Assembly (NCBI GenBank): GCA_043821645.1
Contig: JBDRCO010000068.1
Span: 96,001 to 160,000, forward strand
Source of the DNA: Pseudomonadota bacterium
GTDB taxonomy: Bacteria > Myxococcota > JACRCW01 > JAFGSX01
Direction of reading: 5' to 3'
Length of the DNA: 64,000 bases
Under the pieces are notes generated by a model. It saw only the letters and a program-made list of their open reading frames with translations. It ran no database searches and had not been told where the DNA came from. Shown piece after piece: positions 1-64,000 of this stretch. Both the position numbers and the translations under genes were made by a program. Positions within the stretch are counted from its first letter, which is position 1. Each line of letters opens with the position of its first letter.

Positions 1-2
1 AT

Positions 3-1262
3 GGCTACCGCACCGGCATCGCCGAGAATGCCAGCGAGGCGCTGACCAGGTTGCGCGACGAGCACTGGGATGTCGTGCTGCTGGACATCAAGATGCCGGG
101 CATGGACGGCATCGAGCTGCTGGGGCGGATCCGCAGCATCGATCCCGAGCTGACCGTGATCATGATCACGGCCTTTGCGGCGGTGGACACGGCGGTGCAG
201 GCACTCAAGATGGGCGCCTTTGACTACGTGACCAAGCCCATCGATCCCGACGAGCTCAGCCACCTGGTACGGCGAGCCGCCGAGCAGCGTTCCCTCAAGA
301 GCGACAACGCCCGGCTGCGCAGCCATGTCGACAAGCTGATCACACCCCAGGAGATCGTGGGCGACAGCGAGGGCATGCGCAAGGTCATGGAGATGGTGCG
401 CTCGGTGGCCGAGACCGAGGCCACGGTGCTGATCCGCGGCGAGAGCGGCACCGGCAAGGAGCTCATCGCCCAGGCCATTCACGCCAACAGCGCACGGCGC
501 TACTTCCCCATCGTGCCCGTCAACTGCGGTGCCCTGGCCGACGGGCTGCTGGAGAGCGAGCTGTTTGGGCATGAGAAGGGGGCCTTCACCGGAGCCCAGT
601 ACCGGCGCAAGGGCAAGTTCGAGATGGCCGACGGGGGCACGCTGTTTCTCGACGAGATAGGCACCGTGCAGCCACGAACCCAGGTCGAGCTGCTGCGGGT
701 GCTGGAGACCCGGGAGCTGACGCGGGTCGGTGGCACAAAGCCGCTGCGGGTGGACCTGAGGTTGATCTGCGCCACCAACCACAATCTCGAGCAGATGGTC
801 GAGCAGGGTCAATTTCGCGAGGACCTGTACTTTCGCATCAACGTGGTCAGCATCGTCATCCCGCCCCTGCGCGAGAGGCGCCAGGACATCCCGCTGCTGG
901 CCCAGCACTTTTTGCGCCACTACAACCTGGCCATGAATCGCGGCTTTCAGCAGATCGATCCTGCGGCCATGGACGCCCTGGTGCAGTACGACTGGCCAGG
1001 CAACGTGCGCGAGCTGGCCAACGCCATCGAGCGGGCTCTGGTGGTCGGCCGGGCCCCCGCGGTGCGCATCGAGGACCTGCCCTTGAAGCTGGGCGAGGAC
1101 CCCAGACCGCCCACCGGCGACTCCCTGGCCGAGGTCGAGCAGGCCCACATCGCCCAGGTTCTCGAGCGCCTGGACTGGAACATCAGTCGCGCCGCCGAGG
1201 CCCTCAAGATCGACCGCGCCACCCTGTACAACAAGATCAAGAAGTACGGGCTTCGCGATTAA
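3..1262 (+). CDS. Sigma54-dependent (NtrC-family) response regulator, 5'-truncated by the window edge
   Basis: Receiver ([11 protein letters not shown]), AAA+ Walker [15 protein letters not shown] loop, FLDEIG, C-terminal Fis-type HTH; the frame is open from position 3. Confidence 0.95.
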
Positions 1263-1265
1263 GAC

Positions 1266-1796
1266 ATGCAGCTGCAGCTGGTCCCCGTTCATTTCCTGTC
1301 GCTCCCGGGTCGCCTGCAGCGGGTGACCCACCAGCTCGAAGCTGTGTATGGCCTGCAAGTCGAGCAGGTCGCACCCTGGTTCGATCCCGAGGCGGTCTAC
1401 GATCCCGAGCGGGGTCAGTACAACGCCCTGGGTCTGCTGAGCGTGCTGCTGCAGCGGCAGGGCACGCATCCCGGGCGCGTGCTGGCCGTCACCGCGGTGG
1501 ACCTGTTCATCCCGGTGCTGACCTATGTCTTCGGAGAAGCACAGCTCGACGGGCCCGCGGCGGTGGTATCGAGCCGGCGCCTGGATCCACAGGCCTATGG
1601 CCTGGCCGCCGACGAGGCCCTGCTCCAGCGCCGACTGGAGGTCGAGGCCGTGCACGAGATCGGTCACACCTTTGGGCTGCGACACTGCTTTGGCCCGCGC
1701 TGCGCCATGCGCGGCGCGACCTACGCCGAGGAGATCGACCTCAAGGATGCGACGCTGTGCAGCGAGTGCCGCCAGCAGCTGGCAGGTCGGCCCTGA
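1266..1796 (+). CDS. Archaemetzincin-family Zn metalloprotease
   Basis: HEIGHTFGLRHC zinc motif, then CxM and CxxC; VFGEAQL motif. Confidence 0.9.
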   Translation: MQLQLVPVHFLSLPGRLQRVTHQLEAVYGLQVEQVAPWFDPEAVYDPERGQYNALGLLSVLLQRQGTHPGRVLAVTAVDLFIPVLTYVFGEAQLDGPAAVVSSRRLDPQAYGLAADEALLQRRLEVEAVHEIGHTFGLRHCFGPRCAMRGATYAEEIDLKDATLCSECRQQLAGRP

Positions 1797-1811
1797 TCAC
1801 TGGCCAGGGCA

Positions 1812-3206
1812 TCAGGTCGGCGCAGCGTGTTCGTCGAGCAAACACTGACCCACTGCAGCACCCAGCGGTGGCAAGCCGTCCGCCACGCGGGCCACGTCGC
1901 GCGAGATCCGCATCGAACAGAACTTGGGCCCGCACATCGAGCAGAACTCGGCGGTCTTGAAGGCGCTGTGAGCCAGGGTGCGATCGTGCATGGCGCGCGC
2001 GCGCTCGGGATCGAAGCTCATGGCGAACTGGGTGTCCCAGTCAAAGCCGTAGCGTGCACGGCTCATGGTGTCGTCGCGGTCCCGGGCGCCTGGCCTGTGC
2101 CTGGCCACGTCGGCAGCGTGGGCCGCGATCTTGTGGGCGACGATTCCCTGCCGTACATCCTCGAGGTCGGGCAACCCGAGATGCTCGCGCGGCGTCACGT
2201 AGCAGAGCATGGCGGCGCCATGCATACCGGCCAGGGCGCCACCGATGGCACTGGTGATGTGGTCGTAGCCGGCGCCCACGTCGGTGGGCAGGGGACCGAG
2301 CAGGTAAAACGGTGCGCCGTGGCACAGCTCGACCTGCATGCGCACGTTGCGTTCGATCTGATCCAGGGGCACATGGCCGGGCCCCTCGATCATGACCTGT
2401 ACGTCCTTGTCCCAGGCGCGCAAGGTGAGCTCGCCCAGGGTGCGCAGCTCGGCAAACTGCGCGGCGTCGCTGGCGTCGGCCAGGGAGCCCGGACGCAGAC
2501 CGTCGCCCAGGGACAGCGCCACGTCGTGACGGCGGCAGATCTCGAGCAATTCGTCGAAGTGCGCGTACAGCGGGTTCTCCTGGCGGTGGGTCATCATCCA
2601 CTGCGCCATCAGCGACCCGCCACGGCTGACGATACCGGTCAGGCGGTCCTTCACCAGGGGCATGTGCTGCCACAGGATGCCGCAGTGCACGGTCATGTAA
2701 TCGACGCCCTGGGCAGCCTGGGCCTCGATGACCTCGAGCAGCAGCTCGGCGCTGAGGTCCATGGGGTCCTCGACCCGCTCGATGGCCTCGTAGATCGGCA
2801 CCGTGCCAATGGGCACGCTCGACGCACGCAGGATGGCCTCGCGGATCTCGGGGATGCCGGGGCCCGTCGACAGGTCCATCACGGTGTCGGCACCGTACTG
2901 AACCGCGACCTGGAGTTTCTTCACTTCCTCGTCGAGCGAACTGGATACCCGCGACGAGCCGATGTTCGCATTGACCTTGCAGTGCGTGGCCACGCCGATA
3001 CCAATGGGCTCGCACTCGGGGTGGTTGACGTTGGCAGGGATGATCAGGCGGCCACGTGCCACCTCGTCGCGCACCAGGGTGGGGACGAGACCCTCGCGCC
3101 CGGCCACCAGCGCCATCTCCTCGGTGATCAGTCCCTGCCGGGCATAATGCATCTGGGTGCGCACGGCATGATCTCGACGGGGAGCAATCCAGGCAGCACG
3201 GGACAT
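1812..3206 (-). CDS. thiC: Phosphomethylpyrimidine synthase ThiC
   Basis: [51 protein letters not shown] Fe-S motif; ATG at 3206 has an AAGGAG RBS. Confidence 0.97.
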
Positions 3207-3376
3207 CGCGAACTCCTTGGACAAAGAGGGGCGCATCATAGCGCCCGAGGCTCCGTCGTCAACGCGCGCAGGGTGCGGGTGCGGTCTCTTTTTGAGCACC
3301 GGCCACCCCGAGGACAGGTGCGCGGCTTTAGGCGGGTGCTATCCTGGGGTCACCGTGCCGTGCAGGAGGCCCGCGG

Positions 3377-4297
3377 GTGGCTGACAGGGGAGCACCACAC
3401 ACGCTAGGGACGCAGGCCCTGCTCTGGGCGCTGCTGCTCACGGGCGGCTGCGTCGGCTGTGACCCCGAGCAAGCGCTGCTGCTCGTCAGCGCCGGGGCCC
3501 ACCACTCCTGCGCCATCGGCCCGTCGCAGGCCATCACCTGCTGGGGCGACGAGGGCATCGACGACAGCCTGGCCGCTCCCCAGGGTTCGTTCCTTGCGCT
3601 CGCTGCCGGCGCCAAGCACAGCTGCGCCCTCGACCTCGAGCATGCGATCCATTGCTGGGGCAGTGACGACAAGGGTCAATCCACGCCCCCGGTGTCGTCC
3701 TATGACGACGTGTTTGCCGGCGCGCGTTTCACCTGCGGACTGGCAAGCGACGGCCGCGCCTCGTGCTGGGGCGAGGATCGCGATGGCGTACTGGATCCAC
3801 CCTCCGAACCGCTGGTTCGCGGATCCGCTGGCGAGACCCACGCCTGTGCCATTCGTCAGAGCGATGCGTCCCTGGTGTGCTGGGGCAGCAATCGTTACGG
3901 CGAGAGCAGCCCCCCCGCCGGGCGCTTCCTCGACGTGGCGGTGGGGGCTTTTCACGGCTGCGGCCTGCGCGAGGACCGCATCCTCGTGTGCTGGGGCGCC
4001 AATTTTCACGACCAGGCGACGCCACCCACTGGCCGCTACGTGCAGGTCGTGGCCGGGCACTCCCACGGTTGTGCCCGGGACGAGCAGGGGCAGGTCGCGT
4101 GCTGGGGCTGGAGCCAGTATGACCAGTCCCGGGATCCGGGCGAGACCTTCACGCAGCTCGCCGCCGGGAGCAATCACAACTGCGGCTGGACAGACGACCG
4201 CAGGGTGCTGTGCTGGGGAGCGGGCGAGATCTACGGCTTTTGCGACGACACGCGCTGGGAATGCGGGCAGGCGCTGCCCCCCGACGAGGTCCCGTGA
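3377..4297 (+). CDS. RCC1-repeat (beta-propeller) secreted or lipoprotein
   Basis: About seven repeats of AGxxHxCxLxxxGxxxCWG; hydrophobic N-terminal segment ending in Cys. Confidence 0.85.
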   Translation: MADRGAPHTLGTQALLWALLLTGGCVGCDPEQALLLVSAGAHHSCAIGPSQAITCWGDEGIDDSLAAPQGSFLALAAGAKHSCALDLEHAIHCWGSDDKGQSTPPVSSYDDVFAGARFTCGLASDGRASCWGEDRDGVLDPPSEPLVRGSAGETHACAIRQSDASLVCWGSNRYGESSPPAGRFLDVAVGAFHGCGLREDRILVCWGANFHDQATPPTGRYVQVVAGHSHGCARDEQGQVACWGWSQYDQSRDPGETFTQLAAGSNHNCGWTDDRRVLCWGAGEIYGFCDDTRWECGQALPPDEVP

Positions 4298-4410
4298 GCG
4301 AACCGTGCATCCCTCCACCAGCGGCGACTCGGGCTTGCCTTCACCCTCAGAACCGGGCACAAAGCAGCGTGGATACCATGACGACCGCGGGGAGCGGGTG
4401 AGGGGGTGAG

Positions 4411-5103
4411 ATGAACCAAGAACACCTGGAATTGCTACGCAAGGTGTCGTTCCTGAATCAGCTCGGCACCGAGGAGCTGGACCGACTGGCCTCGCGCCTG
4501 GTCGAGCGCACCTTCCGCCGCGACGTGGTGGTTGTGCGGGCGGACGATCCGGGCGACAGCATGTTCTTCATCGCCGGCGGCCAGGCCAAGGTGGTGCTGA
4601 CCGCGGGCGGCGGCCGAGAGGTCATCCTGGCCACCCTGGGTGCTGGCGACTTCTTTGGCGAGATGAGCATCCTCGACGGACGGCCGCGCTCTGCCACGGT
4701 GCTTTCCATCACCGAGAGCCGCATGCTCGTGCTCACCCGCGAGGCAATGATCGACCTCATACGCAACACGCCCGAGATCGCACTGGCCCTGCTGGCCGAG
4801 ATGAGTGCCCGGTTGCGCCGGGCCGACGAGGCCATCGCCAACCTGGCCCTGGTCGACGTGTATGGCCGCGTGGCGCGCTACCTGATCGACGAGGCCAAGC
4901 GCAGCGGCCGCCCGGTGGAGAGCGGGACCTTGCTGCGCAGCCGTCCCACCCAGCAGCACATCGCCAGCACCATCGGCACCAGCCGCGAGACCGTGAGCCG
5001 CGCCCTGAGCGATCTCAAGCGCCGCGGTCTCGTCGTCACCCGCGGGCGCGACATCATCGTGATGCCCAGCCTCTACGATCAGGTCCCTGCCGCGGGCGCG
5101 TAG
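4411..5103 (+). CDS. Crp/Fnr-family transcriptional regulator
   Basis: cNMP-binding FFGEMS...PRSATV and HTH IGTSRETVSR. Confidence 0.95.
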   Translation: MNQEHLELLRKVSFLNQLGTEELDRLASRLVERTFRRDVVVVRADDPGDSMFFIAGGQAKVVLTAGGGREVILATLGAGDFFGEMSILDGRPRSATVLSITESRMLVLTREAMIDLIRNTPEIALALLAEMSARLRRADEAIANLALVDVYGRVARYLIDEAKRSGRPVESGTLLRSRPTQQHIASTIGTSRETVSRALSDLKRRGLVVTRGRDIIVMPSLYDQVPAAGA

Positions 5104-5115
5104 CCCACACCTTTC

Positions 5116-6315
5116 ATGAGTTCCCAGGACGATCCCTCGACTCTCGATGGCCCGCTCATCGCGGATCGCTATCGTCTGGGCCGGCTGCTGGGCGAGGGCG
5201 GCCAGGGCAGCACCTTTTTGGGCTTCGACCGCAAGCAGAACTGCGAGGTTGCGATCAAGGCCTTCGCCATGGGCCGCGCGGCCGCCTGGAAGCAGTTCGA
5301 CCTGTTTGAGCGCGAGTGCAAGGTGCTGCGCAACCTCGAACATCCGCGCATTCCCCGCTACTTCGACGAGCTGCGTTCCGAGGATGGGGCAACCTATTAC
5401 CTGGTCATGCAGCACATCCCCGGCGAGAGCCTGCGCGTGAGGCTGCGCCGCGATGGTGCGCTGTCCGAGGCCGAGCTGTGGCAGGTGCTGTGGCAGCTCA
5501 GCGACGTGCTGGCCTACCTGCACGGCCGCTCGCCGCCGGTGGTACACCGCGACATCAAGCCCCACAACCTGGTGCGCCGGCCCGATGGCGAGATCGCTCT
5601 GGTCGACTTCGGTGGCGTGCGTACGGCGCTGCGCAGCGACGGCAACTCGACGGTGGTGGGCACCTTTGGCTACATGGCACCCGAGCAATTACACGGTGCC
5701 GCGACCCCGGCCACGGACATGTACGGCCTCGGCGCCACCCTGATCGCGCTGGGCACGGCGATGGAGCCCGAGCACCTGCCGCGCCAGGGCCTGCGCATCG
5801 ATTTCAGCGAGCACCTGAGCGTGTCACCCAAGTTGCAGCGGGTGCTGCGCCGCCTCGTCGAGCCGGAGCCTGCCGCCCGGCCCGCGTCGGGGGTGGCCCT
5901 GCAGCAGCTGCTCGAAACAGGTCTGGATGAGGTCGAGGAGGTCCAGGTTGCCGCGGTCCCGGCGGATACCTCGGGGATCCCGAGCTTGCCCGAGGACATC
6001 CCGCCGCAGGTCGGGGTCGTGGTCGGCGTGCTGCTGACCGCCGGCGGCGTGCTCGGTGGCGTCCTCGTGTCCCTGCTCGATCTCATCTTCGTACCGCTGG
6101 TGTTCGCCCTGATCGCCATCTTCGCGGGCAAGGACCGCAAACCCATGCTCACCGAGCAACAGCACAAGGTGCGCGGTGCGCTGGGTGAAGCCGGCCAGGG
6201 CTTGCGCCAGCTCACCTCGCGCGGCGTGCAGGACTTCAGGAAGCAGCGGGCGCTGCTCCCCGAGCATAGACCGGGGCGGCGAGGGCGAGGCCGAGGGCGG
6301 TTCAAGGGACGCTAG
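5116..6315 (+). CDS. Hanks-type Ser/Thr protein kinase with C-terminal membrane segments
   Basis: LGEGGQG, VAIK, HRDIKPHN, DFG, GTFGYMAPEQ; hydrophobic C-terminal helices. Confidence 0.95.
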   Translation: MSSQDDPSTLDGPLIADRYRLGRLLGEGGQGSTFLGFDRKQNCEVAIKAFAMGRAAAWKQFDLFERECKVLRNLEHPRIPRYFDELRSEDGATYYLVMQHIPGESLRVRLRRDGALSEAELWQVLWQLSDVLAYLHGRSPPVVHRDIKPHNLVRRPDGEIALVDFGGVRTALRSDGNSTVVGTFGYMAPEQLHGAATPATDMYGLGATLIALGTAMEPEHLPRQGLRIDFSEHLSVSPKLQRVLRRLVEPEPAARPASGVALQQLLETGLDEVEEVQVAAVPADTSGIPSLPEDIPPQVGVVVGVLLTAGGVLGGVLVSLLDLIFVPLVFALIAIFAGKDRKPMLTEQQHKVRGALGEAGQGLRQLTSRGVQDFRKQRALLPEHRPGRRGRGRGRFKGR

Positions 6316-6324
6316 CGCCGGGTC

Positions 6325-7275
6325 CTATTTTTTTTCGGGTTGCAGGGCCTTCTCGACCGCGCGCAGCCCCTCGCGCAAGCCCTTCTCGATCATGTGCAGC
6401 AGGTCGCGCACGAAGTGCTCCCAGTCCGAGATGTCTGCCTCGGGTCTGTAGCCCTGAGCGGGCTCGGGGGCACTGCCTGCGGCCACGCGAGTGAGCTGGT
6501 TGGCGCGAACCTTGACGCCGGTGTTGTGACCCACGCCGCGCACCGCCACCTCGCCGCGCATCACCCTGACCTCGGTGACGTTGGCCCTGTTTTCCACCAC
6601 GAAGGAGGTCCCCAGAACGTCGGCAATGCCGTGCCGGGTGCGGATCTGAAACGGACCGCGCTGGGCTTCCACCTCGGCCCAGACCTTGCCCCGCTGGAGT
6701 TCCACCCGCTCGCCCCGGGCAGAAAGGACCAGCGCGCTATCCGGGTAGACGCGCAGGGTCCCGCCACGCTCCAGCGTCACCTCGGCCACTCCCTCCCGGG
6801 CCACGGTGAGCACCTGGCCTGAGAGGATCACTGCATCCGCAGTCACCGGGGCGCCTTGCACCCTGGCCTTGACCGCTCGCACGATGGTCGCAGCTTTGAC
6901 CGCGGGTGTCGGTGCCGGCGCATGACCGGGCCCCTGCAGCACAAGGATCCCCACCGCCACGGCCAGGGCCACGGCAAGGGTCGCGCCCGCCAGGCGCCGC
7001 GGCTGCGCCAGCCAGCTGATCCAGCGCTCGGCAGCGGGTCGCCGCTCCGGCACACGCTCGACGCCAATGCTGCGCAGGGCCTGCTTGAGCATGCGCCTGT
7101 CCTCGACCCGGGTCGCCTGTTCGCTGTCACCGGCCAGAGCGCGGAGCAGACGCTGCTCGGCGTCGTAGAAGTCCCTGCACTCCGCGCAGGATCGCAGGTG
7201 CTGGCGGACCCGCGCCTGTTCCTCGCTGGCGAGCCCCTCGTCGAGGTAGCGCCGGATGTCTGCTCTAGGATGCAC
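6325..7275 (-). CDS. Anti-sigma factor (zf-HC2 + TM + FecR domain)
   Basis: HLRSCAEC zinc motif, one TM helix, FecR-like VLGTSFVV...VRVMRGEV; overlaps the ECF sigma gene. Confidence 0.88.
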   Translation of the reverse strand: MHPRADIRRYLDEGLASEEQARVRQHLRSCAECRDFYDAEQRLLRALAGDSEQATRVEDRRMLKQALRSIGVERVPERRPAAERWISWLAQPRRLAGATLAVALAVAVGILVLQGPGHAPAPTPAVKAATIVRAVKARVQGAPVTADAVILSGQVLTVAREGVAEVTLERGGTLRVYPDSALVLSARGERVELQRGKVWAEVEAQRGPFQIRTRHGIADVLGTSFVVENRANVTEVRVMRGEVAVRGVGHNTGVKVRANQLTRVAAGSAPEPAQGYRPEADISDWEHFVRDLLHMIEKGLREGLRAVEKALQPEKK

Positions 7276-7861
7276 GGTCCCCCTCCGACTCTGCGCCCCG
7301 CCCCAGCGCTTCGAGCAAGGCCCGATGCCGCCGGGCGCGCCCGATCAGGACGCGCTTCATGTAGCGACACCGCAGGCGGCTGATGCTCAGCCGGCTCGCG
7401 ATCTCCTCGTAGTCCAGTCCCTCGACGAAGTGCAGGGTGAAGAAACGCTGCCACTGCGGCTTGAGTCTGCTGGTGAACTCCTGCACCGCGCTCAGCAGCT
7501 GGGTCTGTTCGGCAAGGTGCTCCGGGGAGGGCTCGAGCTGCTCGGCCCGGTCCCGCAGCGCGACCTCGTCGATCTGGTCCACCGGGATGTCCCGCCTGCG
7601 CCGCAGCAGGTCGATGCAACGACGGTGGGCGATGGTCCGCAACCAGCCCCCGGTCTTGTCATAGCGATCCGGGTCCAGGGTCAGGCGCTGCTCGTACACA
7701 CGCAGCCAGATCTCCTGCAGCGCTTCCTCCTGGTCGAACAGGTTGTTGAAGTAGCGTGCCACCACCGCGCGTACCCGACCGCCCTCCGCCTGCACGAGCT
7801 GGGCAAAGGCGCTTGCGTCGCCTTGCCTGAAGTCATCGAGCAGATTCGACTGGAGCGTCAC
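7265..7861 (-). CDS. ECF RNA polymerase sigma factor
   Basis: EEALQEIWL...WLRTIAHRRCIDLLRR (region 2) and EGLDYEEIA (region 4). Confidence 0.92.
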   Translation of the reverse strand: MTLQSNLLDDFRQGDASAFAQLVQAEGGRVRAVVARYFNNLFDQEEALQEIWLRVYEQRLTLDPDRYDKTGGWLRTIAHRRCIDLLRRRRDIPVDQIDEVALRDRAEQLEPSPEHLAEQTQLLSAVQEFTSRLKPQWQRFFTLHFVEGLDYEEIASRLSISRLRCRYMKRVLIGRARRHRALLEALGRGAESEGDRAS

Positions 7862-7976
7862 CTTTCACCTGTCACTACGCGTCGAGTCCACCGCGACGAC
7901 AAAAAAATCTTGTTTCGAATCTTTGTCCCGAGATCGCGCGCGAGCCGTATGTCCTCCTAGAAGCAGGAGGTGTGAC

Positions 7977-8276
7977 ATGTTCCCTCGGCCACGGGTGCTG
8001 TGCAACGGAGAGGAGCAGCGACCTTGTCCGGGGGACAGGCTGGAGTTCGATCCTGTTTCCGGAACCCTGCGCTACTCGCGGCGCCGTCAGGCCCTGCAGC
8101 TGGTCGTCGACAGGGCCGGATCCGATGGGGAGTGCACCCTGGTCGGGGATACCTTCAGCGCCATTCAGGCCGAGGCCATGGCCTTTTTCCTGGCCCGACT
8201 CGGGAACCTGGACGGTGTCCTGCTCAGAGCTGTGGCCACGGACAGTCCCCGGGTGTCTTTTACTATGGTGAGGTGA
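7977..8276 (+). CDS. Hypothetical protein (~99 aa)
   Basis: AGGAGG RBS before ATG 7977; ends 1 nt before the next ORF. Confidence 0.55.
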   Translation: MFPRPRVLCNGEEQRPCPGDRLEFDPVSGTLRYSRRRQALQLVVDRAGSDGECTLVGDTFSAIQAEAMAFFLARLGNLDGVLLRAVATDSPRVSFTMVR

Positions 8277-8277
8277 A

Positions 8278-9060
8278 ATGATGCTGATCATGACAGGTCC
8301 AGACGACCCCCGGGACAGGCCCCCCCGCGCCACGGACGAGGGAGCTGCCACCGTCCACGATGCCGGCCCTGGTCGCAGAAAGACCATGACCTTCAATCTG
8401 CCCGCCGCTGCCTCCGCCATGTCGGCGCAGCTCGGCAAGGTGACAGAGGTTCGCATCGTGAATACGGCCTTCGGGCCAGCCAAACTGCAAGAAGCAGCCA
8501 AGGACAAGCGCTTCATGATCATGCGCAAGCTCGATAGTGCCGTGACCATGGTGCCCTACGTTGACCGCGACATGATAGGCGGTGCCTACTGCGTGGCGCA
8601 GGACAGGGCCATGACCATGGGGCCTGGCGTGATGCGCTACCCAGTGCTCGATGTGATCCCGGCGATCTTTCTCGATCTGCAAAGCCGCACCCTGATCACC
8701 AGCCAGCTCCAGGCGGCTGGCCTGACCCTGCGTTTCCCCGAGGAGGTCGATCTGACCGTCAGCGTCAGGGACGACCTCATGCGCAGCACCCTGGTGTGGT
8801 GCAACCCGGCGGCCTCTGTCTTCACCCTCGAGGGCTTTGTCCACAACCTGTTGTCCGTGCGCGCGAGCCCGCAATTCGAACGCGTCTATCTGATCGAGAT
8901 GCACGACGGCGCGCGCTATATCATGGCCCTTGAGCGCAGCATCGAGAGCGTCATCGAGCTGCATCCGTACTTCCAGCACCTCGACCAGCAGGCCGCGGTT
9001 CGACTGCGCTACCGCGACAGCGACAACACCTGGCTCGCCCCCATGCGCTCTGGAGTCTGA
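8278..9060 (+). CDS. Hypothetical protein
   Basis: 260-aa ORF with coding-like GC3 bias and a GAGG RBS; no recognised motif. Confidence 0.7.
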   Translation: MMLIMTGPDDPRDRPPRATDEGAATVHDAGPGRRKTMTFNLPAAASAMSAQLGKVTEVRIVNTAFGPAKLQEAAKDKRFMIMRKLDSAVTMVPYVDRDMIGGAYCVAQDRAMTMGPGVMRYPVLDVIPAIFLDLQSRTLITSQLQAAGLTLRFPEEVDLTVSVRDDLMRSTLVWCNPAASVFTLEGFVHNLLSVRASPQFERVYLIEMHDGARYIMALERSIESVIELHPYFQHLDQQAAVRLRYRDSDNTWLAPMRSGV

Positions 9061-9090
9061 GCCGGCACCCGCCACGATCTCTCCGCCTGC

Positions 9091-11418
9091 TCAAGCAACG
9101 TCCGGGTCCGCCGACGTGTTCTCCGATTCTCGCCGTCCCGGCGGGAACAGCGTCAGCAGGGCCGGCAGCACCAGCAGATCCGCGACCAGGGCGGTGGCCA
9201 GGGTCACCAGGGTGAGCAGACCGAACATCCGCGTGGGCACGAAGGATGAGGTCATCAGCACCAGCATGCCGCTGCCCAGCACCAGGGTCGTCAGGACCAC
9301 CGCGCGACCGCTGCCCAGCAGGGCGCGCTCGATGATCTCGCGGTTGTCCCCAGGGGCAATGGCTTCCTCGCGGTAGCGCGCCAGGATGTGCACGGTGTCG
9401 TCGACCGCCAGCCCCAGCGAGACCGAAAAGATCACCACGTTGCCAAAGTCCAGGTCGGCGCCGATGAGGCCCATGAAGCCCGAGGTCAGGATCAGGGGCA
9501 GGGCATTGGGGATCACCGACAGCAGGGCCAGCCGCAGCGACCGAAACGCGACGAGCAGGCACAGGAAGATGGCGCCGCCCGCCAGGCACAGGCTCAAGAA
9601 CAGGTCGCGGATCACGATCATGGTGTGGCGCGACACGCTCTCGGCGTCGCCGGTGACGCGCACGATCAGATCCGGACGGCCTGCCATCACCTCGGTGCCG
9701 ATCTGCTCGATGGCCTGCGCCAGCTGCAGCGATTGCCGGCCGCCGATGTCCTGCAAGCGCAGGGTCGTGCGCAGCAGGTGCCCGTCCTCGCCGACCAGGC
9801 CGTGCAGGGGCAGGGGGCGGCCCGACAGCTCGGTCAGCAGCCAGGTCTGGGCCAGGGCCTCGCGCGACGACGGCAGGCGTTCGACCTCGGATCCGCTGAC
9901 GGCCTGGTGCAGGGCGGACAGGATGTCGACGACGCCAAAGGCCGAGTTGACGCCGGGCAGCGTCCGCACCCGCGCCTGCAGGGTGTCCAGCCGACGCAGC
10001 AGATCCGCGTCGAGCAGGGCCTGGCCCTCGCGCGCCTCCAGCACCACGTCCATCCCCAGCACGCCGCCGAGCTGGCGCTCGACCCGCTCCAGCAACTGGC
10101 GGCTGTCGTCGTGTTCCGGGAAGTAGTCGATCAGGTGGATGTCGGCGTGCACCCGCGCATAGCCCAGCGCGGCCGAGCCTGCACCCAGCAACACCACGCC
10201 CAGCAGCACGGCCCGGGGCCAGCGCATGCCCACCCAACCGACGCGCAGGGCCAGGTTCGCCAGCCCTGGCGACGGGGCGACGGCGCCCTTGCCCAGGGGC
10301 AGCAGCGCCAGCAGGGCCGGCAGCAGGGTGAGGATGACCACGAAGGCGAGCACGATGGCCAGGCTGGCCACCAGGCCGAAGCGCCGGATCACCGGGGTCT
10401 GCATGGTGGTCAGGGAGGCAAAACCCGCCGCCGTGGTCAGGCTGGTCAGCAGGCAGGCCAGGGCCAGGTGACGAACCGTCACGGCCAGGGCCTGGGCGGG
10501 CGGCTTGCCCATCGCCAGCTCGTCGCCATGGCGGGCCACCAGGTGTAGAGCGTCGCTGAAAGCGATGATCAGGATCAGCACCGGCAGCATCTGGTTGACG
10601 ATGTCCACCGGTGTGCCCGTGGCCACTCCGGCGGCCACGCCGATCAGGGTGGCCACGACCACCGCGATCATGGGTGGCACCGCTCGCCGCAGACTGCGCA
10701 GCACCAGCAACAGGGCCAGGGCCACCACCAGCGCGGTCACCGGCGTGTAGCGCATCTGGTCGGCGATGAGCGTGCGCACGATGTTGACGCGCACGAAGGG
10801 CACGCCGGCCAGGCCAAGCCGCAGCCCGGGCGGCGCTGCATGGTCGCGCAGCCAGGCCTCTATCTCCTCGACCACGGCTGTGAGTTCTTCGACCCGGCGA
10901 TGGCTGTCCGCGACCGCCAGGATGAGCACATTCATGCGGCCGTCCGCCGACACCAGACGGCCCTGCAACAAGGGGTGCGCGCGCAGGGCAGCCCCATCCA
11001 GCTGCCGACCCTCGATCAGCTCCAGGCTGTCGTCCCGGGACACGGGCAGCAGCGCGCTATCCGCGCTCACCACCTCCAGCGCGAAGGGCCGCCCGCGCAG
11101 CTCGCTGGCCAGGCGTTCCAGGTGGCTCCGCGCGGCCGGGGACACAGCCCCGTCGGGCTCGGCGTGCTCGGCGACCACGAACAGCAGGTTGTCGCCGCGG
11201 CCAAAGGCCTGGATGCTGCGCTGCCAAAAGCGCGTGCGCGGGTCCCCGTCGTCGAGCTCGAACAGGTTCTGGGGTGAAAAATCAAAGCGGGTCTGCAACA
11301 CCTGCCACGAGGCCCAGGCCACGGCCAGGGCCGCGGCGAGCAGGATCTTCAGGCGATGCCGCTGGACCCAGGTCGGTTGCACGAGACTGCTGGTAGAGAA
11401 AGGGCAGGGTGGCGTCAA
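9091..11418 (-). CDS. MMPL/RND-family membrane transporter
   Basis: Two TM blocks, each after a large periplasmic loop; TSLTTAAGFASL and LGLAVDDTVH motifs. Confidence 0.92.
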   Translation of the reverse strand: MTPPCPFSTSSLVQPTWVQRHRLKILLAAALAVAWASWQVLQTRFDFSPQNLFELDDGDPRTRFWQRSIQAFGRGDNLLFVVAEHAEPDGAVSPAARSHLERLASELRGRPFALEVVSADSALLPVSRDDSLELIEGRQLDGAALRAHPLLQGRLVSADGRMNVLILAVADSHRRVEELTAVVEEIEAWLRDHAAPPGLRLGLAGVPFVRVNIVRTLIADQMRYTPVTALVVALALLLVLRSLRRAVPPMIAVVVATLIGVAAGVATGTPVDIVNQMLPVLILIIAFSDALHLVARHGDELAMGKPPAQALAVTVRHLALACLLTSLTTAAGFASLTTMQTPVIRRFGLVASLAIVLAFVVILTLLPALLALLPLGKGAVAPSPGLANLALRVGWVGMRWPRAVLLGVVLLGAGSAALGYARVHADIHLIDYFPEHDDSRQLLERVERQLGGVLGMDVVLEAREGQALLDADLLRRLDTLQARVRTLPGVNSAFGVVDILSALHQAVSGSEVERLPSSREALAQTWLLTELSGRPLPLHGLVGEDGHLLRTTLRLQDIGGRQSLQLAQAIEQIGTEVMAGRPDLIVRVTGDAESVSRHTMIVIRDLFLSLCLAGGAIFLCLLVAFRSLRLALLSVIPNALPLILTSGFMGLIGADLDFGNVVIFSVSLGLAVDDTVHILARYREEAIAPGDNREIIERALLGSGRAVVLTTLVLGSGMLVLMTSSFVPTRMFGLLTLVTLATALVADLLVLPALLTLFPPGRRESENTSADPDVA

Positions 11419-11492
11419 GCGACGCGTCTCATCAGGTGCGCGCGCCGGACGTCAGATCTACACTGGCATCCCCCCGCACTGGAGGCCCCACC

Positions 11493-12365
11493 ATGCGCAT
11501 GCGTCCCACGATCCTCGTCGTCGCCCTGCTGGTCGCTGGTTGCGGCGACCCCGCGCCGCTCAAGCCCTACCTGACGCGCTTTGACAGGCCGCTACACATC
11601 TCGCACCAGGGTGGGGCCGACGTGTTTCCGTCCAACACCCTGCTGGCCTACGAGTACGCGCGCTACCTGTACGACACCGACGTGCTCGAGATCGACGTGC
11701 ACCGCACGGCCGACGGTGTGCTGGTGGTGCTGCACGACGACACCGTGGATCGCACCACCGACGGCAGCGGCCGTGTGCGCGACATGGATCTGGACGTGCT
11801 GCGCAGCCTGGACGCCGGCTACCGCTTCAGTACCGACGACGGCCAGAGCTTTCCCTATCGTGGCCAGGGGCTGGTCATCCCGACCTTGTCCGAGATCTTT
11901 CAGGCCTTTCCTGACGTGCTCACCAACATCGAGATCAAGCAGCTGGATCCTCCCATCGAGGAGGATCTGGTGCGCCTGATCCGCGAGTTTCGCGTGGTTG
12001 GCACTGTCTGCCTCGGATCCTTTGACGACGCCAGCGCCGAGCACCTGCGCGATCTGCTGCCCGAGGCCTGCCACTACGCACCCGAGGACATGGCGACGCA
12101 GTTCTACGCCTCCACCCGGGTCAGCCTGGGTGGGGTCTTCCCGCTACCCGTGGACGCGCTGGCTCTGCCAACCACCTCGGCCGGGCTCGACGTGCTGGAT
12201 CCGGGCCTGTTGAACGCGGCGCACGACCGCGGCGTGCACGTTTGGGCGTGGACCATCAATACCCGCGACGAGATGAAGCGCCTGCTGGATCTGGGCATCG
12301 ACGGCATCATGACCGACAGGCCCGACCTGCTCGATGAGGAGATGAGCGAGCAAGGCTTGCGCTGA
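11493..12365 (+). CDS. Glycerophosphodiester phosphodiesterase (lipoprotein)
   Basis: SHQGG...PSNT, EIDVHRTADG, HDDTVDRTTDG, NIEIK, WTIN, GIMTDRP; lipobox LVAGC. Confidence 0.92.
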   Translation: MRMRPTILVVALLVAGCGDPAPLKPYLTRFDRPLHISHQGGADVFPSNTLLAYEYARYLYDTDVLEIDVHRTADGVLVVLHDDTVDRTTDGSGRVRDMDLDVLRSLDAGYRFSTDDGQSFPYRGQGLVIPTLSEIFQAFPDVLTNIEIKQLDPPIEEDLVRLIREFRVVGTVCLGSFDDASAEHLRDLLPEACHYAPEDMATQFYASTRVSLGGVFPLPVDALALPTTSAGLDVLDPGLLNAAHDRGVHVWAWTINTRDEMKRLLDLGIDGIMTDRPDLLDEEMSEQGLR

Positions 12366-12413
12366 CACCTGGCGCGAGGGTCTGACACGGCGACGGGCCG
12401 TGCCGTTGGTCCC

Positions 12414-12450
12414 AAAAAAAACGACCGACCCGGGAGTCCCAGGTCGGTCG
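12414..12450 (-). terminator. Rho-independent terminator
   Basis: CGACCGACC...GGTCGGTCG stem with an A8 tract on the + strand (U-tract on the - strand), downstream of the 12486-12707 gene. Confidence 0.8.
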
Positions 12451-12485
12451 CGTCGGTCTATGCGTTCACACCGTGCGGGTTGCGA

Positions 12486-12707
12486 CTACTGCCCACCACC
12501 CATGATGCCGCCTAGCAGACCCTGAATCATCTGCATCGGATTGAAGTTCTTGAGCATGTCCATGGGGCCGCCGCCGCCGCCGCCCTCACCGCCACCGCCC
12601 ATCAGGCCGCCGAGGACTTTCTGGAGCATCTTCATGGGGTTCAGCATATCCATGATGCCGCCGCCCTTGCCACCGCCCATGATTCCGCCAACCAGCTTGT
12701 CGATCAT
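12486..12707 (-). CDS. Small Gly/Met-rich protein (73 aa)
   Basis: GGAGGA RBS, own terminator, internally repeated GGxMGGG and MDML...NPM units. Confidence 0.75.
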   Translation of the reverse strand: MIDKLVGGIMGGGKGGGIMDMLNPMKMLQKVLGGLMGGGGEGGGGGGPMDMLKNFNPMQMIQGLLGGIMGGGQ

Positions 12708-12755
12708 AACGTCCTCCGCAGGGGTGTTAGGTTGTGTGTGCCCTGTCTGAGCATA

Positions 12756-12782
12756 TTGTCGGCACCGGACCGGGGGGGTTGC
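12756..12782 (-). promoter_or_regulatory. Putative sigma28-type promoter
   Basis: GCAA-N15-GCCGACAA versus consensus TAAA-N15-GCCGATAA. Confidence 0.5.
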
Positions 12783-13010
12783 TTCGATCATCCCGGCATC
12801 GGTCGATTGACCGACCCCCAGTATCACCAAAACGGCAGCCTCTGTGCTAGGCGTCACACCGCGCTTGATTCCAGGGGGGTATTGAGGCGAGCATAGCAGC
12901 CCTCCTCGCGGGTTGGCAGGTGGTGCACAGGGCGCCACAGGCTTGCTCCACAGAGGCAGCAGGGGTCCTTAGCGTCGCCAGACCGCGGTCCAGGCGACCC
13001 AGGTGAACAC

Positions 13011-13457
13011 ATGGCAGGCAGCGCAGACAACAACATCGCCACCTCGATCACGAACATCATGCTGACCAAGAACAAGGACGGCTCGCTCAAGTACTCCAAG
13101 CTAGAGCGCCGCGACTTCGGCGTGTGGTGCGTGCTCAACCTGGGCTTGCCCGTCACGCCGGAGATCCAGCCCGTGATGCTCGAGTTCATGGCCCAGTTCG
13201 AGATGCCCGAGGAAACCACCGACCAGGAGGCCGCAGCCGCGGTGGAGAACTACTTCAAGGAGAATCCTCTGAACGAGGACCTGGTCGGCGCCATAGCGTC
13301 CTGGGGCCGCAAGGAGATGCTGTCCGGCGAGCACGGCTACAAGGACCGCGGCGAGCAGCTGGCAGCCCTGCGCCAGGTGGGCAAGGCGGATCCCCTGAGC
13401 GCCCCTGAAGATAAGCCGCAGCCGAAGAAGCCCAAGGTCAAGAGCGGGCTCAAATAG
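13011..13457 (+). CDS. Hypothetical protein
   Basis: 148-aa ORF with strong GC3 bias; no recognised motif. Confidence 0.8.
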   Translation: MAGSADNNIATSITNIMLTKNKDGSLKYSKLERRDFGVWCVLNLGLPVTPEIQPVMLEFMAQFEMPEETTDQEAAAAVENYFKENPLNEDLVGAIASWGRKEMLSGEHGYKDRGEQLAALRQVGKADPLSAPEDKPQPKKPKVKSGLK

Positions 13458-13702
13458 TCCATCCGTCTCTCTTCGTCACCCCAGACTCCTCGCGCAGCGC
13501 GTGCCACGGGCAGCAGTGCGGCTGTATGTCCGGTTTCCGGACTCAGGAACGACGCTGCATACCGCCTGTGACCGAGCCCTGAAACCTTGCTGAAAATGTG
13601 ACGACCCCGTGACAAGGGTGCGGGGTGCCTCCCTATATTCGCCTGCACGGACCCCGTCATGCGCGCGCTCGATGCCGCGCCGCACCACAGAATGGACCTC
13701 GC

Positions 13703-14728
13703 ATGAAGGCTCGAGATCGCTTTGTCGCTGCCTGCCGCTTCGAGAAGGTCGACCGTCCGCCGGTGTGGCTGATGCGCCAGGCCGGGCGCTACCTGCCCGA
13801 GTACCGCGACCTGCGCCAGCAACACAGCTTCTGGGACATGGTGCGCACCCCGGCCCTGGCCATCGAGGCCACCATGCAGCCCATCCGTCGCTATGGCATG
13901 GACGCGGGCATCCTGTTCAGCGACATCCTACCCATTCTCGACGCGATGGGCGCCCAGGTGGCCTTTCATGAGGGCGGGCCCGTCATCGGAAAGACCGTGC
14001 GGAGCGCCGCGGACCTGGCCGCGCTCAAGCCCTTTGTGGCCTCGCGCGACCTGCCTTACGTGGGCGAGGCGGTGCGCGGCCTGTGTGAGCAGCTGCACCC
14101 CGAGCGCGCGCTCATCGGCTTTTCGGGCGCCCCCCTGACCCTGGCGGCCTACCTGATCGAGGGCAAGGGCTCCAAGGACCTCAAGCAGCTCAAGACCCTG
14201 GCTTACCGGGAGCCCGCACTGGTTCACAAGCTACTTCAGCTTCTGGCTGAAGGTGTGGCTGATCTCTTGTCTTTTCAGATTGAGTGCGGTGTCGACGCGG
14301 TGCAGGTCTTTGACACCTGGGCTGGCCTGTTGACCCCCGAGGACTATCGGAGCCTGGCGCTGCCCTACCAGCGCCTGGTGGTCGAGCTGCTCAAGGACAA
14401 AGGCGTACCTGTCATCCTTTACATGCGCGGCTACGCCAGCAACCTCGAGGATGCGGTGAGCACGGGCGCCGATGTGCTGTCGCTGGACACCTCGGTGGAC
14501 CTGGGCCAGGTGCGCACGCGCCTCGGCACCCGGGTGGCCCTGCAGGGCAACCTGGACCCCATCGCGCTGTTCGCCCCGGTCGAGAGCGTGGTCGAGCGCA
14601 CGCGCAGCCTCATCGAGGGCAGTCTGGGCCAGGGCCATATCCTCAACCTGGGGCAAGGACTGGTGCCCGAAACACCGGTCGAGGGCGTGGCGGCCTTCGT
14701 CAACACGGCTCAGGAGTACGGCGCATGA
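13703..14728 (+). CDS. hemE: Uroporphyrinogen decarboxylase
   Basis: PVWLMRQAGRYLPEY, ILFSDIL, QVFDTWAG, LQGNLDP. Confidence 0.97.
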   Translation: MKARDRFVAACRFEKVDRPPVWLMRQAGRYLPEYRDLRQQHSFWDMVRTPALAIEATMQPIRRYGMDAGILFSDILPILDAMGAQVAFHEGGPVIGKTVRSAADLAALKPFVASRDLPYVGEAVRGLCEQLHPERALIGFSGAPLTLAAYLIEGKGSKDLKQLKTLAYREPALVHKLLQLLAEGVADLLSFQIECGVDAVQVFDTWAGLLTPEDYRSLALPYQRLVVELLKDKGVPVILYMRGYASNLEDAVSTGADVLSLDTSVDLGQVRTRLGTRVALQGNLDPIALFAPVESVVERTRSLIEGSLGQGHILNLGQGLVPETPVEGVAAFVNTAQEYGA

Positions 14729-16158
14729 GCCAGCCCAGCAGCGCGACGAAAGGGGCCGCTAGCGGCGTGCCCACGGCGGGCGATTTTCGCTTTGTGGACC
14801 CGGTCCTGCGCGCCAAGTACGACGTGCGTGGGCCGCGCTACACCAGCTATCCGCCGGCCACCCACTTCGCACCGCTCAAACCCGAGCAGGTCCAGCAGTG
14901 CTACAGCGAGCGCAATGCCCTGGACCCGGATCCCGGGCTGTCGCTGTACGTGCATGTTCCTTTCTGCAAGGCCCGCTGCCTGTTCTGCGCCTGCCACACC
15001 TTGACCGGCGGCCAGGCCAAGGGTGCGGACAGCTACGTGGCAGCCTTGATCCGAGACATGAAGCTCGCGGCCGATTGGGTGAATCCAGCGCGGCCGGTGC
15101 GCCAGGTCGCCTTTGGCGGCGGCACACCCAATTTCCTCACGGTGGAGGAGACGGACTACCTGCTGGATGCGCTCGAGGCGCAGTGGAGTGTGGCCGAGGG
15201 CGCCGAGCTGTCCGCCGAGATAGACCCGCGCCAGTCCACGCCCGAGAAGCTGGACGCCTTCCTGCGCCACGGCTTCAACCGGTTTTCACTGGGCATCCAG
15301 GACTTCAACCACGAGGTCATCGACCGCGTGCGCCGCGGCACCGACGAGATGAAGGTGGAAGAGGTTGTCGAGCACCTGCGCGGTCGTGGCTGCCAGGAGA
15401 TCAACTTCGACTTCATCTATGGCCTGCCCGGCCAGAGCGTCGACACCGCACGCGCCACCGCCCGCCAAGCCGTGGCCTTCGGGCCCACCCGCATCGCCCT
15501 GTACAGCTACGCCCACGTGCCCTGGCTGTACAAGCACCAGGAAGCCCTGGCCCGGGCGGGGCTGCCCGAGCCGGACCTCAAGGCTTCGATCTTTTTGGCC
15601 ATGACCGACGTGTTTAGCGAGGCCGGCTACATCTCGATAGGTATGGACCATTTTGCGCTGCCCCAGGACAGGCTGGCCAAGGCCGCGGTGTCGCGCACCC
15701 TGCGGCGCAATTTCATGGGCTACACCACCGGCCGCGGGCTCGACATCCTGGGCTTTGGCGCCTCGGCAATTTCTTCTGTGGGGCGGTGTTACGCGCAAAA
15801 CATCAAGGACATTGACAGCTATCGCAGCAGCCTGCTGACAGGCCAGCGGCCCCTCGAGCGCGGCTACCTGCTGGACACGGATGACCTGATCCGGCGCGAG
15901 CTCCTGCTCGAGCTGTTCTGCAACTTCCACGTCGACCTGCGCGCGCTGGAGACGCAGTTTGGCATCGACGCACAGACCTACTTTGCCCAGGACCTGCGCA
16001 AGCTGGACGCACTGGCCCAGGACGGTCTGGTCACCTGGAACCGTGACGCGATAGATGTCACCGAACTTGGAAGACTTTTCGTACGCAATGTGTGCATGAC
16101 CTTTGACCGCCACCTGGAAAATGACCCCGGGCGGCGCATGTACTCGAAGACGGTGTGA
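14725..16158 (+). CDS. hemN: Oxygen-independent coproporphyrinogen III oxidase (radical SAM)
   Basis: GPRYTSYP, CKARCLFC (CxxxCxxC), GGGTP, RRNFMGYT. Confidence 0.96.
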   Translation: MSQPSSATKGAASGVPTAGDFRFVDPVLRAKYDVRGPRYTSYPPATHFAPLKPEQVQQCYSERNALDPDPGLSLYVHVPFCKARCLFCACHTLTGGQAKGADSYVAALIRDMKLAADWVNPARPVRQVAFGGGTPNFLTVEETDYLLDALEAQWSVAEGAELSAEIDPRQSTPEKLDAFLRHGFNRFSLGIQDFNHEVIDRVRRGTDEMKVEEVVEHLRGRGCQEINFDFIYGLPGQSVDTARATARQAVAFGPTRIALYSYAHVPWLYKHQEALARAGLPEPDLKASIFLAMTDVFSEAGYISIGMDHFALPQDRLAKAAVSRTLRRNFMGYTTGRGLDILGFGASAISSVGRCYAQNIKDIDSYRSSLLTGQRPLERGYLLDTDDLIRRELLLELFCNFHVDLRALETQFGIDAQTYFAQDLRKLDALAQDGLVTWNRDAIDVTELGRLFVRNVCMTFDRHLENDPGRRMYSKTV

Positions 16159-17177
16159 TGGCAGCCACTCTTGGCATCGCGTTGACAAACATGGGCGGGC
16201 CGGCGGACCTGGCCGGGATAGAGCCGTTTTTGTTCAACCTGCTGGCGGATCCCGCGATGCTGGGCATGCCAGGCTGGATTCGGCGCCCCCTGGCAGGCTT
16301 GATCGCGCGCCGTCGGGCACCCCGGGTGGTCGAGCGCTACCGGCTCATCGGCGGCGGCAGTCCGGTGGTGAGGGGCAGCGAGCAGCAGGCCGCGGCGGTC
16401 GAGCAGGCGCTCGGTGGGCGAGCGCTGGTGCGTGCGGTGATGCGCTACACCGAGCCCCGGGCCGAGGTTGTGCTAGACGCGATGCGAAAGGCAGGGGTGA
16501 GGCGGCTGATCGCGCTGCCCGCCTATCCGCAGTACTCGTGTACCACCACTGGATCCTCGGTCGACGAGCTGCGCGTGGCCGCGGCGGCGCGCGGTCTCGA
16601 GCTGCAGGCGGGCGAGGCCTATGCCACGGCGCCTGGCTACATCGACGCCCTGGCCGCAGGCGCGGTGCCTTGGGTGAATCCGGGTTGCCACGTGCTGATG
16701 ACCGCGCACGGCTTGCCCGAGCGCGTGATCCGGGCCGGGGACCCCTATCGCGACCAGGTGCAGCAGACCGCCGAAGCCCTGGCCCTCAGGCTCCCCGAGG
16801 GCACGCCGTGGAGCCTGGCCTTCCAGAGCCGGCTCGGGCCGGTCAAGTGGCTCACGCCCTATGTCGAGGACGAGGTGGCCAGGCTGGCGGCGCAGGGTTG
16901 CCAGGCTCTGCTCACCGTGCCCCTGACCTTTGCGGTGGAGAATCTGGAGACCCTGTACGACCTGGACAGGGTCGCAGCCGAACAGGCGGGCCGGCTGGGA
17001 ATTGCCTGGTACCACCGGGCACCCGCGCCGGGCTGCCACCCGCGCTTCATCGAGGCCCTGGCCGAGGTGGCCAGGAGCGCGGCCGGACGCGCCGGGTGGT
17101 CGGATCTGTCGTCGAGCGCCAGCGCCGCGAGCCGCCCCGGGGCCGCTGCAAGCGAGGAGATTTCTCATGCAGGTTGA
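16158..17177 (+). CDS. hemH: Ferrochelatase
   Basis: NMGGP, YPQYSCTTTGS, AHGLP, FQSRLGPVKWL, ENLETLYDL. Confidence 0.95.
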   Translation: MAATLGIALTNMGGPADLAGIEPFLFNLLADPAMLGMPGWIRRPLAGLIARRRAPRVVERYRLIGGGSPVVRGSEQQAAAVEQALGGRALVRAVMRYTEPRAEVVLDAMRKAGVRRLIALPAYPQYSCTTTGSSVDELRVAAAARGLELQAGEAYATAPGYIDALAAGAVPWVNPGCHVLMTAHGLPERVIRAGDPYRDQVQQTAEALALRLPEGTPWSLAFQSRLGPVKWLTPYVEDEVARLAAQGCQALLTVPLTFAVENLETLYDLDRVAAEQAGRLGIAWYHRAPAPGCHPRFIEALAEVARSAAGRAGWSDLSSSASAASRPGAAASEEISHAG

Positions 17178-18588
17178 TGTGGTGGTGGTGGGGGGCGGCA
17201 TCGCGGGTCTAGCCGCGGCCTGGAGGCTGCACTGCCGCGGCATCGATGTGCTGGTGCTGGAGAGCGAGAGCGAGGCTGGGGGCAACATCCGCAGCGCCGA
17301 GGTCGAGGGTTTCAGGCTGGAGCGGGGGCCCCACAACTTCATGGCCTCGGCCGAGGATGTGTTCACCCTGGCCAGCGAGGTCGAGATCGACGACGAGATC
17401 GTGCCCACCTCGGCGGCGGCGGAGGCGCGCTTCATCGTGCGCGGTGGTCGCCTGCACCAGGTTCCCTCGGGGCTGTGGTCGGGCCTGACCACGGGCCTGC
17501 TCAGCTTTGGCGCCAAGCTCAAGCTGGCCACCGAGCCCTTCCGGCTGCAGCGTGGCCAGCCCGACGACACGGCCAAGCAGTTCTTCGATCGGCGCTTTGG
17601 TGAGGAGGCCTCGCGCATGCTGGCGGGAGCCTTCATCAACGGCGTGTATGCCGGGGATCCGGCCATCCTCTCGGCACCGGCCGCATTCCCGCTGTTCTGG
17701 GGCTTCGAGCAGGAGACCGGCAGCATGGTGCGCGGCATGATGCGGCTGCAAAAGAGCCGGGCCGCGGCACGCAAGGCGCTGGGCGAGCAGGCTCCACCCA
17801 GGCGCTCGGGCCTGTACTCGATGCGGCTGGGCCTGGGTCAGCTCACCGGGGCCATTGCGCGCAAGCTGGGCGCGCGGGTGCGCACGAACCACCCGGTGAC
17901 CGGGCTGCAGCGCACTGCGACCGGCTGGGCGGTGCGGGTCCACAATCAGATCATCGACTGCCGGCGCCTGGTGCTGGCGTGCCCGCCACCGCAGGCCGCC
18001 CGGCTGCTGACGGGTATCGACGACGGCATGGCGAGGTCGCTGCGCGAGATCCCCATGGCCAAGGTGGCCATGATCTGCCTCGGCTATCGCCAGCGCCTGG
18101 GCGAGGTGCCCGACGGCTACGGCTTTTTGGCCCCGCGCGGCGAGGGCTGCAGGCTGCTGGGGGTGCTGTTCCCGTCGCGGCTGTTCGATGGCCGCACGCC
18201 CAAGGGTGGCGATCTGCTGGCGGCCTTTGTCGGCGGCATGCTCGACGCCGAAGCGCTGGAGCTCGACGACGCGGCCCTGACTCGCCTGGTGAGAGACGAC
18301 CTGAAGAAGCTGCTGGAGCTCGACGCCGAGCCGTCGATGGTGCGCGTGGCCCGCTATCCGGCGGCCATTCCGCAGCTTGTGCGCGGTCACCTGGAACGCG
18401 TGGTCGAGCTGCGCCAGCGTGCGCGGACGCTCGGTTCGCTGTGGCTCGCCGGTAACTATCTGCACGGTGTCGGGATCAAGGACGCGGTGCGTTCGGGCTT
18501 CGAGGTGGCGCTGGACCTGGCCGAGCACGATCCCGTGGCTGCCACGCCCGCCCGGCCGACGCTGATCCTGCAGGAGGTCCGCCCATGA
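17167..18588 (+). CDS. hemG: Protoporphyrinogen oxidase (HemY/HemG flavoprotein)
   Basis: VVGGGIAGLAAA FAD motif, ERGP, GVYAGDP, AIPQ, GNYLHGVGI; lies within the hem operon. Confidence 0.93.
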   Translation: MQVDVVVVGGGIAGLAAAWRLHCRGIDVLVLESESEAGGNIRSAEVEGFRLERGPHNFMASAEDVFTLASEVEIDDEIVPTSAAAEARFIVRGGRLHQVPSGLWSGLTTGLLSFGAKLKLATEPFRLQRGQPDDTAKQFFDRRFGEEASRMLAGAFINGVYAGDPAILSAPAAFPLFWGFEQETGSMVRGMMRLQKSRAAARKALGEQAPPRRSGLYSMRLGLGQLTGAIARKLGARVRTNHPVTGLQRTATGWAVRVHNQIIDCRRLVLACPPPQAARLLTGIDDGMARSLREIPMAKVAMICLGYRQRLGEVPDGYGFLAPRGEGCRLLGVLFPSRLFDGRTPKGGDLLAAFVGGMLDAEALELDDAALTRLVRDDLKKLLELDAEPSMVRVARYPAAIPQLVRGHLERVVELRQRARTLGSLWLAGNYLHGVGIKDAVRSGFEVALDLAEHDPVAATPARPTLILQEVRP

Positions 18589-19850
18589 TCACCCAGCCCA
18601 GCCATCTCCCGCTGGCCGTGGTGGGCTGCGACTTTCGCGTGGCCTCGTCGCGGATCCGCGGTCAGCTGGTGCTCGACGAGGGCGAGGCCATGCACATCGC
18701 CGCCGAGCTGGTGCGCGGCAAGGCGGCAGATGGTTTCCTGGATCTGGCCACCTGCAACCGCAACGAGTGGTACGTGTCGTCGGACAAACCCGCCTGGGCG
18801 GTGGAGCTGCTGCGGACCTGGATGCTCGACCGCCTGGGCTCCGAGCACCAGCGCCGGATCCGACCCTACATGTTCGTGGGTGAAGAGGCGGCCGCGCACT
18901 TCTTTCGCGTGTCCCTGGGCCAGGAGTCGCTGATCGTGGGCGAGCGCCAGATCGCCGGTCAGGTTTTCAGGGCGCTGGAGGCGGCACGGGCGCGCGGTTC
19001 CTCTTCGCGCATCCTCAACGGCCTGGGCTCCATCGCCGGTCGCAGCGTGCACAACGCCAGCCGCTGTGGCTGCCTGGCCAGCACCAATCGCGGCGTGCAC
19101 AGCCTGGCGGTCAACCACCTGCGTGGCTGGCTCGACGGGCGGCGGGCCAAGGTGGCGGTGATAGGTCTGGGCGAGATCGGCCGCCGGGTGCGCGGGCTGC
19201 TGTCCGTCGATGCCAAGCTGCAGGTCGTGCCCTGCAATCGTACCGTGTTGCCGGACCAGGCCGAGACCGTGCGGCCGCTGAGTGAGCTGACGACGCTGCT
19301 GGGAGAGGTCGACGCGGCCATCGTGTGCACGGGTGCGCTGGATCCGACCGTGCGTCCCGAGCACCTGGCGCGGCGCCAGGGCCGACCCATCCTGATCGTG
19401 GACATCGGCATCCCCGAACAGGTGCTGCGCGAGGGCCTGCCCGGCGGCGTCAGCGTGGCCGGCATCGACGAGCTGGTGGCCGCGCACCAGGCCGATGCCG
19501 TGGTGGTGCGCGCGGATCAGGAGGCTCAGAACCTGCTCGATGGAGCGCTGCTGCAGTTCCGCCGTTTCTGCAACGAGCCGGACTTTTTGGATATCCTCGA
19601 GGCCGTGCAGCGCCGCAGCCAGGCCATGCTGGGCGACGAGATCCCGCGCATCGTGCACGACCACTTTGGCGAGCTCGACGAGGCCACGCGGCAAAAGCTC
19701 GAGGCCGAGATCCGCACCGTGCTGCAGAGCTACACCCACGAGGTCTTCGGCACCATCAAGGACGCGGCCCTCAAGCGCGTGGACGGTGGCGGCTACGATG
19801 CCGCGACGGAGTCCGCCGCAGACTCCGTGACAGACACAGCGGCGGTCTGA
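18585..19850 (+). CDS. hemA: Glutamyl-tRNA reductase-like protein (divergent)
   Basis: TCNRNE catalytic motif, GQESLIVGERQI, GLGEIG Rossmann motif, DIGIP; ends the hem operon. Confidence 0.85.
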   Translation: MITQPSHLPLAVVGCDFRVASSRIRGQLVLDEGEAMHIAAELVRGKAADGFLDLATCNRNEWYVSSDKPAWAVELLRTWMLDRLGSEHQRRIRPYMFVGEEAAAHFFRVSLGQESLIVGERQIAGQVFRALEAARARGSSSRILNGLGSIAGRSVHNASRCGCLASTNRGVHSLAVNHLRGWLDGRRAKVAVIGLGEIGRRVRGLLSVDAKLQVVPCNRTVLPDQAETVRPLSELTTLLGEVDAAIVCTGALDPTVRPEHLARRQGRPILIVDIGIPEQVLREGLPGGVSVAGIDELVAAHQADAVVVRADQEAQNLLDGALLQFRRFCNEPDFLDILEAVQRRSQAMLGDEIPRIVHDHFGELDEATRQKLEAEIRTVLQSYTHEVFGTIKDAALKRVDGGGYDAATESAADSVTDTAAV

Positions 19851-19935
19851 GCCCTACCGCGACCGCAGCACAAAGGCCGCACGCTCGCTGCTGCCTGCGC
19901 TCCACACAGCGGAATCCGTCGGGCCTGGAGTCGGC

Positions 19936-21255
19936 TCAGCGCGTGACCTGCAAAACGTAAGGCGATCCGTCGTGCCAGTAGCGCGCGAGCTGGGCGGCGC
20001 TGACCTCGATGACCCCGAGCTTGCTCAGGGGATCGCCCATCAGATACTTGCCGCTCGCGGTCTTGCCGAAGATCACGCAGGCGTGGTTGCCGGGGTCGCG
20101 GCTGTTGAGGTACTGGCCGTGGGTGCGCAGGGTCTTGCCCCAGGCGTTCCAGGGATCGCCGGCCATGACCACCCGGCCACCGCGCGCCAGGGCCTGGTCC
20201 ACGGACGTGATGTTGACCGGGAGCGGCTTCACCTTGGCGCCGACCGCCTTGAGCCCCTTGATGACCTGGTCCTTGGAGGTGGAGCTCGAGAAGGTGGTGT
20301 TGTGCCCGCGCTCGAGGTCGCGCATGTGGTCGATGGCCTTCTCGGCCTGGGCCGGGGTCGGATCCTTGAGCACGCCCAGCGAGCTGGCCGCCATCACGGC
20401 GCTGGTGGGCGCACAGTCGTTGTAGCCGTCCGGTGCACCGCGCACGCTGTTGAAGCGCGTGCTGCCCCACTGCGTGATGAAGAATTTGTTGGCCCTGGCG
20501 ACGCTGTGCAGATCGCCGGCCACGGCGGGGACCGCAGGGTTCGTCGCGGGTTTCCCGGGTGCAGCGGGCGCGGGGGCAGGAGCGCGCTTGAAGGTGCGAA
20601 CCTGGGCCAGGGCGAGGCGCTCCTGGGCACCGAAGTGGCCATCTTGCTTGAGTCCGCGGTTGCGCTGGAGAGCCTGCACCGCGGCCTGGGTCTTGGGGCC
20701 GTAGATCCCGGGTCCGCTGCGCATCGCGGCCGGGGTCATGAAACCCGCCTGGACCAGGGACTGCTGGAGCTGGCGCACGGCCGGGCCCTGGTCACCACGG
20801 GCCAGGCTCGAGGACGGCAGCGCGTCGAGCATCTTGTCGTGTCTATCCAGGGCGCGGGTCAGAGCCGCCCGCTCGGCCACTCCAAAACGGCCGTCGACGG
20901 AGATGCTGGCCTTTTTCTCGAAAGCCATGAGCGAGGCGTGGGTGAGCGGTCCAAACACACCTGGGCCCGTGTTGACCTCGGCGCGGGTCATGAAGCCGAG
21001 CTTGACCAGCGCATCCTGCAGCAGCTTGACCTGAGCTCCCTGGGAACCCTGGCGCAGGGCGACGCGGGGAACGTCGGTGCGTGGTGCCGTCTCGAAGCTC
21101 GAGGTCTGGCTGTGGCCTGCCGGGGGCGCGGCCGGTCCCGGCAGCACCGGTGATTGGGGCGCGGTGCTCGGTTGCGGGGCGGTGGGCCTGACCGCGAGCC
21201 GGGGAAGCCAGTACTTGGCTGCGGGATTCTGGCCATGACCGGTGACGATGGGCAT
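19936..21255 (-). CDS. Two peptidoglycan-binding domains + C39-like cysteine peptidase
   Basis: LRQGSQGAQVKLLQ...FGPLT and LARGDQGPAVRQLQ...YGPKT PG-binding repeats; DCAPTS...HAC...DP papain-like triad; AGGAG RBS. Confidence 0.82.
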   Translation of the reverse strand: MPIVTGHGQNPAAKYWLPRLAVRPTAPQPSTAPQSPVLPGPAAPPAGHSQTSSFETAPRTDVPRVALRQGSQGAQVKLLQDALVKLGFMTRAEVNTGPGVFGPLTHASLMAFEKKASISVDGRFGVAERAALTRALDRHDKMLDALPSSSLARGDQGPAVRQLQQSLVQAGFMTPAAMRSGPGIYGPKTQAAVQALQRNRGLKQDGHFGAQERLALAQVRTFKRAPAPAPAAPGKPATNPAVPAVAGDLHSVARANKFFITQWGSTRFNSVRGAPDGYNDCAPTSAVMAASSLGVLKDPTPAQAEKAIDHMRDLERGHNTTFSSSTSKDQVIKGLKAVGAKVKPLPVNITSVDQALARGGRVVMAGDPWNAWGKTLRTHGQYLNSRDPGNHACVIFGKTASGKYLMGDPLSKLGVIEVSAAQLARYWHDGSPYVLQVTR

Positions 21256-21490
21256 GTGGGCTCCTGTCCTACCTGCCACCAGTATCGTCTGCCGCGGGCC
21301 TGTCGCACATCCGTCTGGGTGCCGATGTCTGAGCGGGCGGACATCGGTCGAAAGGCGTATCCGACGCAGGCCAGGGGTGCTGTCGCGCTAAAAGCCGGAG
21401 GAATACCGAACGTCCACGGAGCAGGTCGGGCCTGGCGTAAAAAGCCCTGTGCGGACGCACATCGCGTGGGCATCTGCTATATAGCGGCCC

Positions 21491-22624
21491 ATGGGACATG
21501 GCCGCGGCTACCACGTGCTGTTCGGAGTGACCCTGGCGACGATGTTCGCCCTGGGTGTGTGGTGGTTCGTGTTCTTCCAGCGCGCGGTGCAGTTCGAGCG
21601 CGCGGCCGTACTCAACGATCTCAAGTCCGCCACCGCGGTGACAGCCCTCAAGCTCGGTCATAACAACATGCCGCCCCGGCTGGGGCGCCTGGCGGGGTCC
21701 TGGCCGCTGGAGATCGTGCCCTATGACCGCGCGGGCACCGGTGCCATCTCGGCGAGGCTGGTGCCCATGCACCCGCAGCTGGTGGTGCGGCCCTGGCCCG
21801 AACGCCTGACCGAGGTCGAGCAGCGGGTGCACCGACGCTGGGCCATGGTCATCGGCGAGGGCGCCCTGCTGATGCTGCTGCTGGGCGTCACCACGGTGAT
21901 GCTGTGGCGTCTGGTGCGCCAGGAGCGGCGCCACAAGGGACAGATGGACAGCTTCATCGCCGCGGTGACCCACGAGATGAAGACGCCGGTGGCCGGCATC
22001 AAGTCGATGCTGCAGACCTTCGCCGCGGGTCGCGTGCCCGCTGGCCAGCAACAGCGCCTTTACGCCATGGCTCTCAAGGAGAGCGAGCGGCTGGAGCACA
22101 TGATCGAGAACGTGCTTATCACCGGGCGGATGCGGGTGGCAGCCTACAAGCCCATGCTCGAGCCCATGGCGCTGCGCACCGCCCTGGACAAGTTCGTGGA
22201 TCATCGGCGCCGCCACCTCATCGATCGGCCGGACGCGGTGCGTCTGCAATGGGATCTGGGGACTGCCGAGGTGAACGCCCTGGCCGACGCCAGCGCCCTG
22301 CGCGTGATCCTGGAGAACCTCACCGACAACGCCTTCAAGTATGGCGGCGAGGAGCCCGAGGTCACCGTGCGGGCGCACCGGGACGCGGAGTGGATCCTGG
22401 TCAGCGTCGAGGACGCGGGCATAGGATTCGACCCCGCCACGGCCGCTCGCCTGTTCACGCCGTTTCGCCGCGGCCTCGCCCTCGACGGTGCAATCCTGCA
22501 CGGGACAGGGCTGGGGCTCAGCATCGCGCGCTCGCTGGCCCGGGAGATGGGGGGCGAGCTGATGGCCCACAGCGAGGGCAAGAACCGCGGCAGCCGTTTC
22601 ACGGTGACACTCAAGGAGGCCTGA
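21491..22624 (+). CDS. Membrane sensor histidine kinase
   Basis: Two TMs, THEMKTP H-box, NLTDNAFKY, DAGIG, GTGLGL. Confidence 0.95.
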   Translation: MGHGRGYHVLFGVTLATMFALGVWWFVFFQRAVQFERAAVLNDLKSATAVTALKLGHNNMPPRLGRLAGSWPLEIVPYDRAGTGAISARLVPMHPQLVVRPWPERLTEVEQRVHRRWAMVIGEGALLMLLLGVTTVMLWRLVRQERRHKGQMDSFIAAVTHEMKTPVAGIKSMLQTFAAGRVPAGQQQRLYAMALKESERLEHMIENVLITGRMRVAAYKPMLEPMALRTALDKFVDHRRRHLIDRPDAVRLQWDLGTAEVNALADASALRVILENLTDNAFKYGGEEPEVTVRAHRDAEWILVSVEDAGIGFDPATAARLFTPFRRGLALDGAILHGTGLGLSIARSLAREMGGELMAHSEGKNRGSRFTVTLKEA

Positions 22625-22626
22625 GG

Positions 22627-23313
22627 ATGCCACGCGTGCTCGTGATCGAAGACGAGGAGCTGGTCGGCACCATGGTGCGCATGAACCTCGAGAGCGATGG
22701 CTACGAGGTGACCTGGAAGCAGAATGGCGCGGACGGCATGCAGGAGGCGCTGGCCCGTACCTACGACCTGGTGCTGCTGGACATCTCGATGCCTGGCCTG
22801 GACGGGCTCGAGGTGCTCAAGCGCCTGCGCAAGGAGACCTTGAACACACCAGTGCTCATGCTCACCGCGCGCTCCGAGATCGACACCAAGGTGCAGGCAC
22901 TCAACCTCGGGGCCGACGACTACCTGACCAAGCCCTTTGACGTGGCCGAGCTGCTGGCCCGGGTCCGCGCCCAGGTGCGGCGCAGCCAGGCAGACCGCCA
23001 GATCCCCAGCGATAACCTGGCGACTTTTGACCGGTTCAAGATCAACTTCGAGACCCGCGAGGCCACCACCAACGAGGGCGACATCGTGCTCAGCGAGAAG
23101 GAGGCGGGGTTGATGAAGCTGCTGCTCACCGCCGGGCAGCAGACCCTGACCCGCTCCACCATCCTCGACGAGGTGTGGGGCATGGATGTGTCGCCCACCG
23201 AGCGCACCGTCGACAACGTGATCCTTCGGCTGCGCCGGCTGTTCGAGCCCGACCCCGAGAACCCGAAGCACATCGTCACGGTGCGGGGTCTCGGCTACCG
23301 CTGGGTGGTCTGA
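22627..23313 (+). CDS. OmpR-family response regulator
   Basis: Receiver plus winged helix (RTVDNVILRLR, TVRGLGY). Confidence 0.95.
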   Translation: MPRVLVIEDEELVGTMVRMNLESDGYEVTWKQNGADGMQEALARTYDLVLLDISMPGLDGLEVLKRLRKETLNTPVLMLTARSEIDTKVQALNLGADDYLTKPFDVAELLARVRAQVRRSQADRQIPSDNLATFDRFKINFETREATTNEGDIVLSEKEAGLMKLLLTAGQQTLTRSTILDEVWGMDVSPTERTVDNVILRLRRLFEPDPENPKHIVTVRGLGYRWVV

Positions 23314-23413
23314 CATTCGAGCCACCATTCGCCTCGGTTTTTACTCGTCAAGCCAGATCTGTTCTGTATGCTGCCGCCGCCCCCGGGAGCGTGCTGAGGG
23401 CGCTGGTTTGAAG

Positions 23414-24634
23414 ATGGAGAACGGTCCCCACAACCTGCCGCTGGCCCTGGTCAGCGTGGACTTTCGCCGGGCGCCTTCGCGCACCCGGGCCGGGCTCGTG
23501 CTCGATGACGAGGCCTGGCTCGCGCTGCACGCCGAGCTGACCCGGATCGGAGCGGCCGACGGCCTGGTGCAGCTGGCCACCTGCAACCGCGTCGAGTGGA
23601 TCGCTGCCAGCACGCAGCCGGGCTGGGTCGCCGAGCTGCTGCTCCGCCGCATGCGGGACCTCCTCGCGGGCTGCGCGGATCGCCCGGTGGAGCCTTTGAC
23701 CTGCACGGCGGACCCTGCCGCGCACCACCTGCTGGGTGTGGCCCTGGGCCTCGAGTCCCTGGTGCAGGGAGAGCAGCAGATCGCCCACCAGTTCTTCAGG
23801 GCCTTCGAGCACGCCCGCAGCCTGGGCTGCTCGACCCGCGTGCTCAATGGCCTGTCCGCGGTCGCGGGCCGCCTGCTGCGTTCTGCCGAGCGCTGCGGCT
23901 GCCAGCGTCGAGCCGCGCGCGGCGTGCACACCCTGGCCATCGAGCTGCTGCGCTCGCTGTGGGGCGAGTCCTCGCAGCGGCGCGTGCTGGTGGTGGGGCA
24001 GGGCGAGATCGGCCGCCATGCTCGCGGCGTGGCCGAGGCGAGTCCGGACCTCGAGGTGCTGGTGTGCAATCGCACGCCAGACCCCGGGCGCGCGGTCCTG
24101 GGCCTCGACGAGCTGCCCCGCCTGCTCGAGCAGGTCGACGCGGCGCTGGTGTGCACCTCGGCCGCAACGCCCGTGATCGATGCCCGGCAGTTGAGCTCGC
24201 GCAGCGCCGGGAAACCCTTGCTGCTGGTCGACCTCGGCGTGCCAGAACAGGTGAGCAGCGCAGGCTTGCCAGCGGGCGTGCGGCGCATCGGGCTCGATGA
24301 CCTGGTGGACTTTGGCCAGGCGTGCAGCGCCGTGGAGTGCGCCCGGACCGACGAGCAGATGCTGATACAGCGTTCGCTCGAGCAGTTCGCGCGCTTCTGC
24401 CGCGAGCCACAATTTCTGAACATCCTCGAGGCCGTCCAGGCGCAGAAGGAGTGGATGGCAAACCAGGGCGTGCAGGAGCTGGTGGCGGATCGCTTTGGCG
24501 ACCTGCCCCAGGACGTGCAGCGGCGCCTGCAGCAGGACCTGAGGCACCTGTTCCAGCGCTACAGCCACGGTGTGGTCGAGGCGATCCGCGAGGCTGCGGA
24601 TCCGGGTCCGTATCACTACGTCGACAGCCCCTGA
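23414..24634 (+). CDS. hemA: Second glutamyl-tRNA reductase-like protein (paralog of 18585-19850)
   Basis: TCNRVE, GLESLVQGEQQI, GQGEIG, DLGVP; colinear similarity to the first copy. Confidence 0.8.
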   Translation: MENGPHNLPLALVSVDFRRAPSRTRAGLVLDDEAWLALHAELTRIGAADGLVQLATCNRVEWIAASTQPGWVAELLLRRMRDLLAGCADRPVEPLTCTADPAAHHLLGVALGLESLVQGEQQIAHQFFRAFEHARSLGCSTRVLNGLSAVAGRLLRSAERCGCQRRAARGVHTLAIELLRSLWGESSQRRVLVVGQGEIGRHARGVAEASPDLEVLVCNRTPDPGRAVLGLDELPRLLEQVDAALVCTSAATPVIDARQLSSRSAGKPLLLVDLGVPEQVSSAGLPAGVRRIGLDDLVDFGQACSAVECARTDEQMLIQRSLEQFARFCREPQFLNILEAVQAQKEWMANQGVQELVADRFGDLPQDVQRRLQQDLRHLFQRYSHGVVEAIREAADPGPYHYVDSP

Positions 24635-24678
24635 GGGGGGATCCCGCGCTCGCCCGAGCCGGGACACAAGGAGGCTCC

Positions 24679-24879
24679 ATGGGCATTCGTGTTCTCGTCG
24701 CTGTGACCATGACCCTGGCCGCAATGCTCACGGCGTGCCCGGATCCGACGGAGCTCGGGCACAAGCCCAAGAACCAGATCGACAAGGCGCAGCGCGCGGT
24801 GGACAAGGCCGAGAAGGCCATGGACACCCGCGTCGACAAGGCTGCCAAGGCGGCCGAGGCTGCCGGTTCTCAGGAGTAG
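24679..24879 (+). CDS. Small lipoprotein
   Basis: AGGAGG RBS, lipobox LTAC, DKA-repeat coiled coil. Confidence 0.75.
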   Translation: MGIRVLVAVTMTLAAMLTACPDPTELGHKPKNQIDKAQRAVDKAEKAMDTRVDKAAKAAEAAGSQE

Positions 24880-24951
24880 CAGCGCGACCTGTGCTCGGTC
24901 GGCGCTCGATTTATATATAAAATGACACAGGGATCCCGCAGGAGACCTCCC

Positions 24952-25716
24952 ATGCATCGCATCCTGGCCTTGATCGTCATCCTCGGCACCACCGCGTGTG
25001 ACCCGGCTCCGGGGGAGTCGGACGCGGGCACGGATGCCGGCCTGCAGGACGCCAGCAATGGCAACCTGTGCGATCCGGTGACCGCCCCCTGCGAGGATGA
25101 GATGATCCAGCAGCTGTCGCTGCACACCACCGTGGCCACGGGCGAGGTGACCAGCAGCGAGGCGAGCGGGGTGTTCACCGCCGTCATCGACGCCTCGGCC
25201 GGCGGGTCGCAGGGCTCCACCAACTACCCCTTCGTGTACGTCAAGTTCACCGACAGCGGCGCCATCAAGGTGGCGATCGACGACGAGACCGCGCTGGCTT
25301 CGCAGGACTGGGATATCGCGGTGCGGCGCTACATCCTGCGCCTCAACGGTGGCGATTCAGGACCCTCGTGCGTGGCCGCGGCCGAGACCTCGGCACAGTT
25401 CGATGCGGTGACGACAGCGCCTGGCGAGAGCGCCTTCGCCCTGGAGGACTTCTACACGGCGAGCTGCGACTACGTCACGGATACCCGCTTCGCGGGTTTT
25501 GACGGACCGGACACCCTGCTCAAGGAGTTCTGGTCCATGAACGGCATGTGCCTGGCCACTTCGGGCATCACCTACGTGCTGCGCCTGGCCGACGGGCGTC
25601 ACCTCAAGCTGGTGGTCGACGCCTACTACCGGACCGGTCAGGACGGTTGCAACACAAGTGGCACCGCGGGCAGCCAGAGTGGCGTGCTGACGCTACGGTG
25701 GGCGTGGCTGTCGTGA
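24952..25716 (+). CDS. HmuY-family (heme-binding) lipoprotein
   Basis: Lipobox TTAC; IDASAGG, WDIAVRRYILRLNGG, KLVVDAYY, SGVLTLRW are typical of HmuY-like proteins. Confidence 0.75.
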   Translation: MHRILALIVILGTTACDPAPGESDAGTDAGLQDASNGNLCDPVTAPCEDEMIQQLSLHTTVATGEVTSSEASGVFTAVIDASAGGSQGSTNYPFVYVKFTDSGAIKVAIDDETALASQDWDIAVRRYILRLNGGDSGPSCVAAAETSAQFDAVTTAPGESAFALEDFYTASCDYVTDTRFAGFDGPDTLLKEFWSMNGMCLATSGITYVLRLADGRHLKLVVDAYYRTGQDGCNTSGTAGSQSGVLTLRWAWLS

Positions 25717-27266
25717 GGGTCGACCTGTCCGGTTCCCGGTTTCGGGTTCCCTGTTCCCGGTTTCACCGCCCCGGGCGTGAGGCCTGGCAGGCAGCCTTGT
25801 TCGCGTTCGCGGTCGGCAGCCTTGGCGCCTGCGCGGACCTGGCAGAGCTGGACCTGCGCGCGCCCCGACCGTTCGAGCAGCGGGTACGCCCCACCGAGGG
25901 CGGCGACCTGTTCAGCTTTGACGCCGGCGCCACGGTGCTCAGCCACGACTCGACAGGTGGGCACTTCAAGGTCTGGTACGCCATCGACACCAGCGACGCC
26001 GTGCCCCTGGCCGACGCCGACCACAGTGGGGTGCCCGACTACGTCGAGCTGGTGGCCAACCGCTACGACGATGTGATCGCGTTTTACGTCGACAGCTTGG
26101 GCTTCAGGCCCCCCGTCGACGACACCAGCCTGGGCTTGAACAACGACGGCGGTGACGCGCGCTTTGACGTCTACCTGGTGGATTTTGACCACGTGGGCGA
26201 CGGTGTGTTCGGCATCGACGGCTGCGTCGGCAGCAGCGATCGCTGTGCTGGCTACATGGCCATGGAGAACGACTTTGCCGGCTACGGCTACCCCAGCCTG
26301 AGCGTGGCGGTGACCGTGCTGAGCAGCCACGAGTTCTTTCATGCCATACAGGCGGCCTACGACAGCGGCCAGGACAGCTGGTGGACAGAGGCCACCGCGA
26401 CCTGGGCCGAGGAGCACTTTGACCCCAGCCAGGAGGACTTCGAGGGTTTCTTGAGCGGCTACCTGGACAACCCGGATCGCTCGATGGACGTGCCCCCCAT
26501 CGGCTCGGTCGACTCGTTCAGCTACGGTCTGGCCATCTGGGCCGAGTTCCTGAGCGAGGCCGTGGGCCCGGATGCGGTGCGCCACATCTGGGAAGACCTG
26601 GAGAACGGGGCCAACGGCGTCGCCGATCCGCAGGGCCTGGCCACCATCGATGCCACCCTGCAGCGGGTGTACAGCGCGTCCTTCGCCTCGGCCTTTACCG
26701 AGTTCGCGATCTGGAACCTGCACACCGGCCCCTTCGCCGTGGCCGGCCAGCACTACGCCGAGGGCGCGGACTACCCCATCGTGGCCAGGCAGTGGCAGGG
26801 GGCCCTGCCCATGACAGACCAGCTGCGCGTCTACCACGCCTCGACCCAGTACTTGCAGGGCCGCCTCGAGGGCCGCAGCCAGGTCACCGCGGCCTTCGTC
26901 GAGGCCGCGCCACCCGAACTGCGCGTGGGCCTGGTACTGGAGCGCGGATCCGAGCGCACGGATCCCTTGTGGCTCGACGACCTCGACGCCGAGTGGCCCG
27001 CCGCCGCCGACAGCACGGGCTACGACAGCGCCATCCTGGTCGTGGTCAACACCGCCATCGAGGGCAGCAGCGCGCGCCCCACGCTGTGTTTCGGCAGTCC
27101 TGAAGAGGTCCACCTGTGCCGCTTCGGCGAGGGCGGAGGAGGCGACCAGCCGCCGCCTGGAGACCAGCCAGATCCGGGGTGCGGCTGTCAGGGCGCACCT
27201 GCCAGCGCGCCGCTGCTCGTGCTCGGTGCGGTGCTGGCGCCGGTGCTTCGCCGCCGGCGGTCCTGA
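25713..27266 (+). CDS. MXAN_6640-like zinc metalloprotease with MYXO-CTERM-like anchor
   Basis: HEFFHAIQ...WWTEATATW gluzincin motif; C-terminus GCGC-hydrophobic-RRRR; GTG overlaps the hmuY stop. Confidence 0.8.
   Translation: MRVDLSGSRFRVPCSRFHRPGREAWQAALFAFAVGSLGACADLAELDLRAPRPFEQRVRPTEGGDLFSFDAGATVLSHDSTGGHFKVWYAIDTSDAVPLADADHSGVPDYVELVANRYDDVIAFYVDSLGFRPPVDDTSLGLNNDGGDARFDVYLVDFDHVGDGVFGIDGCVGSSDRCAGYMAMENDFAGYGYPSLSVAVTVLSSHEFFHAIQAAYDSGQDSWWTEATATWAEEHFDPSQEDFEGFLSGYLDNPDRSMDVPPIGSVDSFSYGLAIWAEFLSEAVGPDAVRHIWEDLENGANGVADPQGLATIDATLQRVYSASFASAFTEFAIWNLHTGPFAVAGQHYAEGADYPIVARQWQGALPMTDQLRVYHASTQYLQGRLEGRSQVTAAFVEAAPPELRVGLVLERGSERTDPLWLDDLDAEWPAAADSTGYDSAILVVVNTAIEGSSARPTLCFGSPEEVHLCRFGEGGGGDQPPPGDQPDPGCGCQGAPASAPLLVLGAVLAPVLRRRRS
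25729..25763 (+). repeat. Five imperfect 7-bp tandem units
   Basis: ccggttc ccggttt cgggttc cctgttc ccggttt. Confidence 0.7.
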
Positions 27267-27341
27267 GCCCACCAAAATCCGCCGTGCAATGATAATGGTT
27301 GCGACGCGCTCGAGCTGCGAGCGCCAGCCCTCGAGGTTCGC

Positions 27342-29099
27342 ATGACCCGCATCGCTCCCCGCCCGACCAGCACCATGACCACGGGACGTGTGGACGGATC
27401 GGATGGCACGAACATCCCCACCGTGACGACGAACGACGCTTCTGCTTCCACCAGCACAGGCCACAACACCGACCTGCCCTCGGACACCAGCGCCGCGCTC
27501 CACACCGTCGGCGCCGAGCGCCACCTGCCGCAGCGCGACGACGCCCGCACCCGCGAGGTGCTCAAGACCTTCTTCGCGCCCTACGACGAGCCCATCAAGC
27601 AGGACCTGGCCATGATCCAGGAGGTGGTCGAGGCCCGGCGCACGGACCCGCGGCAGTTCGCCGACGGCGACAACCCGTACAGCATCAAGTACGCGGTCTA
27701 CAACCTGCGCAGCCCCGAGGTCATCGAGGCGCTCAAGCAGGCGCACCAGTCCGGGGTCGACGTGCAGGTGCTCATCGAGGATGCCCAGCTCGACCCGGCC
27801 AAGGACTTCAACACCGCCGACGAGCAGCTCATCGCCGCCGGCTTCGAGTTCTCGCCCACCCACAAGGGACTGAGCCCGCAGCAGCGCAAGGAACTGGACC
27901 TCATCGGCATCGAGGGCGCGGGCCTGATGCACCTGAAGACCCGCATCTTCAGCCGCCCGGACCCGGCCGGCGGCGTACCCATCGAGAAGGTGCTCACGGG
28001 TTCGTTCAACCCCGGCGACGCCGCGCCTTTTAACAACGAAACCCTGCACCTGATCAGCGACCCGCAGCTGGTCGGCCGCTACAAGGCCAAGGTCCAGGCC
28101 GTGCTCGAGGGTCGCGAGATCGCCAACGAATTCAATGATAACGCCGCGGTCAACGTGCTGTTCACGCCCACCTCGCAGGGCCCGCAGCCCGCGGACAAGA
28201 TCCTCGAGCTCGTCGACAAGGAGCGCGAAGCCATCTTCATGAGCGTGTTCTCGCTGCGCAACATCACCAGCAAGAAGAGCCGCGAGGGCCTGATCGACAA
28301 GCTCAAGAAGGCCAAGGCGCGCGGCGTCGAGGTGGTCATCGTCACCGACCGCAAGCAATCCGACGGTGTCGACGCCAGCGGCAACAAGATCGGCTGGGAC
28401 GACCCCACCGAGGACCTGCTCAAGGCCGCCGGCATCCCGGTGTACGAGTGCACCAACACCGCAGGGCCGTACAACGCCATGCACAACAAGTCGGCCATCT
28501 TCGGCCTGACCGACATGAAGGTCGTCACCGACTGCGGCAACTGGACCACCGCGGCCCTCGGCAGTTCAAAGAAGAAGGCCGTCAACGACGAGAGTTATCT
28601 GTTCATTGATTCTGGCAAGCTCGACGACAACGCCACCGGACGCCGCTACCTGAGCAACTTTCTCAACCTGCTCAGGACCTACGAGTCGCAGCAGACCGAT
28701 GCGCCCGGCGCTCGCGAGCTGGTCAACCGCTTCACGGAGTTGCCTGGCTGGCCCCAGGTCAAGGTGGACTTCGACGTCATGGCCAAGACCTACATGGGCC
28801 AGGATGTTTACATCACGGGTGACCACGAGGCCCTGGGCACCTGGACCGAGAAGGGACCTGGCCTCAAGCTCAACACCTCAGGTGGCACCTACCCGCTGTG
28901 GTCCACCGACACCGGCATCGAGCTGCCCTTTGGCCTGGCGCTCGAGTACAAGGTGGTTAAGCGCAATGCCGACAGCGGCGAGCTGGAATGGGACGGGGGC
29001 AACAACCAGCTGCTGGTCGTGGACTCCGGCGACATTCGTGGTGACGTCGACCAGAAGAGCTCGGCGCAGCGCGTGCACGATTCCTTCCGCGGCCGCTGA
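27342..29099 (+). CDS. Phospholipase D-superfamily protein with C-terminal CBM20
   Basis: Two HxK motifs (MHLK...TGSFN; MHNK...GNWT); CBM20-like GQDVYITG...LGTW...YPLW...EYK; Ser/Thr-rich N-terminus with no signal peptide. Confidence 0.85.
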   Translation: MTRIAPRPTSTMTTGRVDGSDGTNIPTVTTNDASASTSTGHNTDLPSDTSAALHTVGAERHLPQRDDARTREVLKTFFAPYDEPIKQDLAMIQEVVEARRTDPRQFADGDNPYSIKYAVYNLRSPEVIEALKQAHQSGVDVQVLIEDAQLDPAKDFNTADEQLIAAGFEFSPTHKGLSPQQRKELDLIGIEGAGLMHLKTRIFSRPDPAGGVPIEKVLTGSFNPGDAAPFNNETLHLISDPQLVGRYKAKVQAVLEGREIANEFNDNAAVNVLFTPTSQGPQPADKILELVDKEREAIFMSVFSLRNITSKKSREGLIDKLKKAKARGVEVVIVTDRKQSDGVDASGNKIGWDDPTEDLLKAAGIPVYECTNTAGPYNAMHNKSAIFGLTDMKVVTDCGNWTTAALGSSKKKAVNDESYLFIDSGKLDDNATGRRYLSNFLNLLRTYESQQTDAPGARELVNRFTELPGWPQVKVDFDVMAKTYMGQDVYITGDHEALGTWTEKGPGLKLNTSGGTYPLWSTDTGIELPFGLALEYKVVKRNADSGELEWDGGNNQLLVVDSGDIRGDVDQKSSAQRVHDSFRGR

Positions 29100-29112
29100 G
29101 AGCGGCACCAGC

Positions 29113-30831
29113 GTGCGATCGTCCCTCATCTGCGTCGCAAGCCTGTGGATCCTGGTGGCCTGTGATCCTGTCCAGGGACCCGGCGATGCGGGCCTGCCAG
29201 CGCGAGATCGGCAGGGACCTGTCGACGCTGCCCTCGTCGACGCGGCGGTGCTCGATGCCGTCGGGCTGGACCTTCTCGCACGGGATGGCGCCGGGTCGGA
29301 CCGCGTGGCCCGCGATGTTCGTGTCAACGACAGTGCGTCCTTCGATGCGGCGCTGGCGGATGTGCGGCGGGCGGACGCGACCACCGTGGACGTTTCCGCG
29401 CTGGACCGTGCACCGCGCGACAGCGCACTGTCTGACGTCGCAGTGGCTGCGGATCGGGCGGCTGTCGACGGGCAGGGGGCCGATCGCGCGCAGGATGCGG
29501 GTGCGGATTCCGGTGTTCTCGACGCCACGGGCGGCAGCGATGGGGTGGTGGGGCAGGACCTGGTGGTGGCTGCCGATGCCGCGCTGGGCTGGCCCTTCGA
29601 TGCGTCTCTGCCCGCGGCCTGTGCCAGCCTCGACGTCGACACCACGGGCTCGGCCTGGAATGGCTGGGGCAACTACCAGTGGCCCGACCCGCTGCTCGAC
29701 CCCGGCGGCCTCAGCGTCGAGGTGAACGAGACCACGGATTTCGCCTATGGCCAGGTCTATCAGCAGGGCGTCACCGAGGCTGTGGGGCAGGCCTCCGGGT
29801 GGCAGGCCGAGCTCCTGGTGGGCCCCTGGGGTACGCGCCCCGACCAGGATGGACAATGCTGGCAAAGCTGGCCGGGTACCTTTTACGCCGACCGCGGCAA
29901 CAATGACGAGTACCGCGGCGCGCTCAGTCTGGATGCGCCGGGCCTGTACGGTCTGTTCTGGCGCTATCGCCCCGCCGGTGGGCGCTGGCTCTACGGAGAC
30001 CGGGACCCGGGCTCGAGCGACGGTCTGCAGGTCGAGCAGGCCGCTCTGCTCGAGGTTCACGGCGCGAGGGACGGCCGGTTGGTGGTCGCGACCCTCAACC
30101 TGCGTTGCCGGGTGGACAGCTGGGCTGCGCGTCGGCCGCTGGTCGTGGATGCCCTGGCACGCGTGGATGCGGACCTGGTGGCCTTCGAGGAAGACTGCGC
30201 GGAGAGTGGCGGCTTTCCCCAGAGCCAGGAGATCCTCGAACTGCTCGCGCGGCGCAGCGGTCGCGGCTATCAGATCGTGCGCGCGGCCACCCATACCGCT
30301 TCCTACACCGAGGGCGACTTTTCCGAAGGCATCAGCGTGCTCAGCGCTCACGCCGTGATCGCGAGCCACGTCCTCGACTTGCCGCCCACTCCCGTGGTGC
30401 CTCCCGCCAATTTCCCGCGCAAGGCTGTGGCCGTCGATGTGATGGTGGCGGGCCACGGCATCCGCTTCTACGCGACCCACCTGGAGTTCGGTGCCAACAA
30501 CCAGACCACGCGCCAGGGCCAGGCTGCGGCCATCCTGGCGGACCTGCCGGGCAGCGGATCCGTCTTCGTGGGTGGAGACTTCAATGCCACCCCCGACGAG
30601 CCCGCGCTGGTGACCCTGCGTGGCGCCCTGGCGGACCTGTGGCAGCGTGCCAACCCTTCGGATCCGGGCCTGACCATGCCGGCTGCGGTGCCGACCCGAC
30701 GCATCGACTACCTGATGTCCCGCAGTCCGTGCGTGGGCGCCCTGCAAGGCGCACGGCTGCTCGACGAGCACAGCGGCTCGACCTGGCTCAGCGACCACCG
30801 GGGGGTCGCGGCCACCTGCACCTGGCCCTGA
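29113..30831 (+). CDS. Lipoprotein with C-terminal endonuclease/exonuclease/phosphatase (EEP) domain
   Basis: Lipobox LVAC, Asp/Ala-rich linker, ATLNL, GGDFNA, RIDY, SDHRGV. Confidence 0.85.
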   Translation: MRSSLICVASLWILVACDPVQGPGDAGLPARDRQGPVDAALVDAAVLDAVGLDLLARDGAGSDRVARDVRVNDSASFDAALADVRRADATTVDVSALDRAPRDSALSDVAVAADRAAVDGQGADRAQDAGADSGVLDATGGSDGVVGQDLVVAADAALGWPFDASLPAACASLDVDTTGSAWNGWGNYQWPDPLLDPGGLSVEVNETTDFAYGQVYQQGVTEAVGQASGWQAELLVGPWGTRPDQDGQCWQSWPGTFYADRGNNDEYRGALSLDAPGLYGLFWRYRPAGGRWLYGDRDPGSSDGLQVEQAALLEVHGARDGRLVVATLNLRCRVDSWAARRPLVVDALARVDADLVAFEEDCAESGGFPQSQEILELLARRSGRGYQIVRAATHTASYTEGDFSEGISVLSAHAVIASHVLDLPPTPVVPPANFPRKAVAVDVMVAGHGIRFYATHLEFGANNQTTRQGQAAAILADLPGSGSVFVGGDFNATPDEPALVTLRGALADLWQRANPSDPGLTMPAAVPTRRIDYLMSRSPCVGALQGARLLDEHSGSTWLSDHRGVAATCTWP

Positions 30832-30874
30832 GTCTTGCCCAAATACCTGAGGCGGCTGATACATTGAGATCGAG

Positions 30875-31822
30875 ATGACGAACATCCGCAGAACCGGCAA
30901 CAAGGTATCGAGTTCGGGATCCGCGGATCTTCACAACCTGCGTCGTGTCATCGACACCCACAAGCCCAGCACCACCACGGGACCGAACGCCACCTCGTCT
31001 CCGGACAGCTTTGGCAACAAGCCGGCGGCTCTGCCCACCACCAGCCTCGACGCGTCCACCAGCAACGGCAGACCTGGAGGCGTGGTGACGACCCGCGCCG
31101 GTCACCAGGCCACGGGCCGGGACGCCGTGGTCTTCGAGCTGGACGCCCTTCGCGCCAAGCTCGCCCTCGCCATCCAGGCGCTGCCCGATCAGGGCGCGGC
31201 GGCAGGGCAGGCAGCTCTGGACACATCGGCGGCCCGTGTGCTCGAGGCCCTGGATGGCGGCCGCATCAGCATCGACGAGGCGCGCCGGGCAGCGCACATG
31301 CTGTCCGAGATGACAGGCGCCCTGCTGGCCATCGAGCAGGGACACTGCACCGTGACGCCCTTCCTCGTCCCGGACCAGCAGGGCGTGGTCTCCTTTGACG
31401 TGCACACCGCAGACAACGATGTGCTGCGTGTGTCCGCGCGCCTCGAAGGTTCGGCGGCGGGCCAGGCGCGGCTCAAGTTCTACAACGTCATGGATGACGG
31501 GAACCAGGTCAGGCCCGAGGACAAGATGATGATGCGCTTCGACCTCGAGGGCTCGGAGCTGGAGGACGCGCCCCTGCACACGGCCATCGACGTCCAGCTC
31601 GGGCACGAGAAGGGCGAACTCGGTGTCGACAGGCTGAACAAGAAGATCCACGGCATCCTCCTCGACGAGGCCGGCCAGCCCGTGCTCAACCGCCTGGGCA
31701 ACACCGTCCCCGACCACCATTTTGGCAACGTGCCGGACAGTCTGAATGACAGGGCGAGCTTCAAGGCCTTTGTCCAGGTCCTCATTGAACAGCTGCGCAT
31801 CCAGGCCGGGGACCCGTCGTGA
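30875..31822 (+). CDS. Hypothetical protein with low-complexity Ser/Thr N-terminus
   Basis: 315-aa ORF with coding bias; no signal peptide. Confidence 0.8.
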   Translation: MTNIRRTGNKVSSSGSADLHNLRRVIDTHKPSTTTGPNATSSPDSFGNKPAALPTTSLDASTSNGRPGGVVTTRAGHQATGRDAVVFELDALRAKLALAIQALPDQGAAAGQAALDTSAARVLEALDGGRISIDEARRAAHMLSEMTGALLAIEQGHCTVTPFLVPDQQGVVSFDVHTADNDVLRVSARLEGSAAGQARLKFYNVMDDGNQVRPEDKMMMRFDLEGSELEDAPLHTAIDVQLGHEKGELGVDRLNKKIHGILLDEAGQPVLNRLGNTVPDHHFGNVPDSLNDRASFKAFVQVLIEQLRIQAGDPS

Positions 31823-32247
31823 ACTCCCTGCGCGCCGTCGTGCGGGTGAGCCCGGATGGGTCGACCCAGGTCGTGCACGTGCAGGCGGATCCCCTGCTGG
31901 CTCCCATGGCCGCACATCTGGTGCAGCGCGCCCAGCAGCAGGCGAGGGCCGAGCTGATGACCGCGGGCGTGTACCGCCTCGAGATCAGCGGTGACGCGCA
32001 CGCCCCCCGCATCGGAGTGGCACATCTGGCCGGGAGCCGCGATTCGCTGATTGTCGCCGAGCTGGCACCCGGGGAGGATGGGGCTGCGGTCATCCGCGAC
32101 CTCGTGTTCAGCAAGGGGGAGGACGCGCAGGTCAGTGCTGCACAGTTCCTGCAGCTGCTCGGCGAGAGTCTGAGCCGCGAGGCCAGCGCCCTGGATGGCC
32201 GCGGTTCCGCGACCCTCGAGATCGTGGTCGCCGCCGCACCAATTTGA
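31819..32247 (+). CDS. Hypothetical protein translationally coupled to the upstream gene
   Basis: GTGA overlap; 142 aa. Confidence 0.65.
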   Translation: MNSLRAVVRVSPDGSTQVVHVQADPLLAPMAAHLVQRAQQQARAELMTAGVYRLEISGDAHAPRIGVAHLAGSRDSLIVAELAPGEDGAAVIRDLVFSKGEDAQVSAAQFLQLLGESLSREASALDGRGSATLEIVVAAAPI

Positions 32248-32458
32248 CGCTCCAGCCCTCTCCAGTGTGAGCCCGTAGCGTGACCGCCCTCACAATATCC
32301 AAATATTTCTGCGACTTGCGCCAATGATGGCGTCTGGTGGGTAATCGACCTGACCGCGCCAGAGCCGTGTCCAGCATTGTCGAGCGGGGCCAAGCGCGGT
32401 AGAGGACACAGCACGGCCACAATTTTTTCCACCACCGTCCCTGCACGGAGAGGATGTC

Positions 32459-35400
32459 ATGAACATGAAGAACAGGTTGGCGTGTCTGGCTTTGCTGAGC
32501 GTGGGAGTCCTGGGGATAGGCTGCGAGCCCGAACCGCCTTCGGGTGTGGACGCGAGCATTCGCTACGATGCGGCGAGGCGAGACACCTCTGGCACGGACA
32601 GCGTGGCCGCAGACACCACGGGAACAGACACCACCAGTGTGGACACCGCGGTGGATCAGGATGCGGCGGTGGGCCAGGACACCGCAAGTGGCACCGACGC
32701 GACCACGACCAACGACGCCGCCACAGGCCAGGATGCGGGGGCTGGCTCTGACGCTGCCGCCGGCACCGACGGCGCAACCGTCACCGACGCAGCGGGTTGC
32801 ACCCATGGCTGTGCCCAGGTCGGCGCCCTGCGCTGCGATGGCAACGCCGTGACCACTTGCGAGCTGGTCGGCGCCTGCCGCGCGTGGAGCACGCCAGTGG
32901 CCTGCCAGGACGGCTGGTCCTGCTCCAACGGTCAGTGCGAGCAGTCCTGCAGCGACGAGTGCTCGATCGACGGCGCCAAGCGCTGCCTGGATAATGCCAC
33001 GGTGCAGACCTGTGGCCAGTATGACTCCGACTCGTGCAAGGACTGGGGCAACAACCTGGCCTGCACCGGCGGCACCCCTGTGTGCTCGTCGGGTGAGTGC
33101 AAGGCGACCTGCTCCAGCGAGTGCACCCAGGCCGGCGCCCGCCGTTGTTCTGGCAGCGTGGTCGAGGAGTGCGGTGATCCGGATGGCGATACCTGCCTGG
33201 GCTGGAGTGCGCTGGAGACCTGCGTGGCACCGGCGACCTGCTCTGCCGGGGCCTGCACCGACCGCTGCTCCGACGAGTGCAACGCCGTGGGAGCTCGCAA
33301 GTGCGACGGTGACGGCTATGTTGTGTGTGGCAATTCTGATACCAGCGACAGCTGCCTGGAGTACGGCAACACGGTGGCCTGCCCGTCGGGTACCACCTGC
33401 TCCGGAGGCTACTGTCAGCAGACCTGCTTCGACGAGTGCAGCGTGATCGGCGCCCGCGTGTGCCAGGGCACGGGCTACGCGGTCTGTGGTAACTACGATT
33501 CGGACAGCTGTCTCGAACTCGGCACAGTCACCGCATGCGCCCAGGGCACCACGTGCTCCAATGGCTACTGCGCCACGAGCTGCCAGAACGAGTGCCCCAC
33601 CCTCAATGCGAAGCAGTGTTATGGCGACGGCACACGCACCTGCGGTAACCACGACGGCGATCCCTGCCTGGAGTGGAGCGATGTGACGAGCTGCCAGTCC
33701 GGCTACTCGTGCAGCAACGGCACCTGCGTGCCGGGCTGCACGGACGAGTGCACGCAGAGCCAGCGCGACTGCGCGAGCGCGACCAGCTACCGCACCTGCG
33801 GCACCAACTTCGATACCGACGCCTGTTACGACTTCAGCCCGCCGGTGGCCTGTCCGCAGGGCGAGACATGCAACGCCGGCCAGTGCGCCGCCGGCTGCGT
33901 CGACGCATGCCCTGCGGGTACACCCCTCACCTGCTATGACGGCGCCACTACCTTGAGTTGCGTCACTGGAGCCAGCAGTTGCCTGGAGTGGGCCGTCAAC
34001 ACCTGCAACACCGGCTCGTCCTGCATCGGCGTGGCGTGCGCGGCCTGCACCGCTGATGCGCTCGAGCCCAACGACACCGAGGACGACGCCACGGACATCG
34101 CCACCGTCACCTCGACGCCCTTCCAGCAGAACAACCTCTCGCTGTGCCAGCCCGACATCGACTGGTTCAGGTACACGGCCACGGGCGGCCAGAACATCCT
34201 CATCGAGATCAGCTTCACCCACGCGCTGGGCGATCTGGACCTGAGCGTGTTCAACCCCGACGGCGTGCTTGTGGCGCTGGGCTGGAGCTTCACCGACAAC
34301 GAGCGCGCAGTCGTCAACAACACCGTCGCCGGGGACTACCTGATCGCGGTGTTCGGCTGGGACAAGAGCCGCCCCTACGGCGACAGCATCAGCAGCTACG
34401 GCCTCAAGCTCTCGACGGTGACCTGCACCGACGAGTGCACCGACGAGGGCGCGCGCTTCTGCACCGAGGCCAACCAGCGCGCCACCTGCGCCAACATTGA
34501 CGGCGACGGCTGCCTCGAAGCTAACGCCGCGGTCCTGGCCTGCCCGACCGGCACCGTCTGCGACCCCGGCAGTGGAGCCTGCCGGGCGTGCGAGGACGTC
34601 TGCACCCTCAACGACGAGGCCTGTTTCCGCGGTAACGAGTACGACTGCGTCAAGCCTGAGGGCTATCACTGCACCTTCTACAAGAACACGGACTCCTGCG
34701 CGCCCAACCAGGGCTGCTTTGCCGAGACCGGCAACTGCACGGCGTGCACCGCCGACGCCGAGGAGTCCAACAACACCTTCGGCACGGCTACCGTGCTCAG
34801 CGCGTATGGCACGCTCACCAACAAGACCATCTGCGCGGGTGACAAGGACTTCTACCGCGTGACGGTGCAGCCCAACCGCACCCTCGAAGCGGTGGCGACT
34901 TTTGTTCCGCGCTACGACGGTGACGACGGAGCTCTGGCCCTGGCGATCTACAAGCCGGACCAGAGCCTGCACCTGACCACCCTGGGCGGCAGCGACGTGC
35001 CCGTGCGCTTCACCAACACCACGGGCGCGGCCATCAACGCGTGGATCGAGGTGTCAAGTGCGTACCAGGGAGATACCCAACCCATGTCCACCAACACCTA
35101 CACGCTGACCCTGACCGACAGGGGCTGCCAGAACGGCTGCGACCTCGAGGGCGCCCTGAAGTGCTCTGGCACCAACGTGCAGCTCTGCACCGATACCGAC
35201 GGCAATGGCTGCACCGAGTGGCGGGCCGCCCAGACCTGCACCAACCTGTGCCAGGACATCCTGGGCCAACCCTGCGACCAGCTGTCCTGCGCCGGCGACA
35301 ACTGTATCTGGCCCTGCGCGGCTGACGTCTACGACGCAGCGGCTCCCAACGACGACGCGCAGCATGCCACCTTGCTGGCCGTCGGCGGTGGTGCCCAGAA

Positions 35401-36217
35401 CCTGACCCTGTGTCAGGGCGACCTCGACTGGTTCAAGGTGCTGGTGCCGGCCAACCAGTCGCTCAAGGTGGTGGCCGAGGTCACCATAGGCGGCATGGCG
35501 CTGTTCGGCGTGGACGAGGAAGGTAACATCCTGGCACAGCCCAGGACCGTGGGGCTCACCGACAGCATCGTCATGTCCAATCCCACGGCGAGCCAGGTGA
35601 CCATGTACTTTGCTGTGGTGGCGACGGAGGAAGGCGGCGGCACCAGCCAGTACAACATCACCTCCATCGCTACCGGCGCGTGCATCAGTCCGTGCACCTG
35701 GGAGGGCATGTACTACTCGTGCAAGGACGGCAGCGTTCGCTCGCTGTGCGACGAGACTGACGACGGAGATATCTGCTACGAGTGGGACACGCTGTACGAC
35801 AACACATGCGGCGGGGCGACCACCGCGTGCTTGCTGGGTAGCTGCGTCTACCCCTGCACGCCCGATGGCTTCGAGGGCGGCGATGGCAACGACACCTTGG
35901 GGAGCGCCTCCACTCTGTCGAACGGCGCGACCGCCAACCTCACGCTGTGCGGGCTCGACCAGGACTGGTTCGTCATCCCGGCCGTGGCGCTGGGCAGCGT
36001 TGTGACCGTTGCCGCCTCCATCACGACCTCGCTGGACCAGGGCGACCTGGACCTGATCCTGTATGATCCACTCGGCTACCCGGTGGACGCAGCGACGGGC
36101 ACCCTGAGTCCCGAGACCGTGAGCGTCACGGCACGCATGGCAGGCGACTACTACCTGCTGGCGAGGCTCGCTGCCGGCAGCTACGCGGCCTACTCGCTCA
36201 ACCTGACCCGCCAGTAG
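32459..36217 (+). CDS. Large Cys-rich surface lipoprotein with tandem Cys/Asp modules and PPC-like domains
   Basis: Lipobox GIGC; repeated CxDECxxxGAxxC...CGxxDxDxCLEW modules; four units of the type CxxD...N(D/N)...LC...DxD(W/F). Confidence 0.88.
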   Translation: MNMKNRLACLALLSVGVLGIGCEPEPPSGVDASIRYDAARRDTSGTDSVAADTTGTDTTSVDTAVDQDAAVGQDTASGTDATTTNDAATGQDAGAGSDAAAGTDGATVTDAAGCTHGCAQVGALRCDGNAVTTCELVGACRAWSTPVACQDGWSCSNGQCEQSCSDECSIDGAKRCLDNATVQTCGQYDSDSCKDWGNNLACTGGTPVCSSGECKATCSSECTQAGARRCSGSVVEECGDPDGDTCLGWSALETCVAPATCSAGACTDRCSDECNAVGARKCDGDGYVVCGNSDTSDSCLEYGNTVACPSGTTCSGGYCQQTCFDECSVIGARVCQGTGYAVCGNYDSDSCLELGTVTACAQGTTCSNGYCATSCQNECPTLNAKQCYGDGTRTCGNHDGDPCLEWSDVTSCQSGYSCSNGTCVPGCTDECTQSQRDCASATSYRTCGTNFDTDACYDFSPPVACPQGETCNAGQCAAGCVDACPAGTPLTCYDGATTLSCVTGASSCLEWAVNTCNTGSSCIGVACAACTADALEPNDTEDDATDIATVTSTPFQQNNLSLCQPDIDWFRYTATGGQNILIEISFTHALGDLDLSVFNPDGVLVALGWSFTDNERAVVNNTVAGDYLIAVFGWDKSRPYGDSISSYGLKLSTVTCTDECTDEGARFCTEANQRATCANIDGDGCLEANAAVLACPTGTVCDPGSGACRACEDVCTLNDEACFRGNEYDCVKPEGYHCTFYKNTDSCAPNQGCFAETGNCTACTADAEESNNTFGTATVLSAYGTLTNKTICAGDKDFYRVTVQPNRTLEAVATFVPRYDGDDGALALAIYKPDQSLHLTTLGGSDVPVRFTNTTGAAINAWIEVSSAYQGDTQPMSTNTYTLTLTDRGCQNGCDLEGALKCSGTNVQLCTDTDGNGCTEWRAAQTCTNLCQDILGQPCDQLSCAGDNCIWPCAADVYDAAAPNDDAQHATLLAVGGGAQNLTLCQGDLDWFKVLVPANQSLKVVAEVTIGGMALFGVDEEGNILAQPRTVGLTDSIVMSNPTASQVTMYFAVVATEEGGGTSQYNITSIATGACISPCTWEGMYYSCKDGSVRSLCDETDDGDICYEWDTLYDNTCGGATTACLLGSCVYPCTPDGFEGGDGNDTLGSASTLSNGATANLTLCGLDQDWFVIPAVALGSVVTVAASITTSLDQGDLDLILYDPLGYPVDAATGTLSPETVSVTARMAGDYYLLARLAAGSYAAYSLNLTRQ

Positions 36218-36425
36218 CAGCCGGGCTGGGGCGCTGCCCCTCGGAGCACGGGTGGCGCCCGACCTCCTTCTCTCGACCTCTCCCTGTCAGCATCTGATTC
36301 ACATCCTGTCCCTGTCCGGGGCCGACCTCGGGCTCCTGCCTTGCCTCGAAAACGGTTGACAGGTTCGGGCCAAGTCGCTTGTATCTGGTCCTCTCGTCAG
36401 GCGGCGGTCTCGACGAGGATGGTAC

Positions 36426-36500
36426 AGGCGCGTAGTTCAGTGGGAGAACGCTACCTTGACACGGTAGAGGTCGGTGGTTCGAAACCACTCGCGCCTACCA
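36426..36500 (+). tRNA. tRNA-Val (GAC)
   Basis: AGGCGCG/CGCGCCT acceptor stem, CTACC-ttGACac-GGTAG anticodon arm, GTTCGAA T-loop, encoded CCA. Confidence 0.97.
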
Positions 36501-36501
36501 G

Positions 36502-36534
36502 AAACCCGCGGCATGCTGCTGCGGGTTTTTTTTT
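36502..36534 (+). terminator. Rho-independent terminator after the tRNA
   Basis: AAACCCGC...GCGGGTTT stem followed by a T-run. Confidence 0.85.
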
Positions 36535-36582
36535 GGATCGGGGGCTGGCGTGTGCGCACGTCACCTCGCGCCGGGAGGCTTC

Positions 36583-37320
36583 ATGGCAGGCAAGAGCAAG
36601 CGTGGCCGGGGTCCCGTTCGAGCGGCAGCGGGTGCACCACAAGCCCAGCCCGCCGCTCCTGGCGGCTATGAGGACGAGGTGACCGTGCGCGAGGTCGCTG
36701 CATCCGAGCAGTCGCCCAGGCGCCCTGGACGTGTGCGCCCGGTGCTGCCTCCGAAGCCCGACACGGATCCCATGCTGGGCGAGGAACCACCGCCAACCCG
36801 GCCGCACTTCACGGTCGAGCTGGTCGGCGATCAGGTCGGCCAGGCCATGAGCCAGATCGTGCACGAGGCCCAGTACTGGCTCAACAAGGGCCGCTACAAC
36901 AAAGTTCGCGTCACCCGCGCGGGCAAGCCCCTGCTGCCGGACATCCCCGTCGGAGCGCTGCTGGCCATAGAAGCCGCCACCTTCTTCTGGGCTGGCATGC
37001 TGCGGGGTGTGGTGGCCAACATCGCCGGCAATGTGCTGTTCGAGGTGGAGCTGATCAACGACGCCAAGGAGCACCTCAACCGCGGTCGCAAGCTGTTCCT
37101 CGACGGAGAGCTGGACGAGGCGCAGAAAGCCATGCAGCTCGCCCTCGAGATCGATGAGCGAGACGCCGAGATCCACATGGGCTTTGCCTCCCTGCTCAAG
37201 GCCCGAGGTTTGCGTGGCCGTGCCGTGGGACATTACCGGCGCGTCATCGAACTCGATCGCGAGGGCAACCTGGCCGAGGAGGCCCGGCACCAGCTCGAGA
37301 AGCTCGGGATCGACCTGTGA
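36583..37320 (+). CDS. DUF4342-like + tetratricopeptide repeat protein
   Basis: KVRV...LLPDIPV plus hydrophobic segment, followed by TPR helices; GGGAGG RBS. Confidence 0.7.
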   Translation: MAGKSKRGRGPVRAAAGAPQAQPAAPGGYEDEVTVREVAASEQSPRRPGRVRPVLPPKPDTDPMLGEEPPPTRPHFTVELVGDQVGQAMSQIVHEAQYWLNKGRYNKVRVTRAGKPLLPDIPVGALLAIEAATFFWAGMLRGVVANIAGNVLFEVELINDAKEHLNRGRKLFLDGELDEAQKAMQLALEIDERDAEIHMGFASLLKARGLRGRAVGHYRRVIELDREGNLAEEARHQLEKLGIDL

Positions 37321-37847
37321 AGCGACCTGGTGTCGTCCTGGCCCTGCTGCTCGCAGCCTGCGGAGGAGCACCCGGGGAGACAGGGCGCACCGGTTCGCGC
37401 CTGCCTCCAGGCTTCGAGGTCCGCCTCGACCAGGTCGTCTACCACCGCCTCGACGAACAGGGCCTACAGATCGAGGCCAGCACGGACCACGTGCTGCTCT
37501 CGCCCAGCTCGGGTCAGGCCCGCTTTCGACGGCTCACCCTGGCTCACCGCGCCGGATCTGCCAGCGGTGGCCTGGTCAGCCTGGTCGCGGGTGGAGGCAG
37601 CTCGAACCTGCTGACTGGCAAGTTGTTACTCACCGACGGGGTGCGGGTCGAGGACAGGCTTGGGCGAGTCCTGGATGTGCCCTCCGCGGCCTTCGATCCC
37701 GATGCCCGGGCTCTCGCGGGCCCCGGGCCAGCCACCCTGACCGGTCCGAACTATCACCTGCGTGCGGACAAGGGTGCCGTGGTCGACCTGGAGACGGCGA
37801 GTGTCGACCTCCTGGGTCCTGTCAGCGGATACATCGAGCCCCTGTGA
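37317..37847 (+). CDS. LptC-like beta-jellyroll lipoprotein
   Basis: Lipobox LAAC; beta-rich pattern L...GGV.V...G..L resembling LptC. Confidence 0.55.
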   Translation: MKRPGVVLALLLAACGGAPGETGRTGSRLPPGFEVRLDQVVYHRLDEQGLQIEASTDHVLLSPSSGQARFRRLTLAHRAGSASGGLVSLVAGGGSSNLLTGKLLLTDGVRVEDRLGRVLDVPSAAFDPDARALAGPGPATLTGPNYHLRADKGAVVDLETASVDLLGPVSGYIEPL

Positions 37848-37972
37848 TCCTGTGCCGCAGGACCCCGCCGTACGCTGTGAGACGCTCCCCGGGACGAGGA
37901 TGCAGCCGGTGTGCTCATCGAGGGGGACGGGGCTGCGAGTGAGGAGACGGAGCCGGGGGGTGACCGCGAGGT

Positions 37973-38635
37973 CTACTCGGGTACCTCGCTATCCTTGGGG
38001 GGACGGACCTCGAACAGAGGCTCATTGGCCACGCGCTCGCCCTCGATATCGATCACGTAGCGATAGACGCCGGCCTCGGGGAAGCGCATCGACGGGAAAT
38101 CCACGGCATGCTCGATGCGGTTCTTGCCCGTGAAATCAGCGATGCTCTCGGCGCTGCCGATGACCTTGCCGCGGCCGGTCATGACCGTCACGCTCATGCG
38201 CATGGCGCGGCCTGCACCGCCCTCGAGGTGGGCACAGACACTGAGCGGGTCCGTCGAGAATGGAAACTCCGGCGCCACGAAGAAGGTCACGCGCTCGGGC
38301 TTGGGCACGCACTTGCCACCCTTGATGACGATGGAGCGAGCCGCAAACACGCGCTTGACCTTGACCTTGCCATCTCCGGTCACGGCGTTCTTGCGCAGGC
38401 TCAGGGTCGGGTCGTCAGCATTCTGCGAGGACGGGCCCACGTTCTTGGTTGCCTGCTTGAGATCCCCGAGGCCACTTTTGCTGTCACCCAGGGTCCCTCC
38501 CAGGGCCTCGAACAGATCCGCCGACTCGTCCTTGTCCTTGGCGGGCTTCTTCTCGGCAGCCAAGGCCGCCGACGCGGAGAGCACAAGGCTGATGCCCAGC
38601 ATGGCCCGCAGCGCGACTGTCCCCCGGGTCTTCAT
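37973..38635 (-). CDS. Hypothetical secreted protein
   Basis: Sec signal (…ASAALA); C-terminal beta-sandwich-like FPEAGVYRYVI. Confidence 0.75.
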   Translation of the reverse strand: MKTRGTVALRAMLGISLVLSASAALAAEKKPAKDKDESADLFEALGGTLGDSKSGLGDLKQATKNVGPSSQNADDPTLSLRKNAVTGDGKVKVKRVFAARSIVIKGGKCVPKPERVTFFVAPEFPFSTDPLSVCAHLEGGAGRAMRMSVTVMTGRGKVIGSAESIADFTGKNRIEHAVDFPSMRFPEAGVYRYVIDIEGERVANEPLFEVRPPKDSEVPE

Positions 38636-39156
38636 TTCGTGCTCCCCTCGAGCCACTCGAACAGTTGCTCCGTCTCGAAGCGTAGCGAGGTCACCATCCA
38701 GCGCTCCGCCACCTCCCCGGAGGCCGGGGCCAGGTAGTACACAATCTCCCACACGGCTGGCTTGAGTGGATGGTAAGTGGCGTAATACACCGCGACCACC
38801 CGACTCGAACCAGGCAGCGGCCTTTCGCGCAGCAGCTCGTGGCTGCTCGCGCGCCCCAGTCGATTCTCCAGCTCGGTCATGCGCTCGGCCAGATGCTGGC
38901 GCTTGCCCTCGCTGATCGCGAACACAGGACTCAGACCCTCCATGGCGCGCGGATATTCACCGGCCACCACGGCGTCGAAGAAGGGTGCGCTGATGGCCTG
39001 CAGAGCCTGGCGTCGGGCCTGGGTCGGATCGGGGGGCTTGGTGGTCACAGCCTTGGCCGGTGCGGCCGGCCGGGCACCAGGAGCCACGGGTCGCGAAGGT
39101 TGTGCGGCGAGGGTGAGGGCTGTGCTCAGCAGGAGCATGGCACTGCATGGCATCAT
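38632..39156 (-). CDS. Hypothetical secreted protein
   Basis: Signal peptide and Pro/Ala linker; ATGA overlap with the next gene. Confidence 0.7.
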   Translation of the reverse strand: MMPCSAMLLLSTALTLAAQPSRPVAPGARPAAPAKAVTTKPPDPTQARRQALQAISAPFFDAVVAGEYPRAMEGLSPVFAISEGKRQHLAERMTELENRLGRASSHELLRERPLPGSSRVVAVYYATYHPLKPAVWEIVYYLAPASGEVAERWMVTSLRFETEQLFEWLEGSTK

Positions 39157-39240
39157 GAGTTCACGCTACACCGGCTCCCCGGGCCCTGCAATGCTGGTGG
39201 CCGGTGCACTGGCCACGCCGTGCCGTGCAGAGGATAGAAC

Positions 39241-40041
39241 ATGACACGCGTCAACAGCTTCGCCTTGCTCACGGACTTCGGCACCCACGACGGCTACGTC
39301 GGAGCAGTCAAGGCGGTCATCGCCAGCCTGGTGCCCGATGCCCATTTCATCGACCTGTGCCACGAGGTGGCTGCGCAGGATGTGGTGCACGGGGCCCAGC
39401 TGCTACAAGATCTGTCGCCCTACCTGCCGCGGGCCTGCGTGGTGCTGGCCGTGGTCGATCCCGGCGTGGGCACGGCGCGACGTGGGATCGCGGTCGAGTG
39501 GGTGGGCCACCAGCGCTGGCTGGTGGGACCGGACAACGGCCTGCTGTGGCCAAGCATCGCCGGCAAGGAGGTCAGGATCCACAGCCTGGAGAACTCCGAG
39601 TACCGGCTGCCGCAGGTGGCCTCGACCTTTCATGCCCGCGATGTGTTCGCACCTGCAGCGGCGCACCTGGCACTCGGGATTCCCGTCGAGCGCTTTGGAG
39701 CCGAGGTCACCGACCCCCGGGTGCTGGAGCTGCCGCAGCCCGTCGTCAGCACACGGCAGATCGCAGGGGAGATCCTGCGTGCAGACCACTACGGAAACCT
39801 GATCTCGAGTATTCCTGAAACCCTACTACCTGGTGATGTGCCACGCGAGCAGCTCCGCGTTCAGCTGGGTGACGTCGAGATCGCAGGTGTGGTGGCCAGC
39901 TATGGTCACCGGCCTGTGAACAATCTGCTGGCCACGGTGGGAGGCTTTGGACGGATCGAACTGGCGGTCCATGGCGGTTCTGCGGCGCAGCGCCTGGGCT
40001 ACCGTCCGGACGCCAGTTATTCGCTGCTGGTGCGCTGGTAA
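39241..40041 (+). CDS. SAM hydrolase / SAM-dependent halogenase family (DUF62)
   Basis: LLTDFG, VVDPGVGTAR, GPDNG, STFHARDVFAP, DHYGNLI. Confidence 0.93.
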   Translation: MTRVNSFALLTDFGTHDGYVGAVKAVIASLVPDAHFIDLCHEVAAQDVVHGAQLLQDLSPYLPRACVVLAVVDPGVGTARRGIAVEWVGHQRWLVGPDNGLLWPSIAGKEVRIHSLENSEYRLPQVASTFHARDVFAPAAAHLALGIPVERFGAEVTDPRVLELPQPVVSTRQIAGEILRADHYGNLISSIPETLLPGDVPREQLRVQLGDVEIAGVVASYGHRPVNNLLATVGGFGRIELAVHGGSAAQRLGYRPDASYSLLVRW

Positions 40042-40046
40042 GCTGC

Positions 40047-40343
40047 TCAGGCCGTGGCCAGAGAACGGAGCCAGGACAGGTCGTCGGCGTCGGGGATGGG
40101 AAAGCTGTCCAGGTCGAAGCCCGCCTGTGCGCGCTGTTCCAGATCGGTGGAAGTGAACTCGATGGCGTAGGGCACGCCCACCCGGTCACCGAGCGCGCCC
40201 TCGACCCGTCGGATCTGCCACAGCTCACGCTGGCGAAGCCGCTCGCTGTAGCGATCCAGGGTCGGCGGCATGGGGTCCAGATCGGTCTGATGCTCCAGCC
40301 AATCGCCAAGTCCAAGGATGCGGATGGTTCGACGACGGGGCAC
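40047..40343 (-). CDS. Hypothetical protein
   Basis: 98-aa ORF with globular-looking composition. Confidence 0.5.
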   Translation of the reverse strand: MPRRRTIRILGLGDWLEHQTDLDPMPPTLDRYSERLRQRELWQIRRVEGALGDRVGVPYAIEFTSTDLEQRAQAGFDLDSFPIPDADDLSWLRSLATA

Positions 40344-40445
40344 GGCTGTACTTTCTACGAGTGTCGACGGATGGGTGGTTCTTATTCGAGCCCAGAAGAC
40401 CTGGCAAGCGCTGTCTTCGTCGTCCTCAACGCGCCAGGCGAGGGG

Positions 40446-41366
40446 TCAGGGTGATCCCCGCACCGCAGGGGGGATTCGGGCCTGGATGGCGTTGATGGTT
40501 CCGCGGTAGCCCACCACACCGTGGGGCTGTCCTTCGATGCGTGCGTGCAGAGCTGTGGACCAGCCGCCATCGAGGTTCAGTGCCCAGCGCAGGCCCAGCC
40601 CACCCGCCTTTTCGTCGCGCGCGGCGAACTCGGCCAGGTCGCGCAAGGTCACACCCGTACTGGTGGTCTGGCGGTTGAGGTAGACCACACCCGCCGTCTC
40701 CTGAGACACCGCCCTGGCGTCGTAGGCCACGGCGAGAACCAGGTGCAGGTGGTCATCGATGCCGACCAGCGAGCGGGCATCGCTCCGCGCCTGGGTGCGT
40801 TCGCGAACCAGGCTCTCACCGTCGGCAACCAGGCGATCGATGCTCTGCAGCGCGTGGTGGATCTCGGGCGAGGGTTTGAACGCGTCCCGGTGCATGATCT
40901 CGGGAACACTCCCCGCCACCACGAACACCCCGGACCCTCCATTGCTTCGGAAGCGCTTGACCTGGTGCCCGTGGGAGACCACCAGCCCCAGGGGGCCGCT
41001 GTCGTCGTAAAATCCACCGTTGATGGCGAGGTAGTCGCCGGGCTCTCTTTCGGCCAGGGACGTGATCTCGGTGATCCGGCGGGGCGCATTGCTGGCGACC
41101 TCGACCGAGAGCTGCACGCCTTCTGGCTTGATGTGTGCAATCCAGATCTCACCGACCTGTGGACCCTGCCGGTAGCGCCAGCGATCGAGGGTGAGAAACT
41201 CCCCGGCGTCTTTCCAGTGCCCCAGCGCCTGCTCCAGGGCGAGGGGAGGCAAGTCGATCGAGCTGGGCTGTGGACAGCCCACCAGGCTCAGCAGTCCGGG
41301 AAGCAACGCGGCGGATGCCTGGGCCGCGAGACAGAGCCGCGCCAGTCGTGGTGCCAGGCGCCACAT
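40446..41366 (-). CDS. Phosphodiester glycosidase (DUF2233/NAGPA) family protein
   Basis: AINGGFY, ARSLVG, ALNLDGGWST. Confidence 0.85.
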   Translation of the reverse strand: MWRLAPRLARLCLAAQASAALLPGLLSLVGCPQPSSIDLPPLALEQALGHWKDAGEFLTLDRWRYRQGPQVGEIWIAHIKPEGVQLSVEVASNAPRRITEITSLAEREPGDYLAINGGFYDDSGPLGLVVSHGHQVKRFRSNGGSGVFVVAGSVPEIMHRDAFKPSPEIHHALQSIDRLVADGESLVRERTQARSDARSLVGIDDHLHLVLAVAYDARAVSQETAGVVYLNRQTTSTGVTLRDLAEFAARDEKAGGLGLRWALNLDGGWSTALHARIEGQPHGVVGYRGTINAIQARIPPAVRGSP

Positions 41367-41372
41367 GGGTTT

Positions 41373-41795
41373 CTAGCGTGCCCGCGAGGTGGTCTTGCGC
41401 AGGCGCCGGCTCAAGACCTTGATGATCCCGAGGGCGATCTCGGGTTTTTCAGTCAGGATGTCTGCGAAATCTTCCTGCTGTATTCGCAGCAGCGTGACGT
41501 CGGTGACAGCGGTGACCGAGGCCGAACGCGGCTCGCTATCGAGCAGGGCCATCTCACCGACAACCTGCCTTTCCCCCAAAACCGCGATCTCGAGCTCGAC
41601 CTTGTGCACCCGCACCTGACCCGAGATGATGAGAAAGAGCGAATCCCCGAGTTCACCCTCGCGCATGACCAGTTGCTCGCGCTCGAACTCGACCTCGTCC
41701 GCAATCTGGGCAATCTGCGACAGATCCTCACCCGAGATCTGACCGAAGAGCTCGACCCCTTTGAGGAACAGTACTTTCTCGACGGTGGAGATCAT
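41373..41795 (-). CDS. Stand-alone cyclic nucleotide-binding protein
   Basis: VEKVLFLKGVELF, GEMALLDSEPRSASV. Confidence 0.92.
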   Translation of the reverse strand: MISTVEKVLFLKGVELFGQISGEDLSQIAQIADEVEFEREQLVMREGELGDSLFLIISGQVRVHKVELEIAVLGERQVVGEMALLDSEPRSASVTAVTDVTLLRIQQEDFADILTEKPEIALGIIKVLSRRLRKTTSRAR

Positions 41796-41874
41796 CCCTT
41801 GCCTGTTCCTGGTGGCGGTCCATCGAGCCCGGCGGCGCGCTGCCCGGCAGTATCGGAGCGACCGGCGGTGAGCG

Positions 41875-44823
41875 TCAAGTCAGCGTCGTAGGACTGGGAG
41901 CACCTCCCAGACCGCTCCCGGTGGCGACCATGACGCGTGGGTCCGCCACGGCCAGCAGAGACAGGGCGTAGCGGCGGACCGTGACGTCGGCGTCTTCGAG
42001 CATGAGCTGACAGCAGCGGACGAACTGTCTGGGCTGCTGGAGCACCGACAGGGCGCGCACCGAGGTCTCTCGGATCACGGGATCCGGATCGCGCAGGCCG
42101 CTTTCGACCTGCGGGACGAAGTCGCGCAGCCCGGTCTCGCCGATGTCGTACAGCGCACACACCCGCAGCCAGGTGTCATCGGACTCCAGGAACGCTCCCA
42201 GCCACTCGGTGCGAGGCCGGCGCGCGATCTCGAAGGCATCCGCTCCGAAGCTGATCTTCTGTTCGGCCGACCCCTCGTCAAGGATGGGGAGGATCAGACG
42301 GCCAATTTCTTTGTCCAGGAGATTATCCAGCAGTTCCGCGGCGTTGGCGCGCACGATCTTGGAAGGAGAATGCAGGTTGCGGAACACCAGGTCGATGGTG
42401 CGCAGGGGATACAGGATGCTCAGGAAGCGGAAGATGCGGTCGAGGTTGCGATCCAGGCGCTCCCGCAGCGCATCGGAGAGCAGGTCCACCCCCGTGGGCA
42501 GGTCCAGCCCGCCGATGTCAGCCAGGGCTGCCATGGTCTGGTAATGGTCGCGAACCTCGTCGAGCAAGAAGGGTTTGACCTGGTGGGCTCCGACGTGGAT
42601 GTCCTGCAGCCGGTCGCGAAGTCGCGCCGCAGCTCGGGCGACCTCCCAGCGCAGGCCGCCGTCGCGTACACCGAGATTGCTCAACAGGATGTCCAGGCTG
42701 GCCCGGGATGCGATGGTCGCGAGAACGCGCGGGACCTGGCGGCGGATGACGATGTCCTCGTCGACGTGGGCCAGGACCTTGCCCAGCACTGGCAAGACCT
42801 CATCCCCGTAGCGCGTCAGCGCCAGCAGCGCGGCCCGGGCCGTGTCGCGCCGTGCCAGCTTGTAGATCAGCACCGGGATGAGTTCCGGGCTGCGCATCTC
42901 CGAGGCGGCGGCGATGGCCGCATTCTGCACGCTGCTGTCGCGATCCTGCATCAGGTCGAGCACCGGCTGGAAGAAGTTGCGCACGCGGATCTCACCCAGC
43001 ACCCAGGCGGCCTGGCGACGGACCAGCGGGCTCGAGTCGCGCAGCATCGCCTTGAACTCGTCGGCGCTGGACAGGATGCCGTCGAGACCTCCGTGGCGCA
43101 TCATGCCCGCCACCGCTGCGGCGCGCACCAGGGGGCTGGGATCCGCCAGGTAGCGGCGAACGGTGGGGATGGCGCGCTCGCCGGTGAGGGCGCAGAAGCT
43201 GCGGATGGCCTGGGCGCGCACATCGTCGTCGGTATCGGTAAAGCGATCGTGTACCAGGTCGAGATAGTGGATGGCCACGGCCTCGCCACCGGACAGCAGA
43301 CGCAACGCGGACTGACGGATCTGGGCTGTGCAGTGGGTCGTCAACTGGGCCACGTCGTGTAGCAGTTCGCCTCCGCGCACCCGGGGCACGAGTTCCAGGG
43401 CGTCCAGTACTTCACGGTCCCGGGAGGACCGCAGCGTCGAGCCCAGGAGCTCGATGGTGCGCTGGTCACTGATCTCGAAATTGGACTCCTCGAAGTTGAG
43501 GCGGCGCTTGCGCAGGTTGGCCATGAGCTGGCGCACGTACTCACGTTTGATGCCGACCACGAGTACGATCCAGGCTGCGATGAAACCCAGGGCCACCATG
43601 AACAGGCGCGACACGGGCATGTGCAGCTGGTTGATGACCACGACCAGCACGCCGCCCGCCAGGCCCATCGCCACCGGCTTGAGGATGCCGTCGATGAGCG
43701 CTTTCGCGCGGCCTCGGATCTCTGATGGCACGGCCGTGTAAAGGACCTGCATGGTCGCGTCATACAGGGAGTAGCGCAGGCTGTTCTCGCTCCCCTTGGC
43801 CAGGGTCGCGGCCCACAGGGCACCGGCGGTACTGAATCCCACCGCCGAGAAGCCAAACAGCGCGATGGGGAGCACCAGCAGGGCCACCACGACGCCGAAG
43901 CGTTCGAGGAGCCGGCGCGTCACGAAGAACTGGATCGCAGCGCCGAGCAAGCCTGTGTACAGGAAGAACTCGGAGAAGAAGGTCGTGAGCTCGTCGCCCC
44001 GGAAGTGGTCGCGGGCGATGGACTTGAACGCGAAGTCGATGAACTGGGTCGAGACGAAGGTGATGGCCGTGATGGCGGCCACGATCTGCAGGTGCTTGGA
44101 CTTGAACACCGTGCGCACGTCGTCGAGCATGCCGCCCACGGCGTGAATGGTGGTGGTGGTGCGGCGGGTGGTCAGGGCATCGACGATGCGGTCCCGCTGC
44201 TCGCGGCCAAGGAGCACCACGCAGATGATGCAGATGGCCAGCATTCCTGCCTGCAGCAGGATCAGGTTCTCGGTCCCGATGAGGGGCACCAGTCCGCGGA
44301 CGCCGCCGCCACACAGAGGATTGGCGAGCACACCGACCAGCACAATGAAGGGGAAGATGCGCTTGGCCTCGCGCGACGAGAACACGTCGGAGGCGAAGGT
44401 CCAGAACTGGATCATCAGAAAGGCGCCCAGCACCTCGATCCAGTTGTAGAAGACAAAATAGAACCAGCCGTAGCCCAGGCCTGCCAGCACCCGGGAGATC
44501 AGCAGGGACGAGAAGAGGATGCCCAGCACCACCAGGATCAAACGGTCCCGGCGGTAGCGATCGGCGATGCGGGTGTAGAAGAAGGCGGGCAGGGCGACCG
44601 CCGCGGCGACGGTCACGTAGTTGTAGGCGAGCAGCGACTTGTCGAAGCGCGACAGGAAAAGGGAGTCCCGGGTGATGCGCCCCATGATGAAGGCGCTGAC
44701 CGCAGCGAGCAAGTACAGCGCCATGAGCAAGGCACGGCGCTTCTCGACCGGCCGCACCTTGAACAGAGACCACAGTAACTTGTCGATGGTCGCGACGGGC
44801 ATTCCCACCCACCGTCCGCGCAT
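41875..44823 (-). CDS. NTT/Npt1-like MFS nucleotide transporter fused to HEAT repeats
   Basis: RDSLFL, QFWTFASDVFSSREAKRIF, RGRAKALID; about 12 TMs, then HEAT repeats (LADPSPLVRAAA). Confidence 0.88.
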   Translation of the reverse strand: MRGRWVGMPVATIDKLLWSLFKVRPVEKRRALLMALYLLAAVSAFIMGRITRDSLFLSRFDKSLLAYNYVTVAAAVALPAFFYTRIADRYRRDRLILVVLGILFSSLLISRVLAGLGYGWFYFVFYNWIEVLGAFLMIQFWTFASDVFSSREAKRIFPFIVLVGVLANPLCGGGVRGLVPLIGTENLILLQAGMLAICIICVVLLGREQRDRIVDALTTRRTTTTIHAVGGMLDDVRTVFKSKHLQIVAAITAITFVSTQFIDFAFKSIARDHFRGDELTTFFSEFFLYTGLLGAAIQFFVTRRLLERFGVVVALLVLPIALFGFSAVGFSTAGALWAATLAKGSENSLRYSLYDATMQVLYTAVPSEIRGRAKALIDGILKPVAMGLAGGVLVVVINQLHMPVSRLFMVALGFIAAWIVLVVGIKREYVRQLMANLRKRRLNFEESNFEISDQRTIELLGSTLRSSRDREVLDALELVPRVRGGELLHDVAQLTTHCTAQIRQSALRLLSGGEAVAIHYLDLVHDRFTDTDDDVRAQAIRSFCALTGERAIPTVRRYLADPSPLVRAAAVAGMMRHGGLDGILSSADEFKAMLRDSSPLVRRQAAWVLGEIRVRNFFQPVLDLMQDRDSSVQNAAIAAASEMRSPELIPVLIYKLARRDTARAALLALTRYGDEVLPVLGKVLAHVDEDIVIRRQVPRVLATIASRASLDILLSNLGVRDGGLRWEVARAAARLRDRLQDIHVGAHQVKPFLLDEVRDHYQTMAALADIGGLDLPTGVDLLSDALRERLDRNLDRIFRFLSILYPLRTIDLVFRNLHSPSKIVRANAAELLDNLLDKEIGRLILPILDEGSAEQKISFGADAFEIARRPRTEWLGAFLESDDTWLRVCALYDIGETGLRDFVPQVESGLRDPDPVIRETSVRALSVLQQPRQFVRCCQLMLEDADVTVRRYALSLLAVADPRVMVATGSGLGGAPSPTTLT

Positions 44824-44965
44824 CTCGAGGACACGCGCTCCTGTCCTGGATCAGACCCCGGATCTTTACCATGTCTTCGCAGGGCGGGCACCCTCGTCGA
44901 TGCGGGCGTGAGTTGCGGGGCTGGCGGCGGAGTGCTAGAGGGTGTCCTTCGACGACAACAGGGGT

Positions 44966-45838
44966 ATGCAGATGTCGCGTGTCATTGCCGTGGCCAACCA
45001 GAAGGGTGGGGTGGGCAAGACGGTCACCGCCATCAATCTGGCTGCCGAGCTGGCTCGCATGGGCCGACGCACCTTGCTCATCGACCTCGATCCCCAGGGG
45101 CACTGTGGCATCGGCATGGGCATGGATATCGAGGCCGCGGAGCAGACGACCTACGAACTGTTGACCCGGCGGGAGGCGCAGATCGGAGACTGCGCCCGCA
45201 GCGTCGACTTCGATGAGGTTCGTGGCTTTCTGGACTTCATCCCTGCCAACCTCAAGCTCAGCCTGGCCGAGCGAGAGCTGGAGCGGGTGTACTCCCTGCC
45301 GAATCTGGTGCTGGCCAAGAAGCTCAAGGAGGTGCGCGCGGAGTACGATGAGATCGTCCTCGATTGTCCTCCCGCCCTGAGCAAGCTGACCCTCAATGCC
45401 TTCCTGGCTTCGAACCTGATCATCATCCCCATCTCGGTGAGCTACTTCAGCATCCAGGGCGTGCGCATGCTGGCCGAGACCCTGCGCGACATCTTCGAGG
45501 AGACGGGTCTGGACTACGAGATCCGCTGCCTGATCACGCGCTACCGCGATCGCCAGAGCGTGTCGCGCGAGGTGCACGAGGCGGCGCAGGAGCTGTTCGG
45601 GGACTACTGCTTTGACACCCTGATCCGGGACAGCGTCGAGGTCGAGAAGTCCGTCGGGGCGCAGCGACCGCTCTACCTGTACCGCCGCACCTGCGGTCCG
45701 GCCCGGGACTACCTGCATCTGGCCGAGGAGATCGTGGACCTGGGCAAGGTGGACACGACACGACCCCAGAAGACAGGTGACGACGAGGATTCCGAGCAAG
45801 AGCTCCCGCAGGCGCCGGAGATCAGCGCGGTGATGTGA
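44966..45838 (+). CDS. ParA/Soj-family ATPase (orphan)
   Basis: NQKGGVGKT, DLDPQG, DCPPAL; no parB adjacent. Confidence 0.93.
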   Translation: MQMSRVIAVANQKGGVGKTVTAINLAAELARMGRRTLLIDLDPQGHCGIGMGMDIEAAEQTTYELLTRREAQIGDCARSVDFDEVRGFLDFIPANLKLSLAERELERVYSLPNLVLAKKLKEVRAEYDEIVLDCPPALSKLTLNAFLASNLIIIPISVSYFSIQGVRMLAETLRDIFEETGLDYEIRCLITRYRDRQSVSREVHEAAQELFGDYCFDTLIRDSVEVEKSVGAQRPLYLYRRTCGPARDYLHLAEEIVDLGKVDTTRPQKTGDDEDSEQELPQAPEISAVM

Positions 45839-45865
45839 GGCAGCCCAGGCAAGCAGAGGTCATCC

Positions 45866-46570
45866 GTGGCGGCGAAGCGAAGCAAGAAAAGCAAGACCAA
45901 GGATCCGGCCAGCGAGGGTGAGCGTCGCAGCAGCGCGCCTTCGGTGATGGGTTTTCTCAAGCGGGTCGGCGGCATGCCGCGGGTTGGCCACACACCCGCC
46001 AAGGGCATGCTCGGTGAGATCTCCAAGGAGGACCTCATCGAGGCAGGTCGCCTGGGTGCGGGCCCCCTGGAGCCCCGACCGGAGCTCGAGAGCGCGGCCA
46101 CGGTCGAGGCCGAGCTGAGCGAACCCGCCGGACGCTGGGAACACCTTGAAGACGTGGTGCTCGAGGACACCGCAGCGGTGAGCCGGCTCCGGCTGGCACG
46201 GCAGGTGGGAGCCCGGGCCAACCGCGGAGATCCGAACGCCCGCCGCGAGGAGCGGATTCCTGCCCGTCTGCGGGTCGAGTACCGGCGCGCCGGCAAGGTC
46301 GAGGTGGATCTCGCCGGCAACATCTCGACCGGTGGAGCCTTCGTGCGCACGGCCAACCCGCTGCAGGTGGGCGATCCGCTCCTGCTCAGCTTCGACGTCC
46401 CGGATCGCCGCTTGCCCCTGCAAGTCGCTGCCCGCGTCAAGTGGGTGACGCCCTTCGGCGACATCAACAACGCGCTGGCCGGGATGGGCGTCGAGTTCGT
46501 CGCTCTCGACGACGACAAGCGTCAGGCTCTGCAGTCTCTGGTCCGGCTGTCCACGGAGGTTCGCCCGTGA
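45866..46570 (+). CDS. PilZ-domain protein (TIGR02266-like) with N-terminal extension
   Basis: RREER (RxxxR), NISTGGAF, GMGVEF. Confidence 0.85.
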   Translation: MAAKRSKKSKTKDPASEGERRSSAPSVMGFLKRVGGMPRVGHTPAKGMLGEISKEDLIEAGRLGAGPLEPRPELESAATVEAELSEPAGRWEHLEDVVLEDTAAVSRLRLARQVGARANRGDPNARREERIPARLRVEYRRAGKVEVDLAGNISTGGAFVRTANPLQVGDPLLLSFDVPDRRLPLQVAARVKWVTPFGDINNALAGMGVEFVALDDDKRQALQSLVRLSTEVRP

Positions 46571-46950
46571 GCGATCCCCGGCACCCCGACGACGGTGAGC
46601 CGGGGGACCTCCCCGAGCAGACGGAGGCATCCAGCCCTCTGGACCCGAAGGCTGCCGATCCAGCACCAGGATTGGTCCGCCCGGCCAGCGAGGGTCCCGC
46701 CGATATCATCGAGGCCATGAAGTATCAGCAGGTGGTGGTGCGGGCGAACGCCATCACCTACCAGGGCATGTTGCTGGGTGCGGATGAGGAAGAGGTCTAC
46801 CTCAAGACCAACACCCGCTATGTCACGGTGCGCATGGATCGCATCACCAAGATCAGCCTGGCCGGCAGCCGGGACGGCCTGAATCCTCTCAAACAGGTCG
46901 ATCCGGCCTTCTATTCCGTCGACGACATCGAACCGACCGACGCGGACTGA
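46567..46950 (+). CDS. Hypothetical protein (possible Sm-like fold)
   Basis: GTGA overlap; VVVRAN..YQGMLLGADEEEVYL. Confidence 0.65.
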   Translation: MSDPRHPDDGEPGDLPEQTEASSPLDPKAADPAPGLVRPASEGPADIIEAMKYQQVVVRANAITYQGMLLGADEEEVYLKTNTRYVTVRMDRITKISLAGSRDGLNPLKQVDPAFYSVDDIEPTDAD

Positions 46951-46962
46951 GTCGCACACCTC

Positions 46963-48336
46963 ATGCCCCGCCACACAACCGGATCCGGTGCTCGTGGTGC
47001 CGTCGTCACCGTCGACGATCTGGCGCATGGTGGCGACGGTGTGGCCAGGCTCGAAGGTCAGGTCTACTTCGTCCGTGGAGCGCTGCCAGGGGATCGCGTC
47101 ACCCTGCGCGAGGTGCAGCAACGCCGCCGGCATGCCCTGGCGGAGGTCAGCTCCCTGGTCGAGGCGTCGCCCTTGCGCGTGCCTGCGACCTGCACCCACC
47201 ACCCGGCCTGCGGCGGCTGTCCCTGGCATGAATTGCAGGACACGGCCCAGCTCGAGGCCAAGATCCGGATCGTGGCCGAGACGCTACGCCGGCTGGCTCG
47301 CCTCGACATCGAGAAGCTACCGCCGCTGGAAATCGCCCCCGGTGATCACCAGATCGTTGATGGACTGATTCGCTGTGTGCGCGCAGGACAGGGAGAGGGT
47401 TATCGGATCCGGGCCCGGCTCCACCTGGAACGGCGAGGTGACCACACCCGGGCAGGCTACCGAGCTGCGCGCAGCCACCACGTGATAGACGTGGAGCATT
47501 GTCTCGTTCTCCACCCGTCTCTGGCTCCCTCCGTGTCCATGGCACTGCAGCGCGCACGCGACGAGGGCTGGCCACGCGGCGAGCTCCACGTGGCCCTGGG
47601 GCTACAGCCACTGCACACCTCGGCCGTGCTGCGCAGCGCCGAGCGACCGCACGATCCGGAGGTCCTGGCGCGGGCATTGACGGACTGCGGCTTCGTGGGT
47701 GCGCAGATTCTGTGCCGTCGCGACGACGAGGTCCTGGCGGCCCAAGGAGAGATCGCCCTTGGTGGTGTCATCGCCCCGGAAGCCCCGGGGGGGCCCTTCG
47801 GGCATGACCCGTGGACCTTCACCCAGCCGCAGCACGCAGGCAACAGGCTGCTCATCGAGGCCGTGCAGCTCGCCTGTGATCCTGCGCCGGGTGTGCACAT
47901 CCTCGAGCTGCATGCCGGAGCCGGCAACCTGAGCCTTGGTCTGGCGGGTCGCGGCGCCACGCTGCGCAGCGTCGAGAACGCGCCGCATGCCCTGCACTGG
48001 TTGCGCGCCAACGTGCAGCGCGCGGGAGCCGCCGATCGCATCGAGGTGCTGGCTGCTGACGTCGAGACCCTCCCGCTGCAGGAACTCGCCGCAGGTGCAG
48101 AACCGGACGTCCTGCTGCTGGATCCACCGCGCACCGGTTTTTCGCGCCTGTCCGAGCTGGTGCAGCAGCTTCGCCCCGCGCGCGTCGTCTATGTCTCGTG
48201 TGACCCCGCCACCCTGGCCCGGGACCTGCGCCCCCTGGGCGACCTTGGCTATGCGCCGGCGCGGATCCTCCTCATCGACCTCATGCCCGGGTCGTGGCAC
48301 GTGGAGACCGTGCTGTTGCTGCAGCGCACGGTCTGA
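46963..48336 (+). CDS. TRAM-domain RNA m5U methyltransferase (RlmD/TrmA family)
   Basis: CTHHPACGGC Fe-S motif, FTQ, LDPPRTG, YVSCDPATLARD, HVE. Confidence 0.92.
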   Translation: MPRHTTGSGARGAVVTVDDLAHGGDGVARLEGQVYFVRGALPGDRVTLREVQQRRRHALAEVSSLVEASPLRVPATCTHHPACGGCPWHELQDTAQLEAKIRIVAETLRRLARLDIEKLPPLEIAPGDHQIVDGLIRCVRAGQGEGYRIRARLHLERRGDHTRAGYRAARSHHVIDVEHCLVLHPSLAPSVSMALQRARDEGWPRGELHVALGLQPLHTSAVLRSAERPHDPEVLARALTDCGFVGAQILCRRDDEVLAAQGEIALGGVIAPEAPGGPFGHDPWTFTQPQHAGNRLLIEAVQLACDPAPGVHILELHAGAGNLSLGLAGRGATLRSVENAPHALHWLRANVQRAGAADRIEVLAADVETLPLQELAAGAEPDVLLLDPPRTGFSRLSELVQQLRPARVVYVSCDPATLARDLRPLGDLGYAPARILLIDLMPGSWHVETVLLLQRTV

Positions 48337-48472
48337 ACCCGTCTGCGACAGCGCTGTCCGGATTCCGGACGGTTCGAGTCTTGTGATGCCCCGCACACAT
48401 CCCGCACCTCGGGCGCGGTAAATACCCGGCCCACCACTCGCGTCTCAGCGCCAGGAACCCCCACGAGCAACC

Positions 48473-48488
48473 TGGCAGGGCTCGTGCA
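48473..48488 (+). promoter_or_regulatory. Sigma54 -24/-12 promoter
   Basis: TGGCAGGGCTCGTGCA (GG-N10-GC), 30 nt before ATG 48519. Confidence 0.65.
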
Positions 48489-48518
48489 AATCAGGGTTCC
48501 ACATGCTGGGAGGAAGAC

Positions 48519-49619
48519 ATGCAAGGCAAGAAGGTTCTGCTGGTGTCCGGAATGGCGCTGTGGCTGGCTGCCACGTCCTGCATCCTGCTGGTGGTCGACG
48601 ACGAGCATTCGCGCACCCGTGAGTATGCTTACACCTGCCTGGGGGCCACCTGCAGGACCTGCGTGCGCGACGCCGACTGCGGTGGGCTCGAGCTCTGTCT
48701 CTCCAATGGCTGCGAGCCTGGCAATGGCGATGTGGACAGAGACGGTCTCTCCAATGGCGACGAACGGCGCTGCGGTACCGACCCCGAGAACGGTGACAGT
48801 GATGGGGATGGCATCGCGGATGGCGACGAGGACATGGACGGTGACGGCCTCAGCAACGCGAGCGAAGTGGCCGCGGGAAGCAACCCCCAGGAGCTGGACA
48901 GTGACGGCGATGGTACACCGGATGGCGACGAGGACAGCGACGGCGATGGCCTGTGCGATCAGGTCGAGCAGGAGCTCGGCTCGGATGCCACACAGCAGGA
49001 CAGCGACCGCGACGGCGTGCTGGATGGTGACGAGGACGCCGACGGCGACGGCTTTGGCAATCTCGATGAGCTTTCCCAGGGCACGGATCCCATGAATCCC
49101 GAGGATCACCCCGCAGACCTGAGCGATCCCACCGGGGACGCGGACCTGGACGGCCTGGCCAATGGTGAGGAACTGAGTTGCGGCACCGACCCGCTCGACG
49201 GGGACAGCGACGGCGATGGTATCCTCGATGGCCAGGACGACCAGGATGACGATGGCCTGGCCAATGCTGACGAGGCGGCCCATGGCTGCGCGTGCCAGGA
49301 CGCGGACAGTGATGGCGACGGGCGAGGGGATGGCGAGGAGGTGGCTGCAGGCAGCGACCCGACTGTCGCCGACGCGACCGCAGGCGCCGATGCGGGAACC
49401 GAGGACGCGGCACGCAGCACCGGGTCCGACGACGATCTTGGCGCGATCCCGGGTGAGACCTGCGCCACCGACGAGAACTGCGCACCGCCCGTGAATCACC
49501 AGCTGCAGTGCGAGCTGGATGGCTGCTGCTGTCGTGGGGGCGGTGCTTTCGGCTCCGGCTCTGCAGCGCTGGCTCTCGGCCTCGGACTGCTGGTGACGCT
49601 GCGCCGTCGTCGGGGTTGA
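48519..49619 (+). CDS. Acidic Ca-binding repeat (thrombospondin type-3-like) surface protein with MYXO-CTERM-like tail
   Basis: Repeats of DxDGDGLxNxxE...GTDP; lipobox-like ATSC; CCC-hydrophobic-RRRRG tail. Confidence 0.85.
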   Translation: MQGKKVLLVSGMALWLAATSCILLVVDDEHSRTREYAYTCLGATCRTCVRDADCGGLELCLSNGCEPGNGDVDRDGLSNGDERRCGTDPENGDSDGDGIADGDEDMDGDGLSNASEVAAGSNPQELDSDGDGTPDGDEDSDGDGLCDQVEQELGSDATQQDSDRDGVLDGDEDADGDGFGNLDELSQGTDPMNPEDHPADLSDPTGDADLDGLANGEELSCGTDPLDGDSDGDGILDGQDDQDDDGLANADEAAHGCACQDADSDGDGRGDGEEVAAGSDPTVADATAGADAGTEDAARSTGSDDDLGAIPGETCATDENCAPPVNHQLQCELDGCCCRGGGAFGSGSAALALGLGLLVTLRRRRG

Positions 49620-49864
49620 GCACTGGACCGACCTGTCCCTGGCCCTGCCGGACGGCCCCCGCTGCCCGAAGCCATTCCGCGCCGTCCGTCACGAAAACGC
49701 TCCATTGCCAATAACGCAACGCATCCAGAGGTGGCCTCCACCGCATGGCGGGCGTAAACTGGCGCGCATTCTTGCGCACGGATCGTGTGGTCGGGCCCTA
49801 GTCCGCTGGCTTTCTCCGCCAGGCCCCTGCAGTGGTGAATCCTGTGCGCGTTCCGAGGTTGTCC

Positions 49865-52800
49865 ATGTCCTGGGTGCTCAAGCTTCTGCCTTTTCTGCGC
49901 TGGTTCAAGGGGTACAGCGGGTCCACGCTCCGTGCCGACCTGATCGCAGGCATCACCGTGGCCCTGGTGCTGGTGCCGCAGTCCATGGCCTATGCGCAGC
50001 TCGCGGGCATGCCTCCGTACTACGGCCTGTATGCCGCCTTCCTGCCAGGCATCGTGGCCAGCCTGTTCGGGTCGAGCCGTCAACTCGCCACCGGTCCCGT
50101 GGCCGTGGTCTCGCTGATGACCGCGGCGGCCCTCGAACCTCTGGCCAGCGCAGGCAGTGAAGCCTTCGTGGGCTACGCACTGTTTCTCTCGCTGCTGGTG
50201 GGCCTGTTTCAGGTCGCCCTGGGTGTGCTGCGCCTTGGACTGGTGGTCAACTTCCTGTCCCATCCCGTCGTCAATGGATTCACCAACGCAGCAGCGCTGA
50301 TCATCGCCACCTCGCAGCTGTCCAAGCTGTTCGGCGTCTCCGTCGCCAAGGCGCACCTGCACCTGGTGACCGTGGCGCGCGTGCTGGTGGCGGGGGTGCA
50401 GGAGGCACACCTGCCCACCGTGGGCATGGCCGTACTCGCCTTCGCCACGATGATCCTGCTGCGCAAGCTGCAGCCCCGCATCCCCAACGTGCTCGTCGCC
50501 GTCGTGGTGGCCACACTTCTGGCCTGGGCCGTGGGCTTCGAGCAGAAGCAGACCGTGGACCTGAGTCAGATCCAGGCACCCGAGGTCGTGGCGCTGGTTG
50601 ACCGCTACAACGAGGAACAGTCCGTCAAGGAACGCTTCGAGGCGGTGCGGGCTCACGGCCGCAAGGGCTGGGATCCATCGTCGGCCGAGGGCGAGAAGGC
50701 CTGCACCGCTTGTCATGGCGAGCGCGACCCGGCGACCTTCACCGACCAGGCCAAGGGCCCCGTCGACGGTGCCATGGTGAACGCGTTTGCTCTGCATGAG
50801 CTGGCAGGCGTGCTCGAGGCACGCAGCCAGGCGCACCGCCATGGTCTGGGCTCGCTGCGGACGGACCTCACCAGGACCAATCTGGTGCCCGTCCGGGGCG
50901 CCGACGGCAGGCTCGTGTTCGTGGCCCCGGGTCAGGTTCCACCAGGCGTCACCCCGGAAAAGGGTCGCTGGCACCTGCGCGTGAGCACCGGCCCGCTCGA
51001 CACCTCGGCCCTGGTGCTGTCTGGAGGGGGCTCGGTGGTGGGCGCCATTCCCCGGGGCCTGCCGACCCTGCGTGCGCCCTCGATGAACTGGTCCATCCTG
51101 GGCAAGCTCCTGGCGGCCGCCATCATCATCTCGCTGCTTGGCTTCATGGAAGCCATCTCCATCGCCAAGGCCATGGCGGCGCGCACCAGGCAGCACCTCG
51201 ACGCCAACCAGGAACTGGTGGGGCAGGGCCTGGCCAACCTGGTGGGCGCGTTCACCCAGGGCTACCCGGTATCGGGTTCGTTCTCGCGCACCGCGGTCAA
51301 CTACCAGGCCGGTGGACAGACCGGACTGTCCAACGTAGTGGCCGGCGCCATGGTGGGTGTGGTCCTGCTGTTCCTGTCGGGCGCGCTGTACCACCTGCCG
51401 GACGCCGTGCTGGCCGCCATCATCGTCATGGCCGTGGCCGGGCTGATCAACGTCAAGGGTTTCGTCCACGCCTGGCGCACCAGCCGGCTCGACGGTGCGA
51501 TCTCCATCATCACCTTCGGCGTGACCCTGGGCCTGGCTCCGGAACTGGAGTGGGGCATTGCCACCGGCGTGTCCCTGTCGCTCATCGCCTACCTCTATCG
51601 TTCCATGCGACCCGAGGTGGTCGAGCTGGTTCCCGACGAGCAGGGAGTCATGCGCGACGTGCGACGCCACGAGCTCACGCGCTGCAAGCACCTGGCAGTG
51701 GTGGGCTTCGAGGGACCGCTCAACTTCGCCAGCGTCAGCTATCTCGAGGAGACCCTGCTGCACCTGGTGGCGGATTACACGGGGCTCAAGCACCTGGTGA
51801 TCAAGGGCGACGGCATCAGCGAGATCGATGCCTCGGGCGAGGAGACCCTGCGCCACGTGGTCGAGAATCTGCGCACCGCCGGCACCGCCGTCAGTTTCTC
51901 GGGCTGGCCCGAGGGCATCGTCGACGTGCTCCGGCGCTCGGGTCTGCACCAGGAGATCGGCGCTGGCCATTTCTTTCACACCCGGGCCGAGGCTCTGAGC
52001 GCGATCTACGCGGATGTGCACGAGGGCACCGGCGAGACCGACTGTCCGTTCCGACGCGCCATGCCACCGCTCGTCGAGCTGTCCATGCATCCCGACGGCA
52101 CCTTGCGGGATGCCCTTCGTCACAAGCTCCCACGCTGCCGGCACATCGCGGCGCTGCGCTTCGATGCGGACCTGACCTTTGCCAACACCGCATACCTCGA
52201 GGAGGAAACGCGCGCGCGCATCGCCGACCGCAGCAACCTGCGCCACTTGGTCCTGGTCGCCCACGGTGTCGCCAGCATGGATACCTCAGCGGCCAAGCGC
52301 CTGCTGGGCATGATCGAAAAGCTGCATGGCGAGGGCATCGAGGTCTCGCTCAGCGGTCTCAAGGACGAGGTACTCGACATCCTGTCCAGGGACGGCGGGT
52401 TGACCTCTCTTGGCCGCGACCACCTGTATCCCACCCAGGCCGCAGCGATCGCCGGCGTGTACGCCAGAGCCCACGCGGGCTCGTCCGAGGAGGAGTGCCC
52501 CTTCTCGGAGTTCGCGCCGAGGTTGCGCGAGCTGTCCCTGTACTCGGACGGTGCCCTGCGCGAAGCCGACCAGTACCACCTGCGAACCTGCCAGGTCATT
52601 GCCGTGCTGCGCTTTGATGGCTCCCTGCTGCTCGGCAATCCGCGGGCGCTGACGTCGGAGTTTATTGCCTGGGCCAAGACGCGAATCTCCGTCAACACCG
52701 TGCTGTTCACAGCCCAGGCGCTGACCAAGATCGACGACAGCTCGGCCCGCAACCTGCTCGGGCTGGTCGAGGCGGTGCGCGAGGCGGGTTTCCGGGTCGC

Positions 52801-53452
52801 TCTGGTCGGGGTGCCGGACCGCGTGCTCGCCTTCCTGTCCCGCCACGGCATGGCCGACGCGATTGGCCTGGACAACCTCTACCCCGACGAGAGGACCGCG
52901 GTGGCCAGCGTGCACCAGCAGGCCCACAGCCAGTCCAGCGAGGCGGAGTGCCCGCTGCAGCAGCTGCTCCCGCACGTGACCGAACTGGCGCGCCACAGCG
53001 ACGGCTCGCTGCGAGGCTGCGAGCACCATGGCCTGGCCCACTGCCAGCACATCGTCGCCATTCGCTTCGATGGCCTGCTCAACTTCGCCACCATCGGCCT
53101 GCTGGAGCAGGAACTGCGCCGGCGTCTGTCCCAGCGCACGCCGAGTCCGCGGCATGTCCTGATCGCGGGTCACACCCTGGCCAACGTCGACAGCGAGGCA
53201 GCGCAGGATCTTCTCACGCTGATCCAGTCGCTGCGGGGTGAGGGTGTCCGGGTGGCCTTGAGCGGCCTCAGGGACGATGTGCTCGAGGTGCTGGAGCGCG
53301 CGGCAGCGACCTCCGGAGGGCCGCTCCAGGACCTGTTCCCGACCCAGGAAAAGGCGCTCGATGCGCTCCACCCTGAAGCGCACCAGGGGAGCACCGAGCA
53401 GCCGTGCCCGCTGAAGGAAGTGGTCCGGGCCCAGCCGCAGCCCGACGCGTAG
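49865..53452 (+). CDS. SulP/SLC26 anion transporter with CxxCH-bearing insertion and four STAS domains
   Basis: DLIAGITVALVLVPQSMAYA, GSSRQLATGP, NQELVGQG, GSFSRTAVN; CTACH; four STAS repeats; alternative GTG start at 49832. Confidence 0.93.
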   Translation: MSWVLKLLPFLRWFKGYSGSTLRADLIAGITVALVLVPQSMAYAQLAGMPPYYGLYAAFLPGIVASLFGSSRQLATGPVAVVSLMTAAALEPLASAGSEAFVGYALFLSLLVGLFQVALGVLRLGLVVNFLSHPVVNGFTNAAALIIATSQLSKLFGVSVAKAHLHLVTVARVLVAGVQEAHLPTVGMAVLAFATMILLRKLQPRIPNVLVAVVVATLLAWAVGFEQKQTVDLSQIQAPEVVALVDRYNEEQSVKERFEAVRAHGRKGWDPSSAEGEKACTACHGERDPATFTDQAKGPVDGAMVNAFALHELAGVLEARSQAHRHGLGSLRTDLTRTNLVPVRGADGRLVFVAPGQVPPGVTPEKGRWHLRVSTGPLDTSALVLSGGGSVVGAIPRGLPTLRAPSMNWSILGKLLAAAIIISLLGFMEAISIAKAMAARTRQHLDANQELVGQGLANLVGAFTQGYPVSGSFSRTAVNYQAGGQTGLSNVVAGAMVGVVLLFLSGALYHLPDAVLAAIIVMAVAGLINVKGFVHAWRTSRLDGAISIITFGVTLGLAPELEWGIATGVSLSLIAYLYRSMRPEVVELVPDEQGVMRDVRRHELTRCKHLAVVGFEGPLNFASVSYLEETLLHLVADYTGLKHLVIKGDGISEIDASGEETLRHVVENLRTAGTAVSFSGWPEGIVDVLRRSGLHQEIGAGHFFHTRAEALSAIYADVHEGTGETDCPFRRAMPPLVELSMHPDGTLRDALRHKLPRCRHIAALRFDADLTFANTAYLEEETRARIADRSNLRHLVLVAHGVASMDTSAAKRLLGMIEKLHGEGIEVSLSGLKDEVLDILSRDGGLTSLGRDHLYPTQAAAIAGVYARAHAGSSEEECPFSEFAPRLRELSLYSDGALREADQYHLRTCQVIAVLRFDGSLLLGNPRALTSEFIAWAKTRISVNTVLFTAQALTKIDDSSARNLLGLVEAVREAGFRVALVGVPDRVLAFLSRHGMADAIGLDNLYPDERTAVASVHQQAHSQSSEAECPLQQLLPHVTELARHSDGSLRGCEHHGLAHCQHIVAIRFDGLLNFATIGLLEQELRRRLSQRTPSPRHVLIAGHTLANVDSEAAQDLLTLIQSLRGEGVRVALSGLRDDVLEVLERAAATSGGPLQDLFPTQEKALDALHPEAHQGSTEQPCPLKEVVRAQPQPDA

Positions 53453-53476
53453 GATCCAGGACGCCAGGCGCCGAGG

Positions 53477-53908
53477 TCACCAGCCGCGGGTGCGCAGGAT
53501 CTCCTCGACTTCTTTCTGAGAGCGCTTCTCGGCCGCGGCGATGCGCTTGCCGCGGGCGAGGCGGATCTTCTCAAGCAGGGTGCCAATGTCGGTGGGCTTC
53601 TCCAGCACGTCCACCGCACCCAGCCGCGTGGCCTCGACCGCCGCCTTGACCGTGGCTTGCCCGGTGAGCAGCATCACCTGCAGATCCGCGCGCAGGGCGA
53701 GCATGGCCTTGAGCGTGTCGATGCCATTCATGCCGGGCATCGCGAAATCCAGCACCACGGCGTCGTAGGTCCTGGCCTCGACCCGGGACACGCCGGTGTG
53801 GCCGTCGTGGGCGGTCTCGACCTCGAGGCCGCGCGAGCGGAGTCGCTCGGCCAGGGCCTCCACGAACTCCACCTCGTCATCAACCAGAAGCACCTTCTCC
53901 GTCGTCAT
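53477..53908 (-). CDS. Single-domain response regulator
   Basis: LLVDDE, LDFAMPGMNG, LTG, KP. Confidence 0.93.
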   Translation of the reverse strand: MTTEKVLLVDDEVEFVEALAERLRSRGLEVETAHDGHTGVSRVEARTYDAVVLDFAMPGMNGIDTLKAMLALRADLQVMLLTGQATVKAAVEATRLGAVDVLEKPTDIGTLLEKIRLARGKRIAAAEKRSQKEVEEILRTRGW

Positions 53909-53919
53909 GGGTCACCTCA

Positions 53920-54597
53920 TCAAGAGACGTGCGCGGTGGCAGTGCCCGCGTGTGCCGGGAGCCAGAATGCGATGCGTGCGTTGTGTTCGGGTGGACAGGC
54001 GCGCAGGGTGCCGCCCAGCGCGTGCAACTGCTGGCGGACGCCGCTCACGCGCTGCTGCGCCGCCTTGGTCAGGGGATCCGGAAAAGCCTGGCCATCCAGC
54101 TCGACCAGCAGGCCTTGATCGACAGGTCGGATCCGCAGGGTCAAGGCCACAGGTGGCGTCTCCAGCCACACCTGCACCGCCGAGAACACCAGCTGGAGCA
54201 GCAGGTAGGGGCAGGTCTCGATCACCACCGGAGAGTCGTGAAAGTCGTGGCTCAGGGTCGAATTGGTCAGCCGCACTGGCCGCTCGAGCAGATCCAGGGC
54301 TCCGCGCAGCAGATCCACCGCGTCGATCACGGCGTGGTTGGCGTCGGTGCTGTGCGCGAAGTGCGAGATGCTGCGCACCAGCCCCTGGCCACGCTGGACC
54401 TGGGCCTGGAGCTTCTGCGCCAGGGCCTGCACGCGCCCGCGCTCGTCGGCAGGAGCCGCGGACAGGTCCTCGATGAGCCCGGCCACCTCGTTGAGGATAT
54501 TGAGGACGTTGATCACCTCGTGGCACTGCGCCGCCACCACCGCGCCAAAGAAGGCCACACCCTCGTCGCAGCGGTGCTGGTCGCCGGCTGTGCTCAC
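53920..54597 (-). CDS. HisKA-containing degenerate histidine kinase or phosphotransfer protein
   Basis: HEVINVLNILNE H-box; no recognisable N, G1 or G2 ATP boxes. Confidence 0.7.
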   Translation of the reverse strand: MSTAGDQHRCDEGVAFFGAVVAAQCHEVINVLNILNEVAGLIEDLSAAPADERGRVQALAQKLQAQVQRGQGLVRSISHFAHSTDANHAVIDAVDLLRGALDLLERPVRLTNSTLSHDFHDSPVVIETCPYLLLQLVFSAVQVWLETPPVALTLRIRPVDQGLLVELDGQAFPDPLTKAAQQRVSGVRQQLHALGGTLRACPPEHNARIAFWLPAHAGTATAHVS

Positions 54598-54966
54598 GCG
54601 TCCGCCTCCTCGCCACTGGCAGCGCGCCGCAAAATGCTGACCAGGTGCTTGATGTCCACCGGCTTTTGCAGGTAGTCGAAGGCACCCAGGCGCAGACCCT
54701 CCTCGCGTGCCTCGGCCGAACCGTGGCCCGACATCATCACCACCTTGAGCTCGGGCTGCAGCTGGCGCAGCGTGCGGATCACGTCCAGCCCGTCGAGTCC
54801 GGGCATGCGCAGATCCAGCACCACCACGTCGAAGCGCGCCCCGGCGGCACGTTCCAGGGCGTCGTGACCGTTGGTCGAGCCCACGGCCTCGATGCCGCGC
54901 AGCTCCAGGCGCTCGGTCACCGCCGACACCAGCTCCTCCTCATCATCCACGAACAACACCCGCAGC

Positions 54967-54974
<8 letters not shown>
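54594..54974 (-). CDS. Single-domain response regulator
   Basis: LFVDDE, LDLRMPGLDG, SGHG, KP. Confidence 0.93.
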
Positions 54975-56697
<1,723 letters not shown>

Positions 56698-56872
56698 GAC
56701 GCCTCGCTATGGCGGCGCATCCCCCCGCGGGCGGACTCTCGCGCACCACACGACTATCACAACCCACGTGGACCTTTCGATTAAATCTCTTTATAGGGTG
56801 ACGCGGTGGTTTTTGACCCTTCAGGCCCGAATTCAGTGCCTCGGCACCAGGGACGAGGCGGCAGCCCGGAGC

Positions 56873-64000: not shown

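Follow-up and report, generated by a model that had tools for sequence, protein, structure and literature searches.

Gene architecture and family assignment

The window (the whole stretch of DNA analysed, 64,000 nucleotides) carries on its + strand an open reading frame, 49832-53452, for an unusually built transporter. Translation probably begins at the ATG at 49865, which has 'gagg' a short distance 5′ of it and gives a product of 1195 aa, and a series of signalling genes lies downstream on the opposite strand.

49865..53452, + strand: whole gene of the SulP/SLC26 transporter, 1195 aa, with a predicted periplasmic insertion and four STAS domains (open reading frame, start context, Pfam, NCBIfam)
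49865..50536, + strand: N-terminal half of the membrane domain with TM1-TM7, residues 1-224 (Pfam 22-231, phmmer alignment to AtSULTR4;1 and prestin, AF2 helices, loop charge count)
51035..51619, + strand: C-terminal half of the membrane domain with TM8-TM14, residues 391-585 (Pfam, NCBIfam, phmmer alignment, AF2)
51620..53410, + strand: four tandem STAS units, residues about 586-728, 729-879, 880-1030 and 1031-1182 (Pfam STAS, Cys-Pro positions)
53477..53908, - strand: single-domain response regulator, convergent with the transporter gene (Pfam Response_reg, E 1.5e-26)
53920..54597, - strand: 225-aa protein with no Pfam family above cut-off (Pfam, tblastn)
54594..54974, - strand: second single-domain response regulator, starting MAKLRV (Pfam Response_reg, start checked)
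54967..56697, - strand: histidine kinase with a dCache-like periplasmic domain, HisKA and HATPase_c (Pfam)

Judged by its sequence, the gene product is a member of the SulP/SLC26 anion transporter family (TC 2.A.53), with predicted transport activity. The original prediction had named it a SulP transporter, and the profile scores bear this out: Pfam PF00916 (Sulfate_transp) matches in two stretches, the best being residues 22-231, with an E of 3.2e-105 and 352.5 bits against a cut-off of 23.2, while NCBIfam TIGR00815 (sulP) scores 515.5 bits against 380.45. The equivalog models for DauA and BicA stay below their cut-offs (266.5 versus 614 and 142.8 versus 880, respectively). In the C-terminal part, Pfam PF01740 (STAS) matches four stretches (E 2.6e-47), and every STAS unit closes with an E..CP motif, the Cys-Pro pairs beginning at residues 727, 878, 1029 and 1181. 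The AF2 model of residues 1-600 is of moderate quality (mean pLDDT 65.5), and its top Foldseek matches are all SLC26 structures (TM 0.4-0.5), with 7lhv at E 1.1e-14, probability 1.00 and a TM of about 0.5. As modelled, the membrane domain has the 7+7 inverted-repeat (UraA-type) fold.

[quoted passage not shown] Additionally, the conserved TM8 glutamate of the transporter (E429, in FMEAISIAKA) aligns with the glutamate of AtSULTR4;1 ILESVGIAKAL. However, the canonical proteins have a single STAS domain, few residues between TM7 and TM8 and no cofactor, whereas the transporter adds four STAS domains and a 166-aa, predicted periplasmic stalk with a CxxCH motif at its tip.

A hairpin insertion at the TM7-TM8 junction

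The original prediction had placed an insertion of roughly 160 aa between the motifs LLAWAVG (residues 218-224, nt 50516-50536) and VVGAIPRGLP (residues 391-400, nt 51035-51064); measured between these flanks, it is 166 aa long. Its parts are as follows.

50537..51034, + strand: TM7-TM8 loop insertion, residues 225-390, built as an antiparallel helical hairpin on a beta-sheet base (flanking motifs, AF2)
50579..50668, + strand: ascending hairpin helix, residues 239-268 (DSSP of AF2 models)
50669..50809, + strand: tip module, residues 269-315, in which a hypervariable loop separates a short helix with CxxCH at its end from a second short helix with His311 (alignments, length classes)
50702..50716, + strand: CTACH, putative heme-c attachment motif (C280, C283 and proximal ligand H284), invariant in 47/47 distinct full-length segments
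50795..50797, + strand: His311 codon, for the candidate sixth (distal) ligand of the heme, part of LHxx(A/S)G, invariant in 47/47
50810..50875, + strand: descending hairpin helix, residues 316-337 (DSSP of AF2 models)
50879..51028, + strand: beta-strand base, residues 339-388, running into GGGxVVGxIPxGLP (AF2, pLDDT 95-97)

The AF2 model of the insertion has a mean pLDDT of 83.9, with values of 93-98 for the base and the hairpin stems, whose helices are about 22-30 residues long, and of 58-74 for the tip. At this lower confidence, the hairpin tip has a short helix that terminates in CxxCH, followed by another short helix with H311. In the base, W369 is kept in 46 of 47 distinct segments.

Several observations bear on the side of the membrane that the insertion faces. 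By phmmer alignment, the insertion site falls between prestin residues 309 and 314, and between AtSULTR4;1 residues about 297-309; this position corresponds to the junction of the two 7-TM inverted repeats (PMC3988826). The PxYGLY motif, described on the outside loop at TMH2 in PMC5840216, is found as PPYYGLY at residues 50-56 of the transporter, and with this marker outside, the N-terminus would be inside and the TM7-TM8 loop outside. In the short loops, the charge count is 7 K+R for the 'in' set and 2 for the 'out' set. No TM-like stretch was found in the insertion, where hydropathy over 19 residues reaches at most 1.04. By homology mapping, the PxYGLY marker and loop charges, we infer that the insertion is periplasmic, that is, outward-facing, in agreement with the earlier expectation that this loop lies outside the cytoplasm.

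Conservation of the CxxCH motif and a candidate distal ligand

CTACH, within KACTACHG (residues 278-285), is the sole CxxCH of the transporter, exactly where it had been predicted. The choice of residues that are kept around it could be interrogated in 47 distinct full-length insertion segments of relatives, which have a mean pairwise identity of 34% (minimum 18%). Only five columns are invariant: C280, C283, H284, H311 and G315. The loop between the ligand positions is hypervariable, with R287 present in 39/47, and H311 follows H284 by 25-32 residues in the sequences where this was measured. Wider sampling gave a consistent picture, with CxxCH present in 55/55 relatives' sequences with the longer tip, in all 9 SulP-type matches of an exhaustive phmmer search with the insertion, and at 12/12 loci read in other genomes of the phylum. 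A profile search found it in 23 of 26 matches, and the other 3 are without the whole tip segment. The check on conservation that had been proposed for insertion-bearing homologs thus found the motif invariant in every relative with the long insertion.

The proposal that a Met and several His could act as distal ligands fared less well, as only 12/45 sequences have a Met anywhere between the two ligands and just one His, H311, is invariant. The conservation pattern points to His311 rather than Met as the likely sixth ligand, and we treat it as a candidate.

Short-form relatives without the tip module

The hairpin is not confined to sequences with a heme motif. Among the 80 best species-level loci, 73 have a shorter, Cys-free hairpin and 7, from Acidobacteriota and Myxococcota, have the longer tip; CxxCH is present in 7/7 of the long forms versus 0/73 of the short forms. 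The two length classes are distinct (181-183 residues between anchors for long forms versus 151-171 for short forms), and alignments reveal that part of the tip module is missing from the short forms. Short-form proteins (about 710 aa) are 50-55% identical to the transporter over the first 600 residues and share its insertion site, beta base and hairpin stems and, in many members, a C-terminal E..CP tail. Their insertion, however, is about 26 residues shorter, without Cys and without an equivalent of His311 (0/73), such that CxxCH and His311 are lost together in every short form. Short forms are common in Desulfobacterota, and are also present in Ignavibacteria, Zixibacteria, Nitrospirota and some Proteobacteria.

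From their length and taxa, these proteins probably correspond to 'group Ci' of Marietou et al. 2018 (PMC5840216). There, the extra length of the group had already been remarked, with an insertion of about 90 aa that was read as an extra TM helix, and the words heme and cytochrome have no occurrence in the paper. As far as sequence comparison goes, the insertion itself is therefore not new: the hairpin is widespread in a large SulP subfamily and only the tip module is heme-specific. Of the original interpretation, the invariant CxxCH and the outward-facing loop have held, while the Met ligand has not.

In a tree of the membrane domain the long forms cluster, with only 2 label changes needed, and one origin is compatible with it; the many long-form sequences accordingly descend from one or two gains and are not independent inventions. 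At the cytoplasmic end, relatives differ in their number of STAS domains (one, two or four), and at two loci (L021 and L023) STAS is combined with a receiver in STAS-REC fusions.

Cytochrome-c maturation genes and neighbouring signalling genes

The genome encodes heme-attachment genes of system II (CcsA/ResB, CcsBA type). ResB and CcsA genes stand side by side on one contig (C36), and a second CcsA-like gene is located on another (C76). In this assembly resB contains one in-frame TAG, which means that maturation may be impaired here or that the base call may be wrong. CcmE was not found in the genome, which is 94.7% complete. Three matches to the Cytochrome_CBB3 family are present elsewhere in the genome, and PF01578 is present in 13/13 other insertion-bearing genomes of the sample.

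The cluster next to the transporter gene has the order histidine kinase, response regulator, 225-aa protein, response regulator, and it adjoins the transporter both in the window and in three other genomes (G085, G056 and G025), where the histidine kinase homologues are 45-51% identical. In G085, a 64%-identical response regulator occupies the same convergent position. For the 225-aa protein, the tblastn loci of relatives overlap residues 344-492 of the histidine kinase, the DHp/catalytic part of the neighbouring kinase. The cluster was not found within 20 kb of the transporter in two further genomes (G002 and G051), and no redox enzyme is conserved beside the transporter gene in the six loci compared.

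Comparison with known heme-binding proteins

Periplasmic heme-c sensor domains are known from chemoreceptors and kinases, for example GSU0582 and GSU0935 of Geobacter and DcrA of Desulfovibrio. These are PAS/Cache-like globular domains, located between two TM helices of dedicated signalling proteins, each with one covalent c-type heme that is proposed to report redox state or small ligands. A single periplasmic c-heme on a membrane signalling protein is what we predict for the transporter as well, although its site would be a mini-module on a helical hairpin within a 14-TM protein. The insertion has no fold match to these domains, a comparison in which its tip is poorly modelled. No cytochrome Pfam family was found in the insertion at E <= 0.1. 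Foldseek with the insertion model gave no match at E <= 0.001, an absence that is weak evidence at a tip pLDDT of 58-74, and VIA-align returned only generic helical hairpins (Z <= 8.9) for the same model with its low-confidence tip.

Another CxxCH in a membrane transport protein is the heme-regulatory motif CKACH in a linker of the BK potassium channel, for which an ion flux responsive to heme or redox has been proposed (PMC12346439). The BK motif is cytoplasmic and binds heme reversibly, whereas the motif of the transporter is predicted to face the periplasm, where attachment would be covalent.

A putative heme-c sensor on a SulP transporter

Our main reading, to which we assign a probability of roughly 0.6, is that the SulP transporter bears a covalent bis-His heme c, which serves as its sensor in the periplasm. 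A CcsBA-type maturation system would attach one heme covalently to C280 and C283, with H284 and H311 as axial ligands of a bis-His, low-spin heme c. The signal at the heme could be a change in oxidation state, or displacement of His311 by a small ligand. Since the insertion connects TM7, in the gate domain, with TM8, in the core domain, such a change would be well placed to travel down the hairpin and might thereby affect how gate and core move against each other, the motion on which transport depends. The cytoplasmic STAS output, which in relatives is receiver-fused and set beside a histidine-kinase/response-regulator cluster, might be affected as well. Covalent attachment, bis-His ligation, redox or gas sensing, and the coupling by which the heme would gate transport are all proposals.

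A fuller picture, which we offer tentatively and at clearly less than even odds, is that the transporter is itself a c-type cytochrome, a redox-gated 'transceptor' whose heme-tipped antenna controls anion flux and sends a STAS/receiver signal to a dedicated phosphorelay. Its input would be the redox state of the electron-carrier pool in the periplasm, or a small molecule such as NO, CO or sulfide, and the signal would pass through the gate-core junction of the SLC26 elevator. In this picture the stalk is older and was at first heme-free; one or two gains would have added the tip module, which Acidobacteriota and Myxococcota then retained.

There are other possible explanations for the conserved residues. 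In zinc hooks of the Rad50 type, an antiparallel coiled coil carries a CxxC at its apex, with four Cys from two chains holding one Zn, and Sco proteins have a Cys-Cys-His copper site. By analogy, the two cysteines with one or two His might hold a metal ion (Zn, Cu or Fe), or might pair in a disulfide with a structural or redox role; there would be no heme, and the site would stabilise the tip or bridge the protomers of the transporter dimer. The AF2 position of the CxxC near the apex of an antiparallel helical hairpin would suit this, as would the presence of the Rad50 zinc hook (7zqy, Z 8.0) among the structural look-alikes and the lack of a match to any cytochrome fold or family, but a Z of about 8 is background for helical models. 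A zinc hook requires no His, yet H284 and H311 are both invariant; moreover, heme c is typified by a His directly after the second Cys, a residue poorly suited as the fourth ligand of a tetrahedral site, and on the oxidising side of the membrane few metal sites are built on Cys. We regard this explanation as unlikely. A heme c that serves as an electron-transfer or catalytic centre, passing electrons between periplasmic carriers and an oxyanion or partner enzyme and coupling transport to redox chemistry of the substrate, would draw on the same heme-site evidence as a sensor. In its favour, the heme would sit, by the AF2 model, at the end of a helix of ~30 residues, off the membrane and reachable by soluble carriers, and short-form relatives are abundant in sulfate reducers. 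Against it, a single heme would sit far from the membrane in a transporter with no other cofactor motif, and no redox enzyme is encoded by the genes conserved beside it in the six loci compared. The conserved partners are signalling proteins and some relatives are receiver-fused, which points to regulation and makes an electron-transfer role, in our view, decidedly unlikely.

The loop could also be cytoplasmic, or the motif could bind heme reversibly and non-covalently in the manner of the BK CKACH motif, given that PMC12346439 describes a heme-regulatory CxxCH in the linker of an ion channel and that the predictor used in PMC5840216 read the insertion of the subfamily as an additional TM helix, which would flip the downstream topology. 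However, the insertion lies between two sets of seven membrane helices, the second of which is followed by the cytoplasmic STAS domains, and with an extra TM helix in the insertion the STAS domains would end up outside. The insertion is modelled as a soluble hairpin (stem pLDDT > 93) and has no TM-like stretch, and the charge count fits an N-in topology, all of which leaves this explanation very improbable. A functionless CxxCH that arose by chance in a variable loop is scarcely credible: single motifs of this kind may well arise randomly in large proteomes, but this one is invariant in all 55 long forms while the residues around and between vary freely, and its loss goes together with that of His311 in every short form. 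The conservation data contradict a chance origin.

Implications for the SLC26/SulP family

Work on SLC26/SulP transporters extends from bacteria to the human ear and gut, and their regulation is thought to run via the cytoplasmic STAS domain. Our literature search found no paper describing a heme-tipped SulP protein, and no cofactor-bearing extracellular domain in SLC26/SulP. If the fuller picture of a redox-gated 'transceptor' is true, no earlier secondary transporter would have been a c-type cytochrome in its own right. A covalent heme on the outward face would add a new regulatory input to the family. The hairpin tip, with its roughly 45 residues, would additionally join the known cytochrome architectures as a new minimal heme-c binding module. 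As a chemically defined switch on the gate-core linker, operated by heme oxidation state or ligand, it could help to dissect the elevator mechanism. Long (heme) and short (heme-free) forms occur as natural pairs and, together with the one-, two- and four-STAS and STAS-REC variants, would provide ready comparisons.

Transporter gene and its insertion

The gene and its parts are laid out as follows.

49832-53452 (+): long reading frame containing the reported region
49865-53452 (+): SulP/SLC26 transporter of 1195 aa, from a probable ATG start at 49865 with 'gagg' upstream
50537-51034 (+): insertion, 166 residues between LLAWAVG (residues 218-224) and VVGAIPRGLP (residues 391-400)
50702-50716 (+): CTACH, the sole CxxCH of the whole protein
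51620-53410 (+): four STAS units in tandem, repeating every ~151 residues

Pfam searches assign Sulfate_transp (E 3.2e-105) in two stretches and STAS in four stretches of the protein, and return no cytochrome family at E ≤ 0.1. With the NCBIfam sulP model the protein reaches 515.5 bits (cut-off 380.45), and with the DauA and BicA equivalog models it stays below both cut-offs. At source, the relatives are annotated no further than 'SulP family inorganic anion transporter' or 'STAS domain-containing protein'. Both flanking motifs and the CTACH between them lie exactly where the original prediction of a heme c motif in an inserted loop had placed them.

In phmmer comparisons with solved structures, the protein aligns as two blocks. 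For prestin (7v73), the first block stops at residue 309 and the second begins at 314, while for AtSULTR4;1 (7lhv) the gap between the blocks covers about residues 297-309; the insertion therefore takes the place of the short TM7-TM8 linker. The SLC26 membrane domain is described in PMC3988826 as a 7+7 inverted repeat, in which the gate domain has TM5-7 and the core domain TM8 onwards, and the TM7-TM8 linker should be outside because seven crossings separate it from a cytoplasmic N-terminus. This placement agrees with PPYYGLY at residues 50-56, as PMC5840216 puts the PxYGLY motif in the outside loop at TMH2, and with the charge distribution, as short loops assigned 'in' hold 7 Lys and Arg versus 2 in short 'out' loops. 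The insertion holds no TM-like stretch (highest 19-residue hydropathy 1.04). Simple hydropathy windows alone do not resolve the 14 helices, which were placed by AlphaFold2 helices and homology. By homology, then, we infer that the insertion lies on the periplasmic side. A loop facing away from the cytoplasm had been proposed at the outset, and homology, PxYGLY, charge count and hydropathy all point to that side.

Conservation of the CxxCH and His311

An exhaustive phmmer search with the insertion against 1.84 billion representatives gave 10 proteins at E ≤ 0.001, nine of them SulP-type and all nine with a CxxCH. The tenth, P0016 (E 4.9e-4), is a repetitive adhesin-like protein without CxxCH and was dropped as spurious. 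Word-based searches returned 5 proteins at E ≤ 0.001 in the first search and 26 in the profile search; every longer-insertion sequence in the pooled results carries both the CxxCH and a downstream [LIV]Hxx[AS]G histidine. The hairpin is also kept by five single-STAS proteins (P0005, P0006, P0037, P0038, P0040), which are missing the segment that bears the CxxCH and the His. Among 401 genomes of the window's phylum, the insertion is present in 14, the window's own included. The others belong to three families (10/18, 2/4 and 1/1 genomes), and two large families have none (0/172 and 0/67). All 12 loci read have the CxxCH; they represent the 13 other positive genomes less G061.

Pooling yielded 55 motif-bearing sequences, corresponding to 52 distinct segments and 47 full-length segments, and the CxxCH expected of insertion-bearing homologs is present in every longer-insertion relative. 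Mean pairwise identity among the 47 is 34% (range 18-98%), and invariance is limited to columns C280, C283, H284, H311 and G315, with R287 in 39/47. The stretch between H284 and H311 varies freely in sequence and length. Of the Met and several His first proposed as distal ligands, a single invariant His (H311) holds up and the Met does not, being found between both His in 12/45.

Predicted shape of the insertion

Modeled with AlphaFold2 on a 31-row alignment, residues 1-600 reach a mean pLDDT of 65.5, and the top Foldseek matches of this model are exclusively SLC26 structures. Residues 218-400 modeled alone (33 rows) reach a mean pLDDT of 83.9, with values of 93-98 for the base and helix stems and 58-74 for the tip. 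The elements of this insertion model are listed below.

Residues 226-231: strand
Residues 239-268: long helix, 30 residues
Residues 274-284: short helix ending in the CxxCH, then a loop
Residues 307-313: short helix with His311
Residues 316-337: second long helix
Reaching residue 388: four strands

In the model, the putative heme-site region is a mini-module on the hairpin apex. Foldseek with the insertion model returns nothing at E ≤ 0.001 (the top match is GreB at E 0.37, together with weak periplasmic-adaptor hairpins), and VIA-align finds generic helical hairpins only, at Z ≤ 8.9, which is the tool's stated background for helical models. At the tip's pLDDT of 58-74, no class I cytochrome fold can be recognised in the insertion model. 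A complex prediction of two insertion copies with two hemes alongside (score 0.33, mark 0.42) weighs neither way.

Distribution and origin of long and short forms

Scanning one genome per species produced at least 605 pattern matches and at least 603 confirmed loci of this SulP subfamily. Long forms, with 181-183 residues between anchors, make up 7 of the best 80 of these at least 603 loci, and all 7 have the CxxCH and His motif. Acidobacteriota account for five (Sulfomarinibacteraceae, Holophagae, Thermoanaerobaculaceae and two without classification) and Myxococcota for two (a Chondromyces MAG and an unclassified member); in the protein collection, one further long form has Bryobacteraceae as its source name. 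None of the other 73 of the best 80 loci has a CxxCH. In 70 of these the anchors are 151-171 residues apart, and in the remaining three the anchors failed. Desulfobacterota supply most of these CxxCH-free loci, and Ignavibacteria, Zixibacteria, Nitrospirota and Proteobacteria supply some. A word-based search starting from the P0006 insertion, a short form, retrieved no protein besides P0006 and is uninformative on short-form frequency. Two short-form loci, L045 and L058, have intermediate insertions of 171 and 169 residues between anchors without CxxCH, and length seems to change particularly often at the hairpin tip.

On a FastTree phylogeny of the membrane domain (121 rows, 414 columns, insertion columns left out), the long/short label needs 2 changes, at least 1 of which is forced by well-supported branches; this puts the gain of the tip at one or two events, after which it was kept. 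Judged from these sequence comparisons, the hairpin is older and wider in spread than the candidate heme tip. The short forms probably equate to 'group Ci' of Marietou et al. 2018, whose members average ~710 aa with an insertion estimated at ~90 aa and taken as an extra TM helix, according to PMC5840216. The words heme and cytochrome are absent from that paper.

Genes for possible heme attachment

The window's genome (G000; 7.07 Mb, 140 contigs, 94.7% complete) has adjacent ResB and CcsA genes on contig C36, a second CcsA-like gene on contig C76 and three Cytochrome_CBB3-family matches elsewhere; CcmE was not found in this 94.7% complete assembly. A lone in-frame TAG, either a sequencing error or a real nonsense codon, falls in a conserved part of the ResB/CcsB cytochrome-c biogenesis gene (contig C36, about 8850-10300; 1378-2832 in locus L004). 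PF01578 occurs in 13/13 other insertion-bearing genomes of the phylum sample, a presence that is compatible with heme attachment and not discriminating.

STAS domains and gene neighborhood

Each STAS unit has a [R/T]C.H-type strand at its start and an H...E..CP tail at its end, and the Cys and His pairs conserved there could make up a metal or redox site in the cytoplasm. STAS number differs among relatives with the CxxCH/His tip.

STAS arrangement in relatives with the CxxCH/His tip (L, loci read from genomes; P, proteins)
One STAS: L022, P0019, P0023, P0028 (P proteins 746-747 aa)
Two STAS: L019, L007
Four STAS: L018
One STAS fused to a receiver domain: L021, L023

The surroundings of the gene in the window are as follows.

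41875-44823 (-): 982-aa protein, an unusual fusion of a TLC ATP/ADP-transporter/MFS-like membrane part and a long C-terminal HEAT-repeat array
48519-49619 (+) and 60065-61324 (+): two proteins with abundant calcium-binding repeats of the bacterial thrombospondin type 3 (TSP3) kind
53477-56697 (-): cluster downstream of and convergent with the transporter: two response regulators flanking a 225-aa protein, then a dCache-type histidine kinase
56873-58912 (-): aldehyde dehydrogenase, Pfam match to residues 160-620 of a 679-aa frame, with ~160 N-terminal residues unmatched

The 225-aa protein of the cluster is HK-like and without a Pfam family. Of the six loci compared from relatives, three (genomes G085, G056 and G025) have cluster homologues adjoining the transporter gene; none lies within 20 kb of it in G002 or G051, and in G066 the contig stops at the transporter gene. 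An aldehyde dehydrogenase homologue (33% identity) comes after the kinase cluster in G056. As candidate partners, the upstream TSP3-repeat gene and the remaining window neighbors (kinase cluster and aldehyde dehydrogenase excepted) were set aside, as tblastn matched none of them in these six loci.

Interpretation

Heme c binding at the hairpin tip is our preferred reading, with a probability of roughly 0.7. It covers all four invariant ligand-type residues, their predicted periplasmic position, their joint absence in short forms and the hypervariable spacer. The rival is a metal or disulfide site at the tip, which would account for both cysteines but gives no role to the His right after the second Cys, and possibly none to H311. 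Full-text searches of the main text of openly available articles gave no paper connecting SulP/SLC26 with c-type heme.

Heme c binding combined with a sensor role is, in our estimate, somewhat better than an even bet. A change at the tip could alter the elevator movement of the transporter, because the insertion joins the gate and core domains. The number of STAS units, their fusion to receivers in some relatives and the phosphorelay next to the gene suggest a signaling output.
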